64,000 nucleotides of DNA. It comes from an uncultured Gammaproteobacteria bacterium (GTDB taxonomy: Bacteria; Patescibacteriota; Patescibacteriia; CAZSQN01). Made by a program: the position numbers and the translations under genes. This document shows, piece by piece, positions 1-64,000 of this stretch (positions are counted from its first letter, which is position 1; the number at the start of each line of letters is the position of its first letter). The notes beneath the pieces are model-generated. The model did no database searches, was not told the origin of the DNA, and saw only the letters and a list, made by a program, of their open reading frames with translations. Where the stretch lies: NCBI GenBank assembly GCA_964609095.1, contig CAZSQN010000001.1:214117-278116 (forward strand). Reading direction: 5' to 3'.

Positions 1-19
1 TTCCGGTATTTTAGCCGGT

Positions 20-1138
20 TTGCCTTGCGCCAATAACAGCCAATGCAATTACAGCGGTTCATGCAGGTCCACGACCATTACCCAGCCGGCCGGGTATCAA
101 AAAATTCAAGATGGAGCAGGCGCGTCTATTGGCTGGGATAATCGCGAAGAGGCGACTTTGAACGAGCAGCCGTTCGCGCCGGTTATTGGTTCGCCGGACA
201 TTTCCGCTTGCGACCTGCAAAGCCAGAAGTGCCGCTTGCAAGGGCTTGCCATTGGCATAAATGATTTTGATTGCGGCGCAAGTTCTGATTGTCCAACCGG
301 CTGGACCTGCGGCGCAAGGACAACCTTTGGAGGAGGCGGCGATACTTCCGGTTCAACCTGCGTGCCGCCGCGCGGAATTGACGCTAACGCGCTCTCTATC
401 AATAACCGCGTTTCAGGGGAACTGCGCGCCGCCGGCAGTTATCGCGCGATTTTGCGCTTTTACGCTTGGGCCGATCACAATACTATGCCTATAACTTCGC
501 GTTCGGTTGACTGGGGCGACGGATTAGTGGAAAAGACGGTTGATTCCAAATATAAAAATCACAAGCCGACCTGTTCCGCCGGGGATACTGATGATGGCGC
601 CGCCAAAGAGTGCGGCGGAATGCCCGGGCTAACCTGCGCCAAGCAGGCGGACTGCCCGGCCGGCACAGGGCTTTGCGTGCCGGTTGGAAGGTGTTCAAGT
701 TCGCGGACGCGCTGCGCCGTTAACGAGGATTGTCCGCTTGGAGGAAACGGCGTTGAACGATGCGTACTCTCCCGTTTTGGCAATTCCCCAGATGCCTGCG
801 ATGAACAATACTTTGAGTTTGAGCATACTTATGTCTGCAACCGCGAGCTTATGTCCAGATTGCCTGATTGCGTTGGCGCCGATCTTGACCCGACAAATAA
901 AAACGCGCCGCACACGGCTTGCGCCAGAGACCTTGACGGCAATGGTTCCGCTGATTCGTGCCTGTTCCGTCCCAAAGTTCAGGTGCGCGATAATTGGGGA
1001 TACTGCAACGGAATTTGTCCGTCAGTCGGCAGAGACGGCTCGCCCGGCGGTTTGCGCTGTTACGAATCCGAGTGCGATGCGCACCCAGGAGCATGGACGG
1101 GCTTTGGAGGATTTATCACCATTACTCCCAGGAATTAG
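20..1138 (+). CDS. Cysteine-rich secreted protein; the ORF opens at the window edge with a non-ATG codon, so the 5' end is probably outside the window
   Basis: 372-aa ORF with about 40 Cys in recurring C-P-x-G and CxxxC contexts, Gly-rich, no TM segment; sits directly upstream of the VirB6-like gene. Confidence 0.45.
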   Translation: MPCANNSQCNYSGSCRSTTITQPAGYQKIQDGAGASIGWDNREEATLNEQPFAPVIGSPDISACDLQSQKCRLQGLAIGINDFDCGASSDCPTGWTCGARTTFGGGGDTSGSTCVPPRGIDANALSINNRVSGELRAAGSYRAILRFYAWADHNTMPITSRSVDWGDGLVEKTVDSKYKNHKPTCSAGDTDDGAAKECGGMPGLTCAKQADCPAGTGLCVPVGRCSSSRTRCAVNEDCPLGGNGVERCVLSRFGNSPDACDEQYFEFEHTYVCNRELMSRLPDCVGADLDPTNKNAPHTACARDLDGNGSADSCLFRPKVQVRDNWGYCNGICPSVGRDGSPGGLRCYESECDAHPGAWTGFGGFITITPRN

Positions 1139-1141
1139 CTT

Positions 1142-3685
1142 ATGAAATTCTTTAAACACAAATTATCAGTTCCCATAGCCGTCGCGGTGTTCGCGGCTCT
1201 CGCGGTTGCGGTCTTTAGTTTTGCCAAGCCGGTTTGGGCGCAAGGATTCTTTAGCCAGTTTGGGGCGGCAAGCATAACAAGCATAGGAGATATCATCAGA
1301 ATAATTGTCGGCTCAATAGTGTTTATCTACGTTCATTTTATCGGCCTTCTTTTGCTTATTATCATCAATGTTCTGACGCAGGTGGCAAGTTATAATGATT
1401 TTGTAAACAGCGCGGTAGTGGTAAACGGCTGGGCAATTGTGAGAGACCTTTCTAATATGTTTTTTATCCTGATTTTGCTCTACATTGCCTTTGCCACGAT
1501 TTTGGGAGTGAGCGGAATGGACTGGAAACAGCGTCTGCCAAAATTGCTCATCTTTGCGATTCTTATAAACTTTACCCGCGTGATTGCCGGACTCGCCATT
1601 GATTTTGGCCAGGTGATAATGATTACTTTTGTCAATGGCTTCAAAGACGCGGCCGGAGGGAATTTTGCCGAACTTCTGGGCATTAAGGACATGCTTGAGG
1701 TTTCCGTGCCCGGCGGCCTGCAGCAGGCGCAGCAGATTGCCACCGGCAATGTTGGCGGCGCGGCCATTGACTTCTTGCAAGTGATAGGAGGCATGATCGG
1801 CGCCGCGCTTTTTGCAACCGTTGCCTTAATCGTGATTATTGCCATCACTCTTGTGCTTGTCTATCGCATGGTCATGCTCTGGATTTATGTTGTTCTTTCT
1901 CCGCTTGCTTTTATCCTGGGCGCTTTTCCGCAGGGAGAAAGTTATTATGCCCAGTGGTGGAAGCAGTTTACCAGCGCCATTGCCGTCGGGCCGCTTTTGG
2001 CATTTTTCTTGTGGCTTTCGCTTCTCTCCGTCGGTTCCATAACGCAAGGCATAAGCCAAACCGCGATTGCGGAATTGCAGGGGGGCCAATCGGCGGCGGC
2101 GCAGGTCTCCTGCGGCGCGAGTCAAATTTGCCAGCCGGACAATGTTCTTAAATTTATCATTGGCATCGGACTTTTGATGGGCGGGCTTACCATTTCGCAA
2201 TCAATGGCCGCTTCTGCCGGAGGAGGAATGGAAGGAATCGTGGGTTGGGCAAAGAAGGCTGCGCCCGGAGCAATGAAAAAGATAACCGGGGTTGCGGCCA
2301 TTCAGCGCGGATACGCGGCGTATAAGGCGCAGCGCGAAGAATATAAAAAAGGCGGGCTTGTCACGCAGATGGGAACACGAATGGGAGCGGGCACAAATGT
2401 CATATTCGGGTTGGGCTCAAAACGCGCGAAGCAGCAGCAAAGAAACGTGTTAGAAGCGGATTTAGAGAAGAAGAAATCATATATTGACCATCTCACTAAC
2501 GCGGATTTGGCCAAGCAGAGAACAACTGAGGCGTACGCAAAACTTGCCGATCGCGGAGCTCTGACGCGCGAGTTTATCGCCGAGCATGGTTTGGATCCAA
2601 AGATGATGGAAGCCGCGTTTATGCCCGGACTTGAAAAGAGCAAGAATTCTTTTAAGAAGAGTTTGAAAGCTACAAGCCCCAGCCATGCTTTTGATATGAG
2701 CGCGGATAAAGGAAGGGAAGAGGCAGCCGTCGCGGTAATTAAGGGTGAAACATCGCTTGATAAATTTGATCCCAAAGATCTTAATGCGGCTTTTGTCGCC
2801 AAAATCCAGCAAAAGGCCAGCTGGTCGGAAGAACGGTGGAATTCCGAAAAGAGCAAATTGGGCGTTGACGCGCAAGCTAATCTGCTCGGAGCGATGGCGG
2901 CCCATACGCAAAGCGTTGATTTGGGAAAAGTGAGCGGCGCGGATTTTGCCAAAGAATTGGCCTTGAAGCGGGTTGTGGCTAAAAGTATTTCTTTAGAAAA
3001 GGCGAATTTGGGCGCGTATAGTTATACCGATCCCGTGACGGGATTAAAAAAATCCGGAGACGCTTTGCGCGAATACGTGCGCGAGCAGGGCGAACGGTTG
3101 GCTATAACTGTTCCGCCGGACGAATTTGATAAACCGCAGATCGCCGCCGCCATCCAATTGGCAATGCCCGCTGTTGAATATGAAAAGTTCTTAAAAGCTT
3201 TATCGCCGGAGATTAAGGCAAAATACCAGTCGGGCGCCGGCAAGTTAGTCAGCGACCCCACGGCTCTGGGCTTCCTTACTAACGAAGAAAGGCGCAGAGT
3301 TCGCGAGCGTTCTATGGCCGCTGGCGCTGATTTTGGAACTGCTTATGACCAAGCTCCTGGCCGGCCGTGGCCATCTAATCCGTTGGCGGCAAGCGATTTT
3401 AGAGATTCGCTCAAGGGTTCAGAGGCCTCTAAGGTTGTCTTGAATATGAAAGTGCCTGACGTGTCGGCAACGGTCGCGTTTGATATCGTGGACAATCTTG
3501 ATCCCACGCAGTTTGTAGAGGCGGCCAAAGAAGCGGTGCGAACACGTAATAAAGAACAGCTGGATGTTTTGAGAAAGATTATGGCGGAGGTGGCCAGCGC
3601 TCCTGTCGTGCCGGGTTCAAATGCCGATAAGCTCAAAGCTAAGATGGCTGGTCCCACGCGAGCCCGCATCTTTGATGAAATCTAA
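1142..3685 (+). CDS. VirB6/TrbL-like polytopic membrane protein with a long hydrophilic C-terminal extension
   Basis: N-terminal ~350 aa contain a signal/TM segment followed by at least 6 strongly hydrophobic helices. C-terminal ~500 aa are charged and Lys-rich. RBS-like aggaa before the ATG. Clustered with PrgI-like and VirB4-like genes. Confidence 0.5.
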   Translation: MKFFKHKLSVPIAVAVFAALAVAVFSFAKPVWAQGFFSQFGAASITSIGDIIRIIVGSIVFIYVHFIGLLLLIIINVLTQVASYNDFVNSAVVVNGWAIVRDLSNMFFILILLYIAFATILGVSGMDWKQRLPKLLIFAILINFTRVIAGLAIDFGQVIMITFVNGFKDAAGGNFAELLGIKDMLEVSVPGGLQQAQQIATGNVGGAAIDFLQVIGGMIGAALFATVALIVIIAITLVLVYRMVMLWIYVVLSPLAFILGAFPQGESYYAQWWKQFTSAIAVGPLLAFFLWLSLLSVGSITQGISQTAIAELQGGQSAAAQVSCGASQICQPDNVLKFIIGIGLLMGGLTISQSMAASAGGGMEGIVGWAKKAAPGAMKKITGVAAIQRGYAAYKAQREEYKKGGLVTQMGTRMGAGTNVIFGLGSKRAKQQQRNVLEADLEKKKSYIDHLTNADLAKQRTTEAYAKLADRGALTREFIAEHGLDPKMMEAAFMPGLEKSKNSFKKSLKATSPSHAFDMSADKGREEAAVAVIKGETSLDKFDPKDLNAAFVAKIQQKASWSEERWNSEKSKLGVDAQANLLGAMAAHTQSVDLGKVSGADFAKELALKRVVAKSISLEKANLGAYSYTDPVTGLKKSGDALREYVREQGERLAITVPPDEFDKPQIAAAIQLAMPAVEYEKFLKALSPEIKAKYQSGAGKLVSDPTALGFLTNEERRRVRERSMAAGADFGTAYDQAPGRPWPSNPLAASDFRDSLKGSEASKVVLNMKVPDVSATVAFDIVDNLDPTQFVEAAKEAVRTRNKEQLDVLRKIMAEVASAPVVPGSNADKLKAKMAGPTRARIFDEI

Positions 3686-3693
3686 ATTAAATT

Positions 3694-5118
3694 ATGGCTG
3701 ACAAAATAAGATCGGAAAGAATAAGCGCTTTGCCTCAAGATATTTTTGATGAATTGTTTAGAGATGACGAATCAGAGTTAATCCAGGATCTGATTAAAGA
3801 ACATAAACTTAAAAAAGGAACCGAAGATATTATCGCGGAGCTTATCAGAGAGTTATTTATAAAAGATATCAGTTTAGAAGATTTTGCTCCAAAAATTGCT
3901 AAAAAAATTAGCATGTCAGACGAACTTGGAAGAAAGATCGCGGTAGATATTGCCAAGACGCGGCTTTTGCCGCACGAAGATTATTTTGCCGGCGTGGGAA
4001 GGCAAATCGTGATTTGGGGAGGAGAGCCGATTAAAGCGGAAAAGATTAAACCAACATCCTTGCCCGCGGATGCCCCCAAGGGCAGGGAAGCCAAGGGCGC
4101 GGCTCCGGTTGCCGCTCCGACGGCGGAGAGCGCGCCGGCGGCCGCAAAATCTTCATTTGAGCAAAGGGCGGAAGTTGAGGAAGAAGCGGAAATTTTAAAA
4201 AAGCAAAAAGAAACGGCGAAAATCACCCCCGTTACCCAATCAATTGAAGATAAATTGAATGAGAAAATAAAAGCGGTAGTCAGCGAGGCAAAGATTGTTT
4301 TTGCCAATCCCGCGTTAACCAAACGATTTGAAACCATAATTTCCGCGCGGCTTCGGGACGTGCGCGACGGGGCGGAAACAAAGGAAATGCTCTTGCGGGC
4401 GGATAAGGTTGGGGGTTTGGGATTGGGCGCGGCAGAAGCGGAGCGGGTTAGTCAGATTCTAAATCGCGTTTTTGCCGAATTTAGCGGTTTATATAGGAAA
4501 GAGGAAGAGGCAAAAAGGAAAGCGTTTTTAGCCGAACAAGCCGAGCGCGAGGCCTTGCGCAAAGCGGAACGGGAGAGGCGCGAGCGCGAGGAGCGGGAGA
4601 AGCTTTACGCCCGCGTTACCGGAGTCGCGCCCAGCATTACGAAGTTAGAAGTTAGAAGTTCGAAGGTGGAACAAGTGTCAGTCAGACCTCCAGCTTCCAG
4701 CTTCTCCCGACATAAAGTCGGGATCCCGACCGAAGTGTCGGGACAAATTCCAACTACCAAGCCGCGCATGGAGGAAGTCAAGTTTACGCCAAAGATAACT
4801 GGTCCGGTGGAAGAACTGGCGCAAATGACTTTAATTGAGTTTCGCCGTCTTTCTAAAGACGCGAAAGAGGCGGTCTTGAAGATTGGGGATAAAATTGACC
4901 TTTTGGAAGAAGAAGATTTTGGGAAAAAAGTCGCCGGCATTAAGGCCTGGCAGGGATCGGGGGTAAACAAGCTTTATCTTGATTTGCTTAAGGATGGCTT
5001 GAACAGGGGTGTCGGCATTTCCGCCATTATTGATGAAAAAGCAAAAGGAGGAGCGGAAACTCTAACCAAAGCCGAATTTGATGCTATAATGGAGTTGAAC
5101 AGAAATTTAAGATTCTAA
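3694..5118 (+). CDS. Hypothetical charged/coiled-coil protein with an internal heptamer-repeat insertion
   Basis: 474-aa ORF, KE-rich, ERERREREEREK stretch. Nucleotides 4641-4707 carry (AGAAGTT)x3 plus a CCAGCTT-type inverted arm translated in frame. Confidence 0.45.
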   Translation: MADKIRSERISALPQDIFDELFRDDESELIQDLIKEHKLKKGTEDIIAELIRELFIKDISLEDFAPKIAKKISMSDELGRKIAVDIAKTRLLPHEDYFAGVGRQIVIWGGEPIKAEKIKPTSLPADAPKGREAKGAAPVAAPTAESAPAAAKSSFEQRAEVEEEAEILKKQKETAKITPVTQSIEDKLNEKIKAVVSEAKIVFANPALTKRFETIISARLRDVRDGAETKEMLLRADKVGGLGLGAAEAERVSQILNRVFAEFSGLYRKEEEAKRKAFLAEQAEREALRKAERERREREEREKLYARVTGVAPSITKLEVRSSKVEQVSVRPPASSFSRHKVGIPTEVSGQIPTTKPRMEEVKFTPKITGPVEELAQMTLIEFRRLSKDAKEAVLKIGDKIDLLEEEDFGKKVAGIKAWQGSGVNKLYLDLLKDGLNRGVGISAIIDEKAKGGAETLTKAEFDAIMELNRNLRF

Positions 5119-5127
5119 CCTTAATGT

Positions 5128-5160
5128 AGTCGCATCCCGATACAAATTATCGGGATGCGA
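5128..5160 (+). other. 11-bp perfect stem-loop (gcatcccgata-caaat-tatcgggatgc) immediately after the stop of the preceding CDS
   Basis: Seen directly. No U-run follows, so a terminator function is uncertain; possible processing or stability element. Confidence 0.4.
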
Positions 5161-5233
5161 AAGCGAGTGGCCGCGTAGCGTTATGAGGGCTACTGCAAGG
5201 AGCCCGAATATCAGCGAAGCGGGAAAAGGAGCT

Positions 5234-5671
5234 ATGCCTGAACAATTCGTCGTGCCGCAATTCCTTGATGTGGAAGATAAAATTTTGGGGCCGATAACGG
5301 CGCGCCAGTTTATTATTTTAATTGTCACTTTTTTGGTCGCGGCCATAATGTACCGCCTGCTTGCTTTCGGATATTTTATTTTTTTTGGAATACTGGTTAT
5401 TGCCGCCGGAGCCGTGATTGCTTTTGTGCGCATCAACGGCCAGCCGTTTCATTATTTTCTGCTTAATTTGGTGCAGACCTTGCGCCGGCCGCCGCTCCGC
5501 GTTTGGAACAAGCAGCTATTCGCGGCAGAATTAAAAGAATTGATGAACATCGCGCCGGCGCCGCCGCCTCCGCCAAAACCGGTAAAAGAAAAATTGGCCG
5601 CCAGCCGCATTAACGAATTGACTTTAATACTTAACACCGGCGGAGCGTATAATCCGGAACAATACAAATAA
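5234..5671 (+). CDS. PrgI-family (VirB3-like) small membrane protein of a type IV secretion/conjugation-like system
   Basis: N-terminal motif VPQFLDVEDKILGPITARQF followed by two TM helices. Strong RBS aaaaggag 5 nt before the ATG at 5234; the ORF track begins earlier at 5183. The motif matches my recollection of PrgI-family proteins. Confidence 0.55.
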   Translation: MPEQFVVPQFLDVEDKILGPITARQFIILIVTFLVAAIMYRLLAFGYFIFFGILVIAAGAVIAFVRINGQPFHYFLLNLVQTLRRPPLRVWNKQLFAAELKELMNIAPAPPPPPKPVKEKLAASRINELTLILNTGGAYNPEQYK

Positions 5672-5675
5672 AAGA

Positions 5676-5750
5676 GGGTACAGGGGACAGGGTAGAGGGT
5701 ATAGTAAATTAAAAAACTAAACCCTAAACCCTAAACCCTAAACCCTAAAA
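5676..5750 (+). repeat. Heptamer-repeat leader element, CCCTAAA class (copy A): GGGTACAGGGGACAGGGTAGAGGGTATAG + spacer + (CCCTAAA)x4, ending ...AAAAATGTG
   Basis: Near-identical copy at 6451-6525; related copies at 39576-39643, 28572-28624 (minus) and 33101-33181 (minus), all abutting start codons. Confidence 0.8.
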
Positions 5751-5761
5751 ATGTGCCTGAG

Positions 5762-6445
5762 ATGCAAAATCCAAAAATTGTTTCCTCTCGTCCGACAACT
5801 GCCACGCAGAGATATTTGGATATTTCCGAAATCAAAGACGATGCGGTGATATTAAAAGACGGCTCTTTGCGCGTCGTGCTTATCTGCTCCAGCATAAATT
5901 TTGCCTTAAAGTCCGAAGACGAGCAGAACGCGCTTATTTCCGCTTATGTGGGATTTTTAAATTCTTTGGATTTTCCCATTCAGGTGGTAGTGCAGTCGCG
6001 GCGGCTTAACATTGAGGATTATATTGAACGGTTAAAAGCGGTTGAAAAGCAGCAAAAAAACGAGCTTCTGCGCGTGCAAATAGCCGATTATCGCACTTTT
6101 ATCGCCGAACTGGTGTCATTGGGGCAGATTATGTCCAAGCGGTTTTATGCGGTCGTGCCTTACAGCCCTTTGGGCAACAAAAGAAAAGGTTTTTTCGCGC
6201 GGTTTAGCGAGGCGCTTTCTCCGGCTCTTTCGGTAAAACTCCGCGAGGAACGGTTTCAGGAAAAGAAAAAGGACATGATGCTCCGCGTAAATCAAGTTAT
6301 TTCAGGATTGGCATCGATGAGCGTGCAGGCGGTCCAGCTTGATTCGCAAGGATTAATAGAGCTTTATTATAATGTTTATAATCCGGATATTTTTGAATCC
6401 CAGCCGCTCGCGGAACTGGGCCAATTGCGGGTGGAACAAAGATAA
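5762..6445 (+). CDS. Hypothetical protein in the T4SS-like cluster (start either GTG 5753 or ATG 5762)
   Basis: ORF track 5753..6445; no TM segments; lies between the PrgI-like and VirB4-like genes. Confidence 0.45.
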   Translation: MQNPKIVSSRPTTATQRYLDISEIKDDAVILKDGSLRVVLICSSINFALKSEDEQNALISAYVGFLNSLDFPIQVVVQSRRLNIEDYIERLKAVEKQQKNELLRVQIADYRTFIAELVSLGQIMSKRFYAVVPYSPLGNKRKGFFARFSEALSPALSVKLREERFQEKKKDMMLRVNQVISGLASMSVQAVQLDSQGLIELYYNVYNPDIFESQPLAELGQLRVEQR

Positions 6446-6450
6446 AACCA

Positions 6451-6525
6451 GGTTATAGGGGACAGGGTAGAGGGTATAGTAAATTAAAAAACTAAACCCT
6501 AAACCCTAAACCCTAAACCCTAAAA
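6451..6525 (+). repeat. Heptamer-repeat leader element, CCCTAAA class (copy B), directly upstream of virB4-like
   Basis: GGTTATAGGGGACAGGGTAGAGGGTATAGTAAATTAAAAAACTAAACCCTAAACCCTAAACCCTAAACCCTAAAAATGTG; the in-frame start of the following gene is the GTG overlapping the terminal ATG. Confidence 0.8.
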
Positions 6526-6527
6526 AT

Positions 6528-8438
6528 GTGGCATTTAGACCGCTCCAAATTTTCAAGAAAAAACAGCCGGGGATAGTGGCTCCTGTTTTGGGCGAGGAGG
6601 CGCGCAAGGCGGAAGAAGCCAAAGCCAAATTGGAAAAGATCGCGCTTGAAGAAGAGCGCGTATATCGCCGCGGCGTTGTTTCTATCCGCGATATTATCGC
6701 TCCGGCCTCTCTTAAAGTTGACCCGTCAATGGTAGTTTTAGGCGACAATTATGTCCGCACTCTTTTTGTGCTTACTTATCCGAGATACATTTCCGTGGGC
6801 TGGTTTGCCCCGATATTGAATCTTTCCATGACGCTTGATGTGGGAATGTTTTTTTATCCCGTGCCGGCGGATATTATTTTGAAACAGTTAAAAAATAAAG
6901 TCGGCACATTGGAGGCGCAAATTATTTCTGATTCAGAAAAAGGCGCGCCGCGCGATCCGCTTCGCGAAACCGCGCTCCGCGATGTTGAAAGTTTGCGCGA
7001 TTCCTTAACCCAGGGCACCGAGCACTTCTTCCAATACGCGCTTTATGTGACTCTTTACGCCAAGAGCGCTGAAGAGCTGAACAAGCGCACGGAAGAGATA
7101 GAAACGCTCTTCGGCTCAAAACTTATCTACACTAAACGGACGTACTACCAATCAGAACAGGGTTTTAATTCTACCATTCCTCTTGGCAATGACGAGCTGA
7201 TGATAACCTTTAACATGAATTCATCTCCGATCGCCTCGTCGTTTCCTTTTATGTCGGCGGACCTTACTTCCGACGGGGGAGTGCTTTACGGCATCAATCG
7301 GCATAATAATTCTTTAATTTTATTTGACCGGTTTTCTCTGCAGAACGCCAATATGGTGGTGTTTGCCACTTCCGGCGCGGGCAAAAGCTACGCGGTCAAG
7401 CTGGAAGTTTTGCGGTCATTGATGATGGGAACAGATGTTATTATTATTGACCCGGAGATGGAGTACAAACATCTTTCCGACGCGGTAGGCGGCACTTATA
7501 TTTCCATTTCTTTGGCTTCGGAGAGCAAAATCAATCCTTTTGAACTGCCGCGGCCCGTGGGAGAGCAGATTAGCACGGAAGACATAATCAGAAGCGCGGT
7601 TATCACGGCCAAAGGCCTGCTGCGCATAATGTTTGGCGCCATCACCCCGGAAGAGGATTCCCTTGTAGACCGCGCCTTGCTTGAAACCTATGCCAAAAAA
7701 GACATTACGGCCGCATCTGATTTGACCAAAGTTGAACCGCCGATAATGCAGGATTTCGCGGAAGTGCTTGAAGGAATGGAGGGCACGGCCAATCTTGTTT
7801 TGAAAATTAAAAAATATACCGAAGGAACTTTTGCCGGCTTGTTTAACTCTCCCACCACGGTTGACCTTAAAAATCCTTTCGTTGTGTTTTCCGTGCGCGA
7901 TCTTGAGGATGAACTGCGGCCTATGGCCATTTACGCCATTGTCAATTTTATCTGGAATGTGGTTAGGAGCGAACGGAAAAAGAGAATCCTCGTTATTGAC
8001 GAGGCCTGGTGGCTGATGCAAAACGATGATTCCGCCAAGTTTATTTTCGCGCTGGTCAAGCGCTGCAGAAAATACTATTTGGGCATAACTACCATTACGC
8101 AGGATGTAAACGACTTTTTGCGTTCTCCATACGGCCAGGCCATAGTCACCAATTCTTCAATTCAGATGCTGTTAAAGCAATCGCCCGCGTCAATTGATTT
8201 GGTGCAAAAAACGTTTCTTTTGACCGAAGGGGAAAAGTATCTGCTCTTGGAGAGCGCGGTTGGCGAGGGCATATTTTTTGCCGGACCGCGGCACGCGGCC
8301 ATAAAGGTTGTGGCTTCTTACACCGAAGACCAGCTTATCACCACGGACCCGCGGCAATTATTGGAAATTGAACAAGCAAAGAAAGAATTTGAGGCGCAGT
8401 TAAAGGGCGGCGAACCGGAAGCGCCGGACATTGGATAG
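6528..8438 (+). CDS. virB4: VirB4/TraC-family type IV secretion ATPase
   Basis: Walker A (FATSGAGKSY) and Walker B (ILVIDEAWWLM) motifs, ~636 aa, typical VirB4 N-terminal region; GTG start overlapping the ATG of the upstream element. Confidence 0.8.
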   Translation: MAFRPLQIFKKKQPGIVAPVLGEEARKAEEAKAKLEKIALEEERVYRRGVVSIRDIIAPASLKVDPSMVVLGDNYVRTLFVLTYPRYISVGWFAPILNLSMTLDVGMFFYPVPADIILKQLKNKVGTLEAQIISDSEKGAPRDPLRETALRDVESLRDSLTQGTEHFFQYALYVTLYAKSAEELNKRTEEIETLFGSKLIYTKRTYYQSEQGFNSTIPLGNDELMITFNMNSSPIASSFPFMSADLTSDGGVLYGINRHNNSLILFDRFSLQNANMVVFATSGAGKSYAVKLEVLRSLMMGTDVIIIDPEMEYKHLSDAVGGTYISISLASESKINPFELPRPVGEQISTEDIIRSAVITAKGLLRIMFGAITPEEDSLVDRALLETYAKKDITAASDLTKVEPPIMQDFAEVLEGMEGTANLVLKIKKYTEGTFAGLFNSPTTVDLKNPFVVFSVRDLEDELRPMAIYAIVNFIWNVVRSERKKRILVIDEAWWLMQNDDSAKFIFALVKRCRKYYLGITTITQDVNDFLRSPYGQAIVTNSSIQMLLKQSPASIDLVQKTFLLTEGEKYLLLESAVGEGIFFAGPRHAAIKVVASYTEDQLITTDPRQLLEIEQAKKEFEAQLKGGEPEAPDIG

Positions 8439-8515
8439 AATCTGGAATATGGAATCTGGAATTTAGAAAAGAAAATTCTAAATTCTAAATTCTAAATTCT
8501 AAATTCAGTTCTACC
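8439..8515 (+). repeat. Heptamer-repeat leader element, ATTCTAA class: imperfect (GGAATNT)n arm + aagaaa + (ATTCTAA)x4, ending 8 nt before the ATG at 8516
   Basis: Arms are imperfect reverse complements; same architecture as the CCCTAAA class; related copy at 42981-43059. Confidence 0.75.
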
Positions 8516-9121
8516 ATGACGCGTACCCGACGCAACATACTAATAATGTCTTCCGGAGCTATCCTTATAGGGTTGGCGATATTTTTATTGCTTCGTCCGA
8601 AGAAGTCCGCGTTTGTCCCTCCATCGGCGCCGCCGGAGGCAAAATTGCCCGAAGCGATTTTGCCGGCGCCTCCGACCGCGCCGGCGGCGGCAAATCTTGC
8701 TCCTGAAGAGCGGACAGAAATTCAGAAACAGCGCAGCCGCGAGTTAGAGGCGCGAAGAGTCGCCCAGTCGTTTTTGGAGCGTTACGGCAGCTTTTCCAAT
8801 CAGGGAAATTTTGAAAATATTTCCGATTTAGAGCCGCTTATGACCGTGAATATGAAAAAAGTCGCGGCAAACTATGTGCGCGAGCAAAAATCCCTTTATC
8901 CGGCGGAGAAGGGATATTATGGAATAACCACCCGCGCGCTGACTTCAGCTCTTTCCGCTATGAGCGAATCGCGCGTTATTGTGACTATCGGAACGCAGAG
9001 GCAGGAGTCGGCGGGGAGTTCGGAGACGCCGCGGATTTTATATCAGGAAGCGACTCTTCAATTGGTTAAAATCGGTTCAGTTTGGAAAATAGACGATGTA
9101 AGCTGGGGGAGCGTAAAATAA
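8516..9121 (+). CDS. Bitopic membrane protein (N-terminal TM, Pro/Ala-rich linker, C-terminal globular domain); VirB8-like topology, identity not established
   Basis: 201-aa ORF; TM ILIMSSGAILIGLAIFLLL; immediately downstream of virB4-like. Confidence 0.4.
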   Translation: MTRTRRNILIMSSGAILIGLAIFLLLRPKKSAFVPPSAPPEAKLPEAILPAPPTAPAAANLAPEERTEIQKQRSRELEARRVAQSFLERYGSFSNQGNFENISDLEPLMTVNMKKVAANYVREQKSLYPAEKGYYGITTRALTSALSAMSESRVIVTIGTQRQESAGSSETPRILYQEATLQLVKIGSVWKIDDVSWGSVK

Positions 9122-9192
9122 ATTTCTAATGACTAATTAAACATGTGTGGATAAGTAAAAATACTTAAACTAAGTTATACTTAAAATTTTAT

Positions 9193-12100
9193 ATGAAATC
9201 TAAACTAAAAACAATTTTATTTACTTTACAGGTGTTTATGAAAAATAAACGTCGGCAAATATGCGCGTTCGCAATATTTTCTATTTTAGTTATCGTTGCC
9301 GCTCCAGTTCGGGCGGAACATCTAACAGATAGAAACGTTATCTTTTCAGAATTTAAGGGCCATATTCAATTTCGCGAGCTTCAGCCAGGCCACGGCAGTA
9401 ATTCTTACCCCGTTCCTTCAACTGAAAAAATTACTTTCTGGGATCCCGGTTATATTGACAGGTTCAGACCCGGCACCGTGGTTACCGACTTAAATGACAG
9501 CACGGTCAATCTTAACAATATCCAACTTGCCGAATGCAGCGGTTCCACCCCTTCGCTTGCTGGCGCGGGAAGCTGTGGCGGGCCCAATCTCTGCGTTTTC
9601 GCGAGAGTGATTCGTCCCAATCGAGCTAGTCCTTACATTGAGTGTACGCCACGGCATTTAAGAGCAGAAACTGTATATCGGCTTATGGCGCGAGGAGTGA
9701 CGGGCAACGGAACGGTAGATAACAATGCCGTAACCGGCATGAGTATGTGGGAGCCCGGAAGAGACGGTTCGCCTAATTCTGAAATTTTACAAACATTTTT
9801 CAAGACGCGCGCATGGACTCCGCCCACAGATTACTTATTTGATTTTGGCGACGCGGGAGTTGGTTTCCCTACGCTTCGCTCTGAAAATGGGCCGCGGCAT
9901 GATGTAAGTGGAAGAGTTTGGCTTGGAAATGACGTTGATGCCGAGTCCATGGCTTTGCGGTTCAATCTTGACGATGCGGATGGCGATGACGAAGACGGGA
10001 TGATAAGCGACAGCCCCCTTGTTGTTCGAGTAAGCTCCGGCAATATGACTGGCCCGGCTTACATCAACGCATGGGAAGATTGGAATAATAACGGCCGATG
10101 GGATATTAATGCCGACGGTAGTCCGGGCGATGAATGGATTGTGCGTAATCAACGTGTTGATGTGCGGCCAAATGCTCGGCAAGATGTTGCTTTGCTGCAG
10201 CCGCGCGTTGATGCGAACGGCAATCCCTTGAGAGCGGCGTGGTCTGACCCCTCGTTTCAGCTGCGTTTAACGGTAACAGAAAGACCAATTCCTGATGGTC
10301 GCCCCGCTATTAGCTCGTATCCAAGCGGAGAAACAGAAGATTATTATAATGGTCCTAATGATGGCGGAGGCGGAGGAGGTGGAGGCGGAGGAGGCGAGGA
10401 TGGAGATAGAGGCGGAGGTTTTGATTTTGGCGACGCGCCAGATCCGCGCTTTCCTTCGCTTCTTGCGAGCAACGGCGCCCGGCACCGCGATACTTCGGTT
10501 GTTTGGTTTGGCAATAGAGTCAGCGCCGAAGCAGACGCGCGAGTAATCGATAATGATACTGAAGATGACGGTCTTTTGTCGGCTTCTCCGTTAACCGTTC
10601 GCTTAAATACCGCCCGGAATGTCAGAGCCGGCGCGCGATTTTTCGTTAACATCCTTATTGACCGGAATAATAACGGCGTTTGGGAGCCGAATTTAGGCGA
10701 GTGGGTGGTGCAAAATCATATTTGGCGAGCATCCAGATTCCCATTTATAGAATCATTAATATTTAGACGGAATGTTTTGAAGTTTAATGTCAATTGGAAA
10801 CCCGAGCGTGAAGGGTGGCTTAGAATGACGGTTACCGAAGTTACCAAAGAGGACGGGAAATTAGTAAATTACAACGGTTCCTGGCTGACTGAATTTAGAG
10901 TCGGAGAAACCGAAGATTATAAAACTTTTAAAAAACCACCGGGTAAGCCACCGGGCAAACCGCCAAGCGAACCGCCGGGCAAACCGCCAGACAAGCCATC
11001 TACATCCACCCCTCCACTGACTCCAGTTGATAAAACTGTCAGCGCGGGTCTTAAACCCTCAAGCCCGCTTTATTTCCTGGACAAGCTTTCAGAAAAAGTA
11101 GATTTGGCGTTGACTTTTAATCCGGAAAAAAAGGTTAAAAAGGCGCTTTCTTACGCCCAGGAACGATTGGATGAAGTTGAAGCGTTGATGGTGGAAAATA
11201 AGCTGGAGGAGGCAAAAAAAGCCGGAGCGCTTTACGGTAAAAATATTGATTCGGCCGTTAAAATAATTAAAAAAATAAAAGACATTGCCCGCGCAGAAAG
11301 TTTGGTAACAAGCTTTTTTGATCAAGTAGCGCATTTCAATGAAAATATTGTCCGTTATGAAGATTCTGGACATGGCCCGTTCGTCCTCCCTCCTTGCTAT
11401 CCCGATCCCACTACTCACAGCAAAGAACCGTGCTTTCCTTATAAACCGCCAGAACCGTTTGTTCCGTTATCCGAAGGAGATCCGCGAAGCGAGGCCTCGG
11501 AAATAGATTTTCGCGCTGATAAATCAGAAATCACCTTAGGCGAAACGGTCACATTATTTTGGAAGATTACCGGTGTTGTTGAAGCAAATTATGGCAATCA
11601 AGCTCAAGGGCAGCTAGGCAATCCGCTCAACGGCTGGGAAGTGAGGCAAGGCGCTCGCGAAGAGATGCCGACTCAAATCGGAATCAATACCTATTTTATT
11701 GTCGCTAAAACACCAACTGGAGCCACGCTTGGTAAGGAAACGCAAGTTAAAGTAGTCGCACCGCCGCCTAAAGATACAGTTTCGCCGCCTCCGCCGCCCG
11801 AGCCGCCGGTCACGCCTTCAAAACCATCAGTAAGTTTAAGCTGCGATCCTGATCCTCTGGTTATATCTCATTATGATGAAGGTTTGTTAAAGATTAAGGT
11901 TTCACCCGAATCAGAAAAAATCAGTTCGCTGGACTACGAACGCGGCTTTAAAAATGTCACTGATGATCATACTGTTGTCATTCAGAAGAATAATAAAGAA
12001 ATTAAACTAATTGCGGCAAAACGGCATATTGCGCCGGATCAAAAAATAGAAATCCCGCTGGTCGCCAAATTTGAACGCAAAGAACTTGGAGAAGCAAAAG

Positions 12101-13017
12101 CAACTTGCCGGGTTATTGTAACTCATAAGCAATTAGGAACGCCCGAAAAAGAATCGTCTAAGGATACTGAACCAACCAGCGTAAAGCCAACGATTGATTC
12201 TTTCGCGAGCGACGCGTCTCAGATCGAAAAAGACCAGAAGGTAACTTTGCAATGGAAGACGAATGGCGCGGATAAAGTCACCTTGAACGGCGTTACCGTG
12301 GCCGCGAGCGGTTCCAAAACCGAAAAACCGGATGCTACCACCGCCTATAAACTTGTAGCGACGAATAAATCCGGGTCGGTTTCTAAAGAATTGACCGTTA
12401 AGGTCGTAGTTTCCACCGAGCCGACTACTCAACAGCCAGTGATTGAATCATTTACTTCGAGCGCGACTGCTGTTGAAGAAGGGCAATCTGTTATCCTGCG
12501 GTGGGATGTTGCCGGCGCTGACAGTGTCACTCTAAATGGCGCCACTGTATCGGCGAGCGGTTCCAAAACCGAAAGTCCAAGCACAATTACTACCTACACG
12601 CTTGTCGCCAAAAATAAAGACGGGTCGGTTTCTAAATCATTAACTGTCAATATCTTGATTCCCACTACACCAGCCGAATTTGACGGCTCTTATACTACGA
12701 GCGGCAGAACTCTCAACGGAAGCTTTACTATTACCGGTGAAGTAGATGTAAACGGATTTGAATTATCTTTGGTGGGTTTACCCGCGCCGGTATCTATTGA
12801 TTTGAATCTTAATAACGGAACCGGCTGGCCGGAGGATTGGAGAGCGGAAGTTGTCGGCACGAAAAAAGTTTTTCAAGGAACAACGCGATTAAACCGCAAT
12901 CAACTCCAGAGATTTTCAGTAACTTTTAACGAAACATTGCAAACTAATACCGCCATTGATTTTAATCTACTTTTTAACGGTAACAGAGTAAGATTCGGCC
13001 AATTAGATAAGCAATAA
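9193..13017 (+). CDS. Very large secreted surface protein with two GEVED-like domains, a poly-Gly tract, a PGKPP linker, a DUF5667-like module and two tandem Ig-like repeats
   Basis: Signal peptide; FDFGDA...GETEDYYNG and FDFGDAPDP...GETEDYKTF motifs (the GEVED-domain signature as I recall it); (GGN)12 at 10363-10398; PGKPPGKPPSEPPGKPPDKP; two ~80-aa tandem repeats (PTIDSF...TVKVVV and PVIESF...TVNILI). The C-terminal ~330 aa are shared with the next gene. Confidence 0.6.
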   Translation: MKSKLKTILFTLQVFMKNKRRQICAFAIFSILVIVAAPVRAEHLTDRNVIFSEFKGHIQFRELQPGHGSNSYPVPSTEKITFWDPGYIDRFRPGTVVTDLNDSTVNLNNIQLAECSGSTPSLAGAGSCGGPNLCVFARVIRPNRASPYIECTPRHLRAETVYRLMARGVTGNGTVDNNAVTGMSMWEPGRDGSPNSEILQTFFKTRAWTPPTDYLFDFGDAGVGFPTLRSENGPRHDVSGRVWLGNDVDAESMALRFNLDDADGDDEDGMISDSPLVVRVSSGNMTGPAYINAWEDWNNNGRWDINADGSPGDEWIVRNQRVDVRPNARQDVALLQPRVDANGNPLRAAWSDPSFQLRLTVTERPIPDGRPAISSYPSGETEDYYNGPNDGGGGGGGGGGGEDGDRGGGFDFGDAPDPRFPSLLASNGARHRDTSVVWFGNRVSAEADARVIDNDTEDDGLLSASPLTVRLNTARNVRAGARFFVNILIDRNNNGVWEPNLGEWVVQNHIWRASRFPFIESLIFRRNVLKFNVNWKPEREGWLRMTVTEVTKEDGKLVNYNGSWLTEFRVGETEDYKTFKKPPGKPPGKPPSEPPGKPPDKPSTSTPPLTPVDKTVSAGLKPSSPLYFLDKLSEKVDLALTFNPEKKVKKALSYAQERLDEVEALMVENKLEEAKKAGALYGKNIDSAVKIIKKIKDIARAESLVTSFFDQVAHFNENIVRYEDSGHGPFVLPPCYPDPTTHSKEPCFPYKPPEPFVPLSEGDPRSEASEIDFRADKSEITLGETVTLFWKITGVVEANYGNQAQGQLGNPLNGWEVRQGAREEMPTQIGINTYFIVAKTPTGATLGKETQVKVVAPPPKDTVSPPPPPEPPVTPSKPSVSLSCDPDPLVISHYDEGLLKIKVSPESEKISSLDYERGFKNVTDDHTVVIQKNNKEIKLIAAKRHIAPDQKIEIPLVAKFERKELGEAKATCRVIVTHKQLGTPEKESSKDTEPTSVKPTIDSFASDASQIEKDQKVTLQWKTNGADKVTLNGVTVAASGSKTEKPDATTAYKLVATNKSGSVSKELTVKVVVSTEPTTQQPVIESFTSSATAVEEGQSVILRWDVAGADSVTLNGATVSASGSKTESPSTITTYTLVAKNKDGSVSKSLTVNILIPTTPAEFDGSYTTSGRTLNGSFTITGEVDVNGFELSLVGLPAPVSIDLNLNNGTGWPEDWRAEVVGTKKVFQGTTRLNRNQLQRFSVTFNETLQTNTAIDFNLLFNGNRVRFGQLDKQ

Positions 13018-13024
13018 ACATAAT

Positions 13025-15484
13025 GTGGCAATGTTTAAAATAATCTTCCTTTCGGTGTTTATTTCGGTTCAGGCGCTGGCCGGAGTTTTTGCGCCGGTCG
13101 GAGTAATCATGGCGCAAGAAAAAAACCCGCTGGAAAACGTAAAAGTATTAACCGTGCCGCCTGATGAATTAGAAGGGCCGGCTACGGTAGACCGCCAACT
13201 AGATTCGCAAACTGTAGATACAGAAATAGTGTCGCTGAGCTTGAAGAGCCCCGAGCCAATAAATCCCGGCCTTGTGCCAAGCAGCCCGTTTTATTTTTTA
13301 GACACGCTTTTTGAAAAAATAAATCTCTTTTTTACTTTTAATCTGGAGAAAAAAGCGGTAAAAGCCCTTGCCTACTCTGAAGAACGGCTGTCGGAAGCGC
13401 TGGTGGAGGCGAATAAAGGCAATGCCAAGGAGGCAGAGAAGGCTTTAAGCGGCTATGAGCGGAGTGCCACTCAAGCGGTAGAAAACGCCAAGAAAATATC
13501 AGATCCGGCGCGAGCTTATTCTGTTCTTTCCCAGCTTTCTGATAAGCAGACCGGCCATAGGGAATTTTTGTCGGATATTCAAAGAGGGAATTCGCAAGTG
13601 AAATTTGATGTTATTCAGAATGCGGCTAATGCTGTTAAAATAACCAATCAAGCGGCTAATGAAAAAGTGGATGTCTTGCGGGAAAAAACCGGCGGGCTGG
13701 TTTTTTCGCCACCAGACCCGCGCGGCCCATACAAAGAAGTAGTTGTACCGTCTTCTGAACAAATTAAAGAGTTTATGAAAAAGGACGCTGAAATTATCAG
13801 CGGGCTAATTAACGATTTGAATCTCGTGAAGGGGAAGCTTCGGCTGGCGATACACAGGATGCATCAATATAAAGAGAGATTGAAATGGACTGATGATTGG
13901 AACGATTCCCAGGAAAAGCTTCTTGGTATTTTAGAAAAACAGCTTGAGGAGCATATAAAGATGATTGATGAAATTTCCTCTGTCTTACAAGGCATACTAA
14001 ATGAAAAAAATGAGTTGGCAAAAGCCCCGCTCGATGCTTTTAAAGATACGGATAAAATACTTGACTTGATTGAGCGTGAAAAAAGATGGCTTTCCGCTCT
14101 CCATGACGAACTTGCCCTTAAAGGGCCTTCAGCTCTTATTAACACATTAGAATCGGTTAGCATTTTCTATCCTCGGCTGGAGAAAGACGAATACCAGGCC
14201 CTGATTGGATTGCTTTGGTCAATAATTGAGAAAGTTCAAGAGAAATTGTTTTTAATAGACAGCTCTTTTATCACTAAAATATCTTGGGATCCGCCTTGGG
14301 AGCCACCTCCGCCGCTGGATGAACCGGAAAAAGAAACTGTATTTTCTGGAGATGAAGAGCGGGGAGCGTTTGCTCCCGGTCTTACCGGTTTGGATTGCGA
14401 TCCTAATCCTTTGACTATTAATCATGGCAAAGAGGGTTATATTATAATTAAAAATCGGGCGGGAGCGCCGTTTAGTTTTACCGAACTCTTTCCTTTTAAA
14501 TTTTTCAATTACAACAACGACGATAGATCGGTGGGTATAGGGAAAACGATTGGCGGTGATTGGTATGTCAGGTATAGTTCTAAAAAAGTTCATCCCATTA
14601 AACAGATTGAGAATGAAGAAGCTTGGTTTACGGTTCGGTTTGGAGCTAAGGGCGTTATGGCGTGGTCTTGTCCAGTAAAAATTATTCACGATGGCGCCGT
14701 TAAGCCGCCCCCACCTCCGCCGCCTCAACCCGAGCCGCCCGTCAAACCTTCAGAGCCTTCAGTTAGTATAAGTTGCAACCCGGACCCGCTGGTTATGAAT
14801 CACTATGATGAAGGTCTATTAAAGGTTAAGATTTTGCCCGAATCGGAAAAAGTCAGTTCGCTTGACTATGAGCGCGGTTTCAAAAACAGCACCGATGATT
14901 TTCTTTCCGTAATTCAGCCGAATCGACGGGATATTAAAATAGTGGCGTTTAGACAACATATCGCGTCGGATCAAAAAATAGAGATCCCACTGGTTGCCAA
15001 ATTTGAACGCAAAGATCTTGGAGAAGCAAAAGCAACTTGTCAGGTCGTCATAAAACATGACATCCAAGGATCATCTAAGGTAGAATCGCCCACTAAAACG
15101 TATAAAGATGAAGGAGCTGTCTCGCCAACCAGCGCCGGTATTATCTGCACCTACACCACCAGCGGCAATACATTAAACGGCAGCTTCCAGTTTTCCGAGG
15201 ATATAAAAGTGGACAGCTTTGCCTTGTCTTTGTCTGGCTTGCCGACTCCGGTGGATGCCGGCGTGACTTTAAATGGAAAAGCCGGTTGGCCGGAAGATTG
15301 GGGAGCGGAAATTTTTGGCACGGAAAAAGTTTTTCAGGGAAGCAAAACGTTGCTGGCGCGCAATCTTCAGCAAAGATTTTCCGTAACTTTCAATCAGGCC
15401 TTGGATTATCTTACCGCCCCTATCGGTTTCCGCCTGCTTTTTAACTGGAACACGGTAAAATCATGTCAATTAAATAAGCCATAA
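13025..15484 (+). CDS. Paralogous secreted protein sharing N-terminal (PSSPFYFLD...) and C-terminal (CNPDPLV...KATCQVV; YTTSGNTLNGSF...) modules with the 9193..13017 gene
   Basis: Signal peptide. Module-by-module similarity to the upstream gene is read directly from the translations (about 60-70% identity in the shared blocks). Confidence 0.6.
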   Translation: MAMFKIIFLSVFISVQALAGVFAPVGVIMAQEKNPLENVKVLTVPPDELEGPATVDRQLDSQTVDTEIVSLSLKSPEPINPGLVPSSPFYFLDTLFEKINLFFTFNLEKKAVKALAYSEERLSEALVEANKGNAKEAEKALSGYERSATQAVENAKKISDPARAYSVLSQLSDKQTGHREFLSDIQRGNSQVKFDVIQNAANAVKITNQAANEKVDVLREKTGGLVFSPPDPRGPYKEVVVPSSEQIKEFMKKDAEIISGLINDLNLVKGKLRLAIHRMHQYKERLKWTDDWNDSQEKLLGILEKQLEEHIKMIDEISSVLQGILNEKNELAKAPLDAFKDTDKILDLIEREKRWLSALHDELALKGPSALINTLESVSIFYPRLEKDEYQALIGLLWSIIEKVQEKLFLIDSSFITKISWDPPWEPPPPLDEPEKETVFSGDEERGAFAPGLTGLDCDPNPLTINHGKEGYIIIKNRAGAPFSFTELFPFKFFNYNNDDRSVGIGKTIGGDWYVRYSSKKVHPIKQIENEEAWFTVRFGAKGVMAWSCPVKIIHDGAVKPPPPPPPQPEPPVKPSEPSVSISCNPDPLVMNHYDEGLLKVKILPESEKVSSLDYERGFKNSTDDFLSVIQPNRRDIKIVAFRQHIASDQKIEIPLVAKFERKDLGEAKATCQVVIKHDIQGSSKVESPTKTYKDEGAVSPTSAGIICTYTTSGNTLNGSFQFSEDIKVDSFALSLSGLPTPVDAGVTLNGKAGWPEDWGAEIFGTEKVFQGSKTLLARNLQQRFSVTFNQALDYLTAPIGFRLLFNWNTVKSCQLNKP

Positions 15485-15522
15485 AAGGTCGCAAAATATT
15501 AATCATTAAAAAGTTATAATTT

Positions 15523-15966
15523 ATGAATTTAAATTTTTTGAATCCTCTGGAAACCAAACTGGCAGGATTGCTCGCTAAAGCGCCGCATCTCCCGGAAAAG
15601 TTCCGGCAGGGGCTGGTGAAAGCCGCGCCTTGGCTGTCTGTAGTCGGCCTTCTCTTGGTTCTGCCGCTTCTTTTAGCCACCCTAGGATTATCGGCTTACC
15701 TCTCGCGAGCGTTGCCATTTTATGGGGTTTCGTATTACGCCAGAACAAGTATCCTGACAATGATTCTTGCTATTGCCTTAGCTGTTCTTTATGCCATGGC
15801 CATCCCCGGGCTTTTTGGGCGAAAACGAATCGGCTGGCAATATCTGTTTCTGGGCTCCCTTGTTTCGGCGCTCCAAAACCTTTTATCAGGCGGCATTGTA
15901 GGCGCGCTTGTCGGCTTGGCGATCGGTCTTTATCTGCTTTTTGAAGTGCGGCAATACTACAAATAG
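15523..15966 (+). CDS. Small polytopic membrane protein
   Basis: 147 aa, about 4 hydrophobic helices. Confidence 0.45.
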   Translation: MNLNFLNPLETKLAGLLAKAPHLPEKFRQGLVKAAPWLSVVGLLLVLPLLLATLGLSAYLSRALPFYGVSYYARTSILTMILAIALAVLYAMAIPGLFGRKRIGWQYLFLGSLVSALQNLLSGGIVGALVGLAIGLYLLFEVRQYYK

Positions 15967-15991
15967 TAGAATTTGTTATAATATAAATTAT

Positions 15992-16594
15992 ATGAAACCC
16001 CCTTTAATTATCGGATTAGTAGTCGCGGTAGCCGTGGTTGGGTTTTTAGTGTGGGGATTGGGAGGGAAAAAAGGCGAAGCGCCGCCCGCGCCCACGCCTG
16101 ATTCCTCGGCGCCCGCGACGGAAACAACTATGACAAAAACAACTAACGGTGAAAATCAGAGTTTGGAATTTGTCCTGTCAGCTTCTAAAACACAAATAAA
16201 AGTTGATTCTGTGTCTGGGGTGCCTGGCGAGACAACTTTAACTTTAACTATAAGAAACCCAAACATTCCAACCGGCCGCTTTACACCTCTTGTTACGCGT
16301 AATGTACGATTAAGCGCTACCGGCGGACCGGAGGGCGGCGAACCAGAACTAAACGAAAAAAGTTCTGGCCCCAGCTTCAAAAAATCGGTTTTGAATGCCC
16401 AGAATATGAATACTTCTATAGTGCCGGGAGAGAGTGAGAGCTATGAGGTCATACTGCGAGTTGGTTCTCCGGGCACATATAAGATTACCGCAGAGCATAT
16501 TGGAGGCGAGGCAACGGACCTTAAAGGCAAAACTTACAAAGTCGGCGGAGAAAAATCAAATACGGTAACCGTGACCGCCGTTGAAGTTAAATAA
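15992..16594 (+). CDS. Membrane-anchored small secreted protein (N-terminal anchor module MKPPLIIGLVVAVAVVGFLVWGLGGKKGE)
   Basis: In-frame ATG at 15992 inside the track ORF 15908..16594; N-terminal 30 aa nearly identical to the product of 17143..17715. Confidence 0.5.
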   Translation: MKPPLIIGLVVAVAVVGFLVWGLGGKKGEAPPAPTPDSSAPATETTMTKTTNGENQSLEFVLSASKTQIKVDSVSGVPGETTLTLTIRNPNIPTGRFTPLVTRNVRLSATGGPEGGEPELNEKSSGPSFKKSVLNAQNMNTSIVPGESESYEVILRVGSPGTYKITAEHIGGEATDLKGKTYKVGGEKSNTVTVTAVEVK

Positions 16595-16645
16595 ACAAAA
16601 ACGACAATACCGTGGGACCCATCCTGTTAAACAAGCAATAAATTA

Positions 16646-17146
16646 ATGGCTAAACCAACCACGTACGCAACGCCCATTTGTGCCGTCTTAACGATTCTCG
16701 CTGTCGTAGGCATTCTTTTGGGTTTAAAATTCCAAAACGCAATTATCGCGCTTCTTTTGCTCTTGCCTTCTGTGGGTTACGAAGTTTACCGTACGGAGGG
16801 GAAATCAACTCGCTGGGCATCATGGGCGCTTCTGGCTACATTCATTGCTGAACTGATCTTCTTTATCTTTAATATTAGTCTTGACCTCGCAAAATTTTTC
16901 GGAGATTCCCAAAAATATATAGCCGGATTTTCCGTTCCCCTGGGAGATATTAAAGTAGTCGGCTCGGTGCTAATGATTGTTCTTGGCGTGATTTTGTTCA
17001 CCCGCACGCGCGGTATTTATACTAAATGGCTGGCCGTGATAATTTTTGCGACTTCGTTTGCAATTGTTTATATTTTAGCGCCGAATATGTTTGAACAACT
17101 TTTAAAATTAGGCATAAATCAAGTCTTAAATTACATCAGATTATGA
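16646..17146 (+). CDS. Polytopic membrane protein
   Basis: 166 aa, about 5 TM helices. Confidence 0.45.
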   Translation: MAKPTTYATPICAVLTILAVVGILLGLKFQNAIIALLLLLPSVGYEVYRTEGKSTRWASWALLATFIAELIFFIFNISLDLAKFFGDSQKYIAGFSVPLGDIKVVGSVLMIVLGVILFTRTRGIYTKWLAVIIFATSFAIVYILAPNMFEQLLKLGINQVLNYIRL

Positions 17147-17715
17147 AATTAAAAATTATTATCGGATTAGTAATTGCGGTAGCCGCAGTCGGGCTTTTGG
17201 TTTGGGGTTTAGGCGGAAAGAAAGGATCGGAAACACCGCCGCCATCTGTCGGGTCGCGAACTGCGCCAGCGCCTCGGAGCGGCGAGGTGGTGAATTGCAA
17301 TTCGTTTCTTACCAACAAAGATGCTCAAGCTCTTGGGTATGATAAGGTGGATGTGAAACGTTGCGATAAAAATGGGTATATTGCTACAATTGGCGATGCT
17401 TCAGTACAAGTTTATAAAAATGGAAAAGCGGGATATGAGAACAGTTTGAAAGCCAACCAAAGGTTGTTTACCGAAGAGGTCGCGCGTGGAATTCGTCCAA
17501 AGGGGACCGCAGTTGAAGAAAATAAATACGGAGAGCGCAGTTTCATTACCCATCCCGAATGGGGAGGATATATAATGCAGCTCAATATCGGAGTGCTTAA
17601 AGGACAATTAGTTTTGAGCATTTCCGCTTTTGAGCGGGACACGCTAAAAGGCGATGCGATTGAAGCGTTAGCGAGAAAATTGGCAGAGCTTTTGACACCC
17701 CGTTTGCCCGAATAA
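17143..17715 (+). CDS. Membrane-anchored protein, paralogous N-terminal anchor to 15992..16594
   Basis: MKLKIIIGLVIAVAAVGLLVWGLGGKKGSETPPP versus MKPPLIIGLVVAVAVVGFLVWGLGGKKGEAPPAP. Confidence 0.5.
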   Translation: MKLKIIIGLVIAVAAVGLLVWGLGGKKGSETPPPSVGSRTAPAPRSGEVVNCNSFLTNKDAQALGYDKVDVKRCDKNGYIATIGDASVQVYKNGKAGYENSLKANQRLFTEEVARGIRPKGTAVEENKYGERSFITHPEWGGYIMQLNIGVLKGQLVLSISAFERDTLKGDAIEALARKLAELLTPRLPE

Positions 17716-17789
17716 TTCATAATGTCTAAGGTTAATTGAGAAATTGTGAATTCAATGAAAATTGTTAAATTAGAAATTAGTCATTTCTG

Positions 17790-18488
17790 ATGGGCGTAGT
17801 CAGCTTAAACTTGTTAAGCAGAATTCAGAAGGGAATAGTTGAAGTGTTGTTTCCTGTCTTTTGCGTTTCTTGCGGCGCTGAAGGGGAATGGTGCTGCAGG
17901 CAATGCCAAGAGATGCTTTTTCGCCAGGCGATTTTAGCTTGTCCCGTTTGCGCTAAAAATACGATTGCGGGAGGAACTTGCCCGGCTTGCGGGAAACAGA
18001 GTCCCCTTAAAGGGCTGATAGCCGCTTCTTCCTATGCCGACCCGGTTTCCAGAAAACTAATCAAGGCATTAAAGTTTGACGCCGCTATGGAGGCGGCAAT
18101 TTTTCTAAAAAGAATGTCCACGCACGCCATAGGCGTGGCCGCGGCAGTGGCTAATGAAGCGATTGTTGTTCCGATGCCTCTTCATAAAAAAAGAGAAAGA
18201 TTTCGCGGATATAATCAGGCGGAAATAATCGTTGACGCTTTTTTCCCCGGAGCAAAAGCAAATGTTTTGGAGCGGATTGGATACAGGAAGCCGCAGACGG
18301 AATTGGATGAGGAGGAAAGAAGGATTAATCCGCAAGGAGTTTTTAGAGCGAAAATTAAATTAAACGGCGAAACAATAATTTTGGTTGATGATGTTTATAC
18401 AACCGGCGCGACCATGAACGAAGCCGCGCGCATTTTGAAAGAAGCCGGAGCGGGAGAGATATGGGGGTTTGTCGCGGCAAGAGGATAG
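17790..18488 (+). CDS. comF: ComF-family protein (double zinc-ribbon plus phosphoribosyltransferase domain)
   Basis: CxxC...CxxC pairs at the N-terminus; PRTase motif IILVDDVYTTGATM at the C-terminus. Confidence 0.7.
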   Translation: MGVVSLNLLSRIQKGIVEVLFPVFCVSCGAEGEWCCRQCQEMLFRQAILACPVCAKNTIAGGTCPACGKQSPLKGLIAASSYADPVSRKLIKALKFDAAMEAAIFLKRMSTHAIGVAAAVANEAIVVPMPLHKKRERFRGYNQAEIIVDAFFPGAKANVLERIGYRKPQTELDEEERRINPQGVFRAKIKLNGETIILVDDVYTTGATMNEAARILKEAGAGEIWGFVAARG

Positions 18489-18569
18489 ATTTTTAAATCT
18501 TGAAAATCGCTCAAAGCGGTGGATGCTGATTTATTAGCTTAATTGTATATGGTATTATAAAAGTATTGT

Positions 18570-18812
18570 ATGAGTTTTAAATCAAAACCGATAATTCTCG
18601 TCTCTATTGTTGTTGCGGTTATTATTGCGGTAGCCGGTTTTTGGTATTGGTCAAAGAGTAAGCAAGCTCCGCCTTCAGAAGAAGTTTCTTCACTGGGGAG
18701 CGAAATTTTTGAAAAAACACAAAATCCGCTGGAAGGAAAAGTGCCGGACACTAACCCCTTCAAAAACCAGAAAAATCCTTTGGATGCAATTTATCAAAAT
18801 CCGTTTGAGTAA
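18570..18812 (+). CDS. Small membrane-anchored protein
   Basis: 80 aa, one TM helix. Confidence 0.4.
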   Translation: MSFKSKPIILVSIVVAVIIAVAGFWYWSKSKQAPPSEEVSSLGSEIFEKTQNPLEGKVPDTNPFKNQKNPLDAIYQNPFE

Positions 18813-18814
18813 AT

Positions 18815-20473
18815 ATGAAAAAACTCCTTGCCTATTTGATAGTAATAACTGCCGCGACTATTTTGTGGAGCGGTTTTTACGTTAATACATATGATGTCCA
18901 GGCTCAATTCTTTGTTAGATACCCAGTAACAGAGCTGGGAAACTGCGCCAACCAGCAAGAGTGTAAATCCTATTGCAGCATATCAAGTAATTATTCAAAA
19001 TGCGCCGTATTTGCTCAAAAAAATAATTTGACGGTAGAAATACCCGATGATAAAAAAGTCGTTTTTGCGGCGATGCAAAAAGGGGAAAGTCCGGGCGGGT
19101 GCAAGGATGAGGTATCCTGCCGCAATTATTGCGAAGACATTGACCGCATAGAGGAATGCGTCAGTTTTGTTGAGAAATTTAATTTGGTCAGCTCTGACGA
19201 GTTAAAAGAAATACGCAAGATATCCGATATCAAAAAGGCGGGGGTGGCGTTTCCTGGTAATTGCAAAACCAAAGAAAGCTGTCTTAAATACTGCGACAAT
19301 TCGGCGAACGCGGTTGAATGCATGGAATTTGCCCAAAAAGCCGGATTTATACCAAAAGAAGATATCGAGTCAGTCAACAAAATACTTCCCTATCTGAAGA
19401 GTGGCGGGAAATTGCCTGGCGGATGCGCGACAAAAGAATCATGCGACGCATATTGCGGGAGCGACGCTAATACCATTGAATGCGTTAACTTTGCAGAAAA
19501 AGCCGGCTTTATGACAAAAGAAGACGCCGACATAGTGAGGAAGACCGGCGGTAAGGGCCCGGGAAACTGTAAGTCGCGGGAAGCATGCGACGCTTACTGC
19601 AAAGATGAAGCGCACATTGACGAATGCGTTGACTTTGCGGTAAAAGCCGGATTTATATCGGCGGAAGAAGCGGAAATGGCCAAAAAATTCAATATCCAGT
19701 CCGGTCCTGGCGGATGTAAGAGCAAGGCCGACTGTGAGGCCTTCTGTGTGGTCAATCAGGATGTTTGCTTTGAATTCGCCAAGGAGCACGGAATGTTAAA
19801 TGAAGAAGACCTTAAAAATATTGAAGAACAGAAAAAGTTCTTGGAATCGCTTGATAAGGCCAATCCGGAGTGGCTTGCCTGTATGGAGAAAGAACTGGGC
19901 CCCGACTTTTTTGGACGATTCAAAGCTGGGAAAATAACACAAGCGGAGGCAAAATCACCCGCCCTGGAAGCGGCGCAGAGAAAATGCGGGAGCGAGATGG
20001 CTCAAGAAAAACAGGCCGCCTGCCTGGCACTTTCTTGCTCTGAGTTTGAGGCCTGTCTAAAAGCTCTGGAGTCAAGCGGCGGAGATCATGGCGGAGAACA
20101 ACAGGGCACGCCGGATCCAAAAGTTGACGCAAAGGTGAAGGCCTGCCAAGCAGAAATACAAAAAGAAAAAACAAGCGCGTGTTTATCAAAATCGTGCGGT
20201 GAATTTGACGCCTGCATTAAATCTCTCCAGCAGGGCGGGGATCAAGGCGGACAGCAACAAGGACAAGGCGAGCAGGACCCGGCAGTTAACGCGAAGGCTC
20301 AGGCCTGTCAAAAAGAAAAAATCAACGCGTGTCTCGCAAAGCCGTGCGGTGAATTTCAGGCCTGCCTCAATTCTTTAGGCGCTGGAGGTGAAGGCGGAGA
20401 ACAACAGGGCACGCCGGATCCGGCTGTTCAATCCAAATTTATGTCCTGTTTCCCCCCGCCTCCAAGCGAATGA
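18815..20473 (+). CDS. Secreted cysteine-rich tandem-repeat protein
   Basis: Signal peptide; 6 repeats of ~45 aa with the pattern GxC-x5-C-x3-C-x8-C-x2-FAxKxGF; then 3 repeats of C-x9-12-C-x4-C-x5-C separated by Gly/Gln-rich linkers. Confidence 0.55.
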   Translation: MKKLLAYLIVITAATILWSGFYVNTYDVQAQFFVRYPVTELGNCANQQECKSYCSISSNYSKCAVFAQKNNLTVEIPDDKKVVFAAMQKGESPGGCKDEVSCRNYCEDIDRIEECVSFVEKFNLVSSDELKEIRKISDIKKAGVAFPGNCKTKESCLKYCDNSANAVECMEFAQKAGFIPKEDIESVNKILPYLKSGGKLPGGCATKESCDAYCGSDANTIECVNFAEKAGFMTKEDADIVRKTGGKGPGNCKSREACDAYCKDEAHIDECVDFAVKAGFISAEEAEMAKKFNIQSGPGGCKSKADCEAFCVVNQDVCFEFAKEHGMLNEEDLKNIEEQKKFLESLDKANPEWLACMEKELGPDFFGRFKAGKITQAEAKSPALEAAQRKCGSEMAQEKQAACLALSCSEFEACLKALESSGGDHGGEQQGTPDPKVDAKVKACQAEIQKEKTSACLSKSCGEFDACIKSLQQGGDQGGQQQGQGEQDPAVNAKAQACQKEKINACLAKPCGEFQACLNSLGAGGEGGEQQGTPDPAVQSKFMSCFPPPPSE

Positions 20474-20486
20474 CTTCATTTCCCAA

Positions 20487-20510
20487 CTGGCGGTGGGGGT
20501 GAGATTCCCC
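20487..20510 (-). other. tRNA 3'-end-like remnant (tggcggTgGgggtgagattc) resembling the 3' end of the tRNA-Ser(GCT) gene 180 bp away
   Basis: 18 of 20 nt match the T-arm/acceptor/CCA end of the tRNA at 20687-20776. Followed by a 10-bp GC hairpin gcccgaggcg-ggtg-cgcctcgggc at 20511-20534. Confidence 0.3.
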
Positions 20511-20560
20511 GCCCGAGGCGGGTGCGCCTCGGGCGCAGAACGCATAAAACCCTTGCAGGG

Positions 20561-20645
20561 CGGAGGGTGCAGGACTCGAACCTGCAAACCCCTTACGGAG
20601 TCCCAGTTTTCAAGACTGGTGCCTTGCCATTCGGCGCAACCCTCC
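20561..20645 (-). tRNA. tRNA-Ser (anticodon TGA), type II with long variable arm; no encoded CCA
   Basis: Reverse complement GGAGGGT-T-...CCAGT-CTTGAAA-ACTGG-(long variable arm)-GCAGG-TTCGAGT-CCTGC-ACCCTCC-G. U33, A37 and a G discriminator are present. Boundaries +/-2 nt. Confidence 0.65.
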
Positions 20646-20686
20646 GCTCTACTAGCGTCTATTCGCTATTTTAAATTTTTATCTAT

Positions 20687-20776
20687 TGGCGGAGAGGGTG
20701 AGATTCGAACTCACGAGACCTCTTACGAGGTCACAGGTTAGCAACCTGTTGCCTTAAGCCGCTCGGCCACCTCTCC
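20687..20776 (-). tRNA. tRNA-Ser (anticodon GCT), type II, CCA encoded
   Basis: Reverse complement GGAGAGG-TG-GCC...ACAGG-TTGCTAA-CCTGT-(long variable arm)-T arm GTTCGAATC-CCTCTCC-G-CCA. Confidence 0.8.
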
Positions 20777-20893
20777 ATATTTTATTTCTCTTCTTTCCAA
20801 AGACCAAGTAATCTTTTGAATAATATGCCACTGTAATATTTATTGATCTTGATGCTTTTTAGAACATACACGATAAACATATTTTAAGAAAGC

Positions 20894-20960
20894 CGCCCCC
20901 GCGTAGCGGGGTCCCGCAGTCCCGCAAAGCGGGACGGGCGCGGGATCGGCCACCCTTCCA
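20894..20960. other. GC-rich cluster of perfect hairpins (ccccgc-gta-gcgggg; gtcccgc-aaa-gcgggac) inside a ~300-nt AT-rich spacer; candidate small structured RNA or protein-binding site
   Basis: Seen directly; local GC is far above the flanks; no ORF. Confidence 0.3.
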
Positions 20961-21039
20961 TTGCCTAATTCCACAATTTATGGTTAACTTTACACATTTT
21001 AGCACAAAAAGTGATTGTTGAACAGGGTGATAGATCCTT

Positions 21040-21052
21040 TAGGTTGTGGTAT
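21040..21052 (+). promoter_or_regulatory. Extended -10 promoter (TGGTATAAT) for the 21093 gene
   Basis: tgTGGTATAATg about 40 nt upstream of the ATG at 21093. Confidence 0.45.
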
Positions 21053-21092
21053 AATGAAACCGAATAGAACTAAATATAAATAATCTAAAATT

Positions 21093-21755
21093 ATGGCAGA
21101 CACAACGCAATCGGCAAAACAGTCGGTTTTTCAAAAACCCTTAGTTAGAGTTGTTATTCTAATTATCGGCCTAGGATTGCTCGTTTCCGGAATTGTTAAA
21201 ATATTTAACAGCGGGGATAAAACTAAAGTGTCGGATGAATTTATTAATAAGTTTAATCAGGTACTGTCATTGAGCAATGAGATTGCTTCCGGCAAAACAT
21301 TAACGGAAACCTTAGCCCCTTTGCCGGAAAAGGACCAGGCTAAAGATTATTCTGGCGCCGCAAAAATACTTAGCGAAGCCGTCGACCAATTAAACGGCTG
21401 GAAATCTAAAACCAATCAATTAAAGGGTTTGTTTATTGAGTTAAAAGATTTGTCTCGGCAAATTACTGACACCGATGTTAAAACCAGCGCCCTGGAATTG
21501 GTAGATTTAATGGATCAGCGAGCTGACCTGTTTTTGGCAGTAATGGCTGATCAGCTTTCATTGCTGTCCCCGACAAAAACTTATTATGAGAATCTGGCTG
21601 CCGGCAAAAAAGCCGTGCCGCTGCCTGACCAGCAAATCGCCGCAGTCAATGCCAGGATTAACAGCGAGGTGGAGCGGATGAATCAACTCATTGAAACTAT
21701 CAATAAAAAGCAAGAGGACTTTGCTAAACTTGCCGGAATATCAGTGAGTAAATAA
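21093..21755 (+). CDS. Hypothetical membrane-anchored protein
   Basis: 220 aa, N-terminal TM helix, coiled-coil-like remainder. Confidence 0.45.
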   Translation: MADTTQSAKQSVFQKPLVRVVILIIGLGLLVSGIVKIFNSGDKTKVSDEFINKFNQVLSLSNEIASGKTLTETLAPLPEKDQAKDYSGAAKILSEAVDQLNGWKSKTNQLKGLFIELKDLSRQITDTDVKTSALELVDLMDQRADLFLAVMADQLSLLSPTKTYYENLAAGKKAVPLPDQQIAAVNARINSEVERMNQLIETINKKQEDFAKLAGISVSK

Positions 21756-21767
21756 ACCAATAATTCT

Positions 21768-22313
21768 ATGAACAAAAAAATTTTAATTGGCGTTATTGCG
21801 GTTGTCTTGGCGGGGGGCGGCGCGGGTGCCTGGTATTATTTTGGAGGTGAGAGGGGTTCAGAGGCAAAGCCGCAAGTGTCTTCCGGCATTCCTAAAACGG
21901 TCAAGGGACTTCTTTCAAAAAATGATTATGGACAATACATAATTGTATCAACTGAATCCGAACGGTCCTATTATGTAAAAAATTATTCCGACTCGAAAGT
22001 TAAGGCCGCGTTGGAACCATTAGTCGGGAAAGAGGTGGAAATATACGGAAGCGTGGCGAATCAAAATACCGGAGATTTGCTGCTTCTCTGGGTAAACGGC
22101 AAAAAAATTATTGAAGAAGCTGAAGCGGAGAGCCAAAGTTCCGGAATCGGACTATCTTTCGCGGAAATGTATAAGACACTTTCACCGGCCGTAAAAGATT
22201 GTTTAACAAAAGCATGGGGCAATGCTAGAGTTCAAGAATTTTTTAACAATCCAAGCGCTTTTCCTACGCAAGAAGAGAGTAATAAGTTTAATGCCTGCCA
22301 ATCTAACCCGTAA
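21768..22313 (+). CDS. Hypothetical secreted protein
   Basis: 181 aa with an N-terminal signal/anchor. Confidence 0.45.
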   Translation: MNKKILIGVIAVVLAGGGAGAWYYFGGERGSEAKPQVSSGIPKTVKGLLSKNDYGQYIIVSTESERSYYVKNYSDSKVKAALEPLVGKEVEIYGSVANQNTGDLLLLWVNGKKIIEEAEAESQSSGIGLSFAEMYKTLSPAVKDCLTKAWGNARVQEFFNNPSAFPTQEESNKFNACQSNP

Positions 22314-22349
22314 ATAGCAAATTCCGCAGGGTATTATATAATAAGCAAT

Positions 22350-22871
22350 ATGGACCAGATTGAGGAAAAATCTCATGAAGAGCCGGCTGGCGGCCACGCG
22401 CACGGCGCCGTCTTATTCGGCTGGAGCGTGCCTGAGTATGTCAAGTATGACCGCGGGCCTTTTTGGTATGTTGGGGCAGCAATAGCCGCCGCGCTTTTGC
22501 TTTTTTACGCTTTTCGCACGGGTAATTTTCTTTTCGCGGTTATATTGGTAATGTTTGGGATTATTATGTTTTTGAACAGCGTAGGCGCTCCGCATGAAGT
22601 AAGGTTTGAGCTTACGGAACGGGGTATAATTTGGGGAAACAAATATTATCCGTATCTTGGCGTCAGGGGGTTTTGGGTCGTCTATCAACCGCCTGAAATT
22701 AAGAATCTTTACATTGAATTTAAGTCCGCGCTTAAGCCGCGCCTGCAAGTGCCTCTTTTGGATCAAAATCCGGTTGCCATTCGCGAGGCGTTAAAAAAAG
22801 TTGCGCGCGAAGATACCACGCGCGCTGACGAGCCGCTTTCTGATTTTTTGGGGCGGGTGCTGAAATTATAA
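22350..22871 (+). CDS. Hypothetical membrane protein
   Basis: 173 aa, two TM helices. Confidence 0.45.
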   Translation: MDQIEEKSHEEPAGGHAHGAVLFGWSVPEYVKYDRGPFWYVGAAIAAALLLFYAFRTGNFLFAVILVMFGIIMFLNSVGAPHEVRFELTERGIIWGNKYYPYLGVRGFWVVYQPPEIKNLYIEFKSALKPRLQVPLLDQNPVAIREALKKVAREDTTRADEPLSDFLGRVLKL

Positions 22872-22885
22872 TTTTTGCGCAAAAA

Positions 22886-22925
22886 AGCGCCCCAAACTTA
22901 AAAAGTTTGGGGCGTCTTGTAATTT
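22886..22925 (+). terminator. Rho-independent terminator (gcgccccaaac-ttaaaaa-gtttggggcg + T-rich tail)
   Basis: Seen directly, downstream of the stop at 22871. Confidence 0.6.
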
Positions 22926-22993
22926 AAGGCAAAATATGATATAAAAAATTGTGATTGACGAATAGAATACGAGTCCCGCCCGCCATCGCTTTT

Positions 22994-23065
22994 GCCCCTG
23001 TAGTTCAACGGATAGAATGCAAGCTTGCGGAGCTTGAGATCGAAGTTCGATTCTTCGCGGGGGCA
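22994..23065 (+). tRNA. tRNA with anticodon GCG (Arg by the genetic code), 72 nt, no encoded CCA. Embedded in an 11-bp extended stem formed by the 5' leader (cccgccatcgc) and 3' trailer (gcgatggcggg)
   Basis: GCCCCTG-TA-GTTC-AACGGATA-GAAT-G-CAAGC-TTGCGGA-GCTTG-AGAT-CGAAG-TTCGATT-CTTCG-CGGGGGC-A; cloverleaf folds by hand, T-loop TTCGATT. The GCG anticodon is unusual for bacteria, so the isotype call is tentative. Confidence 0.6.
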
Positions 23066-23081
23066 TAGGCGATGGCGGGTA

Positions 23082-25175
23082 ATGTATATGAAAAATCTTT
23101 TAATGCTTGGCCAATCGGTTGAAACAGTTTCCTTTTTGGCCAGAAAACATAAAGCGGATTTGAAAAATCTTAAAATCGAGACCATTCGGGATCTCGTTTT
23201 TTATTTTCCGCGAGTATATGAAGACAGAAGCGCGATCTCCGCGATTAGAGAACTTTTTCCCGCCGGTTCCGCAACCGTGGAAGCGCGCATTAAAACAATT
23301 AAAAATCGTCCGGCCAAAAAAAGAAAAATGACGCTTACCGAAGCCGTGTTTGAAGACGCCACTGGAGCCGGCAGCGCGCTTTGGTTTAATCAGCCGTATC
23401 TTTCTAAAATGCTTTCCGCCGGCACGGCGGTTCGCATCTCCGGCTCGTATAAAAAAACTTTTTTCGGTCCTTCTTTCATTTCTCCGGCTTATGAAATTAT
23501 CCGCGGCGAGGCGATTCATACCGGGCGCATTGTTCCGGTATATCCTGCCTTGGGCGGGATTTCGCAAAAGACATTTCGCCGCGTGGTCCACCAATGTTTA
23601 CAGAGGTTTGCGCCTTCCCCCGAATGGCTGCCGGATGGAATTATAAAAAGCGATAAATTGATGCCGCAATCTTCCGCCCTGAGCGAGATTCATTTTCCCA
23701 CGAATTGGAAAAATTTAAGAGAAGCCAGCCGGAGATTTAAATTTGAAGAGTTATTTTTATTTTTAATGCGGGGAGAGATGACGCGGCAAGAGCTTAAAAG
23801 CGAGCGCTCCACGGCAGTGCCGATAGATATTCCAAAAATAAAGCAATTTATTGCCGGCCTCCCGTTTTCTCTGACTGTTTCGCAAAAGCGCGCGGCTTGG
23901 GAGATTATTCAGGATTTAAGCAAAGGTCGCCCGATGAACCGCTTGCTTGACGGCGATGTGGGCAGCGGCAAAACGGCGGTTGCCGCCATCGCCGCTCATT
24001 CGGTCGCATCTTCTTCGGGGCAAGCGGCATTTATGGCGCCGACTGAAATTCTGGCTAAACAGCATTTTGCCACTTTTTTAAAATTTTTTGAAAAAGAAAG
24101 AACAGGCATCGGCCTGCTTACCGGTTCAGGCGCCTATCTTGGCTCAGATGGAATGGGAAGAGAAGTAAAACGGACAGAATTGCTTAAAGCCATAGCGGAG
24201 AACGGAGTGGAAATTATAATTGGCACGCACGCGCTTATTTTTTGCGCCAAAGACGCGCAGCTTGTTTTTAAAAATCTGGTTTTGGCAATAATTGATGAAC
24301 AGCATCGGTTCGGCGTGGAACAACGGCACGCTCTTAAAAATTTCGGAGAAAAATCTCCGCATTTATTATCAATGACGGCGACGCCGATTCCGCGGTCTTT
24401 GGCTCTTGTTTTTTACGGAGATCTTGATGTCTCTCTCCTAAAAGAATTGCCGGCGGGCAGAAAGGCGGTAAAAACCGTTCTTGTTCCGTCGCGCAATGAG
24501 ACCCAAGTTGATGCGCAAATTCGCGAAGAAATCGCTTCCGGCAGGCAAGCGTTTGTCATTTGTCCCCTCATTGACCCATCCGATATTTTAGAAGTGAGAT
24601 CTGCCAAAGAAGAGTTTGAGCGGCTGCGGCTGGTGTTTCCCGATATAAATGTTGGCCTTTTGCACGGCAAACTCAAAGCGCAAGAAAAAGACAAGGTTAT
24701 GGCGGATTTTAAGAATAACAAAATATCAATTCTTGTTTCCACGTCCGTTGTGGAAGTGGGGGTTGACGTGCCTAACGCTACGGCGATGATTATCCGCGGG
24801 GCGGAACGGTTTGGATTATCCCAGCTTCATCAGTTTCGCGGACGCATCGGAAGAGGGGAGCAGAGGAGCGTTTGCTATGTGTTTTTTGAAAATAAAAATC
24901 CGTTGACTTTGGCGCGGTTAAAATTTTTTGCGGCGGAGGCAAGCGGATTTGCTTTGGCGGAGAAGGATTTGGCTTTTCGCGGTCCGGGCGAAATTTTTGG
25001 CACTCGCCAGTCAGGAGAAAGCGAGCTTGCTTTTTCCGGTTTTGCCGATATGGAAATCGCCTCTGCCGCGCGCGCCGCGGCCCGAACGACATTGGATAAA
25101 GACCGCCGTCTCATTCACGCGCCGCTCCTTGCGGCAAAACTGCGAGAGACAGAGAAGAAAATTCATTTGGAATAA
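23082..25175 (+). CDS. recG: ATP-dependent DNA helicase RecG
   Basis: Walker A DVGSGKTAVAA, DEQH box IIDEQHRFG, helicase C motifs, wedge-domain N-terminus. ATG at 23082 or 23088 immediately after the tRNA trailer; the track ORF 23025.. reads through the tRNA. Confidence 0.85.
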   Translation: MYMKNLLMLGQSVETVSFLARKHKADLKNLKIETIRDLVFYFPRVYEDRSAISAIRELFPAGSATVEARIKTIKNRPAKKRKMTLTEAVFEDATGAGSALWFNQPYLSKMLSAGTAVRISGSYKKTFFGPSFISPAYEIIRGEAIHTGRIVPVYPALGGISQKTFRRVVHQCLQRFAPSPEWLPDGIIKSDKLMPQSSALSEIHFPTNWKNLREASRRFKFEELFLFLMRGEMTRQELKSERSTAVPIDIPKIKQFIAGLPFSLTVSQKRAAWEIIQDLSKGRPMNRLLDGDVGSGKTAVAAIAAHSVASSSGQAAFMAPTEILAKQHFATFLKFFEKERTGIGLLTGSGAYLGSDGMGREVKRTELLKAIAENGVEIIIGTHALIFCAKDAQLVFKNLVLAIIDEQHRFGVEQRHALKNFGEKSPHLLSMTATPIPRSLALVFYGDLDVSLLKELPAGRKAVKTVLVPSRNETQVDAQIREEIASGRQAFVICPLIDPSDILEVRSAKEEFERLRLVFPDINVGLLHGKLKAQEKDKVMADFKNNKISILVSTSVVEVGVDVPNATAMIIRGAERFGLSQLHQFRGRIGRGEQRSVCYVFFENKNPLTLARLKFFAAEASGFALAEKDLAFRGPGEIFGTRQSGESELAFSGFADMEIASAARAAARTTLDKDRRLIHAPLLAAKLRETEKKIHLE

Positions 25176-25187
25176 TGGAAATCAAAT

Positions 25188-26546
25188 TTATTTCAATATC
25201 TCCAGAGCTTCAGTGACGGAGTTGATTTGGATTAAGGATTCGGACGATTCAAGTTTCGCGGCTTTGGGCACGAGCGCGTATTTGAATCCGAGTTTTTGCG
25301 CTTCGCGCACCCGGCGTTCAATTTCTTTTACCGGACGGATTTCGCCGGAGAGGCCGACCTCGCCTATAGCAGTCATATCTTTGGGAAAGGGTCTGCCTAT
25401 ATAAGCGGAAGCGATTGAAGCAAGAATGCCGAGATCGGCGGCTGGCTCGCGTATTTTAAGTCCGCCGCCAACATTCACATGCACGTCGGTATGGTCTAAA
25501 TACAAGCCGGCGCGACGGGAAAGCACGGCTAAAATCAAGTCCAATTTTTTGGGGTCAATTCCGGAGGCGCGCCTTTGCGGATATCCCCAAGATGTCTTGT
25601 GAGTTAAGGCCTGGATTTCCGCCAAAAGCGGCCGTGTGCCCTCAAGGAGCACGGTAATCACAGAGCCGGGAATGGCTGTTTTTCTTTCTTGTATAAAAAG
25701 AGCCGAGGGATTGGGCACTTCCATAAATCCGTTTTCAGTATGATTAAAAATGCCGACTTCGTCTGTCGCGCCAAACCTGTTTTTGCTTGCGCGGAGCACT
25801 CTGAAGGAATGTTGAGAATCGCCTTCAAGAGTAAGTACGACATCAACCAAGTGTTCCAGCGATTTTGGTCCGGCAACCAGCCCGTCTTTTCTGACTTGAC
25901 CCACCAGAATTATCGGAAGATTATTTTGTTTTGCGGTTTCGGTTAAAATGCTTACGGCCGCGCGAATTTCTCTCGGCGAGCCGCTTTTGCCGCCCTCTGC
26001 CCGTAAGGTGTTTACGGAATCAATGATAGAAAGCGCCGGGCGTTCTTTGGCAATGGTGGCGGCGATAGAGGCGGCGTCGGTTTCATTAAGAAAAAGCACG
26101 GAGGAGCCGATGGCGTTAATTCTCGCGAATCTGGAATAAATTTGTTCGGCTGATTCTTCGCCGGAAGTATAGAGCACCGGCCCTGATTTTTTGGCAATCG
26201 TTCCGCACACTTGCGCGAGAAGCGTGGATTTGCCTATGCCCGGTTCTCCGGAGAGGAGTATCACGCTTCCGGCCGCGATTCCTCCGTCCAACACGCGGTC
26301 AAATTCGTTAATGCCGGTTTTTATGCGCGGGGATTTGGGTAAGGATATCTCTTGGAGGGATATTGGTTTTAAGGCAGGGACTGTTGAATTTGGAATTTGG
26401 AATTTGGAATTTGATATTTTAGATTCCATATTCAAGATTCTAGATTCTGATAAAGATCCCCATTCGCCGCATTCAAAACAACGCCCAGCCCACTTTGGGG
26501 TCTGCGCGTCGCATTTGGAACAGACATAAACAATGCTCGATTTCAT
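25188..26546 (-). CDS. radA: DNA repair protein RadA/Sms, carrying an in-frame heptamer-repeat insertion in the zinc-finger/ATPase linker
   Basis: C4 zinc ribbon CSKCDAQ...CFECGEW, Walker A GEPGIGKSTLL, Lon-like C-terminus. Residues ESRILNMESKISNSKFQIPNS are encoded by the repeat at 26386-26452. Confidence 0.85.
   Translation of the reverse strand: MKSSIVYVCSKCDAQTPKWAGRCFECGEWGSLSESRILNMESKISNSKFQIPNSTVPALKPISLQEISLPKSPRIKTGINEFDRVLDGGIAAGSVILLSGEPGIGKSTLLAQVCGTIAKKSGPVLYTSGEESAEQIYSRFARINAIGSSVLFLNETDAASIAATIAKERPALSIIDSVNTLRAEGGKSGSPREIRAAVSILTETAKQNNLPIILVGQVRKDGLVAGPKSLEHLVDVVLTLEGDSQHSFRVLRASKNRFGATDEVGIFNHTENGFMEVPNPSALFIQERKTAIPGSVITVLLEGTRPLLAEIQALTHKTSWGYPQRRASGIDPKKLDLILAVLSRRAGLYLDHTDVHVNVGGGLKIREPAADLGILASIASAYIGRPFPKDMTAIGEVGLSGEIRPVKEIERRVREAQKLGFKYALVPKAAKLESSESLIQINSVTEALEILK
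26386..26452. repeat. Heptamer-repeat hairpin element (GAATTTG/AGATTCT arms) inside the radA coding sequence
   Basis: gaatttggaatttggaatttggaatttgatattttagattccatattcaagattctagattctg; same architecture as the intergenic leader elements; translated in frame. Confidence 0.7.
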
Positions 26547-26605
26547 GTCAAAAATTTATCACAATGCCGCATTAAGTCAATATAAGAAGGTATAATCAAA
26601 TTTAA

Positions 26606-27916
26606 TCATCGTCTTTGACGAGGAGCTTCGGCTCTAAAAACTGCCATAATGGGCGTAGCCCGACCGGGGCAAGCAGTATCTTTTAAGCAAACAGTTCCGC
26701 TCTTTACAAGAAGACCCCAATTACCTTGGGCTATCTTTGCGATTCCTTCACTTGCCCACCCCATGAAGAGTACGGAGTGTCCGCCGCGACCATTTGAATT
26801 AGCGTTAAAAACTATAAGATGATCGCCCTCTTTTAAATCACTTATATATGAATCCGGCCAGTTAGGTATCTCACGTTTAAATTTGGCATATACCTCGCTT
26901 TTTTTGGTCGCGACACAATTTCCATAACTTCCCGTATAACTTCCTGACAGGCATCTCATAGAGGGAAGAAAATTATTTTGAGCTGTAGGAAGACTGATGA
27001 TGCCTCTACCGGGATAGTTTTGGCCGAGTCCGGCTATGTCATAAATTATTTCAACGGTTTTACCGCAGCTTCCCAAACTTACCCCGCATTTAATCGCCGC
27101 TTCAGCTATTTGCACTGCTTTTTCACCAGGTGTTGTTCCCGTTAAAATGGAAGTAATTTCTCTTCTAAATTCCTGATTACGCGGCTGTTGCGGACCGGCT
27201 GCGCCTGAAGGAGGCGGTGGCGTATCAGTTTTTAAAATGGCAAGAGTTTCAAGAGAAATAGGACAGTTGGTGTACGAAGGCGTCGGCGCGTTTGCTTCCG
27301 GCGCAGTTGGATCGCTTGTCACCACTGTTGTTGTGAGCAATTCACTGAAAACCAGAGGTACTTTTTCTACCTGTTTTATTTTTAACGCTCCAAACCGCAC
27401 TAATTCAGGGTTTATTGTGTACAAAATCACATACGAACCCAAGGCGATGACCATGCCGATAAGCGCGTTTCTGATTTTTTCTTTTGCCGCGCCGACGCGG
27501 TCAGGGCTTCCGCCGGAAGTCAGATATTGCGCGCCGCCGACGGCGAGCATCAGGCCGGCAAAAATGCCGACAACGCCTATCAGATAGCGGTAAAGTCCGG
27601 AGAGATAGTCAGCCAAAAAAGGGAGTTTTAAAAATCCGCCTTCCTGCGTAACTTGGGAAAAATTAACAGTGGGGATATTGATTTGAAGACGGGGAACAAT
27701 TGGAGGAGTTGGCGGCGGCGCTTCAGGAGCCGCAGGCGTTGGAGTTGTTGAGGTTGATGGCGATGTTCTTTCTCTTCTGATCTCGTCTCGGGCGTCAATG
27801 TCAATGTCTTGCGTTATTCCATAAGCCGGCGGCGGACTAAACAAACTCAACGATAGAAAAACAAAAAACGCGCCAAAGAGGACGTTTAATTTAGAAAATC
27901 GCGTTTGAAGGCGCAT
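26606..27916 (-). CDS. Membrane-anchored protein with a Pro-rich linker and a C-terminal Cys/His-containing domain (possible CHAP/NlpC-like peptidoglycan hydrolase; not established)
   Basis: 436 aa, two TM helices, PTPPIVP-type linkers; C-terminal GGHSVLFMGW and several conserved Cys. Confidence 0.4.
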   Translation of the reverse strand: MRLQTRFSKLNVLFGAFFVFLSLSLFSPPPAYGITQDIDIDARDEIRRERTSPSTSTTPTPAAPEAPPPTPPIVPRLQINIPTVNFSQVTQEGGFLKLPFLADYLSGLYRYLIGVVGIFAGLMLAVGGAQYLTSGGSPDRVGAAKEKIRNALIGMVIALGSYVILYTINPELVRFGALKIKQVEKVPLVFSELLTTTVVTSDPTAPEANAPTPSYTNCPISLETLAILKTDTPPPPSGAAGPQQPRNQEFRREITSILTGTTPGEKAVQIAEAAIKCGVSLGSCGKTVEIIYDIAGLGQNYPGRGIISLPTAQNNFLPSMRCLSGSYTGSYGNCVATKKSEVYAKFKREIPNWPDSYISDLKEGDHLIVFNANSNGRGGHSVLFMGWASEGIAKIAQGNWGLLVKSGTVCLKDTACPGRATPIMAVFRAEAPRQRR

Positions 27917-27917
27917 A

Positions 27918-28571
27918 TTATTTTAATGCTTCAGAGAGCGCGGCTTGGAGCGCCTCGCGATTGATAACTCCGGAGAAGCGCTGGCCGTTTAAGAAAAAAT
28001 ACGGCACCCCGTTAATTCGCAGGCGCAAGCCTTCTTCAAAAGTTCTGTCAATTAAAGGAGCGGTAAAATCGCCGCCAAGGCAGGCGAGAAAGTTTTGGCC
28101 GTTTAAGCCGAGGGCGTCGGCAATGCCGCTTAATTCCGCTTCGCGCGGGAGATTGGGCGCATTCATTAACGCGTCATGGTATTCCCAGAATTTTCCGGCG
28201 CGTCCGGCGCAGCGGGCAGCTTCGGATGCTTCGCGGCTTCCGGGATTCATCTGCTCAATGGGAAAATCTTTCCAGACGATTCTTACCTCTCCGGGGTGGG
28301 CAAGGAGAAATTCTTTAAGAACATTTTCCGCTTCTTTGCAATGCGAGCAGCCAAAGTCGCCGAATTCAACAATTAAAAGTTTTGCCGTGGCGGCTCCGCG
28401 CGCCGGATCCGCTATGGTAACTTGCGGCGCGGAAAGAGGAGGCAGGTCCTCGGCTTTTTTAGCCGTTTTATCAACCGGCTTGGGAGGCAGGGCATTGGCG
28501 GCAAGGAGAGTGATGGAAAAGACGCCAATCAAACCAAGCGGAAGAAGAATCCAGAGATGGTTTTTGTTCAT
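27918..28571 (-). CDS. DsbA-like thiol:disulfide oxidoreductase (thioredoxin fold)
   Basis: Signal peptide plus CSHC (CxxC) active-site motif within FGDFGCSHCKEA. Confidence 0.7.
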   Translation of the reverse strand: MNKNHLWILLPLGLIGVFSITLLAANALPPKPVDKTAKKAEDLPPLSAPQVTIADPARGAATAKLLIVEFGDFGCSHCKEAENVLKEFLLAHPGEVRIVWKDFPIEQMNPGSREASEAARCAGRAGKFWEYHDALMNAPNLPREAELSGIADALGLNGQNFLACLGGDFTAPLIDRTFEEGLRLRINGVPYFFLNGQRFSGVINREALQAALSEALK

Positions 28572-28624
28572 AGGGTTTAAGGTTTAGGGTTTAGGGTCTT
28601 TTATACCCTGTACCCTGACCCATC
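28572..28624 (-). repeat. Heptamer-repeat leader element, CCCTAAA class (copy D, minus orientation), between the TolB-like stop and the dsbA-like start
   Basis: Minus strand reads GGGTCAGGGTACAGGGTATAAAAGACCCTAAACCCTAAACCTTAAACCCT-ATG. Confidence 0.75.
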
Positions 28625-28630
28625 TATCCT

Positions 28631-29839
28631 TTATTGCAATTTTATTCTATGCACGGCCTGCGTGCCGGTGTCGGTGAAATACAGCAGACGCTCGTTTTTG
28701 GAAACAATCAATTTATTGATGGAATAAGCGCCTTCCGGTTCGGCAATAAGCTGGTTCGCGCCCGTCTCTAAGTCAAGCCGGTAGATTAAATCCGCCGTAT
28801 CTGCCGAAAGCGAGGGTTGGAAGCCGATTCCTTCCGGCATTGTTTTAGGCACGGCGCAATAAATAATATTTTCATCGGCAAAAGCGCATTTATCGGCCCA
28901 AGTTGAAAGATTAAAACTGCGGCGTCCGGCGCCGATTTCGTCGCCCGAGGCAAGAGCCGTCCAAAGCTGCGGCCTGTAGCCGGTTGCTCCCGAATGGGTG
29001 CTCCAAAGCAGGCGTCTTCCGGAAGGCGACCAGAGCGGACGGAAATCCAGCCCGGCCGTCTCCAATCCCTTAAAATTTTCTCCATTCAAGCCGATAAGCA
29101 AAATTTCATTTCGGCTTAATCCAAGTTCGCGTCCGGTATCTGAAAAGGCAACAACTTGGTTGTTCGGCGACCAGCTGATTTTTACTTTATTGGCATTGTC
29201 GCCCAGCGGCTCTAAGACCCTGGCGTTTGAACCGTCGGCATCCACCGTCACCAGCCAGCGGTTTTCCGCGTCAATTCCCAAACTTTTTCCCACGATTTTT
29301 CCCCCGTCGGGAGAAAAATCAAAGTCCTCCCAGTGCTTGGGAAGCGTGACTGATTTTTCTGCTTCAAAATCGTAGACGATGTTGGAGCCGTCGGGAAATT
29401 CAATAACCGCGCGTTTGCCGTCTTTTGCCCATAGAACATTTTGGACGTTAAGAAAAGTTTTGCCGGAGAGTTCCACGGCCGTGCCGTCTTCGCGCAAACG
29501 GATGAATTTGCCGGACGAGCGGTCATAGGAAAGGAGCGTGGAACCGTCAGAAGAAATCGTCGTCCCGATTGTCGGCGCGGAAACAACGACAGAGGCGGCG
29601 GTAAGCCCCCCCCGCGCCACTGCGGACGGAGCGCCGCTTGGCGCGCCCAATCTTTCGGGCGGCCTTGGCGCTCCGGGCGCGGCCGGCGCTAATCCAGGTC
29701 TCGCGACGGGCCTTGCTCCGGGCGCAACTTCTTCAGGCGCCCGCCCTAAAGGCCTAAAAAATAAATAATAAATTCCAAAACCAAAACCAAAAGTTATAAA
29801 GGCAAAAAGCGCGATAATCAAAATTTTTCTTAGGTTCAT
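28631..29839 (-). CDS. Periplasmic beta-propeller protein (TolB-like, WD40/PD40-type repeats)
   Basis: Repeated WSP(N/S)G... blades and an N-terminal TM/signal; start at ATG 29839 (MNLRK) or GTG 29848. Confidence 0.55.
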   Translation of the reverse strand: MNLRKILIIALFAFITFGFGFGIYYLFFRPLGRAPEEVAPGARPVARPGLAPAAPGAPRPPERLGAPSGAPSAVARGGLTAASVVVSAPTIGTTISSDGSTLLSYDRSSGKFIRLREDGTAVELSGKTFLNVQNVLWAKDGKRAVIEFPDGSNIVYDFEAEKSVTLPKHWEDFDFSPDGGKIVGKSLGIDAENRWLVTVDADGSNARVLEPLGDNANKVKISWSPNNQVVAFSDTGRELGLSRNEILLIGLNGENFKGLETAGLDFRPLWSPSGRRLLWSTHSGATGYRPQLWTALASGDEIGAGRRSFNLSTWADKCAFADENIIYCAVPKTMPEGIGFQPSLSADTADLIYRLDLETGANQLIAEPEGAYSINKLIVSKNERLLYFTDTGTQAVHRIKLQ

Positions 29840-29841
29840 AT

Positions 29842-29957
29842 CCCGCACATAATTTGCTTAATACAACACATAATTTATGTTATGCGCTGTGATGGATAAA
29901 CAAATTATATTTTTTTTTAATCAGATAAACGTAAAACATAAGCAAATTATGTGCGGG
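29842..29957. repeat. Perfect 19-bp inverted repeat (cccgcacataatttgctta ... taagcaaattatgtgcggg) separated by 78 nt, immediately upstream of the TolB-like start
   Basis: Seen directly; the arms are exact reverse complements. Confidence 0.8.
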
Positions 29958-29958
29958 A

Positions 29959-30606
29959 TTATCTGCCAAACAAACTTTCAAGTATCTCGCCGAGCGGGCC
30001 TAAGACGGTTGAACCGAATTGGTAGGCAAAGATGAGCGGCGCAAAGGGCGCGATAAAGAGGATAAGAAGAATAGGGGTTAATATCATAAAAAGCACGCCC
30101 ATAGCCAGTTTGTTCACTAATCCGTAAAAAGGAGTGACGAATTTGGCAACATTCGGCGGAGGCGGCGGCACAATCCCAAGCAGGCCGTCTTCGCCCGGTT
30201 CGGGAAGTTTGCCGGCTATCGCCTCCGGAAAAAATTTCTTCCCCAGCCATGAAAAAATGAGCACATAGATAAGAAGCAGTGAAAGGCCGAAGGTGGGAGC
30301 AAAGGCGTCCCAGATTATCTGCCAAACGGCATATTGGCCTGTTGCCACGGCTTTGGCCGCGGCATCCAATGTCTTTCCTGTTTTTTGAGTTTTTTTGCCC
30401 AATCTTTCCAAAATGCCGCCCGCGCTTTCTTTTTCTTGCGCGGCTTCCCCTGAATCTTCCTGGTCGGGCGGGTCGGCTAAACTTTCTTCAAGGCGGGATT
30501 GTTCAAGCCGCGCCGCATAATCATTTTCAATTGTAGCACGGAGCATATTCTTTATTATAACAAAAATTCCGCACTTTGGTGAGGCGGGATTGGCAATTTT
30601 TGTCAA
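29959..30606 (-). CDS. Hypothetical membrane protein
   Basis: 215 aa, acidic N-terminal region and 3 C-terminal TM helices. Confidence 0.45.
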   Translation of the reverse strand: MTKIANPASPKCGIFVIIKNMLRATIENDYAARLEQSRLEESLADPPDQEDSGEAAQEKESAGGILERLGKKTQKTGKTLDAAAKAVATGQYAVWQIIWDAFAPTFGLSLLLIYVLIFSWLGKKFFPEAIAGKLPEPGEDGLLGIVPPPPPNVAKFVTPFYGLVNKLAMGVLFMILTPILLILFIAPFAPLIFAYQFGSTVLGPLGEILESLFGR

Positions 30607-30622
30607 CTTGTCCGCTTTAAGT

Positions 30623-33100
30623 TTATCTTTTTTGTTCTATGCCCACATTGCCTTTGGCGCATTTGACGGTAAAAACAGAGCCGGGAGCGATTTTTTGGGT
30701 TAAAAGCGTATTGGCCAGCGCTGATTCCACGCGGGTTTCAATAACGCGCCTTACGGCCCGCGCTCCTTCTTTTTTGGCCATTGCTTCTTCTGCCAGCATG
30801 GCGGCAGCCGTTGGGGAGAGCGTCAGACGGATGCCCTTTTCTCTGATGCGCCAGTTAAGCTCTTCCAAACGAAGTTCAACTATCTCCTCCATGGCGCTGA
30901 CGGTAAGTTCGCGAAAAATGTGTATCTGGTCAAGGCGGTTTATAAATTCCGGCCGCAAAATATTTTTAACTTCATCCAAAACACATTTTTTTACTTCCTC
31001 GTTTTCACCTCCGCCTGCGGCTGGTCCGCCTTGGGCGGAAAAACCCAAAGCTGATTTTTTGAAAAGGTTGCCGCCGAGATTTGAGGTAAGGATAATAATG
31101 GTGTTGCGGAAATTTATTTTTCTGCCAACGGAGTCGGTAAGCTCTCCCTCTTCCAGGATTTGCAGAAGGAGGTTCAAAACGTCACTGTGAGCTTTTTCTA
31201 TTTCGTCAAAGAGGACAAGAGAATACGGCCGGGCTTTAACAAGGTCGGTGAGCTTGGTTGCTTCGCGATAACCGACATAGCCGGCCGGAGCGCCTATTAG
31301 CTTGCTCATCTGAAACGGCTCGCGGAACTCTGACATATCAATCCTGATAAACGCGTCTTTGCGCCCAAAGTATTCGGCCGCGAGGCATTTGGCTAATTCT
31401 GTTTTGCCCACTCCGGTCGGGCCGAGAAACAGGAACGAGGCCAAGGGCCGTTCCGCGGCGCGCAAATCCGCTCTGGCTCTCCCTAGCGTCTCCGCCACAA
31501 GTTTTATTATTTCATCCTGGCCGCGTATTTTTGCGCGAAGCCGCGTTTCAATTTCGGCCATGGGAGCGCCGTTGCCCAAAAGATCCGCCTCCGGTATGCG
31601 GGTGATGCGGGATACTGTTTTGGCAATGTCATAACCGTTTACTTCCGGCCAGTCCTTTTCTTTGTTTTGGGATTTTTGCGCTTCGGAGATATTCATGTTC
31701 AAGTCCGATTCCCGCGCTTTAAGCTCCAGCGCCAGTTTAAAGTTTTCATCAAGCACGGCTTTTTGTTTTTCTTCCGCCAGTTTTTCGCGCTCTTGGAGGA
31801 GCGAACGGACTTGATTCGCGCCCGAATTTTGCCGCGAGATTTTTTTCGCGGCCGCGGCCTCATCAATTAAATCAATGGCCTTATCGGGAAAATATTTTTC
31901 TTGAATATAGCGGCCGGCTAGCTCCACGGCTTTATTTATGGCCTCCTCGCTGATGCGGACGCGATGATATGATTCATATTTTTCTTTAAGGGCGCGGAGG
32001 ATGTTTGAGGTTTCATCATTTGTCGGTTCGGCGATAATCACGCTTTGAAAGCGGCGTTCCAGGGCCGCGTCCGTTTCTATGTGTTTTTTGTATTCGGCAA
32101 AAGTGGTGGCGCCGATGCAGCGGATTTCGCCCCGCGCCAGAGCCGGTTTTAATATATTGGCGGCGTCTAACGAGCCGGAAGCCGCGCCAGCGCCGACAAT
32201 CATATGGACTTCATCAATAAAAAGAATGATGTCGGGATCGTTTTTGGCCTCGTCTAAAATTTGTTTCAAGCGCGATTCAAATTCGCCCCGATAAACGGCG
32301 CCGGAAATTAAAAGCGCCAAATCAACCGTTAATATCCGCTTGCCCAAAAGCGTGTCGGGCACGTTGCTTTGGGCAATCCGCTGGGCAAGCCCTTCCACGA
32401 TGGCTGTTTTGCCGACTCCTGGGTCGCCCAAAAGAATAGGATTATTTTTTGTTCTCCGCGAAAGAATCTGGATAACCCGTTCCAGCTCCGCTTCGCGGCC
32501 GAAGATGGGGTCAAGGCGCGAAAGCGTCTCGCTTTTGCTCAAATCAACGGCAAAAAAGTCCAAAGCCGGAGTTTTGCTGCGGCGCTGTTTATGTTCTTTA
32601 ATGCCGACGGCTTTTGCTCCTTTGGTTTCGCGAAAATTCGAAGCAATATCCGGAAATTTAGAAGTTGTTTTTAAGACCGTCTGAAGTTCGTGTTTGATTA
32701 TTTTTATATCGCTTTCGGCAACGCCCAGCGATGAAGGCAAATCTTTTTCCGCCGCCGCCACGGCCGCCAGCAAGTGCTCCGTGCCCACATAAGAATGGTC
32801 GTAAAGCGAAGCGGTCAGCACCGCTTTTTGCAGTATTTTTTTTGCCGCGGCGGAAAATTCCGGCATGTTGTTTGTTTCGCCGCCGATCCTCTTTTCATCG
32901 TTGATTTTTTTAAATATGTCTTCCGGTTTAAATTTTGTTTTTTGCAAAATTTCCGCTCCCAAAGAACCGCGCTCGGAACTAAGCGCGTAAAGAAGATGGT
33001 TTAATTCCACGGTTTTGGCAAATCCTTCTTCGGCAAATGTAACCGAGCGGACAAGGACGCTTCGCAAGTGGGTGGTAAATTTTTCTACGATGTCATTCAT
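30623..33100 (-). CDS. clpC: Clp/Hsp100 AAA+ chaperone (ClpC-type: two AAA modules, Clp_N repeats, short middle domain)
   Basis: Walker A1 GDPGVGKTAIVEGLA, Walker A2 GPTGVGKTELAKCLA, sensor/arginine-finger motifs, N-terminal Clp_N repeats, ~60-aa coiled-coil linker. Confidence 0.8.
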   Translation of the reverse strand: MNDIVEKFTTHLRSVLVRSVTFAEEGFAKTVELNHLLYALSSERGSLGAEILQKTKFKPEDIFKKINDEKRIGGETNNMPEFSAAAKKILQKAVLTASLYDHSYVGTEHLLAAVAAAEKDLPSSLGVAESDIKIIKHELQTVLKTTSKFPDIASNFRETKGAKAVGIKEHKQRRSKTPALDFFAVDLSKSETLSRLDPIFGREAELERVIQILSRRTKNNPILLGDPGVGKTAIVEGLAQRIAQSNVPDTLLGKRILTVDLALLISGAVYRGEFESRLKQILDEAKNDPDIILFIDEVHMIVGAGAASGSLDAANILKPALARGEIRCIGATTFAEYKKHIETDAALERRFQSVIIAEPTNDETSNILRALKEKYESYHRVRISEEAINKAVELAGRYIQEKYFPDKAIDLIDEAAAAKKISRQNSGANQVRSLLQEREKLAEEKQKAVLDENFKLALELKARESDLNMNISEAQKSQNKEKDWPEVNGYDIAKTVSRITRIPEADLLGNGAPMAEIETRLRAKIRGQDEIIKLVAETLGRARADLRAAERPLASFLFLGPTGVGKTELAKCLAAEYFGRKDAFIRIDMSEFREPFQMSKLIGAPAGYVGYREATKLTDLVKARPYSLVLFDEIEKAHSDVLNLLLQILEEGELTDSVGRKINFRNTIIILTSNLGGNLFKKSALGFSAQGGPAAGGGENEEVKKCVLDEVKNILRPEFINRLDQIHIFRELTVSAMEEIVELRLEELNWRIREKGIRLTLSPTAAAMLAEEAMAKKEGARAVRRVIETRVESALANTLLTQKIAPGSVFTVKCAKGNVGIEQKR

Positions 33101-33181
33101 TGTTTTGAGGGTATAGGGTTTAGCGTTTAGGGTTTAGGGAAATTCACTAAACGCTATACGCTAACCGCTAAACGCTTTGGT
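33101..33181 (-). repeat. Heptamer-repeat leader element (copy E; GCGTTTA-type arm + CCCTAAA-type arm), filling the entire htpX-stop to clpC-start spacer
   Basis: Minus strand: TAA-ACCAAAGCGTTTAGCGGTTAGCGTATAGCGTTTAGTGAATTTCCCTAAACCCTAAACGCTAAACCCTATACCCTCAAAACA-ATG. Confidence 0.75.
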
Positions 33182-34057
33182 TTAAGCCATTTGGCGCAAA
33201 GTTTTTATTCTCTCCTCAATCGGCGGATGGGTGGAGAAGAGTGTGCGCAATCGCGAAGCGCCGAAAGGGTTGGAGATAAAGAGATGGGCGGTGGCCGTGT
33301 TGGCGCGCGTCAAGGGTTTTTTTTCCAGATTTATTTTTTCCAGCGCGCGAGCCAGTCCTTCCGGAAATCTGGTTAAAAGCGCGCCGGAAGCGTCAGCCAG
33401 GTATTCGCGGCGGCGCGACACGGCCAGTTGGATAAGCTGGGCGATTAAAGGAGTTAAAATCGCCAAGAGGAGTCCGATTAACAAAAAGATGGGATGCGCG
33501 CCGCGGTCTCGGTCGCGGCGTCCCATAAGAAAATGCGCGCGGAACATCCAGTCAGAGAGAAGGGCGATGGTGCCCACCAGCACGATTACGATGGTCATCA
33601 CGCGGATATCATAATTTTTAACGTGTGAAAGTTCGTGGGCTAGAACGCCTTCCAACTCTTCATTTTCCAATTTTTCAATCGCGCCGGTGGTGACGGCGAC
33701 CGAAGCGTGAGACGGATCGCGGCCGGTGGCAAAAGCATTGATGGCGCCGTCGTTTATAATATGGAGTTTGGGCATTGGCAAGCCGGCGGCGATAGAGAGA
33801 TTTTCCACAATTCTCCAAAGATAAGGATTATCCGTCTTTTCTATTTTTTTGGCGCCGGAAGTCGCCAAGGCCAATTTGTCTCCGCCGTAATAAGAAATCA
33901 GCGTCATTAAAAATGAAATGCCTACGGCAATCAAAATTCCCTCGTTGCCATAGCCGGAAGTTTGTCCCAAAACATAGCCAAGGCCTAAAATTATTCCGAC
34001 GAAAATCGAAATTAAAAGAAAAGTTTTCCGCTTGTTAGAAGAGATTTGAGAATACAT
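33182..34057 (-). CDS. htpX: Zinc metalloprotease HtpX (M48 family)
   Basis: HELSHVKNYD (HExxH) motif, 4 TM helices, ~291 aa. Confidence 0.8.
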   Translation of the reverse strand: MYSQISSNKRKTFLLISIFVGIILGLGYVLGQTSGYGNEGILIAVGISFLMTLISYYGGDKLALATSGAKKIEKTDNPYLWRIVENLSIAAGLPMPKLHIINDGAINAFATGRDPSHASVAVTTGAIEKLENEELEGVLAHELSHVKNYDIRVMTIVIVLVGTIALLSDWMFRAHFLMGRRDRDRGAHPIFLLIGLLLAILTPLIAQLIQLAVSRRREYLADASGALLTRFPEGLARALEKINLEKKPLTRANTATAHLFISNPFGASRLRTLFSTHPPIEERIKTLRQMA

Positions 34058-34109
34058 AGTTATAAAATCCTCAATTCCGAAGTCCGAATACCGAAAAAAT
34101 AACTAATAC

Positions 34110-34300
34110 CCAATAAATGTCTAATGTCTAATTGCTCTAATTTCTAATCAATGACTAAATCCTAATTTGCAATTCTCAATTTAACAATTTTCATTGAATT
34201 TACAATTTTCCAATTGACATTTATGATTGAATCATTGAGAATTTATTGAAAATTAGAAATTAGAAATTGATAATTGGAGTTTGTTTAGAAATTAGGAATT
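34110..34300. repeat. ~190-bp imperfect palindrome built from AATTAGA/TCTAATT and CAATT heptamer/pentamer units between htpX and lemA
   Basis: Left arm ctaatgtctaattgctctaatttctaat...; right arm ...aattagaaattagaaattgataatt; symmetric about ~34200. Confidence 0.65.
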
Positions 34301-34337
34301 AGAAATTTCTTCGTGATTCTGGTTTCGGGATTGGTTA

Positions 34338-34907
34338 TTAGAATTGCACTTTAGGCGCAATTCTCGCCGCTTCTTCCTGCAGTTCAAAAAAGTCGCGGGC
34401 GGCAAAACCAAAGATGGAAGCCACTAAATTTCTGGGAAATGTCTGAATGGCGGTATTAAAATCGCGCACATTGCCGTTATAGAAGCGGCGGGCGGCTTGG
34501 ATTTTGTCTTCGGCGTCTTTGAGCTCGTCTTGGAGCTGGAGAAAGTTTTGCGAGGCCTTAAGGTCTGGATAATTTTCCGCCACGGCAAAAAGCGATTTTA
34601 GCGCGCCGGTAAGCATATTTTCCGCGGCCCCGTGTTCATCCAAGGTTTTGGCGCCCATGGCGGCGGCGCGCGCCGCCGTTACTTTTTCAAACACGCTTGT
34701 CTCGTGTTTCATATATCCTTTGACCGCTTCCACTAAATTGGGAATAAGGTCATAGCGGCGTTTAAGCTGCACGTCAATATCCGACCATGATTCGTCAACG
34801 CGGTTTCTGCGGGTAATAAGCGAGTTATAGGTGGCCACAAGCCATGTGGCGAGGAGAACGGCGACAATAATCGCCGCCCAGGCGGTGGCAGATAGGCCTA
34901 AAGGCAT
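34338..34907 (-). CDS. lemA: LemA-family membrane protein
   Basis: N-terminal TM plus the conserved LemA core (RRYDLIPNLVE...FYNGNVRDFN). Confidence 0.7.
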   Translation of the reverse strand: MPLGLSATAWAAIIVAVLLATWLVATYNSLITRRNRVDESWSDIDVQLKRRYDLIPNLVEAVKGYMKHETSVFEKVTAARAAAMGAKTLDEHGAAENMLTGALKSLFAVAENYPDLKASQNFLQLQDELKDAEDKIQAARRFYNGNVRDFNTAIQTFPRNLVASIFGFAARDFFELQEEAARIAPKVQF

Positions 34908-35045
34908 AATGTTGGTTTGAGGGTTGAGTATTGAGGTTTGAGGGCTTTATATAGTCCTAAAATCTCATACCTCATTTCTCAAATCTTTTAGAGAATAATC
35001 TTAAACTTATTATATTCCTGTGTCAAGAGATTGTAAATTAAAAAA

Positions 35046-35068
35046 AGACGGCTTTTAGCCGTCTCGGA
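35046..35068 (-). terminator. Rho-independent terminator for the 35069..35497 gene (gagacggc-taaaa-gccgtctc + T7)
   Basis: Seen directly on the minus strand. Confidence 0.6.
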
Positions 35069-35497
35069 TTACCAGTACATTGTGATTTGCATACTAGTAA
35101 AATAACGCTGACCCCAAAATGTAACTTCTGTTTGCAACCCAGGGTTTTGGCTTTTTAGAAGTTTTACAACTTCATCCGCCACTATTCTATTTGTATTTTT
35201 ATCAGCAGTACAAAGGCCGCGTTCACCTCCCTCGGTATAGTCATTTTCTCCGGGGCCGCACCATTCAGGAGACCAGCTGGTCCAGATATCAAGACCAGCG
35301 ATGTTATGGCCAGTCTCGGCGTACGCTCGCGCTATCTCAATACACTTTGAATAAATTGTTGGAACGAATTGTTTTGCCTCTTCTATTTGTTGTAATCTCT
35401 TTTGTTCCTCTTGTTCTCCATGTTCTCTTTTAGCGGCGTTTTCCTTCTCTCTGTGTTTACGCGTAAGCATTTGTAATTCGTCTTTTAAAGGACACAT
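35069..35497 (-). CDS. Hypothetical protein
   Basis: 142 aa; charged N-terminus; C-terminal Trp/Cys-containing domain. Confidence 0.4.
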   Translation of the reverse strand: MCPLKDELQMLTRKHREKENAAKREHGEQEEQKRLQQIEEAKQFVPTIYSKCIEIARAYAETGHNIAGLDIWTSWSPEWCGPGENDYTEGGERGLCTADKNTNRIVADEVVKLLKSQNPGLQTEVTFWGQRYFTSMQITMYW

Positions 35498-35782
35498 TTG
35501 GCCCTCCTTGGTCGGGTTTTGTTGGCGGAAAATTAAGATAAGAAAGAACGCGGGTTAAGCTTACTTATATGACCCAAAATTGTCAACATAATATATCGCC
35601 ACGAAAGAATCAAAGTGTCTTCTTTTGAAGAGTATTTGCGCGAGTGCCACGGAGACGCAGGAACTCCGAAAGGAAGATAAAAAACAACCCCGATTTAGGT
35701 CGGGGTTTTGTAATCTTACAATGATAAAATAGCTAATTTCAGCCATTTTCCGTTTATTTTAGTCTAAAACTGTCATACAACT

Positions 35783-35811
35783 CTTGACAACTTATCAACA
35801 ATCTGCTATTG
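35783..35811 (+). promoter_or_regulatory. Sigma70-like promoter (TTGACA-17-TATTGT) for the DGR target gene
   Basis: cTTGACAacttatcaacaatctgcTATTGTatg; RBS agaaagg 8 nt before the ATG at 35891. Confidence 0.5.
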
Positions 35812-35890
35812 TATGCTTACGATCAAGCTCTTTTGGGCGACCGAAATAGGTTCGGTTACCCTCAAAAACCAACAAAAGAAAGGCAGAACA

Positions 35891-36301
35891 ATGGACAAGA
35901 TAGTTCTTTCTCTCCCGACCGATCTCATCTACGACAAGCGCAAGGACGGCTGGACGCTTCTGGAAGATGCACCTTTGGTCGGCACGCCCATCCTGGAGCT
36001 CGCCGAGTTCCTCCGTGACAGCGAATCGTACGTGAACGGCGAGGTCATGCTTTCCCGAGCCAAGGAGCTCGGCAACCTGGCTGGTCAGCGCCACGCCGAG
36101 CGGATGCTCGCTTGTGCCAGTCAGATTCCCGAGAGTTGGCGAAGCTTCTACCTCGTCTTCCCCGGAACGGTCTGGCGGGGTGGGAGCGGCGGCCGCGGCG
36201 TTCCGTACCTCGACTGGGGCGGCGACGGGTGGAGCCTGTACTGGGATTGGCTTGGCCGCGACTGGTACGGGGACGGTCGCGTCGTCCGTCTCAGCAAGTA
36301 G
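35891..36301 (+). CDS. DGR target (variable) protein; the C-terminal ~43 aa are encoded by the variable repeat
   Basis: 137 aa from MDKIVLS. The C-terminus ...TVWRGGSGGRGVPYLDWGGDGWSLYWDWLGRDWYGDGRVVRLSK aligns with the TR-encoded ...LVWRDGSGNRNVPYLNWNGDKWNLNWNWLDNDWNRNNRVVRLGN. The GC-rich, A-depleted 3' end is expected after adenine mutagenesis. Confidence 0.7.
   Translation: MDKIVLSLPTDLIYDKRKDGWTLLEDAPLVGTPILELAEFLRDSESYVNGEVMLSRAKELGNLAGQRHAERMLACASQIPESWRSFYLVFPGTVWRGGSGGRGVPYLDWGGDGWSLYWDWLGRDWYGDGRVVRLSK
36169..36297 (+). repeat. DGR variable repeat (VR)
   Basis: Pairs with 36650-36778; differs only at positions where the TR has A. Confidence 0.8.
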
Positions 36302-36363
36302 CTGAACCTTGGGATCTTGAATCCTTGCCACGCTTGGATCCTTGATCCCTTGAAACCTTGGTC

Positions 36364-36397
36364 CTCGCACCTGCGTTATCGGTGCGAGGGCTTTTTC
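36364..36397 (+). terminator. Hairpin (ctcgcacc-tgcgttatc-ggtgcgag) + T5 downstream of the VR: terminator and/or DGR target-recognition stem-loop
   Basis: Seen directly, 60 nt after the target stop. Confidence 0.55.
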
Positions 36398-36649
36398 TAA
36401 ATTAGAAATTTCTGATATTCTATTCTTTGGATAGTAGGCTCTTAAGTTCACGGCTACGGCTTTGAACGGCCGAATTTCGAAATTAATAAACGCGGAGCGA
36501 AAGCGGGCAAGCCTTCTTTCGGAGTCGGTTATTAGTTTCTTTAAAATGAAGCTACTTGGTGCGAAATATTAGAGGGCTTTTAGGCCCCGAATTAGATTCA
36601 GCTCCGAGAGCAATCAAAGAGCGGTGATTTTGGCGATATTTCGTACATT

Positions 36650-36778
36650 GGTCTGGCGGGATGGGAGCGGCAACCGCAACGTTCCGTACCTCAACTGGAA
36701 CGGCGACAAGTGGAACCTGAACTGGAATTGGCTTGACAACGACTGGAACAGGAACAATCGCGTCGTCCGTCTCGGCAA
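36650..36778 (+). repeat. DGR template repeat (TR), AAC-codon rich
   Basis: Invariant template; TR adenines correspond to the variable VR positions. The spurious ORFs 36624..36929 (+) and 36552..36920 (-) are its translations. Confidence 0.8.
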
Positions 36779-36789
36779 CTCGCTTCGTT

Positions 36790-36815
36790 CTCCTCCGACA
36801 ACCGTCGGAGGAGTT
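36790..36815. terminator. 10-bp hairpin ctcctccgac-aacc-gtcggaggag + T-run directly after the TR and abutting the avd stop; bidirectional terminator or DGR RNA 3' structure
   Basis: Seen directly. Confidence 0.5.
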
Positions 36816-37222
36816 TATTTTTGGAGCCCCTTTATCCATCCTCCAAGCATTTTGCCGATTTCGTTTAAATGCTCCGAAAGCATAATGTATTTTTTGTTGT
36901 CTATATTTTTTAGCTCCCAAGCGATCTGAAGAAAGAATTTTAGCAAATTCAATTTTCCGCTTGCCTTATACAACAACGGCAATTTTTGTTCTTTGCTTAA
37001 AGAGCCGGAGATGAACAAGAGTTCTAAAATATCAAGAAAACAAAGTTCAATTTTTGTTCCCAGCGCGTATTTTGATTTTTTAGGAAGATGATTTTTAAAT
37101 TCATCCCAAAGCTTATATACCGAGACAAATCTTTGGATTATCGGTAGTGTGTGTGTGTGTGTGTGTGTGTGTGGAAGCTTTTTCTCTGATTCGTTTATAT
37201 TATGAAAATCCAATTGAGCCAT
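36815..37222 (-). CDS. avd: Avd-like accessory variability determinant (four-helix-bundle protein), encoded divergently to the RT. The N-terminal region contains a (HT)n stretch encoded by the (GT)13 microsatellite
   Basis: C-terminal EHLNEIGKMLGGWIKGLQK and internal KSKYALGTKIELCFLDILELL match the four-helix-bundle/Avd family as I recall it. 135 aa from the ATG at 37222, which overlaps the RT start by 21 nt on the other strand. Confidence 0.55.
   Translation of the reverse strand: MAQLDFHNINESEKKLPHTHTHTHTLPIIQRFVSVYKLWDEFKNHLPKKSKYALGTKIELCFLDILELLFISGSLSKEQKLPLLYKASGKLNLLKFFLQIAWELKNIDNKKYIMLSEHLNEIGKMLGGWIKGLQK
37147..37172. repeat. (GT)13 dinucleotide microsatellite
   Basis: tgtgtgtgtgtgtgtgtgtgtgtgtg, 30 nt upstream of the RT start codon and inside the avd 5' coding region. 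Confidence 0.95.
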
Positions 37223-38224
37223 AAGTTTGAAGATATAATTAGTATTGATAATCTGTTGGAAGCCTGGAAAGAGTTTGCGAAAGGGAAGAAGGGCAAGCGT
37301 GATGTTCAGGAGTTTTCTTTTCGTTTGATGGATAACATTCTGGCTTTAAACGCCGAACTTTTTAATCATACCTATTGCCATGGCGGGTATCAAGCATTTA
37401 ACATTTCCGACCCCAAGCCGAGGAATATCCATAAAGCCAGCGTGAGAGACCGTCTTTTGCACCATGCCATTTACAGAATTTTATATCCTTTTTTTGATAA
37501 AACCTTTATCAGCGATTCTTATTCGTGCCGGATTGATAAGGGAACGCACAAGGCCTTAAACCGTTTCCGTTCATTCGCTTATAAAGCCGGCAGAAACAAG
37601 ACCGGAACCTGTTGGGTATTAAAGTGCGATATCAGGAAGTTCTTTGCCAATATTAACCATGAGATTTTGCTAAACATCCTTAAGAGCTATATTCCGGACA
37701 AAGATATTCTATGGCTGCTCAATGAGATTATAGGGAGTTTTCATTCTTTCTCGCATGGTATTGGATTGCCGCTCGGCAACCTTACCTCCCAACTGCTTGT
37801 TAATATCTATATGAATGAGTTTGACCAGTTCGCGAAGCATAAGCTCAAAGTCAAATACTATATCCGCTATGCCGATGATTTTGCGATTTTGTCTCCAAAC
37901 AAGAGGGAGCTTGAAGAGTTGGTGTCTCAAATCGCTTTGTTTTTGGGCGAACGGCTAAAACTAACTCTTCATCCAAACAAGACCTTTATTAAAACTTTGG
38001 CTTCGGGCGTTGATTTTCTGGGTTGGGTGCATTTTAGCGACCATAGAGTGCTCCGAACCGCGACTAAGAGGAGGGTGATTGCCATGCTGAGGGAACACCC
38101 GGCTAAAGAAACCCGAGCTTCGTATCTCGGATTATTGAGTCATGGGAATACGAATCTCATTAAAGCAAAGATTTTGGATAAAAGAGATTTTTTGGACTTT
38201 ACGACTGATTTTATAGTAAAGTAA
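37202..38224 (+). CDS. DGR-type reverse transcriptase
   Basis: RT motifs including LPLGNLTSQ (the DGR-typical LGxxxSQ) and YADDF (YxDD); ~340 aa, no maturase/endonuclease extension; adjacent to the TR. Confidence 0.8.
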   Translation: MKIQLSHKFEDIISIDNLLEAWKEFAKGKKGKRDVQEFSFRLMDNILALNAELFNHTYCHGGYQAFNISDPKPRNIHKASVRDRLLHHAIYRILYPFFDKTFISDSYSCRIDKGTHKALNRFRSFAYKAGRNKTGTCWVLKCDIRKFFANINHEILLNILKSYIPDKDILWLLNEIIGSFHSFSHGIGLPLGNLTSQLLVNIYMNEFDQFAKHKLKVKYYIRYADDFAILSPNKRELEELVSQIALFLGERLKLTLHPNKTFIKTLASGVDFLGWVHFSDHRVLRTATKRRVIAMLREHPAKETRASYLGLLSHGNTNLIKAKILDKRDFLDFTTDFIVK

Positions 38225-38230
38225 AAAGGT

Positions 38231-39583
38231 ATGAAATTCCCTGTTTCCATATTTAAGGCCTACGACATAAGAGGCGAGTCGCCGGGCGAGATTACTTCAG
38301 AATTTGCCGAGCGGTTAGGCCGGGCGTTTCCTCATTTTACGGACGCCAAAACGGTTGTGGTTGGCCGCGACGCGCGCAAGACATCGCCGGAATTGGCAGA
38401 CGCGCTTATAAAAGGAATAATCTCGCAGGGCGTGGATGTGATTGATATTGGTATGGTTTCCACTCCCATGTTTTATTTTGCGGTCGGTGAATACGAGCTA
38501 CATGATGCCGGCATTATGGTGACGGCCTCGCATAATCCGGCAAAGTACAACGGGTTCAAGCTGGTGCGCGGTGACGCTTTTCCCATAGGCGCCAATTCCG
38601 GAATGTATGAGTTGCGGGATTTGGTCACCTCCGACGCCGAATTTCCGAACCAAAAAATCGGGAATGTTGTGGAGACGGATATTTCCGAAGCGTATTTGGA
38701 AAAGATTTTTTCTTTGGTTGATCCGGAGACATTAAAACAATTTAATTTGGCAATTGATAACGGCAACGGCATGGGCGGCGTTATCCTGCCGCGCTTGCTT
38801 AAAGCCATACCCGGATGGAACTCAGTTTTGTATATGGAGCCGGACGGCAATTTTCCAAACCACGAGGCCAATCCTTTGAAAGAAGAAACCCTTGACGATC
38901 TAAAAAAATTGATAAAAGAAAAAAAATCCGATCTGGGCGCGGCTTTTGACGGAGACGCTGACAGAATAGGATTTGTTGACGAGAACGGAGCAATCGTGTC
39001 TGGAGATTTGATTACCGGCATACTGGCGGCGCGAATTTTGGAAGAGCATCCCGGCAGTCCCGTCCTCTACGATGTTCGTTCCAGCTGGGCGACCAAAGAA
39101 GCGATTCTCGTGGCTGGCGGAAAGCCAATAATGTGTCCAGTGGGACACGCGCTGGTTAAAAAGATGCTCCGCGATACCGGCGCGGCCTTTGGCGGAGAAG
39201 TATCCATGCATTATTACTTCCGTGATTTTTACAATGGAATGGAGTCGTCTGACCTCGCGTTTTTGATTTTGCTTTCCATTTTAACTGATGCGGGCAAAAC
39301 GCTTTCCGAACTTGTCGCGCCGCATCGGAAATATTTCCATTCCGGGGAAATAAATTTTAAAGTGGAAGACAAAGAAGGAAAGTTTAAGGAGATTGAGGAA
39401 AAATATAAAAGCGGCGCCAAAGAGATTATCCGCATTGACGGAATACGAATGGAATTTAACGATTGGTGGCTTAATTTGCGCGCGTCCAATACCGAACCGC
39501 TGATGCGGCTCAATTTGGAGGCAAAATCAGAAAGCAAGATGCGTGAAATGAAAGAGGAAATAAGCAATTTATTAAGGGTATAG
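38231..39583 (+). CDS. Phosphoglucomutase/phosphomannomutase family protein
   Basis: Active-site TASHNP(A) (phosphoserine loop), Mg-binding DGDADR, ~450 aa. Confidence 0.75.
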   Translation: MKFPVSIFKAYDIRGESPGEITSEFAERLGRAFPHFTDAKTVVVGRDARKTSPELADALIKGIISQGVDVIDIGMVSTPMFYFAVGEYELHDAGIMVTASHNPAKYNGFKLVRGDAFPIGANSGMYELRDLVTSDAEFPNQKIGNVVETDISEAYLEKIFSLVDPETLKQFNLAIDNGNGMGGVILPRLLKAIPGWNSVLYMEPDGNFPNHEANPLKEETLDDLKKLIKEKKSDLGAAFDGDADRIGFVDENGAIVSGDLITGILAARILEEHPGSPVLYDVRSSWATKEAILVAGGKPIMCPVGHALVKKMLRDTGAAFGGEVSMHYYFRDFYNGMESSDLAFLILLSILTDAGKTLSELVAPHRKYFHSGEINFKVEDKEGKFKEIEEKYKSGAKEIIRIDGIRMEFNDWWLNLRASNTEPLMRLNLEAKSESKMREMKEEISNLLRV

Positions 39584-39643
39584 GGGATAGGGTAGAGGGT
39601 ATAGAAACTACTAAACCCTAAACCCTAAACCCTAAACCCTAAA
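39576..39643 (+). repeat. Heptamer-repeat leader element, CCCTAAA class (copy C), overlapping the PGM stop codon and ending at the murI ATG
   Basis: GGGTATAGGGGATAGGGTAGAGGGTATAGAAACTACTAAACCCTAAACCCTAAACCCTAAATTG-ATG. Confidence 0.8.
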
Positions 39644-40429
39644 TTGATGATTGGCGTTTTTGATTCCGGCATCGGCGGCCTGACAGTGCTAAAAGCTCTC
39701 CGGGAAAAATTGCCGGAGTATTCTTTTATATACTTTGGCGACACTGCCCGAACCCCTTATGGCAGTAAAAGTCCGGAAACAGTGGTGCGCTATGGACGCG
39801 AAGACGCAGCTTTGTTATTGAAAGAGGGGGTAAAACTGATAGTTATCGCTTGCAACACTGTTTCCGCGCTTGCTTATCAGGTATTAAAGCAAGAATTTAA
39901 TCTGCCTATTTTTGAAGTGGTTAATCCGGCCGTGAGAGAGGCAATTAAAATGACCAAATCCGGCCGAGTCGGCGTCATTGGCACAAGAGCGACCATTGGG
40001 AGCGGTGCGTATCAAGAATTACTGAAAGCAAATTCGGTTGTGACGGAAGTTTGCGGCCTTGCCTGTCCGCTCTTTGTCCCGCTAGTTGAGGAGGGGTGGG
40101 AGAGGGAGGAAGAGGCGGCCGCGATTGTCAAAAAGTCGCTTTATCCGCTAAAATTAAGAGGAATTGACACTTTGATTTTGGGCTGTACGCATTATCCGGT
40201 TTTGCGCTCCGCGATTGAAGAATTTATGGGGCCGGAGGTGCGTTTGATTGATTCCGCTGATGCCGTGGCTCAAGAGGTATCAGAATTTTTGGCCGCTAAT
40301 GCCCAATTGGATAGTTTGATGAAAAAACAAGGGGATATTAGGATTTTGGTCAGCGACAAAACCGAACAAATGGAAAAAGCCGCCGCTTCTTGGCTTGGCG
40401 ATTTAAAAATTGAACAGATTACAACATGA
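39644..40429 (+). CDS. murI: Glutamate racemase
   Basis: FDSGIGGLTV, IACNTVSA and GCTHYP motifs. Confidence 0.85.
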   Translation: MMIGVFDSGIGGLTVLKALREKLPEYSFIYFGDTARTPYGSKSPETVVRYGREDAALLLKEGVKLIVIACNTVSALAYQVLKQEFNLPIFEVVNPAVREAIKMTKSGRVGVIGTRATIGSGAYQELLKANSVVTEVCGLACPLFVPLVEEGWEREEEAAAIVKKSLYPLKLRGIDTLILGCTHYPVLRSAIEEFMGPEVRLIDSADAVAQEVSEFLAANAQLDSLMKKQGDIRILVSDKTEQMEKAAASWLGDLKIEQITT

Positions 40430-41520
40430 GCATTGTTACTATTTTAATTTTTCTTGCCGTTTTGTCTCTTTTGGTTTTTGTCCATGAGTTTGGCCATTTT
40501 ATCACTGCCAAACGCGCCGGCGTCAAAGTGGAAGAGTTTGGATTCGGGTTTCCTCCGTGCGCTTTTGGCATTAAAAAAGGAGGCACGGTTTATTCCATAA
40601 ATTGGCTGCCGCTGGGAGGTTTTGTGAAAATCAAGGGCGAGAGCGGGCAGGATTGGGAAGATAAAGACAGTTTTTCCAATAAAAAAATTTGGAAAAGAAT
40701 GTTGATTGTCGGAGCGGGCGTTTTAATGAATGTTTTTCTTACCGCCGTTCTTCTTGCTATCGGCGCCGGAGCGGGTATGCCGCGAGTGGTGCCGGAAGAG
40801 GACAGGTTTGCGCGGGTTAAAGACGATTCCATTGAAGTGGTCTCGGTGCTTTCCAACTCTCCGGCCGAGAAGGCGGGTATAATGGAGGGCGATGCGGTGG
40901 CGGCCATTGACGGCGTTTCTTTTGGAAAAATTGAGGAAGCGCGCGCTTATATCGCTTCAAAGGAAGAGGTTCAGATTAAAATCAAGCGCGAGGAGCTGGA
41001 ACTTGTTAAGTCCATTAAAACGGAAGAACTGAAAGAGGCGGGAAGGCGGGGGATCGGAGTCGCGCTTTTGCATACCGGCATTGTAAGCTATCCTTGGTAC
41101 ATAGCCCCGCTTAAAGGCATTGAAGAAACGGGGATTTATATCAGAGAAATATCTTTTGCCTTTGGACGGATAATCGGAGATATGTTTGTCGGACGGCCGG
41201 TTTCCGTGGATTTGCAGGGGCCGGTGGGCATAGCCGTGCTTACCGGTAGGGTGGCCCGTCTCGGTTTTGTTTATCTTCTGCAGTTTACCGCGCTTCTTTC
41301 CATCAATCTGGCTTTTATAAATATATTTCCGTTTCCGGCGCTTGACGGGGGCAGAATATTATTTTTGGCCATTGAGGGAATCAGGAAGAAGCCGGTGCCT
41401 AAAAAAGTGGAAGCAATGATCCATAACATAGGATTTATTTTGCTTATAACTCTCGTGATTATTGTGACTTTTAGAGACATATTGAGATATGGAGGCGGAT
41501 TTTTGGACAGATTTAATTAA
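40426..41520 (+). CDS. rseP: RseP-like site-2 protease (M50 zinc metalloprotease with PDZ domain)
   Basis: HEFGHF (HExxH), central PDZ-like region, C-terminal LDGG motif, 4 TM helices. Confidence 0.75.
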   Translation: MSIVTILIFLAVLSLLVFVHEFGHFITAKRAGVKVEEFGFGFPPCAFGIKKGGTVYSINWLPLGGFVKIKGESGQDWEDKDSFSNKKIWKRMLIVGAGVLMNVFLTAVLLAIGAGAGMPRVVPEEDRFARVKDDSIEVVSVLSNSPAEKAGIMEGDAVAAIDGVSFGKIEEARAYIASKEEVQIKIKREELELVKSIKTEELKEAGRRGIGVALLHTGIVSYPWYIAPLKGIEETGIYIREISFAFGRIIGDMFVGRPVSVDLQGPVGIAVLTGRVARLGFVYLLQFTALLSINLAFINIFPFPALDGGRILFLAIEGIRKKPVPKKVEAMIHNIGFILLITLVIIVTFRDILRYGGGFLDRFN

Positions 41521-41583
41521 TTTCAAATTTATGATTTCAAATTTCAGAATTTTGAAATCAACAATCTGAAATCTGAAATTAAA
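41521..41583 (+). repeat. Heptamer-repeat leader element, CTGAAAT/TTTCAAA class, spanning the rseP stop to the pheS ATG
   Basis: tttcaaatttatgatttcaaatttcagaattttgaaatcaacaatctgaaatctgaaattaaa-ATG; arms are imperfect complements. Confidence 0.75.
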
Positions 41584-42645
41584 ATGATGGAAGCAGAACT
41601 AAAAAATCTAAAAGATAAATCTATTGCCGAGCTTGGCGGCTTAAAGAGCACGGCCGAACTTGGAGATTTTGAAATCCGCGTTTTGGGCCGCAAAGGCGAG
41701 CTTACAATGCTGCTTCGCGGGCTTTCCGCTTTAAGCGCGGAGGAGCGGCCAAAAGCCGGAGCGTTGGCCAATGAAATAAAAAAAGAAATTGAAGCGGCGC
41801 TGAATGATAAAAAATCCAAATTGCGGGAGAAAATATTGGGCAATTTAGCCGAATCAGAATGGATAGACACGAGTTTGCCCGGAGAGCGTTTGCCTAACGG
41901 CTCGCTCCATCTTGTCACCCGCGCCATAAGAGAAATCACGGATATTTTTTCGCGCATCGGTTTTACGCGGGTGCGATACCCGGAAGTTGAATGGGATTAT
42001 TACGCTTTTGAGGCGTTGAATATGCCAGAGGGGCACCCGGCGCGCGACGAATGGGAGACGTTTTTTATTGACGCTCCGGCGCATTCTAAATGGGGAAAGA
42101 TGATTTTAACCCCGCATACCTCCTCCGGGCAGGTGCGCGAGATGGAACGGAAAGAGCTGCCGATTCGGATGATAAATATTGGCAAAACATATCGCCGCCA
42201 ATCCGATATTTCTCACGTGCCGATGTTCCACCAGTTTGAAGGGCTTTTTATTGACAAAGACGTTTCCGTGGCCAATTTAAAAGGCGTGCTTGATTATTTT
42301 GTGCGAGAGTTTTTTGGAAAAGAACGCAAAATCCGTCTGCGCCCGTTTCATTTTCGTTTTACCGAGCCAAGTTTTGAGATTGACATTTCCTGCGGGGTTT
42401 GCGGAGGAGGAGGCAAGGTGGAAGGAATCCGCTGCCGGCTCTGCAAAGAAGGATGGCTGGAGCTTGGAGGAGCCGGGATGGTGCATCCGAATGTTTTGAA
42501 AGCGGGCAAAATTGACCCTAAAAAATGGAGCGGGTTTGCTTTCGGCTGGGGAGTGGAGAGGACGGCGATGATGCGAAGCGGAGTAAAAATAGATGATGTG
42601 AGGATTTTGTACGAAAATGATTTGAGATTTTTGAAACAATTTTAA
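41584..42645 (+). CDS. pheS: Phenylalanine--tRNA ligase alpha subunit
   Basis: Class II aaRS motifs (FRFTEPSFEID, GAGMVHPNVL), ~353 aa, followed by pheT. Confidence 0.85.
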   Translation: MMEAELKNLKDKSIAELGGLKSTAELGDFEIRVLGRKGELTMLLRGLSALSAEERPKAGALANEIKKEIEAALNDKKSKLREKILGNLAESEWIDTSLPGERLPNGSLHLVTRAIREITDIFSRIGFTRVRYPEVEWDYYAFEALNMPEGHPARDEWETFFIDAPAHSKWGKMILTPHTSSGQVREMERKELPIRMINIGKTYRRQSDISHVPMFHQFEGLFIDKDVSVANLKGVLDYFVREFFGKERKIRLRPFHFRFTEPSFEIDISCGVCGGGGKVEGIRCRLCKEGWLELGGAGMVHPNVLKAGKIDPKKWSGFAFGWGVERTAMMRSGVKIDDVRILYENDLRFLKQF

Positions 42646-42646
42646 T

Positions 42647-42979
42647 ATGCCGGTGATTTATATCTTTTTAGCCCAGCTCATATACAGCCTTTCCGACTTG
42701 GGAAAGAAGATTATTTTAAATAAAGCCGGTTTCGGATGGGGATTGCTCACAAACGCGGCATTCCTGGCCATAACTGCGGTTTCGGTCATTGGATTTGCCC
42801 TGCAGATGTTCGCGCTTTCCCGCTACGACCTTTCGCGCACCATAATATTGCTCGGGGTTTTCGCGGTGCTTATTTCAAGCGTTTTGGGCGTATTGGTTTT
42901 ACACGAAAGGTTGTCGCCAATAAATTATCTTGGTTTAGGTTTTGCTGTTATAGCGATTGTGCTGGTGCAATTAAAATAG
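42647..42979 (+). CDS. Small 4-TM membrane protein (EamA/SMR-like half-transporter topology)
   Basis: 110 aa, four hydrophobic helices. Confidence 0.4.
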   Translation: MPVIYIFLAQLIYSLSDLGKKIILNKAGFGWGLLTNAAFLAITAVSVIGFALQMFALSRYDLSRTIILLGVFAVLISSVLGVLVLHERLSPINYLGLGFAVIAIVLVQLK

Positions 42980-42980
42980 A

Positions 42981-43059
42981 TGAATTTGGAATCTGGAATC
43001 TTGAATTTTGATTTAATTAAATTCTAGATTCTAATTTCTAAATTCTAGATTCTTGAAAG
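42981..43059 (+). repeat. Heptamer-repeat leader element, ATTCTAA/GGAATNT class, upstream of pheT
   Basis: gaatttggaatctggaatcttgaattttgatttaattaaattctagattctaatttctaaattctagattcttgaaag-ATG. Confidence 0.75.
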
Positions 43060-45501
43060 ATGAATATCAACATTTCTTACAACTGGCTTAAAGAGTATCT
43101 TTCGACGAAAAAATCGCCGGCAGATTTGGCGCGCCTGCTCTCTCTTTCCGGCCCATCGGTTGAGAGAATCCATCATTTTGGGAGCGAATGGGATAAAATC
43201 GTGGTTGGCAAGGTTTTGGAGATTAAACCGCATCCCAACGCGGATAAATTAAGAATTGCGATTACTGATATTGGCAGTAGAAAAATGGAGATTGTCTGCG
43301 GCGGAACAAATCTTCAAAAAGAAATGAAGGTGGCGGTGGCGCTCTCCGGCGCTCGCGTGCGCTGGCACGGAGAAGGGGAATTGATTGAGCTTAAGCCAAC
43401 GGAAATCCGCGGCGTAAAGTCCGAGGCCATGATCGCGGCCGCCAATGAAATAGGATTATTTGAGCTTTTTCCGCACAAAGAAAGGGAAGTGATGGATTTA
43501 AGCGGACTAAAGGCAAAACCCGGCGCGGCCCTGACTCTTGCTTTGGGTCTTGAAGATTATGTTTATGACACGGAAGTGACCACCAACAGGCCGGACCTTT
43601 TGGGGATAATCGGCTTTGCCCGCGAGGCCAGCGCCATCACGCGCGAGAAATTTGACGAGAAAAAGATTTTGTCTTTGGAAAAATATCCCAAGCCGGGTTT
43701 AAAAGACGCGATTGCGGTTAAGGTCTTGGATAAGAGACATTGTCCGCGCTACACGGCCGCGGTTGTGCGTGGCGTAAAAGTTGGTCCGTCTCCTTTGTGG
43801 ATGAGGATTCGTCTTGCCCGCGCCGGCATAAGACCGATTTCAAATATCGTTGACATTACAAATTATGTGATGCTGGAGATGGGAGAGCCAATGCACGCGT
43901 TTGATTTAAAAAAGCTTAACGGCGGCATTGTTGCGCGCAAAGCCCGCGCCGGAGAAAAGATTAAAGTTTTAAATGGGGCCGATTATAAGCTTTCCGATGA
44001 AACATTAGTTATTGCCGACGCGGAAAAACCCATTGCCATTGCCGGCATTATGGGCGGAGCGGAAACCGGAGTCAGCGGTGAAACAACCGACATTGTTTTG
44101 GAAGCGGCGACTTTTGATCCTGTGAGTATCAGGAGGAGTTCGCGTTTATTAAATCTCCGAAGCGAGTCGTCATTGCGGTTTGAAAAGGGTCTCTCAACCG
44201 ACTTGCCGCACCGCGCGTTGGCTAGAGCTCTTCAGCTTGTGCTGGAGATTGCCGGCGGAACTTGTGGGCCGATGTCTGACATTCGTTCCGCGGTTTATAA
44301 ACCGTTCAAATTTTCCATAGGCGTGGAAGAAGCGCAAAGGTTAATCGGCGCTCCCATTGCCGTCGGAGAGATGAAACGGATTTTGACCTCATTGGGCTTT
44401 AAGCTACAAGCTACAAGCTACCCCGCACCAGAACAAGTTCGGTACGGGGCAGGCAAGCTACAAGCTCGTGTGCCCTATTTCCGCGACCACGATATTGAAT
44501 CTGGACGGGATTTGGCAGAGGAAGTGGCGCGCGTTTACGGCTATCATAAACTTCCGTCAGTTCTGCCTGAAGGCAAAATCCCGTTGCGCGAGCGCCCCGA
44601 TGAACTTATTTGGGAGGACAAAATTAAAGAAGCGCTGGCCGGAGCGGGAGGAACAGAAATAATCACTTATTCTTTCACCTCGGCGGGCGCGATGAGAAAA
44701 GTTGATTTTGATGAAAAAAGCGCAACGCGCATTGCCAATCCTCTGACTTCTGATTTTGAATATATGCGGACTAGTTTAATCCCGTCGGCCCTGGAAGTTG
44801 TGTCAAAAAATCAGGAAAATTTTCCAACGGTGAAACTTTTTGAAATCGCCAATACTTATCATCCGCGGAAAAATGATTTGCCGGAAGAGTCGCCAAATCT
44901 TCTTGTGGCCGTTTCCGCAAAGAAAAATGAGCCCTCGCCTTACTACACGGTAAAAGGAATACTGGAATTGGTTTCTTGCAGGTTGGGGTTAGATTTTGAT
45001 TTTGAAAATAAATGTCTCCAAGCCGAACTTTGGCATCGGGGAAGGAGCGTTTGTGTTAGAAATAACGGGAAGATTGTCGGCGCCATGGGCGAACTGCATC
45101 CAAAAGTTCTTGCCAATTTTGGCATAGAACATCGGCTGGCCGCGCTTGAACTTCATCTTGGCGAGCTCTATGGGGCAATGAGAGAGATTGGCGCATATAT
45201 TCCGGTTCCGGAGTTTCCGGCCGCAAAAAGGGACGTTTCTTTCATTATTTCCGAGCGTACGCCGTATGAAGAGGTTGTAAAAATAATGAAGGCGGCGGAT
45301 AAACTGATTGTTGGCGCGGAGCTTTTTGATATTTTCACTGGCCCCTCAACTGCGCTCGGGGCGGGCAAAAAGAGCATGGCGTTTCATATAACCTATCAAT
45401 CAAAAGAACGGACGCTTTCTTCGGAAGAGGTGGAAGCGGCGCACAAAAGATTGGCTGATATGCTTAAATTGAAGATTAGAGCGGAAGTGAGAAAGGGTTA
45501 A
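43060..45501 (+). CDS. pheT: Phenylalanine--tRNA ligase beta subunit, with an in-frame palindromic repeat insertion in the B5-like region
   Basis: tRNA-binding N-terminus, B3/4, B5 and anticodon-binding C-terminus recognisable. The conserved LGF...VPYFR...DLAEEVARVYGY block is interrupted by ATSYPAPEQVRYGAGKLQ, encoded by the element at 44401-44468. Confidence 0.85.
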   Translation: MNINISYNWLKEYLSTKKSPADLARLLSLSGPSVERIHHFGSEWDKIVVGKVLEIKPHPNADKLRIAITDIGSRKMEIVCGGTNLQKEMKVAVALSGARVRWHGEGELIELKPTEIRGVKSEAMIAAANEIGLFELFPHKEREVMDLSGLKAKPGAALTLALGLEDYVYDTEVTTNRPDLLGIIGFAREASAITREKFDEKKILSLEKYPKPGLKDAIAVKVLDKRHCPRYTAAVVRGVKVGPSPLWMRIRLARAGIRPISNIVDITNYVMLEMGEPMHAFDLKKLNGGIVARKARAGEKIKVLNGADYKLSDETLVIADAEKPIAIAGIMGGAETGVSGETTDIVLEAATFDPVSIRRSSRLLNLRSESSLRFEKGLSTDLPHRALARALQLVLEIAGGTCGPMSDIRSAVYKPFKFSIGVEEAQRLIGAPIAVGEMKRILTSLGFKLQATSYPAPEQVRYGAGKLQARVPYFRDHDIESGRDLAEEVARVYGYHKLPSVLPEGKIPLRERPDELIWEDKIKEALAGAGGTEIITYSFTSAGAMRKVDFDEKSATRIANPLTSDFEYMRTSLIPSALEVVSKNQENFPTVKLFEIANTYHPRKNDLPEESPNLLVAVSAKKNEPSPYYTVKGILELVSCRLGLDFDFENKCLQAELWHRGRSVCVRNNGKIVGAMGELHPKVLANFGIEHRLAALELHLGELYGAMREIGAYIPVPEFPAAKRDVSFIISERTPYEEVVKIMKAADKLIVGAELFDIFTGPSTALGAGKKSMAFHITYQSKERTLSSEEVEAAHKRLADMLKLKIRAEVRKG
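44401..44468. repeat. Palindromic heptamer-repeat element inside pheT: (AAGCTAC)x2-3, a ccccg...cgggg hairpin, then (CAAGCTA)x2
   Basis: aagctacaagctacaagctaccccgcaccagaacaagttcggtacggggcaggcaagctacaagct; duplicated KLQA codons flank it. Confidence 0.7.
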
Positions 45502-45542
45502 GGGGTTGATTTACATATTTAAGTTTTTGTTTGTTTAAACAT

Positions 45543-45570
45543 AAAAATGGCTTAAATCGGCCATTTTTAT
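45543..45570 (+). terminator. Rho-independent terminator after pheT (aaaaatggc-ttaaatc-gccattttt)
   Basis: Seen directly. Confidence 0.55.
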
Positions 45571-45656
45571 TTATCCCCTTAAAATTGGCCTTTTCCATAT
45601 CCACATTTTTTGAATTTTGATATAATAAAGACATAATAATTAAGTGAGAAGATATG

Positions 45657-45974
45657 CCAGGTAGTGAAAGTTTGACCTCGCGATTATGTTCTATTATGTC
45701 TATGTGTTAAAGAGTAAGAAGACAGGAGGATTGTATATTGGTTTTACTACAGATTTAAAAAGACATTTTCAAGAACATAATCACGGACAAGTTTTTTCAA
45801 CAAAACCATATCTGCCTTGGCAACTAATCTATTACGAAGCGATGCTTAATCAAGATGATGCGAAACGGCGTGAAAAGTATCTTAAAACCAACCAAGGAGC
45901 AAGAATGCTCAAAAGGAAATTAAAAGAATATTTTTACTCACTAAAATAATTTAAGTCAAACTTCTACTACCTGG
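45657..45974 (+). mobile_element. Candidate mini mobile element: GIY-YIG gene bracketed by 20-bp imperfect inverted repeats (CCAGGTAGTGAAAGTTTGAC ... GTCAAACTTCTACTACCTGG)
   Basis: 18 of 20 positions complementary; the arms lie at 45657-45676 and 45955-45974, flanking the ORF 45686..45949. Confidence 0.35.
45686..45949 (+). CDS. GIY-YIG nuclease-family small protein
   Basis: N-terminal YYVYVLKSKKTGGLYIGFTTDLKRHFQEH (GIY-YIG core), 87 aa. Confidence 0.7.
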   Translation: MFYYVYVLKSKKTGGLYIGFTTDLKRHFQEHNHGQVFSTKPYLPWQLIYYEAMLNQDDAKRREKYLKTNQGARMLKRKLKEYFYSLK

Positions 45975-45975
45975 T

Positions 45976-46275
45976 ATGTTCCAATCATCAAGCGATTTAT
46001 TAAATGTCGTCCTCGCGTTTTCGGTCTTGTGGGTGGCGATATTTTTGTCTTTGGCCTTGTTTTACCTCATATTGCTCTTGCGCGAGGCGCACAGGACCGT
46101 CCACGGCATCAGGGAGAAAACGGAAAAGTTCCACAAAGCTATTGAGAACATAAGAGAAAAGATAGAAAATTCCGCCACCTATATCACGCTCGGCATGGAA
46201 GGCGTAAAAGAGCTCGTGAAATACGTGATGGAGAAAAGGGAGGAGAAGAAAGAACGGAAACTGGCTAAGAAATGA
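45976..46275 (+). CDS. Hypothetical small membrane-anchored coiled-coil protein
   Basis: 99 aa, one TM helix, KE-rich tail. Confidence 0.4.
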   Translation: MFQSSSDLLNVVLAFSVLWVAIFLSLALFYLILLLREAHRTVHGIREKTEKFHKAIENIREKIENSATYITLGMEGVKELVKYVMEKREEKKERKLAKK

Positions 46276-46325
46276 TAAGCTGTTAGCTTTAAGCCGTTAG
46301 AAATTCGTTATCTATAAGCTGATAA

Positions 46326-49300
46326 ATGAAGTTCGTCCACCTTCACAACCACTCTCATTATTCTCTTTTAGACGGGCTGGGGAAAATCCCCGAGCTGGTT
46401 AACCGCGCCAAAGAATTGGGAATGGAAGCGCTTGCCATTACCGACCACGGCAATATGTACGGCGCGATTGAGTTTTATGAGGAATGCGTCAAGGCCGGCA
46501 TTAAGCCGATTATCGGGATGGAGACCTATGTGGCCCCGAATAAAATGGGTGATAAAAGGCCAAAAATTGACGACCATAATTCGCATTTGATTTTGCTCGC
46601 GCGAAATCTGGCCGGTTATAAAAATTTAATGTTTCTCTCTTCCAAAGCGCATTTGGAAGGTTTTTATTATAAGCCGCGCGTGGACAAAGAATTGCTCCGC
46701 GCTCGCCATGAAGGGTTAATCGCGCTCTCCGGCTGTTTGAATTCAGAAGTTTCCAAAGCCATCCAGTCAAATGATTTGGAAAGGGCGGAACGGCTGGCAT
46801 TGGAATACCGCGATATTTTCGGACCGGATAATTTTTATTTAGAAGTACAAGACCATCCGGAAATGCCTTTGCAAATGTCGGTAAACGAGGAGATTTTTAA
46901 ATTATCTCTGCGCGCGGGCATTCCGGTTGCGGCCACCAAAGATTGCCATTATATCCGCAAAGAAGACGCGGAAGCGCAGGATCTGATGCTTTGCATTCAG
47001 ATGGGCAAAACGGTTGACGACCCGACGAGGATGAGCATGCGCGATTGCGATTACTCTCTGGCCTCCGGAGAAGAAATGGCCGCGGCTTTTATCGCTCATC
47101 CGGAAGCGGTGGAAAATACCTGGAAGATAGCGGAAAAATGCGACCTTAAACTGGAACTTAACAAATGGAATTTTCCGGTATTTCCGGAATTGGAAGGGCG
47201 CGACGCCGACTCGTATCTGCGTGAATCGGCTTTACGCGGACTCGCGTCCAAATTTGGAGAGCTAAATCAAGAAATCCTTTCACGGTTGGATTATGAATTG
47301 GATATTATTGCTAAAAAGGGCTATGCCACTTATTTTTTAGTCGTGGCCGATTACGTGAATTGGGCCCGGAGCCGCGGCATCATTGCCACCACCCGCGGTA
47401 GCGCCGCCGGCTCATTGGTTTCTTTTGCCATCGGCATCATCACCATCAATCCTCTTGATTACAAGCTTCCCTTTGAAAGATTTCTAAATCCTTACAGGCC
47501 ATCGCCGCCTGATATTGACGTTGATTTTGCCGATAACCGGCGCGATGAAGTGCTGGAATACGTGACGGCTCGCTACGGCGCCGATAAAGTGGCGCAGATC
47601 TGCACTTTTGGAACCATGGCCGCGCGCGGCTCCGTGCGTGATGTTGCCCGCGCGCTGGGCTATCCCTACGGCTTTGGCGACAGGGTCGCCAAGCTTATTC
47701 CATTTGGCTCGCAAGGGTTTCCCATGACTTTGGAGCGGGCGTTGGTTGAAAGTCCGGAGCTCGCCGAGGCCTATAAGGAACCGGACGTCAAAAGAGTGAT
47801 AGATCTGGCGCGAAAGATGGAAGGATGCGCCAGGCACACGTCCGTGCACGCGGCCGGCGTGGTCATCGGGTCGCGGGCTTTGACCGAATTCACGCCTTTG
47901 CAAAAAGAAACCGGAGGCGAAAAAATTATTACGCAGTACGAGATGAACGCTGTGGAAAAGGCGGGCGTGCTCAAAATGGATTTTCTCGGAATCAGGAACC
48001 TTTCCATTTTGGGGCAGGCGGTGGATTTGGTTAAAAAAACAAAAAACGTTGAAGTCAATCTTCTTAATTTGCCTCTTGACGACCAAAAGACATTTGAGCT
48101 TTTGGCGGCCGGAGACACCATTGGACTCTTTCAGCTTAACGGCTCCGGCATGACGCGGTATCTCCGCGAGCTTAAGCCGTCGTCAATTTTTGACATTATG
48201 GCCATGGTGGCTCTTTATCGTCCGGGGCCGATTGAAAGCATTCCGGAATACGTAAGAAGAAAGCACAATCCCGCTCTGGTTAAATATCTTGACCCGAGAA
48301 TGAAGGACATTTTGCAAACGTCTTACGGAATCATAACTTATCAGGATGACGTCTTGCTCATCTCCATTCATCTCGCCGGTTATTCATGGGAAGAGGCGGA
48401 CAAATTGCGCAAGGCCATCGGCAAAAAAATACCGGAGGAGATGGCCAAACAAAAGGAAAAATTTATTTCCGGCTGCGTTAAAAACGGAATGGAAGAGATA
48501 CCGGCGCGCGAGCTCTGGGCTTTAATTGAGCCGTTTGCCGCTTACGGATTTAACAAAGCGCACGCCGCAAGCTACGCCATGGTGGCCTATCAGACCGCTT
48601 ATATGAAAGCGAACTTTCCGGCGGAATATATGACCGCGGTTATGACCGCCGAAGAAGGCGATTTGGAAAAAATCGCCGAAGCGGTGGCCGAATGCAAAAG
48701 AATGAGAATTGAAGTTTTGCCCCCGTCCATTAACGAAAGCAACGGCAATTTTACCTACATTGACGACAGGCATATAAGATTCGGGCTTTTGGCAATTAAA
48801 AATCTGGGCGCGGATGTGACCGATGCCATTATTGCCGAACGGCGCAAAAACGGAATTTTCGCCTCTTTATCAGATTTTGCTTCCCGTCTTTCGGTAAAAT
48901 ATTTTAATAAAAGGTCATTAGAGGCGCTGATTAAATCAGGCGCCATGGATTCGTTGGACGAAAGAAACGCGATGCTGTCAAATTTGCCGGAAATACAGAA
49001 TTTTAACAAAGACATCCAGTCCTCCTCTTTGGCCGGACAGGGAAACTTGTTCGCGGCTTCTGATTCCACGGTTGGTTTGCTAAAATTAAAGCATATCCCG
49101 CCGGCCGGGAAAGCCGAAATGCTTTCATGGGAAAAAGAGCTTCTCGGCCTTTATGTGACAGAACATCCGTTTACTGATTATGCGGCCGCGTTAGACGGGC
49201 ACGCGGAAAAAATCCAAAATCTTAAATCGCTGCCAAAAGGATACGGATGCAATCTGGGTGGCATAGTTGCCTCGGCGAAAAAGATTTTAACCAAGAAGAA

Positions 49301-49757
49301 CGAAACAATGCTTTTTGCCAAAATTGAAGACGAAACCGGAACAATAGAGGCGATTGTTTTTCCGCGGGTTTACGCGGAGGAACCGCAATTATGGAAGGAG
49401 GGAGAGCCGCTGTTTTTGGCCGGAAAGATTTCAGAAAAAGAAGAAGAGCTGCGTTTTATAGTTGAACGCGCGCAAACCCTTGCGAATCGCAAATTGGCAG
49501 ATTGGAGGCAGACGGCTTCTCCCGCCGCTCCGGCGGCGATTATGGTAAAGATTGAAGAAATGGCGGACCCGCATTTTTTTGAGGACTTGCGGCGAGTGCT
49601 GATACGGTATCCGGGAGAGCGGCGCGTGGTATTATTCCTTCCCGAAGGGGAAGAAACCAGAAAAATTGAAACGGATTTTCGCGTTGCCGACAGCGATGAA
49701 CTGCGGCTGGCCATAGAACAGCTGGCGGGCAGCGGCAGCATTTTGGCGGCAAATTGA
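46326..49757 (+). CDS. dnaE: DNA polymerase III alpha subunit
   Basis: PHP domain HLHNHSHYSLLDG, polymerase core, OB-fold C-terminus; 1143 aa. Confidence 0.9.
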   Translation: MKFVHLHNHSHYSLLDGLGKIPELVNRAKELGMEALAITDHGNMYGAIEFYEECVKAGIKPIIGMETYVAPNKMGDKRPKIDDHNSHLILLARNLAGYKNLMFLSSKAHLEGFYYKPRVDKELLRARHEGLIALSGCLNSEVSKAIQSNDLERAERLALEYRDIFGPDNFYLEVQDHPEMPLQMSVNEEIFKLSLRAGIPVAATKDCHYIRKEDAEAQDLMLCIQMGKTVDDPTRMSMRDCDYSLASGEEMAAAFIAHPEAVENTWKIAEKCDLKLELNKWNFPVFPELEGRDADSYLRESALRGLASKFGELNQEILSRLDYELDIIAKKGYATYFLVVADYVNWARSRGIIATTRGSAAGSLVSFAIGIITINPLDYKLPFERFLNPYRPSPPDIDVDFADNRRDEVLEYVTARYGADKVAQICTFGTMAARGSVRDVARALGYPYGFGDRVAKLIPFGSQGFPMTLERALVESPELAEAYKEPDVKRVIDLARKMEGCARHTSVHAAGVVIGSRALTEFTPLQKETGGEKIITQYEMNAVEKAGVLKMDFLGIRNLSILGQAVDLVKKTKNVEVNLLNLPLDDQKTFELLAAGDTIGLFQLNGSGMTRYLRELKPSSIFDIMAMVALYRPGPIESIPEYVRRKHNPALVKYLDPRMKDILQTSYGIITYQDDVLLISIHLAGYSWEEADKLRKAIGKKIPEEMAKQKEKFISGCVKNGMEEIPARELWALIEPFAAYGFNKAHAASYAMVAYQTAYMKANFPAEYMTAVMTAEEGDLEKIAEAVAECKRMRIEVLPPSINESNGNFTYIDDRHIRFGLLAIKNLGADVTDAIIAERRKNGIFASLSDFASRLSVKYFNKRSLEALIKSGAMDSLDERNAMLSNLPEIQNFNKDIQSSSLAGQGNLFAASDSTVGLLKLKHIPPAGKAEMLSWEKELLGLYVTEHPFTDYAAALDGHAEKIQNLKSLPKGYGCNLGGIVASAKKILTKKNETMLFAKIEDETGTIEAIVFPRVYAEEPQLWKEGEPLFLAGKISEKEEELRFIVERAQTLANRKLADWRQTASPAAPAAIMVKIEEMADPHFFEDLRRVLIRYPGERRVVLFLPEGEETRKIETDFRVADSDELRLAIEQLAGSGSILAAN

Positions 49758-49872
49758 ACCCCGCGCATAAATTTGTTGAGCGCGAATAGGGTGTGGAAAA
49801 ACTAATAAAATAATTCATTAACGCAGAAGCGTCTGTCGTACAGACGCTTAGCGCGGCGAGACACGAGCAAAA

Positions 49873-51099
49873 GTGAGGGCGAAGCCCGAACGGGCGCGAG
49901 TGTCGGAAGCGAGCATGCCGAAGCGAATTTCAGGCAAAAAAAGGACAGCGGACGAGGAGGCGCCGCGGATTTCGCAGCCCGAACATTTATCATTGCGCGC
50001 TTATAAAAAGACAGCCGTTGCGTTTTTGGCTTTGGTTTTTGTTTTGCTCGCGGCCATTGCCTATGTTTCTTTTGCCAAAGCCACGGTTATTATTAAAGCC
50101 AGAACAACAGACGCGGAGGCGGAATTTAGAGCGGACGCGAGAAGCGACCCCAATCAAAGCGAAGTAAGGGGAGAAGTCAGAGAAATCGCCTTGGAAGGAG
50201 AAAGCGCGGCGCAAATTTCCGCCGATGTCAAAGAACTGCCTAGCGCGGCCACAGGCACGGTTAGAATATTAAATGAGATGAAACGTTCGCAAACTTTGGT
50301 GGTGAAAACGCGCCTGCTCTCCCCGGATGGAGTTCTTTTCCGCCTTAAGAAGACCGTTTCGGTGCCGGCCGGAGGAGAGATAAAAACGGAGGTTTATGCC
50401 GATAAAGAAGGCGCGAGCGGCGATATCGGGCCGACAAGGTTTGTCATCCCCGGCCTTAATGCGGAAAATCAAAAAAAAGTTTATGCCGTCTCTGACGCCC
50501 CTATGACCGGCGGGCTTACTTTGAAAATCGGCGTGGGGCAGGCGGATATTGATCGCGCCTTGGAGGAAATCGGTAACCGATTACTGGAAGAAGGAAAGCA
50601 GAAATTGGGCGCGCAGTGGTCTCCCGGGGCCGGCAATGCCGAAATTTATCAGAAAAAGATAATCTCCTGGAAAGCGGACCAGAAAATAGGCGGACAGGCG
50701 GAGAATGTGAAAGTGAAAGCAAAAGTGGCTATTACCGGAGTGCGCTACGACCGGGAAAAATTATTGGAATTAGCCGAAGCCAAACTGCGCGAGCGGGCCA
50801 AAGATGAGGAAGAGCTGCGCGATATAGACAGGGAAGGGTTTGAGGTAAACATAATCTCCGCTGACTCCATCGTTAATGCCGCGGTGCTTTCCGCCCGGCT
50901 TAAGGGCAAGCTCGCCATTTCTTCTAAGAGCAAGGTTTTGGATCCGGACCAGCTTATCGGGCTGACAAAATCGTCGGCCGAAGAATATCTGCGCGGATTT
51001 AACGCCGTGGAAGACGCTCAAATCAAGGTACGGCCTTTCTGGCTCCGCCGATTGCCAAATTTGCGGGAGAGGATTAAGATAAAGGTCATAACGGAGTAG
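49873..51099 (+). CDS. Hypothetical membrane-anchored protein (start uncertain: 49873 or the ATG near 49915)
   Basis: Basic N-terminus, one TM helix, ~350-aa extracytoplasmic region. Confidence 0.4.
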   Translation: MRAKPERARVSEASMPKRISGKKRTADEEAPRISQPEHLSLRAYKKTAVAFLALVFVLLAAIAYVSFAKATVIIKARTTDAEAEFRADARSDPNQSEVRGEVREIALEGESAAQISADVKELPSAATGTVRILNEMKRSQTLVVKTRLLSPDGVLFRLKKTVSVPAGGEIKTEVYADKEGASGDIGPTRFVIPGLNAENQKKVYAVSDAPMTGGLTLKIGVGQADIDRALEEIGNRLLEEGKQKLGAQWSPGAGNAEIYQKKIISWKADQKIGGQAENVKVKAKVAITGVRYDREKLLELAEAKLRERAKDEEELRDIDREGFEVNIISADSIVNAAVLSARLKGKLAISSKSKVLDPDQLIGLTKSSAEEYLRGFNAVEDAQIKVRPFWLRRLPNLRERIKIKVITE

Positions 51100-51183
51100 A
51101 GCTTGTAGCTTTTAGCTGTTAGCTTTTAGTTGTTTTGGTTTATTTCTATCAGTTAAAAGCTAAAAGCTAAAAGCTTTTTTATT
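51100..51183 (+). repeat. Heptamer-repeat leader element, AAAAGCT class, upstream of thrS
   Basis: gagcttgtagcttttagctgttagcttttag...ttaaaagctaaaagctaaaagctttttt-att-ATG; arms are complementary. Confidence 0.75.
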
Positions 51184-52986
51184 ATGTCCAAAAAAGAAAC
51201 TTATCCAATTGAAACCGTCCGCCACTCCACCGCCCATGTTCTGGCCGCGGCTGTCTCCGAACTTTATCCGGGAACAAAATTTGGCGTCGGACCGGTGATT
51301 GAAAACGGATTTTTTTACGACCTTGATTTGCCCGCGCCAATCACGCCGCAGGATTTGCTGCGCATAGAAAAAAGAATGAAAGAAATAATCAGGCGCCGGG
51401 AGAAATTTGTGAGAAAAGAAATGCCTTTAACCAAGGCCATATCTTTTTTTGAAAATCTCGGTCAGGGCTACAAAGTGGAATTGCTCCGTGATTTAATGGC
51501 TCGCGGCACGACTTCGATGCGGCCGGAAGAAGCTCAGGACGTGAATCTGGAGAAACCAACATCAGTTTCCGTATACGAAACCGGAAAATTTGTTGATCTT
51601 TGCCGCGGACCGCATATTGGCGACTCTGGCGAGGTTGGCGCTTTTAAATTAACCAAAATCGCCGGAGCTTATTGGCGCGGAAGCGAAAAAAATAAAATGC
51701 TTACCCGCATTTACGGTTTGGCATTTAAGAGCGAAGCCGAACTTAAGGCCTATTTGGTTTTGCTGGAAGAAGCGGAAAAACGAGACCACAGAAAACTCGG
51801 AGCCGAACTTGAACTTTTTATGATCTCCCCGGACGTTGGCATGGGGCTTCCTATCTGGCTGCCCAAGGGCGCGTTTATTAGGAGAAAAATGGCCGATTTG
51901 GTGCGCGCATTTGAAGAAAAAAAGGGCTATCAATATGTGGATACGCCTCACATAGGCAGAAAGCGTCTTTATGAAACATCCGGCCATTGGCAGCATTACA
52001 GGGAAACAATGTATTCGCCTTTGGATATTGAAGGCGAGGAGTATATTTTAAAGCCGATGAATTGCCCGCATCATATTCAGGTCTATGCCCTTCGCCCGAG
52101 GAGCTACCGGGAACTTCCCATTAAATTGGCCGAAGACGGAACCGTCTATCGTTTTGAAAAATCAGGCGAACTTTCAGGATTATCGCGAGTGCGCGGTTTT
52201 ACCCAAAACGACGCGCATATATTTTGCGCTCCCGAGCAGATTAAAAAAGAAGTGGCTCTGCTCATAGGTTTAACCAAGGCGATTTATAAAGCATTGGGAA
52301 TAAAAAATGTGTGGCTGCGCCTTTCTCTCCGCGATCCCAAGGACACGGTAAAGTATGTCGCTGACGGCAAAATGTGGGAAAGAGCCGAGAAAGCTCTGCG
52401 GGACGCGTTGGATAGCCGCAAGGCAAAATATGTTGAGGCCGAGGGAGAGGCGGCTTTTTACGGTCCGAAGATTGATTTTCAGGCTAAGGATGTGCTGGGG
52501 CGCGAGTTCACGGTTTCCACAATCCAGCTTGATTTTTCCCTGCCTCTTAAATTTGGGCTGGAATACATAGGAGACGACGGCGAAAAACATCGTCCGGTGA
52601 TGATTCATCGCGCGTATTTCGGGTCGTTTGAACGTTTTTTCGCTTTTTTGATTGAGCATTACGGAGGCGCGTTCCCGCTCTGGCTCTCTTCGGTACAAGT
52701 CGCCATTTTGCCGGTAGGCAAAGACCATTGGAAGGCGAGCGCGAAACTTGAGGCAATGTTAAAAAAACAGGGAATTAGAGCCGAGGCGGACGCTTCCAGA
52801 GAAACGGTTGGATATAAAATCAGAAAAGCGGAAAAGATGAAGGTGCCTTATATGCTGGTTATCGGCGATAAGGAAAAAGATTTGCGGACTCTTGCGGTGC
52901 GCAAGCGCGGTGAGGCGGAAATAAAAAAGATGACTTTGGCCGGATTCGTTAAAAAACTGCAAACGGATTTAAAAAAGATGAAATAA
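51184..52986 (+). CDS. thrS: Threonine--tRNA ligase
   Basis: TGS/second-additional domain, class II core (HRAYFGSFERF), anticodon-binding C-terminus; 600 aa. Confidence 0.9.
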   Translation: MSKKETYPIETVRHSTAHVLAAAVSELYPGTKFGVGPVIENGFFYDLDLPAPITPQDLLRIEKRMKEIIRRREKFVRKEMPLTKAISFFENLGQGYKVELLRDLMARGTTSMRPEEAQDVNLEKPTSVSVYETGKFVDLCRGPHIGDSGEVGAFKLTKIAGAYWRGSEKNKMLTRIYGLAFKSEAELKAYLVLLEEAEKRDHRKLGAELELFMISPDVGMGLPIWLPKGAFIRRKMADLVRAFEEKKGYQYVDTPHIGRKRLYETSGHWQHYRETMYSPLDIEGEEYILKPMNCPHHIQVYALRPRSYRELPIKLAEDGTVYRFEKSGELSGLSRVRGFTQNDAHIFCAPEQIKKEVALLIGLTKAIYKALGIKNVWLRLSLRDPKDTVKYVADGKMWERAEKALRDALDSRKAKYVEAEGEAAFYGPKIDFQAKDVLGREFTVSTIQLDFSLPLKFGLEYIGDDGEKHRPVMIHRAYFGSFERFFAFLIEHYGGAFPLWLSSVQVAILPVGKDHWKASAKLEAMLKKQGIRAEADASRETVGYKIRKAEKMKVPYMLVIGDKEKDLRTLAVRKRGEAEIKKMTLAGFVKKLQTDLKKMK

Positions 52987-53023
52987 AAAATTCCCCCGGC
53001 ATACGCTCGGGGGAATTTTTTTA
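52985..53023. terminator. Bidirectional rho-independent terminator (A-run, ttcccccg-gcatacgct-cgggggaa, T-run) between convergent genes
   Basis: Seen directly. Confidence 0.7.
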
Positions 53024-53031
53024 CATATCCG

Positions 53032-54285
53032 CTATCTTGTCATAAATTTGGACGCCTGTTCCTCCAATCTTTTTATGTCGCCTTTGTGCGAGAGCCTAAT
53101 CTTGGCCGCGAGTTTGCTTTTGCCGGCGTCCACATAATCAGCGATTTTTTTTTGCATCTCATCAAGCTCTTGCCTGGCTTTTCGCAGTTCTAACTCCGGT
53201 ATGGAGACGCCGCCAAAAAGACGTTTTAATTTTCCGCCCCAGCCGGCTTTTTTCTTTTCTTTTTCAACCGTTTCTTCAAGTAAGGACGTTTGTTTCCTTT
53301 TATCCTCAAAATCTTTGCCCGTGAAAGGAAATAGCTCTGGAAATTCTTTGTGGGCCTCATCAATTGCTTCCAAGCGGTTTTTTCTTAGCGCGGTTTCGAA
53401 TTTGAAAAGCGCCTGCGTTCTTTCCTGCTCGGTTTCCGTTTTCATCGGGATTTGTTTGCCGCCTTCTTCCGCGCTTCGCAAATCGTTTACCGTCTCCAGC
53501 CAGTCGCTAAAGCCGATTTTTGCGTCGCTTGCCCTTTTTTCCATATCAACTGATTCTTGCGCCGCTTCCCGCCTCGCGAGTAAAAGAGGGATTTCGCCGG
53601 AAATAAAGAAAGCGCGTTCAACCGGGTCGCGGTCAAGCTCATCCAATTGTTCATCGGAAAGAATCTTTTCCGCAAAGGCCCGCGCTTGAAGGTCTTCGTT
53701 GACCGCCGCATCCGCCTCGGCCTTGCTTATTTCCGCGATGCCTTGAAGTATTTTAAGATCTTCCGCAATTTCTTTTCTGTACAAGGCCTCTTTGTCTTCC
53801 TCTTCCATCGCTCTCTCTTTCGTCATTTCTAACGCTTCCGCCATCGCGGCTTCAGCTTCGGTTGGCGCAGGCGCTTCTTTCGGCTTTGCGGTCTCTTCAG
53901 CTGCTTTTTCAGCAGTCATTTTCAAAACCTCCGCCACCGCTGTTTCCGCTTCCCGGGGTTCTCTTTCTTTATAGCGCGCTGCTAGCTCTGCCCGCGCTTC
54001 TTCAATAAGTTTTTCTTCCTCCCGCCTTTTTGCTTCCGTTGCTTTTAATTTTTCCAAACCCTTTTTAAAACGCGCTTCCTTGGCTCGTTCGTCAGCTTCT
54101 TTTTTTGTCTGTTCCGCCGCCACTCTTTCGCGCTCCATTTTTAAAATATCCCGCACTTCGGTTTCGGCTTCGGACGGGCCTTTAAGAGCCCTGTCGGAAG
54201 CTTCGCCGGCGGCTCCTTTTTTTCGTTTCTTTTTCTCGTATTGAGCTATTTCCTTTTGATATTCCGGGCTGATTTCTACGGACAT
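53032..54285 (-). CDS. Hypothetical highly charged coiled-coil protein
   Basis: 417 aa, KE/AE-rich, no TM. Confidence 0.45.
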   Translation of the reverse strand: MSVEISPEYQKEIAQYEKKKRKKGAAGEASDRALKGPSEAETEVRDILKMERERVAAEQTKKEADERAKEARFKKGLEKLKATEAKRREEEKLIEEARAELAARYKEREPREAETAVAEVLKMTAEKAAEETAKPKEAPAPTEAEAAMAEALEMTKERAMEEEDKEALYRKEIAEDLKILQGIAEISKAEADAAVNEDLQARAFAEKILSDEQLDELDRDPVERAFFISGEIPLLLARREAAQESVDMEKRASDAKIGFSDWLETVNDLRSAEEGGKQIPMKTETEQERTQALFKFETALRKNRLEAIDEAHKEFPELFPFTGKDFEDKRKQTSLLEETVEKEKKKAGWGGKLKRLFGGVSIPELELRKARQELDEMQKKIADYVDAGKSKLAAKIRLSHKGDIKRLEEQASKFMTR

Positions 54286-54338
54286 AGATTAAAAATTATA
54301 AATTATATAATATATTATAGCACAAAAACGGCTGAAAA

Positions 54339-56078
54339 TCAAGTCAAAACCGATTTACGGAGTTGTTTTAGTATTTTGAGGCGGTCTTTGCGCATCTTTT
54401 TTTCATAATCATGGCCGTATCCTTGAGATAAAATTTGTTCTATGGCCGTTATGGTTTGCGGCGTCAAAGCCAGCTTTTCTTTGGAAGCGGCTTCAAAAAT
54501 CCAGTTGACCGTTTCCAAAGGCGCTTTAGCTTTTATGTCCTCCTCAAGACGGGCGGCAAGCAGTTCTGGTTTGATTCCCGGAGCGGGGATGAGTTCAAGC
54601 CGTTCCCCGAGTTCGTCAAGATTTTGCGCGGCCTCAATTACCGCATAAAGATTTTTAAGATTAATTCCCGAGGTTTGGAGCCGCCGCATCTGGTTTTTCA
54701 CCCGCTCCATTGACTGGATAAGCGGATGGGAATACTCAAGTTCAAGAACTTTGGACGCGTAGGAGCCGAAAAGCTGCCCGTAGCCGTATTGGTATCTTCC
54801 CGCTTTCATATAAGCGGCGAATTCGTCCAAGGCATACGCTTCCATTCGCGGGTCAATTTCGTCGCGCGCCGGCGCGCTCGCGCGCTCTTTCTCCGGCCGG
54901 ATAAAACGGTTGAAAATAACATGCTGAAATTCATGAATTTTTGTTTTTTTCTGTTTTTCCGGCGCGGAGGCCTTGAGAAGGCATATTGCTTTATCCAACG
55001 GCTTGATTCTTTCCGCTTCTTCTCCTTCAAATGCTTTGGAAAAATCTATGTTTAAAAAAGCGCCCGCCACGGTTTCAATAAGAATGCTTTCGCGGGAACC
55101 GGCCATTTCTTTTAGGTATCGTTTCATTTTTTCCGGGTCGGCGACTTCAATGGCAAGGGCAATAGGCAGATCGGTTTGGACGGTTACGTCTTCCGGAGAA
55201 AGATGTTTATCCATCCCGATATCTTTAAGAAACTGCGTTTTGGCGGAAAAATCCGTTTCCAATACGTCTAATGGATTCTCCGGAGGCGCAACCCCTGCTT
55301 TTTTTGCCAGATCTTTAGTGTATTCTACGATTCTTTGACGCGCCTCCGCGTATTTTTCCGCCGCGCGCTCCAGGGCCAGCCGTCCTGCCGGCGTGAGCGG
55401 CAGCGCGCGCTCCGGATTATTGCGGACGGTTTTAACGATATCTTCTTTTGACGCGTCAGGGCTCTCCATCACAAACGTTTCGGCGTCGCGAATGGCCTGC
55501 TCCATTCTGGCGGTATAACGAAATTTTTTTATTTTGCGAAGTATTTGCTTTTGCTCTTGCGCGTATTCTTCCTCGGTCATGTTTTCTGCTTTTTTTCTTT
55601 CTTTAAGGCCGGATAATATCTGTTGCGCGACCTCGGACGCGCCTTGCTCCAAAGACAGCGATTCCTGATTGAGGAGCTCTATTTCTTTTTGCAGCCGTTC
55701 GCGCTCTTCTTTTTCGCGTTCCGCTTCCACGGTTTGTTTTTCGCGGCCGAATAAAGATTGAACGACTTCTATGGCGGCTTTGGAGATTTCCCGGAGTTTG
55801 TTTAACAGTCCGGTTTTTTGCCGTTCATAATCCGCGTTTAATTTGGCGGCTTCAATGTCGGACGCGTCCAGGCCGAGATTTTTTGCCGCCTCCAAAATAG
55901 CCGCTTCTCCCTCCGCTTCCATTGCCGCCGGGTCCGCCTCCGTTTCAATTTGTCTGATTCTTTCGGCGATTAATTTCTCCAAAGAATACGCTTCTTCCGG
56001 CAGCTCCTGATTTCTCATATCTGTTTCCGGCGCGCTCTCCTCTTTGGGGAGAAGTGATTTTTTAACAGGTTTTTCCAT
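54339..56078 (-). CDS. Hypothetical protein
   Basis: 579 aa, charged helical N-terminus, no recognisable catalytic motif. Confidence 0.45.
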   Translation of the reverse strand: MEKPVKKSLLPKEESAPETDMRNQELPEEAYSLEKLIAERIRQIETEADPAAMEAEGEAAILEAAKNLGLDASDIEAAKLNADYERQKTGLLNKLREISKAAIEVVQSLFGREKQTVEAEREKEERERLQKEIELLNQESLSLEQGASEVAQQILSGLKERKKAENMTEEEYAQEQKQILRKIKKFRYTARMEQAIRDAETFVMESPDASKEDIVKTVRNNPERALPLTPAGRLALERAAEKYAEARQRIVEYTKDLAKKAGVAPPENPLDVLETDFSAKTQFLKDIGMDKHLSPEDVTVQTDLPIALAIEVADPEKMKRYLKEMAGSRESILIETVAGAFLNIDFSKAFEGEEAERIKPLDKAICLLKASAPEKQKKTKIHEFQHVIFNRFIRPEKERASAPARDEIDPRMEAYALDEFAAYMKAGRYQYGYGQLFGSYASKVLELEYSHPLIQSMERVKNQMRRLQTSGINLKNLYAVIEAAQNLDELGERLELIPAPGIKPELLAARLEEDIKAKAPLETVNWIFEAASKEKLALTPQTITAIEQILSQGYGHDYEKKMRKDRLKILKQLRKSVLT

Positions 56079-56081
56079 AGA

Positions 56082-56450
56082 TTACAGCGCTTCTTTGATT
56101 TTTTCAGCTTTTATTTTTTCTAACTCTTTCTGCGTTTTTTCCACAAGTTTTTTATATTCGCGTCTGATTTTTTGAATCTTGCCTCGGTGAAGATTAATGG
56201 TTTCCATAAGCTCTGTTTTTTTTGAGGCGGAGGAGACGGAAGAGCGTTTTGTCGTTTCGGACGATAAAGTTTTGGACATAGCGATAATGCCGTCCATTGA
56301 AGCATTTTTGGCAGCCGTTTTTGGCGGCGCGGAAAACCCGGGCGCGGCCGGAATCACGGTGCCGATGGTCGCTTTAATTAAGACCTTCCAAAATCTCATA
56401 AATGAATCGCTTAATCTTTTCAAATTCATAAGCAAAGAGTATACTGCCAC
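56082..56450 (-). CDS. Hypothetical small basic protein
   Basis: 122 aa. Confidence 0.35.
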   Translation of the reverse strand: MAVYSLLMNLKRLSDSFMRFWKVLIKATIGTVIPAAPGFSAPPKTAAKNASMDGIIAMSKTLSSETTKRSSVSSASKKTELMETINLHRGKIQKIRREYKKLVEKTQKELEKIKAEKIKEAL

Positions 56451-56472
56451 AGATTGGATTATATCAATATTT

Positions 56473-57804
56473 ATGCCCCATGGCTACCATATTATAACCT
56501 TTGGCTGTCAAATGAATAAGAATGATTCCGAGCGCGCGGCGGCGCTTTTGGAGGGCTTGGGTTTTTCGTCAAAAGACAAGCCGGAAGATTCCGATTTGGT
56601 CATCATCAATACTTGTTCGGTGCGGCAAACGGCGGAAGACAGGGTTTACGGCATGGTTGAGAAGTTGGCTAAATTGAAGGAGAAAAATTCGCATTTTGTT
56701 TTGGCTGTTATGGGCTGTATGCCCGGGCGCGATAAAGACGGCTCTTTGCGCAAGAAATTGCCGGCAGTTGACTTCTTCTTCCCGACCGCGAGAATTACGG
56801 AGTTGCCGAAATGGATAGCGGAAACCTTTCCGGAAATTGTTAATTCGGATGTTCTGGCCGAAGATTATCTTAAGCTCGCGCCAAAGAGAGAAACGCGGGT
56901 CAGCGGATACTTGACCATCCAGACGGGCTGCAATTATTTTTGCACTTATTGCGTTGTGCCTTTTGCCCGCGGACTGGAGCGGAACAGGCCGGTTGCCGAT
57001 ATTTTGGAAGAGGCGCGCGCTCTGGCGGAGTCCGGGTGCCTGGAAATTACGCTTTTGGGCCAAACGGTTAATTCTTTCCGCGCCGCCGATCCGGAGAACT
57101 TCTCCAAAAATAATCCTTATCACGACCATTTTGCCGCTCTGCTTTGGGAAATAAACCAGATTCCGGGCATTAGCCGCGTACATTGGACGGCGCCGCACCC
57201 GCGCCATATGACCGATGAGGTAATTAACGCGCTTGCTCTTCCCAAACAGGTTAATTTTCTCCATCTGCCGGTGCAATCGGGCGATAACGAAATATTGCGG
57301 AAAATGAATCGGCGCTACAAGGCGGAGGAGTATCTGGAACTTGTAGAAAAGATAAACGCCCGCAGGCCCGGGATAGCTTTGGGCACGGATATAATCGTCG
57401 GGTTTTGCGGAGAGACAGAGGAGCAGTTTGCGCGTACCGTGGAATTATACAAAAAGGCGGATTTTGATATAGCGTTTTTGGCGATGTATTCGCCGCGCTC
57501 CGGCACGGCTGCCAAAACGGCTTTTGCCGACACTGTGCCGCGCGAGGAAAAACGCCGCCGCTGGAGGGTGCTCCAAGATTTGATGGAAGAGATTGTCTTG
57601 GCTAAGAATCAGAAGTTTGTCGGCAACACCGCGGAAGTATTGGTTGATAAATGCGACTCCCGCGGACCGGCTCAAATTTGTTTGGGAAATTCCAATGAGA
57701 TGAAGGTTGTGCAGTTTAACGGCACGCCGGATGATGTGGGCAAGATTGTTAAAGTTAAAATAACCAAAGCGCGCGAATGGGTGCTGGAAGGAACAAAAAT
57801 TTAA
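56473..57804 (+). CDS. miaB: Radical-SAM methylthiotransferase (MiaB/RimO family: MTTase N-terminal domain, CxxxCxxC, TRAM)
   Basis: HIITFGCQMN (MTTase N-terminus), CNYFCTYC radical-SAM cluster, TRAM-like C-terminus. ATG at 56473 inside the longer track ORF. Confidence 0.7.
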   Translation: MPHGYHIITFGCQMNKNDSERAAALLEGLGFSSKDKPEDSDLVIINTCSVRQTAEDRVYGMVEKLAKLKEKNSHFVLAVMGCMPGRDKDGSLRKKLPAVDFFFPTARITELPKWIAETFPEIVNSDVLAEDYLKLAPKRETRVSGYLTIQTGCNYFCTYCVVPFARGLERNRPVADILEEARALAESGCLEITLLGQTVNSFRAADPENFSKNNPYHDHFAALLWEINQIPGISRVHWTAPHPRHMTDEVINALALPKQVNFLHLPVQSGDNEILRKMNRRYKAEEYLELVEKINARRPGIALGTDIIVGFCGETEEQFARTVELYKKADFDIAFLAMYSPRSGTAAKTAFADTVPREEKRRRWRVLQDLMEEIVLAKNQKFVGNTAEVLVDKCDSRGPAQICLGNSNEMKVVQFNGTPDDVGKIVKVKITKAREWVLEGTKI

Positions 57805-57836
57805 ATATTTAAATTTGTTTATTCCTTGTGGCTTGC

Positions 57837-57905
57837 CATAAGACCGTTGACAAAAGCCATTACATTCATTGACAAGCATTTTTTCCTTTGATAATCTGGT
57901 TTCAG
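57837..57905 (+). promoter_or_regulatory. Promoter with tandem TTGACA boxes and a strong RBS (taaggagga) for the small RHH-like gene
   Basis: ccgTTGACAaaagccattacattcaTTGACAagcattttttcctttgaTAATCT...taaggaggaaacaATG. Confidence 0.45.
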
Positions 57906-57924
57906 CCCTTTTAAGGAGGAAACA

Positions 57925-58125
57925 ATGGAAAAATTGACTGTTTCGTTCGATGACGCAACCTGGAGGCAACTGGACACCATCTCGGTAGAAACGGCACTTC
58001 CTAAGGCCGGGGTTCTTCGTCGAGCTATCCGTATTCTGGCCTGGCTGCTCAAGAAACAGGATGAAGGATACAAAGTCGCGCTGCTCAAGGAAGGTGAGCC
58101 GCCGCTTCTTGTGGAGCTTGTCTAA
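57925..58125 (+). CDS. Small ribbon-helix-helix-like DNA-binding protein (antitoxin-like), orphan
   Basis: N-terminal beta-strand KLTVSFDDATWRQL followed by two helices; 66 aa; GC higher than the surroundings; no adjacent toxin ORF. Confidence 0.45.
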   Translation: MEKLTVSFDDATWRQLDTISVETALPKAGVLRRAIRILAWLLKKQDEGYKVALLKEGEPPLLVELV

Positions 58126-58189
58126 TCTGGGAGCGCAGGCTATTCGCTCGGCATGTAGTTGAGTCTTATCCGCCTAAGGGCGGATAGTC

Positions 58190-58218
58190 CCCACATCCAA
58201 ACACTGGTGTGGTTTTTT
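58190..58218 (+). terminator. Rho-independent terminator (ccacatccaaacactggtgtgg + T8)
   Basis: Seen directly. Confidence 0.65.
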
Positions 58219-58272
58219 TTAAAAATTATTTAAGATAAATTGTCCCATTTAAAAATAAATTTGCCTAAATTA

Positions 58273-58305
58273 AAATACTTTGATAATTTGAATAATCAAA
58301 GTAAA
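58273..58305 (+). promoter_or_regulatory. 33-bp palindromic operator-like box AAATACTTTGATAATTTGAATAATCAAAGTAAA (copy 1, upstream of the yerC-like gene)
   Basis: Identical copy at 58778-58810; internal dyad TTTGATAATT/AATAATCAAA. Confidence 0.6.
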
Positions 58306-58324
58306 TCATTAACCTTTAAAATTT

Positions 58325-58768
58325 ATGCCTAAAGTTAATCCAAGACAATTAGACCGATTGCAGAGAATGAAATATCTGGATATTTTATGGACTTCCATTG
58401 CCGGACTGGAAACTCGCGCTGAAGTCAAAGCGTTTTTTAAAGATTTATTAAGCGAAAGCGAAGCTATTATGCTTGGCCGGAGGATTCAGGTAGCCAAGAG
58501 TTTATTGGAAGGGAAGAAGTATGAAGAGATTATTGATGATTTGCATGTCGGAGACGACACCATTGGCAGGGTCCAGCGTTGGCTGACGTCCGGTTTCGGC
58601 GGATATGAGCAAGCGATTAAAAGTTTTGAAAGAGTATTGAATTACAGAGAAGAAATTGAAAGAAATAAAAATATCCAGCCCTACAGTTTTGAATGGTTGA
58701 AAAAGAAATATCCTCTTCATTTTTTGTTGTTTAATATTATGGATAAGGTTGATCGTAAAAAGAAATGA
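58325..58768 (+). CDS. TrpR-like YerC/YecD-family regulatory protein
   Basis: SESEAIMLGRRIQVAKSLLEGKKYEEIIDDLHVGDDTIGRVQRWL resembles the YerC/YecD (Trp repressor-like) signature as I recall it. Confidence 0.55.
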   Translation: MPKVNPRQLDRLQRMKYLDILWTSIAGLETRAEVKAFFKDLLSESEAIMLGRRIQVAKSLLEGKKYEEIIDDLHVGDDTIGRVQRWLTSGFGGYEQAIKSFERVLNYREEIERNKNIQPYSFEWLKKKYPLHFLLFNIMDKVDRKKK

Positions 58769-58777
58769 TCAAAATTT

Positions 58778-58810
58778 AAATACTTTGATAATTTGAATAA
58801 TCAAAGTAAA
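58778..58810 (+). promoter_or_regulatory. 33-bp palindromic operator-like box (copy 2, upstream of miaA)
   Basis: Exact repeat of 58273-58305, 20 nt upstream of the miaA ATG. Confidence 0.6.
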
Positions 58811-58830
58811 GTGTGAGGGTGGTTTATATT

Positions 58831-59772
58831 ATGAGGAAATTACCAAAGATTATCGTTATAGCCGGGCCGACCGCAACGGGTAAGACCGATTTGGGTATTA
58901 AGATTGCCAAAAAATTTAATGGAGAAGTAATTAGCGCTGACTCAAGACAGATTTATCGTGGAATGGATATAGGGACGGGCAAACCTAAAATTTCAGATTT
59001 CAGATTTCAGATTTCAGAAGTTGATGGCATAAAACATCACTTGATAAGTATCGTGGATCCGGATGAAGAATTTACCGTTGCGCTTTGGAAACAAGAAGCA
59101 ATCGCGGCGATTAAAAATATCTTAACGCGCAATAAATTGCCGATAATTGTCGGCGGTACGGGACTTTATATTAAATCATTGGTGGAAAATTTGGATATTC
59201 CTCAAGTGCCGCCGGATTTTGCTTTGCGCAAGAAGCTGGAATTAAGAATTAAGAAGCAAGGATTGAAAGTTTTATATAAAGAACTTTTGAAATTAGATCC
59301 GGGAGCAAAAGGCGTTGTTGACCAGCGTAATTCCCGGCGAGTCATCAGGGCGCTGGAGGTCTGCCTTATAACGGGCAAGCCGTTTAGTTCGCTTCAAAAA
59401 CAAGGTGAGCCGATGTTTGAAGTTTTAGAGCTGGGAATAGACGTCCCGAGAGAAAAACTTTATAAGCGCATAGATAGACGCGTTTTGGAAATGTACAAGG
59501 AAGGGTTGCTTAAAGAAACAAAAAAATTTTTGAAAAGATATTCGCCGCATATTCCCGCAATGAGCGGGATTGGCTATAAGGAAGCAGGGGAGCATTTGGC
59601 CGGTAAAATCAGTTTGGAAGAAGCAATTGTTAAAACGCAGCTTCGTACCCATGCTTATGCCCGCCGCCAGCTTATCTGGTTTAGGAAGGATAAGAAGATC
59701 AAATGGATAAAGACTCAAGAACAGGCGGAAAAGCTGGTTGAGATTTGCCTTTTAGCTCTAAATGTGTTATAG
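58831..59772 (+). CDS. miaA: tRNA dimethylallyltransferase, carrying an in-frame (ATTTCAG)x4 heptamer insertion
   Basis: P-loop IVIAGPTATGKT, conserved QIYRGMDIGT. The block between GT(G/A)KP and HHLI is lengthened by ISDFRFQISE, encoded by 58989-59018. Confidence 0.85.
   Translation: MRKLPKIIVIAGPTATGKTDLGIKIAKKFNGEVISADSRQIYRGMDIGTGKPKISDFRFQISEVDGIKHHLISIVDPDEEFTVALWKQEAIAAIKNILTRNKLPIIVGGTGLYIKSLVENLDIPQVPPDFALRKKLELRIKKQGLKVLYKELLKLDPGAKGVVDQRNSRRVIRALEVCLITGKPFSSLQKQGEPMFEVLELGIDVPREKLYKRIDRRVLEMYKEGLLKETKKFLKRYSPHIPAMSGIGYKEAGEHLAGKISLEEAIVKTQLRTHAYARRQLIWFRKDKKIKWIKTQEQAEKLVEICLLALNVL
58989..59018. repeat. (TTTCAGA)x4 heptamer tandem repeat inside miaA
   Basis: aatttcagatttcagatttcagatttcaga; same heptamer class as the pheS leader element. 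Confidence 0.8.
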
Positions 59773-59803
59773 TATGTAAAGCTATTATTAAGACCTCTTA
59801 TAT

Positions 59804-59980
59804 ATGGCCAATGTTCAAGCAGAACCAGTTGTTGGTTACTGCGTTAAGTGCAAGGAAAAGCGGGAAATGAAGGACCCCAAAGAGGTGGAAATGCCGGGCA
59901 AAGGCGGTCCTCGCCGCGCCATGAAGGGCACTTGCCCTGTCTGCGGCACAGGCATGTTCAGAATTTTGGGGAAAAAGTAA
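59804..59980 (+). CDS. Small zinc-ribbon protein (58 aa; below the ORF-track length cutoff)
   Basis: MANVQAEPVVGYCVKCKEKREMKDP...CPVCGTGMFRILGKK with two CxxC pairs; terminator immediately downstream. Confidence 0.45.
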   Translation: MANVQAEPVVGYCVKCKEKREMKDPKEVEMPGKGGPRRAMKGTCPVCGTGMFRILGKK

Positions 59981-59989
59981 GCATTTATC

Positions 59990-60020
59990 AAAAAATCCGC
60001 CAATTTTGGCGGATTTTTTG
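59990..60020. terminator. Bidirectional terminator (aaaaaatccgcc-aatttt-ggcggatttttt)
   Basis: Seen directly, between convergent genes. Confidence 0.7.
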
Positions 60021-60030
60021 ATATATTTTT

Positions 60031-61545
60031 TTAGGCAAGCCTGTCTTTGAGCAGTTTTTCCGCCACTTGGGGATTTGCCGTGCCGTGAGTTTCTTTCATA
60101 ACCACGCCTTTTAGGAACTGAATGACCTGGATTTTCCCGGCCTTATATTCGGCAACCTGCTCCGGGTGGTGGGCAAGAACCCTTTCCACAACCGGTATAA
60201 GCTCTTCATCGCCGGAAACTTGTCCCAAACCTTTATCCTCAATTATTTCTTCCGGCTCCGCCCCTGTTTTAAGCATTTCTTCCAGAACGGTCTGCGCGGC
60301 CGAGGAGGATATTTTATTGGCGTAAATCATGGTAATGAATTCGGCGAAATTTTCCGGTGTTATTTTAATGTCTTTAATTTCCGTCCCGTCTGCTCCAAGC
60401 AATCCGCCAAGTTTTGACAAGAGCCAGCCGGAGACAAGTTTGGCAAGTTTTTTTCCTTCTTTTTGCCAGACCTCTTCGCCCGAACCCTCAATCTCCGGCA
60501 GGGTGGAAAGCCATTCTTTGAGCTCGGAGATAACCTTTTCCGCATAGTTGGAGAGCTCAAGATCTTCGGAGACGGTTCTGGCGTCTTCGGACGAGAAGAA
60601 GTATTCATTTTTAAATCTTTCTCTTTTTTGCGCCGGAAGCTCCGGCAATTCTCTGCTAAGCCGTGAAGACATTTCAGATAGTTCCAGCGGCGGCAGGTCC
60701 GGTTCCGGAAAATAGCGATAATCGTGCGCTTCTTCTTTTGTCCGTTGCAGCACGGTTATCTGCCGGCTGTCGTCCCAGCCGCGGGTCGTTGTGGCTTCCT
60801 GCGGAGCGCCCTCTTCCCAAAGCTTTGTTTGTCTCATTATTTCGTATTCCAAGGCGCGCTCCACGGCGCGGAAAGAATTGATATTTTTGATTTCTGTTTT
60901 GGGATAGAGTTTGGTTTCGCCCAGGGGACGCAGAGATATATTGGCGTCGCAGCGAAGATGCCCTTTTTCCATATCAGCGTCCGAAACGGCTAAATATCTC
61001 ATCATCAGCCGCAATTCCTGCAGGAATGACTTTGCCTCCAGCGGGCTTCGCATATCCGGCTCGGTGACGATTTCGGCAAGCGGCGTGCCGGCGCGGTTAT
61101 AATCGACTAAAGATGTTTTTTTGTCGGCGGAGTGCAGCAATTTAGCCGCGTCTTCTTCCAAGTGAAGGCGGGTTATGCCGATTCTGGCCGAAGTTCTCTC
61201 GTTTTTTTTAGCCGGAATCTCAATATTGAGAAAACCATTAATCGCTACGGGCTCGTCATACTGGGATATCTGGTATCCCTTGGGGAGATCCGGATAAAAA
61301 TAATTTTTTCTGTCAAATTTGGAACTGTCCGGTATTTGACAATTTAAGGCAAGTCCGGCAAGAACGCCAAAGCGCAGGGCCTGATTATTGATTACCGGCA
61401 AAGTGCCCGGATGTCCTAGGCAGATGGGGCAGATGACGGTATTGGGCGGCAGGTTTTCTCCGCTATTGTCGCAGCCGCAGAACATTTTTGATTTGGTTTT
61501 TAGCTGGACGTGAATTTCCAAACCGATAATTGATTCAAATTTCAT
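60031..61545 (-). CDS. gatB: Asp-tRNA(Asn)/Glu-tRNA(Gln) amidotransferase subunit B
   Basis: N-terminal ESIIGLEIHVQL...FCGC, ~504 aa, GatB/YqeY C-terminal domain. Confidence 0.9.
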   Translation of the reverse strand: MKFESIIGLEIHVQLKTKSKMFCGCDNSGENLPPNTVICPICLGHPGTLPVINNQALRFGVLAGLALNCQIPDSSKFDRKNYFYPDLPKGYQISQYDEPVAINGFLNIEIPAKKNERTSARIGITRLHLEEDAAKLLHSADKKTSLVDYNRAGTPLAEIVTEPDMRSPLEAKSFLQELRLMMRYLAVSDADMEKGHLRCDANISLRPLGETKLYPKTEIKNINSFRAVERALEYEIMRQTKLWEEGAPQEATTTRGWDDSRQITVLQRTKEEAHDYRYFPEPDLPPLELSEMSSRLSRELPELPAQKRERFKNEYFFSSEDARTVSEDLELSNYAEKVISELKEWLSTLPEIEGSGEEVWQKEGKKLAKLVSGWLLSKLGGLLGADGTEIKDIKITPENFAEFITMIYANKISSSAAQTVLEEMLKTGAEPEEIIEDKGLGQVSGDEELIPVVERVLAHHPEQVAEYKAGKIQVIQFLKGVVMKETHGTANPQVAEKLLKDRLA

Positions 61546-61581
61546 AAAATACGAAACATACTGCGGGATTTTCGAATTCGC

Positions 61582-62379
61582 TTATTGAGCCGCCGTTGCC
61601 GTTGTTTCCGTTCCGCTCTCTTTTAGCGCCCGATAGAGCAGGACGCCAACGGCGGTAAGAAGCGGAGCGGAAAGTGATTGAATTAAATTACTGATGGCGT
61701 CCAAAATTGCCGATAAATAAGCCGAGCCCGGCCCCGTGCTTATGATTTCTTTCCACGGAATGGTGGCGGCGGAGAAAAGCTGGAAGATGGCGCTCGTGGC
61801 AAGCCAGACGACAACCGACCAGAAAGCGGCCGGAGCCGCGAGCCGCCAAAGCGCTGCCCAAAATCTGCCGCGCGAGAGGCGGCGGCTTTTTTTAAGAGCG
61901 TCCGCGCCTTTGGCGCCATGGAGAATCGCCTCATAGTAGGCAAACGCAAACCAGATGGAAAAGATTATGCCGGGAATGACGAAAAGCAAAAATCCGCCAA
62001 GCATGGCGAGTCCCGCGAGAATGGAAACGATTAAAACCGGAAGAAACTTTCTGGCCGCGTCTTCGCCAAGCTTTTTAACGTCAAATTCCTGTTTTTGGAT
62101 GGCGGCGTCAAGCGCTAGAACCAGAATTATCGCGGCCCAAAACCTGATTAAATATGATGGGATTGAAACCAAAAGCGAAGTGATGATGGCGGCAATTTCT
62201 CCGACCGAGAGCAGCCGCAAAAGCAGATTGACGGAAGTGACAACAACCGTCGGCGCGAACATCCATAAGGCCACCCTCATCAACGGCTTGCGGTTAGTTT
62301 TATAAAGCAGCCAGGAACCTTCTATAATATCTCCGGCGCCTAAAAGTTTGTTCATAATAAGCGGGACCCTTTGGACCAA
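61582..62379 (-). CDS. Hypothetical polytopic membrane protein
   Basis: 265 aa, about 6 TM helices. Confidence 0.45.
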   Translation of the reverse strand: MVQRVPLIMNKLLGAGDIIEGSWLLYKTNRKPLMRVALWMFAPTVVVTSVNLLLRLLSVGEIAAIITSLLVSIPSYLIRFWAAIILVLALDAAIQKQEFDVKKLGEDAARKFLPVLIVSILAGLAMLGGFLLFVIPGIIFSIWFAFAYYEAILHGAKGADALKKSRRLSRGRFWAALWRLAAPAAFWSVVVWLATSAIFQLFSAATIPWKEIISTGPGSAYLSAILDAISNLIQSLSAPLLTAVGVLLYRALKESGTETTATAAQ

Positions 62380-62472
62380 TAGGTCATATAGGTCTTATTT
62401 AATTATTTTTCTTCAAAAGACACGCTTTATCTTTTGGAGAAAAATCCCGAAAACGGTTTCGGGACGGTTTTA

Positions 62473-63195
62473 TTATTTGTTTGGAAAGATCTTTTGGACT
62501 AGTTTGGCGACTTCCGCGGTTACATCTTCAATGGTTCCGTCATTTCGCAGAATAATCCGTTCAATGCCCTTGCGCTTAAGGTATCCGAGAAACCAATGTC
62601 CCATAAAGGCATTTCGGAGCTTTTCAAGCACTTCAGCGCGTTCAAAAATGGAATCATCCTTTTTTCCGGAACGCCCTTCCAGCCGCTTCATCGCAATCGC
62701 CGGTGAACAATCAATTTGAATAAAATATCCTGGACAATGTTCGTCGGCAAGAGCGTTTCCTGGGAGAGTCAGGATTTTTTGTTCCGTAATTCCGCCTTGG
62801 ACCGGCTGATAAACCAGGGTTGTGAGGTAACTTCTGTCCTGAAGGACGATTCGTCCGTCGGCAAGCGCCGGCAGGATAACGCGGTTATAGAGAATATGGC
62901 GGTCAAGGGCGAAAAGCTGCGCTGTTTCAAGCGCGCCATACGCGGCCTTGTTGCTGATGAGCTCGTTTCTGATGGCCGCGCCGGTCCATGCATGGGTTGG
63001 CTCCGCCGAAAGCAGAATGCCGGCTTTGGGCAGGTCTTCATAGCGTGGAATAGCCCCGGTACTTTTAATGTGTCCGGCCAGGTCAAACGAAGTCAGGCCT
63101 TTTCTTTTTTCCAATTCTTTTTGAATGAGCTTTAAGACAGTGCTTTTGCCGCACCCGTCTATACCGTCCAAGACCAAAAGATTTTTTTGCGGCAT
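62473..63195 (-). CDS. tmk: Thymidylate kinase
   Basis: P-loop LDGIDGCGKST, DRH/DRY-like motif; 240 aa. Confidence 0.8.
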   Translation of the reverse strand: MPQKNLLVLDGIDGCGKSTVLKLIQKELEKRKGLTSFDLAGHIKSTGAIPRYEDLPKAGILLSAEPTHAWTGAAIRNELISNKAAYGALETAQLFALDRHILYNRVILPALADGRIVLQDRSYLTTLVYQPVQGGITEQKILTLPGNALADEHCPGYFIQIDCSPAIAMKRLEGRSGKKDDSIFERAEVLEKLRNAFMGHWFLGYLKRKGIERIILRNDGTIEDVTAEVAKLVQKIFPNK

Positions 63196-63348
63196 AACGC
63201 GTTCCTTTGCTAAAAGACGCCACCCAGGCGCCTTTTTATATTATCATATCTGGTTTCGCGGGGCGAGGCCCCGCACATAGTTTATGGAAATATTTTTATA
63301 GCTTTGTAACTCTATGTTAAGACAGGTTCGCGCTAAATTTAATGTATT

Positions 63349-63816
63349 TTAAGAGTCTATGTGCGGGGCGAGGTGTCCCGCGTATCCTCCGGTAGAGCCG
63401 AATCCGCCTCTGGACTTTGATTGCATCTCGGGAACTTCTTGCCAGTCGGCGCGTTCCATTTTTACAAATATCCCTTGAGCTATGCGCTCGCCGCGGGAAA
63501 TTTGCGCCGGAGCCGATTTGATGTTTAAAATCTGTATTTTTAATTCATCATCCGGACCGCAATAGTCCTGATCAACGATGCCGATGCCGTTAGGCACGAC
63601 CAGCCCCTTTTTAAGCGGAAGCGAGGAGCGGGACGCCAGGATAAGCATATAACCCGGCGGGGTTTGCACAATAACATTTACCGGCACGAGCGCGATTTCT
63701 CCGCCCGGCACCAGCGCGTCTTCTCTCGCGAGCAAATCAAAAGCCACCGCGCCTTCTGACTCATAGCGCGGCAGGGGCAGAGAGTTGTCAACTCGTTTAA
63801 TTTTTATGGACAACAT
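63349..63816 (-). CDS. dut: dUTP diphosphatase
   Basis: dUTPase motifs (GAVAFDL, ASRSSL, GIVDQDYCG, RGGFGSTG); 155 aa. Confidence 0.8.
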   Translation of the reverse strand: MLSIKIKRVDNSLPLPRYESEGAVAFDLLAREDALVPGGEIALVPVNVIVQTPPGYMLILASRSSLPLKKGLVVPNGIGIVDQDYCGPDDELKIQILNIKSAPAQISRGERIAQGIFVKMERADWQEVPEMQSKSRGGFGSTGGYAGHLAPHIDS

Positions 63817-64000
63817 AAATATAACGCAAATCTCGCGAATGAATGCAAATGACGCGAATGCGCGAATACCTTATTTGCATATTCGCATGATATTGGCATG
63901 GGATTCGCATCATTCGCGTTATGGTTATTTAAAGTTTTTCCACATCTGGCTGGCTTGCGGCTCTTTGGCGCCGTAATATTTTGATTGGAGTTTTCCGGAA

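Follow-up and report, generated by a model that had tools for sequence, protein, structure and literature searches.

The gene pheT of an uncultured Candidatus Uhrbacteria bacterium (Patescibacteria/CPR) contains two kinds of repeats at one site, and we consider it probable that two independent layers of selfish or neutral repeats overlap here: tandem arrays of 7-nt units and a palindromic hairpin element of 33 nt (33-mer). The heptamer arrays behave as simple repeats of the STRR kind, located for the most part between genes, and they are not parts of one mobile element. The 33-mer is found in frame in conserved genes of other contigs and belongs to a dispersed family, a much smaller counterpart of the Rickettsia palindromic elements (RPE).

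The analysis covered a stretch of 64,000 nucleotides, called the window in the following. A sequence-only reading of this DNA had described heptamer and palindromic repeats inside four ORFs and had taken them for in-frame insertions resembling RPE. The repeats are present at all four sites as described and the reading frame is kept at each of them, a property that is uninformative by itself because only in-frame cases leave an intact ORF. NCBIfam and Pfam profile matches bore out the identities of pheT, radA, and miaA; ORF 3694..5118 belongs to a widespread protein family and gave no Pfam or NCBIfam match. The 57.1 kb of ORF sequence contain strong arrays at these four places and no others:

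43060..45501, + strand: pheT, with (AAGCTAC)x3 at 44401-44421, AAGCTACAAGCT at 44455-44466 and a CCCCG/CGGGG hairpin between them
25188..26546, - strand: radA, with (GAATTTG)x4 at 26386-26413, followed by AGATTCT-type units to ~26450
26384..26450, - strand: radA hairpin with heptamer arms of the GAATYTG/AGATTCT family, antisense in the gene
58990..59018, + strand: miaA array (ATTTCAG)x4.1, in the MiaA loop between GTGKP and HHL
4641..4707, + strand: ORF 3694 hairpin with heptamer arms, (GAAGTTA)x3.6 at 4641-4665 and (TCCAGCT)x2.3 at 4689-4704

The number of repeats is far beyond chance: perfect arrays with a period of seven occur 14 times in the window, whereas each of the remaining periods between 2 and 13 has 0-2 such arrays and shuffled sequences have none. 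A typical array comprises 4-5 units (~28-36 nt), and the units in the window are CTAAACC, AAATTCT, AGCTTTT, ATTTCAG, and AAGCTAC. At least 10 arrays lie in only 6.9 kb of non-coding DNA, compared with four in the coding 57.1 kb, so that they are ~20 times denser between genes. Intergenic arrays form the arms of 60-80 nt hairpins between genes of the same strand, and ~12 spacers are made wholly of such heptamer-armed hairpins, whose folding z-scores range from -5 to -7. These include:

5672..5752, + strand: F1 hairpin, (AGGGTAN)x4, loop, (CTAAACC)x4.7, a few bases upstream of the next start codon
6446..6527, + strand: second F1 hairpin, near-identical to the 5672-5752 copy
8439..8515, + strand: F2 hairpin, (GAATCTG)-type arm, loop, (AAATTCT)x4.9
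28572..28630, - strand: F1 hairpin between minus-strand genes
33101..33181, - strand: F1-variant hairpin between minus-strand genes
39584..39643, + strand: intergenic F1 hairpin
41521..41583, + strand: hairpin with (AATTTCA)/(AATCTGA) arms, its unit being the reverse complement of the miaA unit
42980..43059, + strand: F2 hairpin between an EamA-like gene and pheT
51100..51183, + strand: F4 hairpin, (AGCTTKT)x4 / (TAAAAGC)x3.1

Reverse-complemented, the first unit of the F4 hairpin gives the pheT unit. The spacer orthologous to 28572..28630 likewise carries an F1 hairpin in the relative L004 (7757-7830), the spacer at 41521..41583 is missing in L013, in which its two genes overlap, and the EamA-like gene and pheT overlap (ATGA) in both L013 and L014, which therefore have no spacer there; in the window, ATGAAT stands at both ends of the 42980 hairpin. 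Fold energies of sense and antisense strands of the intergenic hairpins revealed no consistent strand preference and varied by family.

Within radA, miaA, and ORF 3694, the arrays occupy places where the protein varies. The radA hairpin lies in the linker joining the zinc ribbon to the ATPase domain, where it is translated as ESRILNMESKISNSKFQIPNS, and its unit family is common to the intergenic hairpins at 8439 and 42980. Depending on the genome, the DNA at this position has units of CAAATTC or AAATCCG; the relative L004 has an array as in the window that is split by a 16-nt palindrome, and L015 has a single arm without a palindrome. The miaA array, likewise a single arm without a hairpin, is read in all three frames as ISDFRFQIS, and relatives carry (ATTCCAA)x4, (ATCCGAA)x3.4, or (GAATTAG)x5 at the site where the window has the unit TTTCAGA. 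In MiaA and RadA, the arrays take the place of a variable loop or linker that was already there and alter its net length only slightly, and the ORF 3694..5118 hairpin sits in a hypervariable linker of the encoded protein. The idea that the inserts are built of heptamers is not supported at these three sites, where the arrays lie in variable loops or linkers in which relatives have other heptamer arrays. In 25 of 510 homologues of the four proteins, and in none of the shuffled controls, a stretch of 9 aa or more corresponds exactly to a perfect heptamer array translated in three frames. Each of the three coding hairpin elements folds better as antisense than as mRNA, e.g., for radA -28.8 kcal/mol on the + strand vs. 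-10.7 on the mRNA strand. RadA is annotated in the window's genome without its zinc ribbon, an example of repeats misleading gene callers. The palindrome TCCGCCA...TGGCGGA from the radA of a relative was considered as a family and dropped, its sole match in the window being an ordinary terminator.

The pheT site is different in that it contains both layers:

44401..44420, + strand: left array part of AAGCTAC units, encoding K448-S453 and the first two bases of Y454
44421..44453, + strand: 33-nt palindromic mini-element CCCCGCACCAGAACAAGTTCGGTACGGGGCAGG, an in-frame and lineage-specific insertion of 11 codons
44454..44466, + strand: right array part, C AAGCTAC AAGCT, encoding KLQA in the second beta-strand

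The left array part encodes the first strand of the beta-hairpin of the B5 domain. The spacing from LGF to VP measures 12 aa in 78 of ~110 PheT homologues vs. 23 in the window, and the heptamer-coded residues, which have equal length in these 78, are not extra residues. L013 and L014 have degenerate versions of the 33-nt pheT array in their DNA and lack the core. None of the close PheT homologues has the core in its protein sequence, and L001, L013, and L014 lack it in their DNA as well; a PheT scan of genome contigs returned distant matches only (33-35% identity) among the matches listed. Judged by this comparison, the GC-rich core is a genuine insertion of exactly 33 nt that is specific to the lineage. 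The insert is thus 11 aa long and not ~18 aa as estimated from the window by itself, its length is a multiple of three as an in-frame insert was expected to have, and the two KLQA copies, formerly read as duplications at the junctions, are the two halves of the pre-existing 33-nt array. With a net insertion of exactly 33 nt, no target-site duplication was left behind. Lineage specificity accordingly holds for the core, which close relatives lack, and not for the heptamer residues, whose length is conserved in homologues. Structure mapping, also suggested by the sequence-only reading, places the insert at the turn of the B5 hairpin in the PheT of E. coli and P. aeruginosa. In an AF2 model of the window's PheT, in which the heptamer-coded residues form the two strands of this hairpin, strands 448-451 and 466-470 flank a loop of residues 456-463 with pLDDT <50, and the inserted 11-residue loop at the tip of the B5 beta-hairpin is accordingly predicted to be disordered. 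The octamer GAACAAGT, present in the cores of pheT and ORF 3694, was considered as a common core and dropped as chance, because the best further match, at 56611, falls in the conserved NTCSVR motif of MiaB.

The 33-mer folds into a hairpin (z-score -4 to -6) whose 12-bp stem contains a single bulge and closes a loop of 4 nt; a tail of 4 nt follows, which is CARG, or CYTG on the opposite strand. Its length equals 11 codons and all six frames are free of stops, which means that no ORF is ever broken by its insertion. At least 120 exact matches to its 19-nt centre were found in metagenome contigs with unrelated flanks; the search needed an exact 19-mer, and the counts cover such copies only. Conservation is confined to a block of 33 nt with random flanks. 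The pairing of the stem exceeds that of all 2000 shuffles and compensatory changes occur in it, with wobble-compatible variants numbering 85 on one strand vs. 16 on the other, stem statistics that are possibly inflated by a few subfamilies. The density is ~1 per 10-60 kb, usually with one copy per contig, and the 64-kb window contains one copy, compared with its ~30 arrays in total. Most contigs bearing the 33-mer are not array-rich.

Open frames contain 48 of 113 copies (42%), in all frames and both orientations, and approximately half of the copies are intergenic. Ten host families were named by NCBIfam profiles, and the host genes include ValRS, ArgRS, GatA, TopA, RecG, HolA, FtsW, MurF, and PrmC. 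Alignment of a ValRS carrying the 33-mer with the solved structure 1GAX reveals a gap of exactly 11 aa. The 33-mer is near-identical, while RecG and MiaB of the host contigs share only 43% and 40% identity with the proteins of the window; the distance of the host contigs was judged by this 40-43% identity and by their groundwater and sediment sources. Orthologous insertions with sequence differences were found in independent assemblies (L021 vs. L027; L017, L044, and L065). The resemblance to RPE claimed for all four sites therefore stands for the GC-rich core of pheT, a member of a dispersed family of 11-codon inserts such as that in ValRS, and is not supported for the heptamer arrays. Comparison with Rfam 15 gave no match at the 33-mer of the window at the gathering threshold or for eight loci at E-values up to 1, and no match to the 33-mer was found in plasmids and phages. 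A literature search on heptamer or palindromic elements in Patescibacteria/CPR found nothing, and no published description of the 33-mer was found.

RPE were reportedly described by Ogata et al. in 2000 and 2002. They are ~100-150 bp long, are confined to Rickettsia, occur in frame in unrelated conserved genes with one conserved peptide per family, and their inserts are translated in the host protein in surface regions compatible with folding, as given in PMC10969869. The 33-mer is like RPE a dispersed, conserved palindromic family inserted in frame at tolerant sites of conserved genes, including aminoacyl-tRNA synthetases. It differs from them in size and family, in having six open frames of which several are used, in the large intergenic share, and in its occurrence outside Rickettsia, in contigs with proteins ~40% identical to each other, and it is not known to be related to RPE in sequence. 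REP sequences, for which RAYT transposases are described, are extragenic and species-specific, number hundreds per genome, and carry a GTAG or CGTC tag (PMC3733652; PMC3116915). Similar to REP, the 33-mer is a single imperfect GC-rich hairpin of 20-40 nt that ends on one side in a conserved tetranucleotide, short and single-stranded; it lacks a target-site duplication, and its strand-specific conservation suggests recognition as single-stranded DNA. Unlike REP, it has the CYTG (CARG) tail in place of the GTAG or CGTC tag, a low copy number of ~1 per 10-60 kb, a frequent location within ORFs, and a distribution common to divergent genomes. It does not qualify as a DDE-type MITE, having inverted termini but no general flanking repeat, or as a CRISPR, as it usually occurs once per contig and is nowhere regularly spaced.

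The STRR1-3 of heterocystous cyanobacteria have the consensus units CCCCAAT, TTGGTCA, and CAACAGT, and these units are not those of the window arrays. STRR and other heptameric long simple-sequence repeats go back to Mazel 1990 and Mrazek 2007, as cited in PMC4692102 and PMC4679880. They share with the window arrays the excess of period seven, tandem 7-nt units in ~4 copies, a dispersed and mostly intergenic location near gene ends, a fixed orientation, and many different units; moreover, the (CCCTAAA)n family of the window is G-rich on the opposite strand, as are the Xanthomonas and Nostoc repeats (PMC4692102). Unlike STRR, the window arrays belong to the phylum Patescibacteria/CPR, have other units and paired inverted arms that fill whole spacers, and recur in frame at fixed loops of conserved proteins with unit turnover between relatives. 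Nostoc SDR are said by Elhai et al. 2008 to be hairpin elements of 21-27 nt nested in heptamer arrays; compared by description, the pheT 33-mer is likewise a very small hairpin (tens of nt) nested in a tandem heptamer array, but only ~6% of the 33-mer copies are in arrays and in-frame spread into essential genes is dominant. Borg tandem repeats are perfect, arise in ORFs, add low-complexity or disordered segments, and have units that are multiples of 3 nt (PMC9879509). Window arrays are similar as perfect tandem repeats within ORFs and differ by their 7-nt unit, which takes translation of the repeat through all three frames and leaves only certain total lengths tolerable.

Several other explanations have to be weighed against two independent layers. 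Near-identical dispersed hairpins (5672-5752, 6446-6527, and a third at 39584), a radA element of the same family as two intergenic hairpins, and the absence of hairpin-bearing spacers from L013 and L014, whose genes overlap, are what one would expect if each site (e.g., 44401-44468) were one composite mobile palindromic element of heptamers that transposed in frame in the manner of RPE. We hold this to be quite improbable: the pheT heptamer residues are homologous, length-conserved, and strand-forming with an extra part of only 33 nt, the MiaA and RadA arrays replace an existing loop or linker with units differing among relatives, and the arrays in miaA and the radA of L015 are single-armed without a palindrome. 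Alternatively, both layers could be causally linked, the 33-mer or its enzyme making a 7-bp target duplication; each cycle of insertion and precise excision would then add one heptamer, and the arrays would be footprints of the element. Seven of 111 copies lie exactly between identical 7-nt direct repeats, all of them within the CAGG-tail subfamily (7 of its 28 copies), compared with 0.54% adjacent identical 7-mers at random positions and no flanking repeats of 5, 8, 9, or 10 nt. The units vary by site, as expected from the local target sequence, and the 42980 hairpin has ATGAAT of the ancestral gene junction at either end. Against this link, pheT and ValRS have each gained precisely 33 nt net, which means that there is no duplication there, ~94% of copies have no flanking repeat, the pheT array is of ancestral length, and the window has ~30 arrays and one 33-mer while most 33-mer contigs are not array-rich. 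A search over many offsets gave no general target-site duplication, with 7-nt flank identity in array-embedded copies only. Taken together, we regard such a link as unlikely.

Somewhat less doubtful, albeit still rather unlikely, is a role of the hairpins as functional RNA elements in intercistronic processing, stability, or translation, with the coding copies kept to regulate the host mRNA. The intergenic hairpins fit their spacers exactly, 2-10 nt separate the perfect arm from the start codon that follows, with a fixed orientation (5/5 in the CTAAACC family), an F1 hairpin is kept at an orthologous spacer of a genome with ~70% protein identity, and G-rich heptamers of Xanthomonas and Nostoc (PMC4692102) and TAACTGA repeats of Beggiatoaceae (PMC4679880) are placed similarly. 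However, orthologous spacers usually have unrelated units or are missing, the coding hairpins (3/3) fold less well on the mRNA strand, and the miaA array forms no hairpin. It is very improbable that the inserted peptides are adaptive, for instance by giving the proteins new interaction loops: they do lie in surface loops and linkers and persist in essential genes across lineages, but the 33 nt are read in three sense frames and in antisense frames among the hosts and yield unrelated peptides, the pheT loop is predicted to be disordered, and units at one site change wholesale between relatives. An assembly artefact, adapter sequence, or chance has a practically negligible probability; the data are metagenome assemblies, but arrays and 33-mer are shorter than one sequencing read, the ORFs are intact, the 33-mer varies in a compensatory manner, orthologous insertions of differing sequence occur in independent assemblies, and shuffle statistics exclude chance.

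According to the favoured explanation of two independent layers, the Uhrbacteria lineage would accumulate short tandem arrays of 7-nt units, mostly as paired hairpin arms in spacers. Coding arrays would survive only in surface loops or linkers, in a stop-free orientation and with total lengths that keep the frame, and, read in all three frames, would yield peptides with a periodicity of 7 aa. Arrays at one site may be repeatedly homogenised or re-expanded, so that relatives differ in the unit found at a given position. Slipped-strand or template-switch processes have been put forward to explain why heptameric repeats are generally in excess among bacteria, and such processes may also drive this turnover. 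Homogenisation within an essential gene is hard to reconcile with slippage by single units, as gaining or losing 7 nt shifts the frame, and this speaks against the two-layer view, as do the 7 of 111 repeat-flanked 33-mers, which hint that the layers may not be independent. The 33-mer, as the other layer, would have been inserted mid-array at the tip of the B5 beta-hairpin of PheT, adding a loop of 11 residues, and would have reached numerous essential genes in uncultured bacteria that are only distantly related. Its mobility is suggested by its distribution among sequenced contigs; an enzyme may act in trans and move it in the form of a single-stranded hairpin, and for such an enzyme the strand 5'-CYTGCCCCGYACCGAACTTGTTCTGGTGCGGGG is a candidate single-stranded DNA substrate. 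ORFs between two inverted 33-mers in L047, which encode a large serine recombinase inside inverted repeats of 167 nt, were considered as an autonomous element and set aside as a suggestive single case that could be an assembly hairpin. Both layers are presumably functionally neutral passengers in the proteins.

CPR bacteria have tiny, streamlined genomes, and despite this streamlining selfish DNA would be present within their most conserved genes. The occurrence of near-identical 33-mers in hosts whose proteins are only ~40% identical points to horizontal spread or strong sequence selection, and thus to a putative enzyme. The 33-mer would be the smallest protein-compatible palindromic element known to us and a second, independent case of a phenomenon that was thought to be largely peculiar to Rickettsia. 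Through the repeats, proteins that serve as phylogenetic markers acquire lineage-specific loops, and the (CCCTAAA)n arrays resemble the telomere repeats of plants. In-frame arrays at fixed sites with turnover of their units provide a natural system for tolerance and homogenisation of non-triplet repeats in essential genes. If the layers were causally linked after all, this would give a mechanistic origin to the STRR-like heptamer repeats described in 1990 and would explain why, in one subfamily, a quarter of the 33-mer copies have identical heptamers directly on both sides. As a single-stranded hairpin spreading horizontally across Patescibacteria into essential genes, the 33-mer would be the smallest known ORF-compatible mobile element.

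The window belongs to a Candidatus Uhrbacteria (Patescibacteria/CPR) genome; NCBI lists PheT and MiaA proteins under this name that show 100% identity to those of the window. All four coding repeats proposed by the sequence-only reading, which likened them to in-frame inserts of the Rickettsia palindromic element (RPE) type, were found as described, in the following genes:

43060..45501, + strand, pheT (NCBIfam, Pfam)
25188..26546, - strand, radA (NCBIfam, Pfam)
58813..59772, + strand, miaA (NCBIfam, Pfam)
3694..5118, open reading frame without a family match in NCBIfam or Pfam, member of a large family (2258 matches)

In pheT, a true RPE-like in-frame insertion is confirmed for a 33-nt hairpin core (33-mer) at 44421-44453. 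In a set of 120 PheT homologues, approximately 110 of which could be scored for the distance between the LGF and VP motifs, this distance is 12 residues in 78, while it is 23 in the window. The DNA reads (AAGCTAC)x3 minus the last base, the 33 nt, and C AAGCTAC AAGCT, and without the 33 nt the remainder is a perfect 33-nt array that encodes KLQATSYKLQA. Same-length degenerate versions of this array are present in the relatives L013 (AAACTAAAAGCTACAAGCAAAAAGCTGCAAGCT) and L014, and L001 shows little periodicity at this position. In an AlphaFold2 model of PheT (mean pLDDT 87.5), the heptamer-coded KLQA and KLQAR form the beta-strands 448-451 and 466-470, the 11-residue insert lies in a loop with pLDDT <50, and alignment to solved PheT structures places the site at a hairpin turn of the B5 domain. 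Given the 12-residue norm, the array in relatives and the mapping to strands, the heptamers, which had been counted as part of the insert, are not an insertion in pheT; the core alone is.

A search of metagenome contigs with the 19-nt centre of this core as query returned at least 120 matching stretches; among those listed, two are on viral contigs, at least one of them being a chance coding match, and the 33-mer has no match in plasmids (7.3 Gb), phages (2.3 Gb) or Rfam. When 109 distinct copies are aligned, conservation is confined to 33 nt, CCCCGCACCAGAACAAGTTCGGTRCGGGGCARG, with sharp edges and random sequence on both sides; the window copy is a complete member. Read directly, all six frames of the 33-mer are free of stop codons, which by our own estimate is expected for about 4% of random 33-mers. 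For 48 of 113 distinct copies the surrounding frame continues without a stop for 40 codons or more in both directions; 35 of these copies are in sense orientation, distributed over all three frames, and 13 in antisense. Hosts include ValRS, ArgRS, GatA, TopA, RecG, a P-type ATPase, MurF, HolA, FtsW and PrmC. Compared with the Thermus thermophilus structure 1GAX, the 33-mer in the ValRS host corresponds to an exact 11-residue gap, and in a host RecG and a host MiaB, which share 43% and 40% identity with the respective proteins of the window, the 33-mer is almost unchanged.

The folded 33-mer comprises a 12-bp stem with a single bulge, a loop of 4 nt and a tail of 4 nt, and compensatory substitutions in the stem replace CG by TA or AT. 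The strand 5'-CYTGCCCCGYACC...GGTGCGGGG has 85 wobble-compatible variants versus 16 on the opposite strand; pairing on the former strand is retained in 642 of 684 cells, above all 2000 column shuffles, a figure that subfamily structure may inflate. No target-site duplication was found at the PheT or ValRS insertion, nor any general flanking repeat of the copies. MITE-like intergenic elements of approximately 100-118 nt were observed in the window at 29841-29958, 63268-63369 and possibly 49759-49872, with terminal inverted repeats (T/C)CCCGCACATA...TATGTGCGGG(A/G). As these termini share CCCCGCAC with the 33-mer, the latter might be a minimal member of their terminal-repeat superfamily.

In the comparison contigs L018 (~4670-4830), L037 (~2430-2590), L055 and L069, a recurrent composite consists, in order, of 23 nt copied from a tRNA gene's 5' end, the 33-mer, some 35 nt that include TTTTACCCCGYAC (a second left-arm half-site), and the complete tRNA gene; it looks as if a longer 33-mer relative had inserted into tRNA genes and the 5' end of the tRNA had been duplicated or restored. 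A large serine recombinase of 573 aa is encoded in L047 (3533-5379) between 167-nt inverted repeats (99% complementary). Within each repeat the 33-mer is enclosed by a larger palindrome, CGAGCCCGAG...CTCCGCGAGGGCGAGG, which is seen again in about 10 other contigs; the arrangement may represent an invertible or mobile unit or else an assembly hairpin. In L015 (6629-7054), a tRNA-Arg gene is seemingly split by an insertion with TCCCGCAC...GTGCGGGA ends that has a complete tRNA-Arg copy of its own. In the window, the tRNA-Arg(gcg) gene at 22993-23066 is bracketed by 20-nt inverted repeats (90% complementary; CCCGCCATCGCTTTTGCCCC / GGGGCATAGGCGATGGCGGG, 22979-23079) that would lengthen the acceptor stem into a long helix. 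L001 has, within 9284-9573, a small GIY-YIG ORF between pheS and an EamA-like gene, where the window has a 1-nt spacer, with inverted repeats CCCCGTTAGAAGCC / GGCTTCTAACGGGG on both sides; the same termini bracket the ClpB/M48 spacer (L001, 2384-2509).

Period 7 stands alone among the tandem repeats of the window. Perfect arrays of period 7 number 14 in the window, those of the other periods from 2 to 13 number 0-2 each, and shuffles contain none; TRF reports about 30 period-7 rows. The 6.9 kb of non-coding sequence holds at least 10 strong arrays versus four in 57.1 kb of ORFs, an approximately 20-fold difference in density, those four being the coding sites listed. About 12 same-strand spacers of 59-84 nt are made up wholly of one hairpin with heptamer arrays as both arms (fold z-scores -5 to -7), the start codon of the next gene following 2-10 nt past the end of the perfect arm, and operon ends carry ordinary GC-stem terminators with a T-run. 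The F1 family, (AGGGTAN)4-loop-(CTAAACC)4.7, keeps the same orientation to the downstream gene in 5 of 5 cases, and a single gene lies between near-identical hairpins both in the window (5672, 6446) and in L004, the nearest relative (18742, 20740). The perfect F1 arm is (CCCTAAA)n (window 5717-5749, 6492-6524 and 39611-39643; L004 7788-7823), which is the plant-type telomere repeat; such arms could set off contamination or telomere screens, and their complement could form G-quadruplexes. Between divergent genes, shortly before the one that starts at 37202, a perfect (GT)13.5 dinucleotide repeat occupies 37147-37173 and may be a phase-variable tract.

The nearest relative, with about 70% protein identity to the window, has repeat-armed hairpins in the orthologous spacers with usually unrelated units of period 7, 8 or 9, the family being retained in one case. 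In L013 and L014 the genes flanking the window's hairpin spacers overlap or abut, leaving no spacer. Compared with these two relatives, the ancestral stop/start overlap CTAAAATGAAYATC has given way at 42980-43059 to a hairpin of 80 nt that begins and ends with ATGAAT; every unit of its left arm closes with GAA, as though the junction heptamer had seeded the arm through tandem duplication.

Coding repeats occur only in the stop-codon-free orientation, and mRNA-strand folding is weaker than antisense in three of three coding hairpin elements. Among 510 homologues of the four proteins, 25 contain an exact three-frame translation, at least 9 aa long, of a perfect heptamer array, versus 0 for shuffled controls, and units recur across proteins (e.g., NVKCQMS in one RadA and two MiaA homologues). 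The ORF 3694 hairpin lies in a hypervariable proline-, serine- and alanine-rich linker and the RadA array in the variable linker between zinc ribbon and ATPase domain; the latter linker spans 40-50 residues (mode 43) among homologues, against 50 in RadA of the window and 54 in that of the nearest relative. L004 radA shares the GAATTTG units, split by a perfect 16-nt palindrome (net +12 nt), and another relative, L015, has (AAATCCG)x4.4 at this position. The complete radA ORF of 452 aa covers the RadA model from one end to the other; the public annotation (P0121, 415 aa) begins at a TTG just within the heptamer region and lacks the zinc ribbon, and the gene caller appears to have been misled by the repeat. 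The MiaA GTGKP-HHL loop comprises 8 or 10 residues in most homologues and 16-22 in a clade with 7-aa-periodic peptides. At this one site the DNA has different units: the window has (TTTCAGA)x4, L011 (ATTCCAA)x4, L012 (ATCCGAA)x3.4 and L016 (GAATTAG)x5. In L011 (6001-7050; MiaA of the nearest relative, GCA_040960175.1), PDEEF is followed by an in-frame palindromic insert of 108 nt (36 aa) that has the termini ACCCCGCTCTTTGGTC...GACCAAAGGGCGGGGT and is a second, larger RPE-like insertion in this gene family.

Identical 7-nt repeats flank 7 of 111 copies of the 33-mer, all of the CAGG-tail subfamily (7 of 28) and all inside heptamer arrays with mostly CAAxxxx units; adjacent identical 7-mers occur at 0.54% of random positions, and flanking repeats of length 5, 8, 9 or 10 were found in none of the 111 copies. 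Either the arrays are preferred or tolerated targets of the 33-mer, or the 33-mer helps to make them; the net insertion of exactly 33 nt in the two best-defined cases, PheT and ValRS, argues against duplication there. Array richness is absent from most 33-mer-bearing contigs.

Both an excess of heptameric repeats in bacteria and the cyanobacterial STRRs are known (PMC4692102, PMC4679880), and polymerase slippage is proposed as the source of this excess in work cited in the latter. G-rich heptamers of Xanthomonas and Nostoc prefer four units and lie near ORFs, and TAACTGA repeats precede start codons in Beggiatoaceae (PMC4692102, PMC4679880). In-frame palindromic repeats in many genes are known from RPEs (PMC10969869), and single-hairpin elements with a tetranucleotide tag from REPs (PMC3733652). 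The repeats described here share features with each of these systems, but at least one defining feature of each is absent, and searches of the literature gave no report of such heptamer or palindromic elements in Patescibacteria. The RPE-like reading is partly right: it holds for the 33-nt pheT insertion, but not for the heptamer arrays, which are a separate STRR-like phenomenon and mainly intergenic. Heptamer-armed hairpins also lie on both sides of pheT (893-991, 3893-3986) in L007, a distant contig labelled Candidatus Nanoarchaeia whose PheT is 35% identical and can be aligned with residues 1-811 of the bacterial-type PheT of the window. Because this pheT is hairpin-flanked, such hairpins may range more widely than one Uhrbacteria clade.
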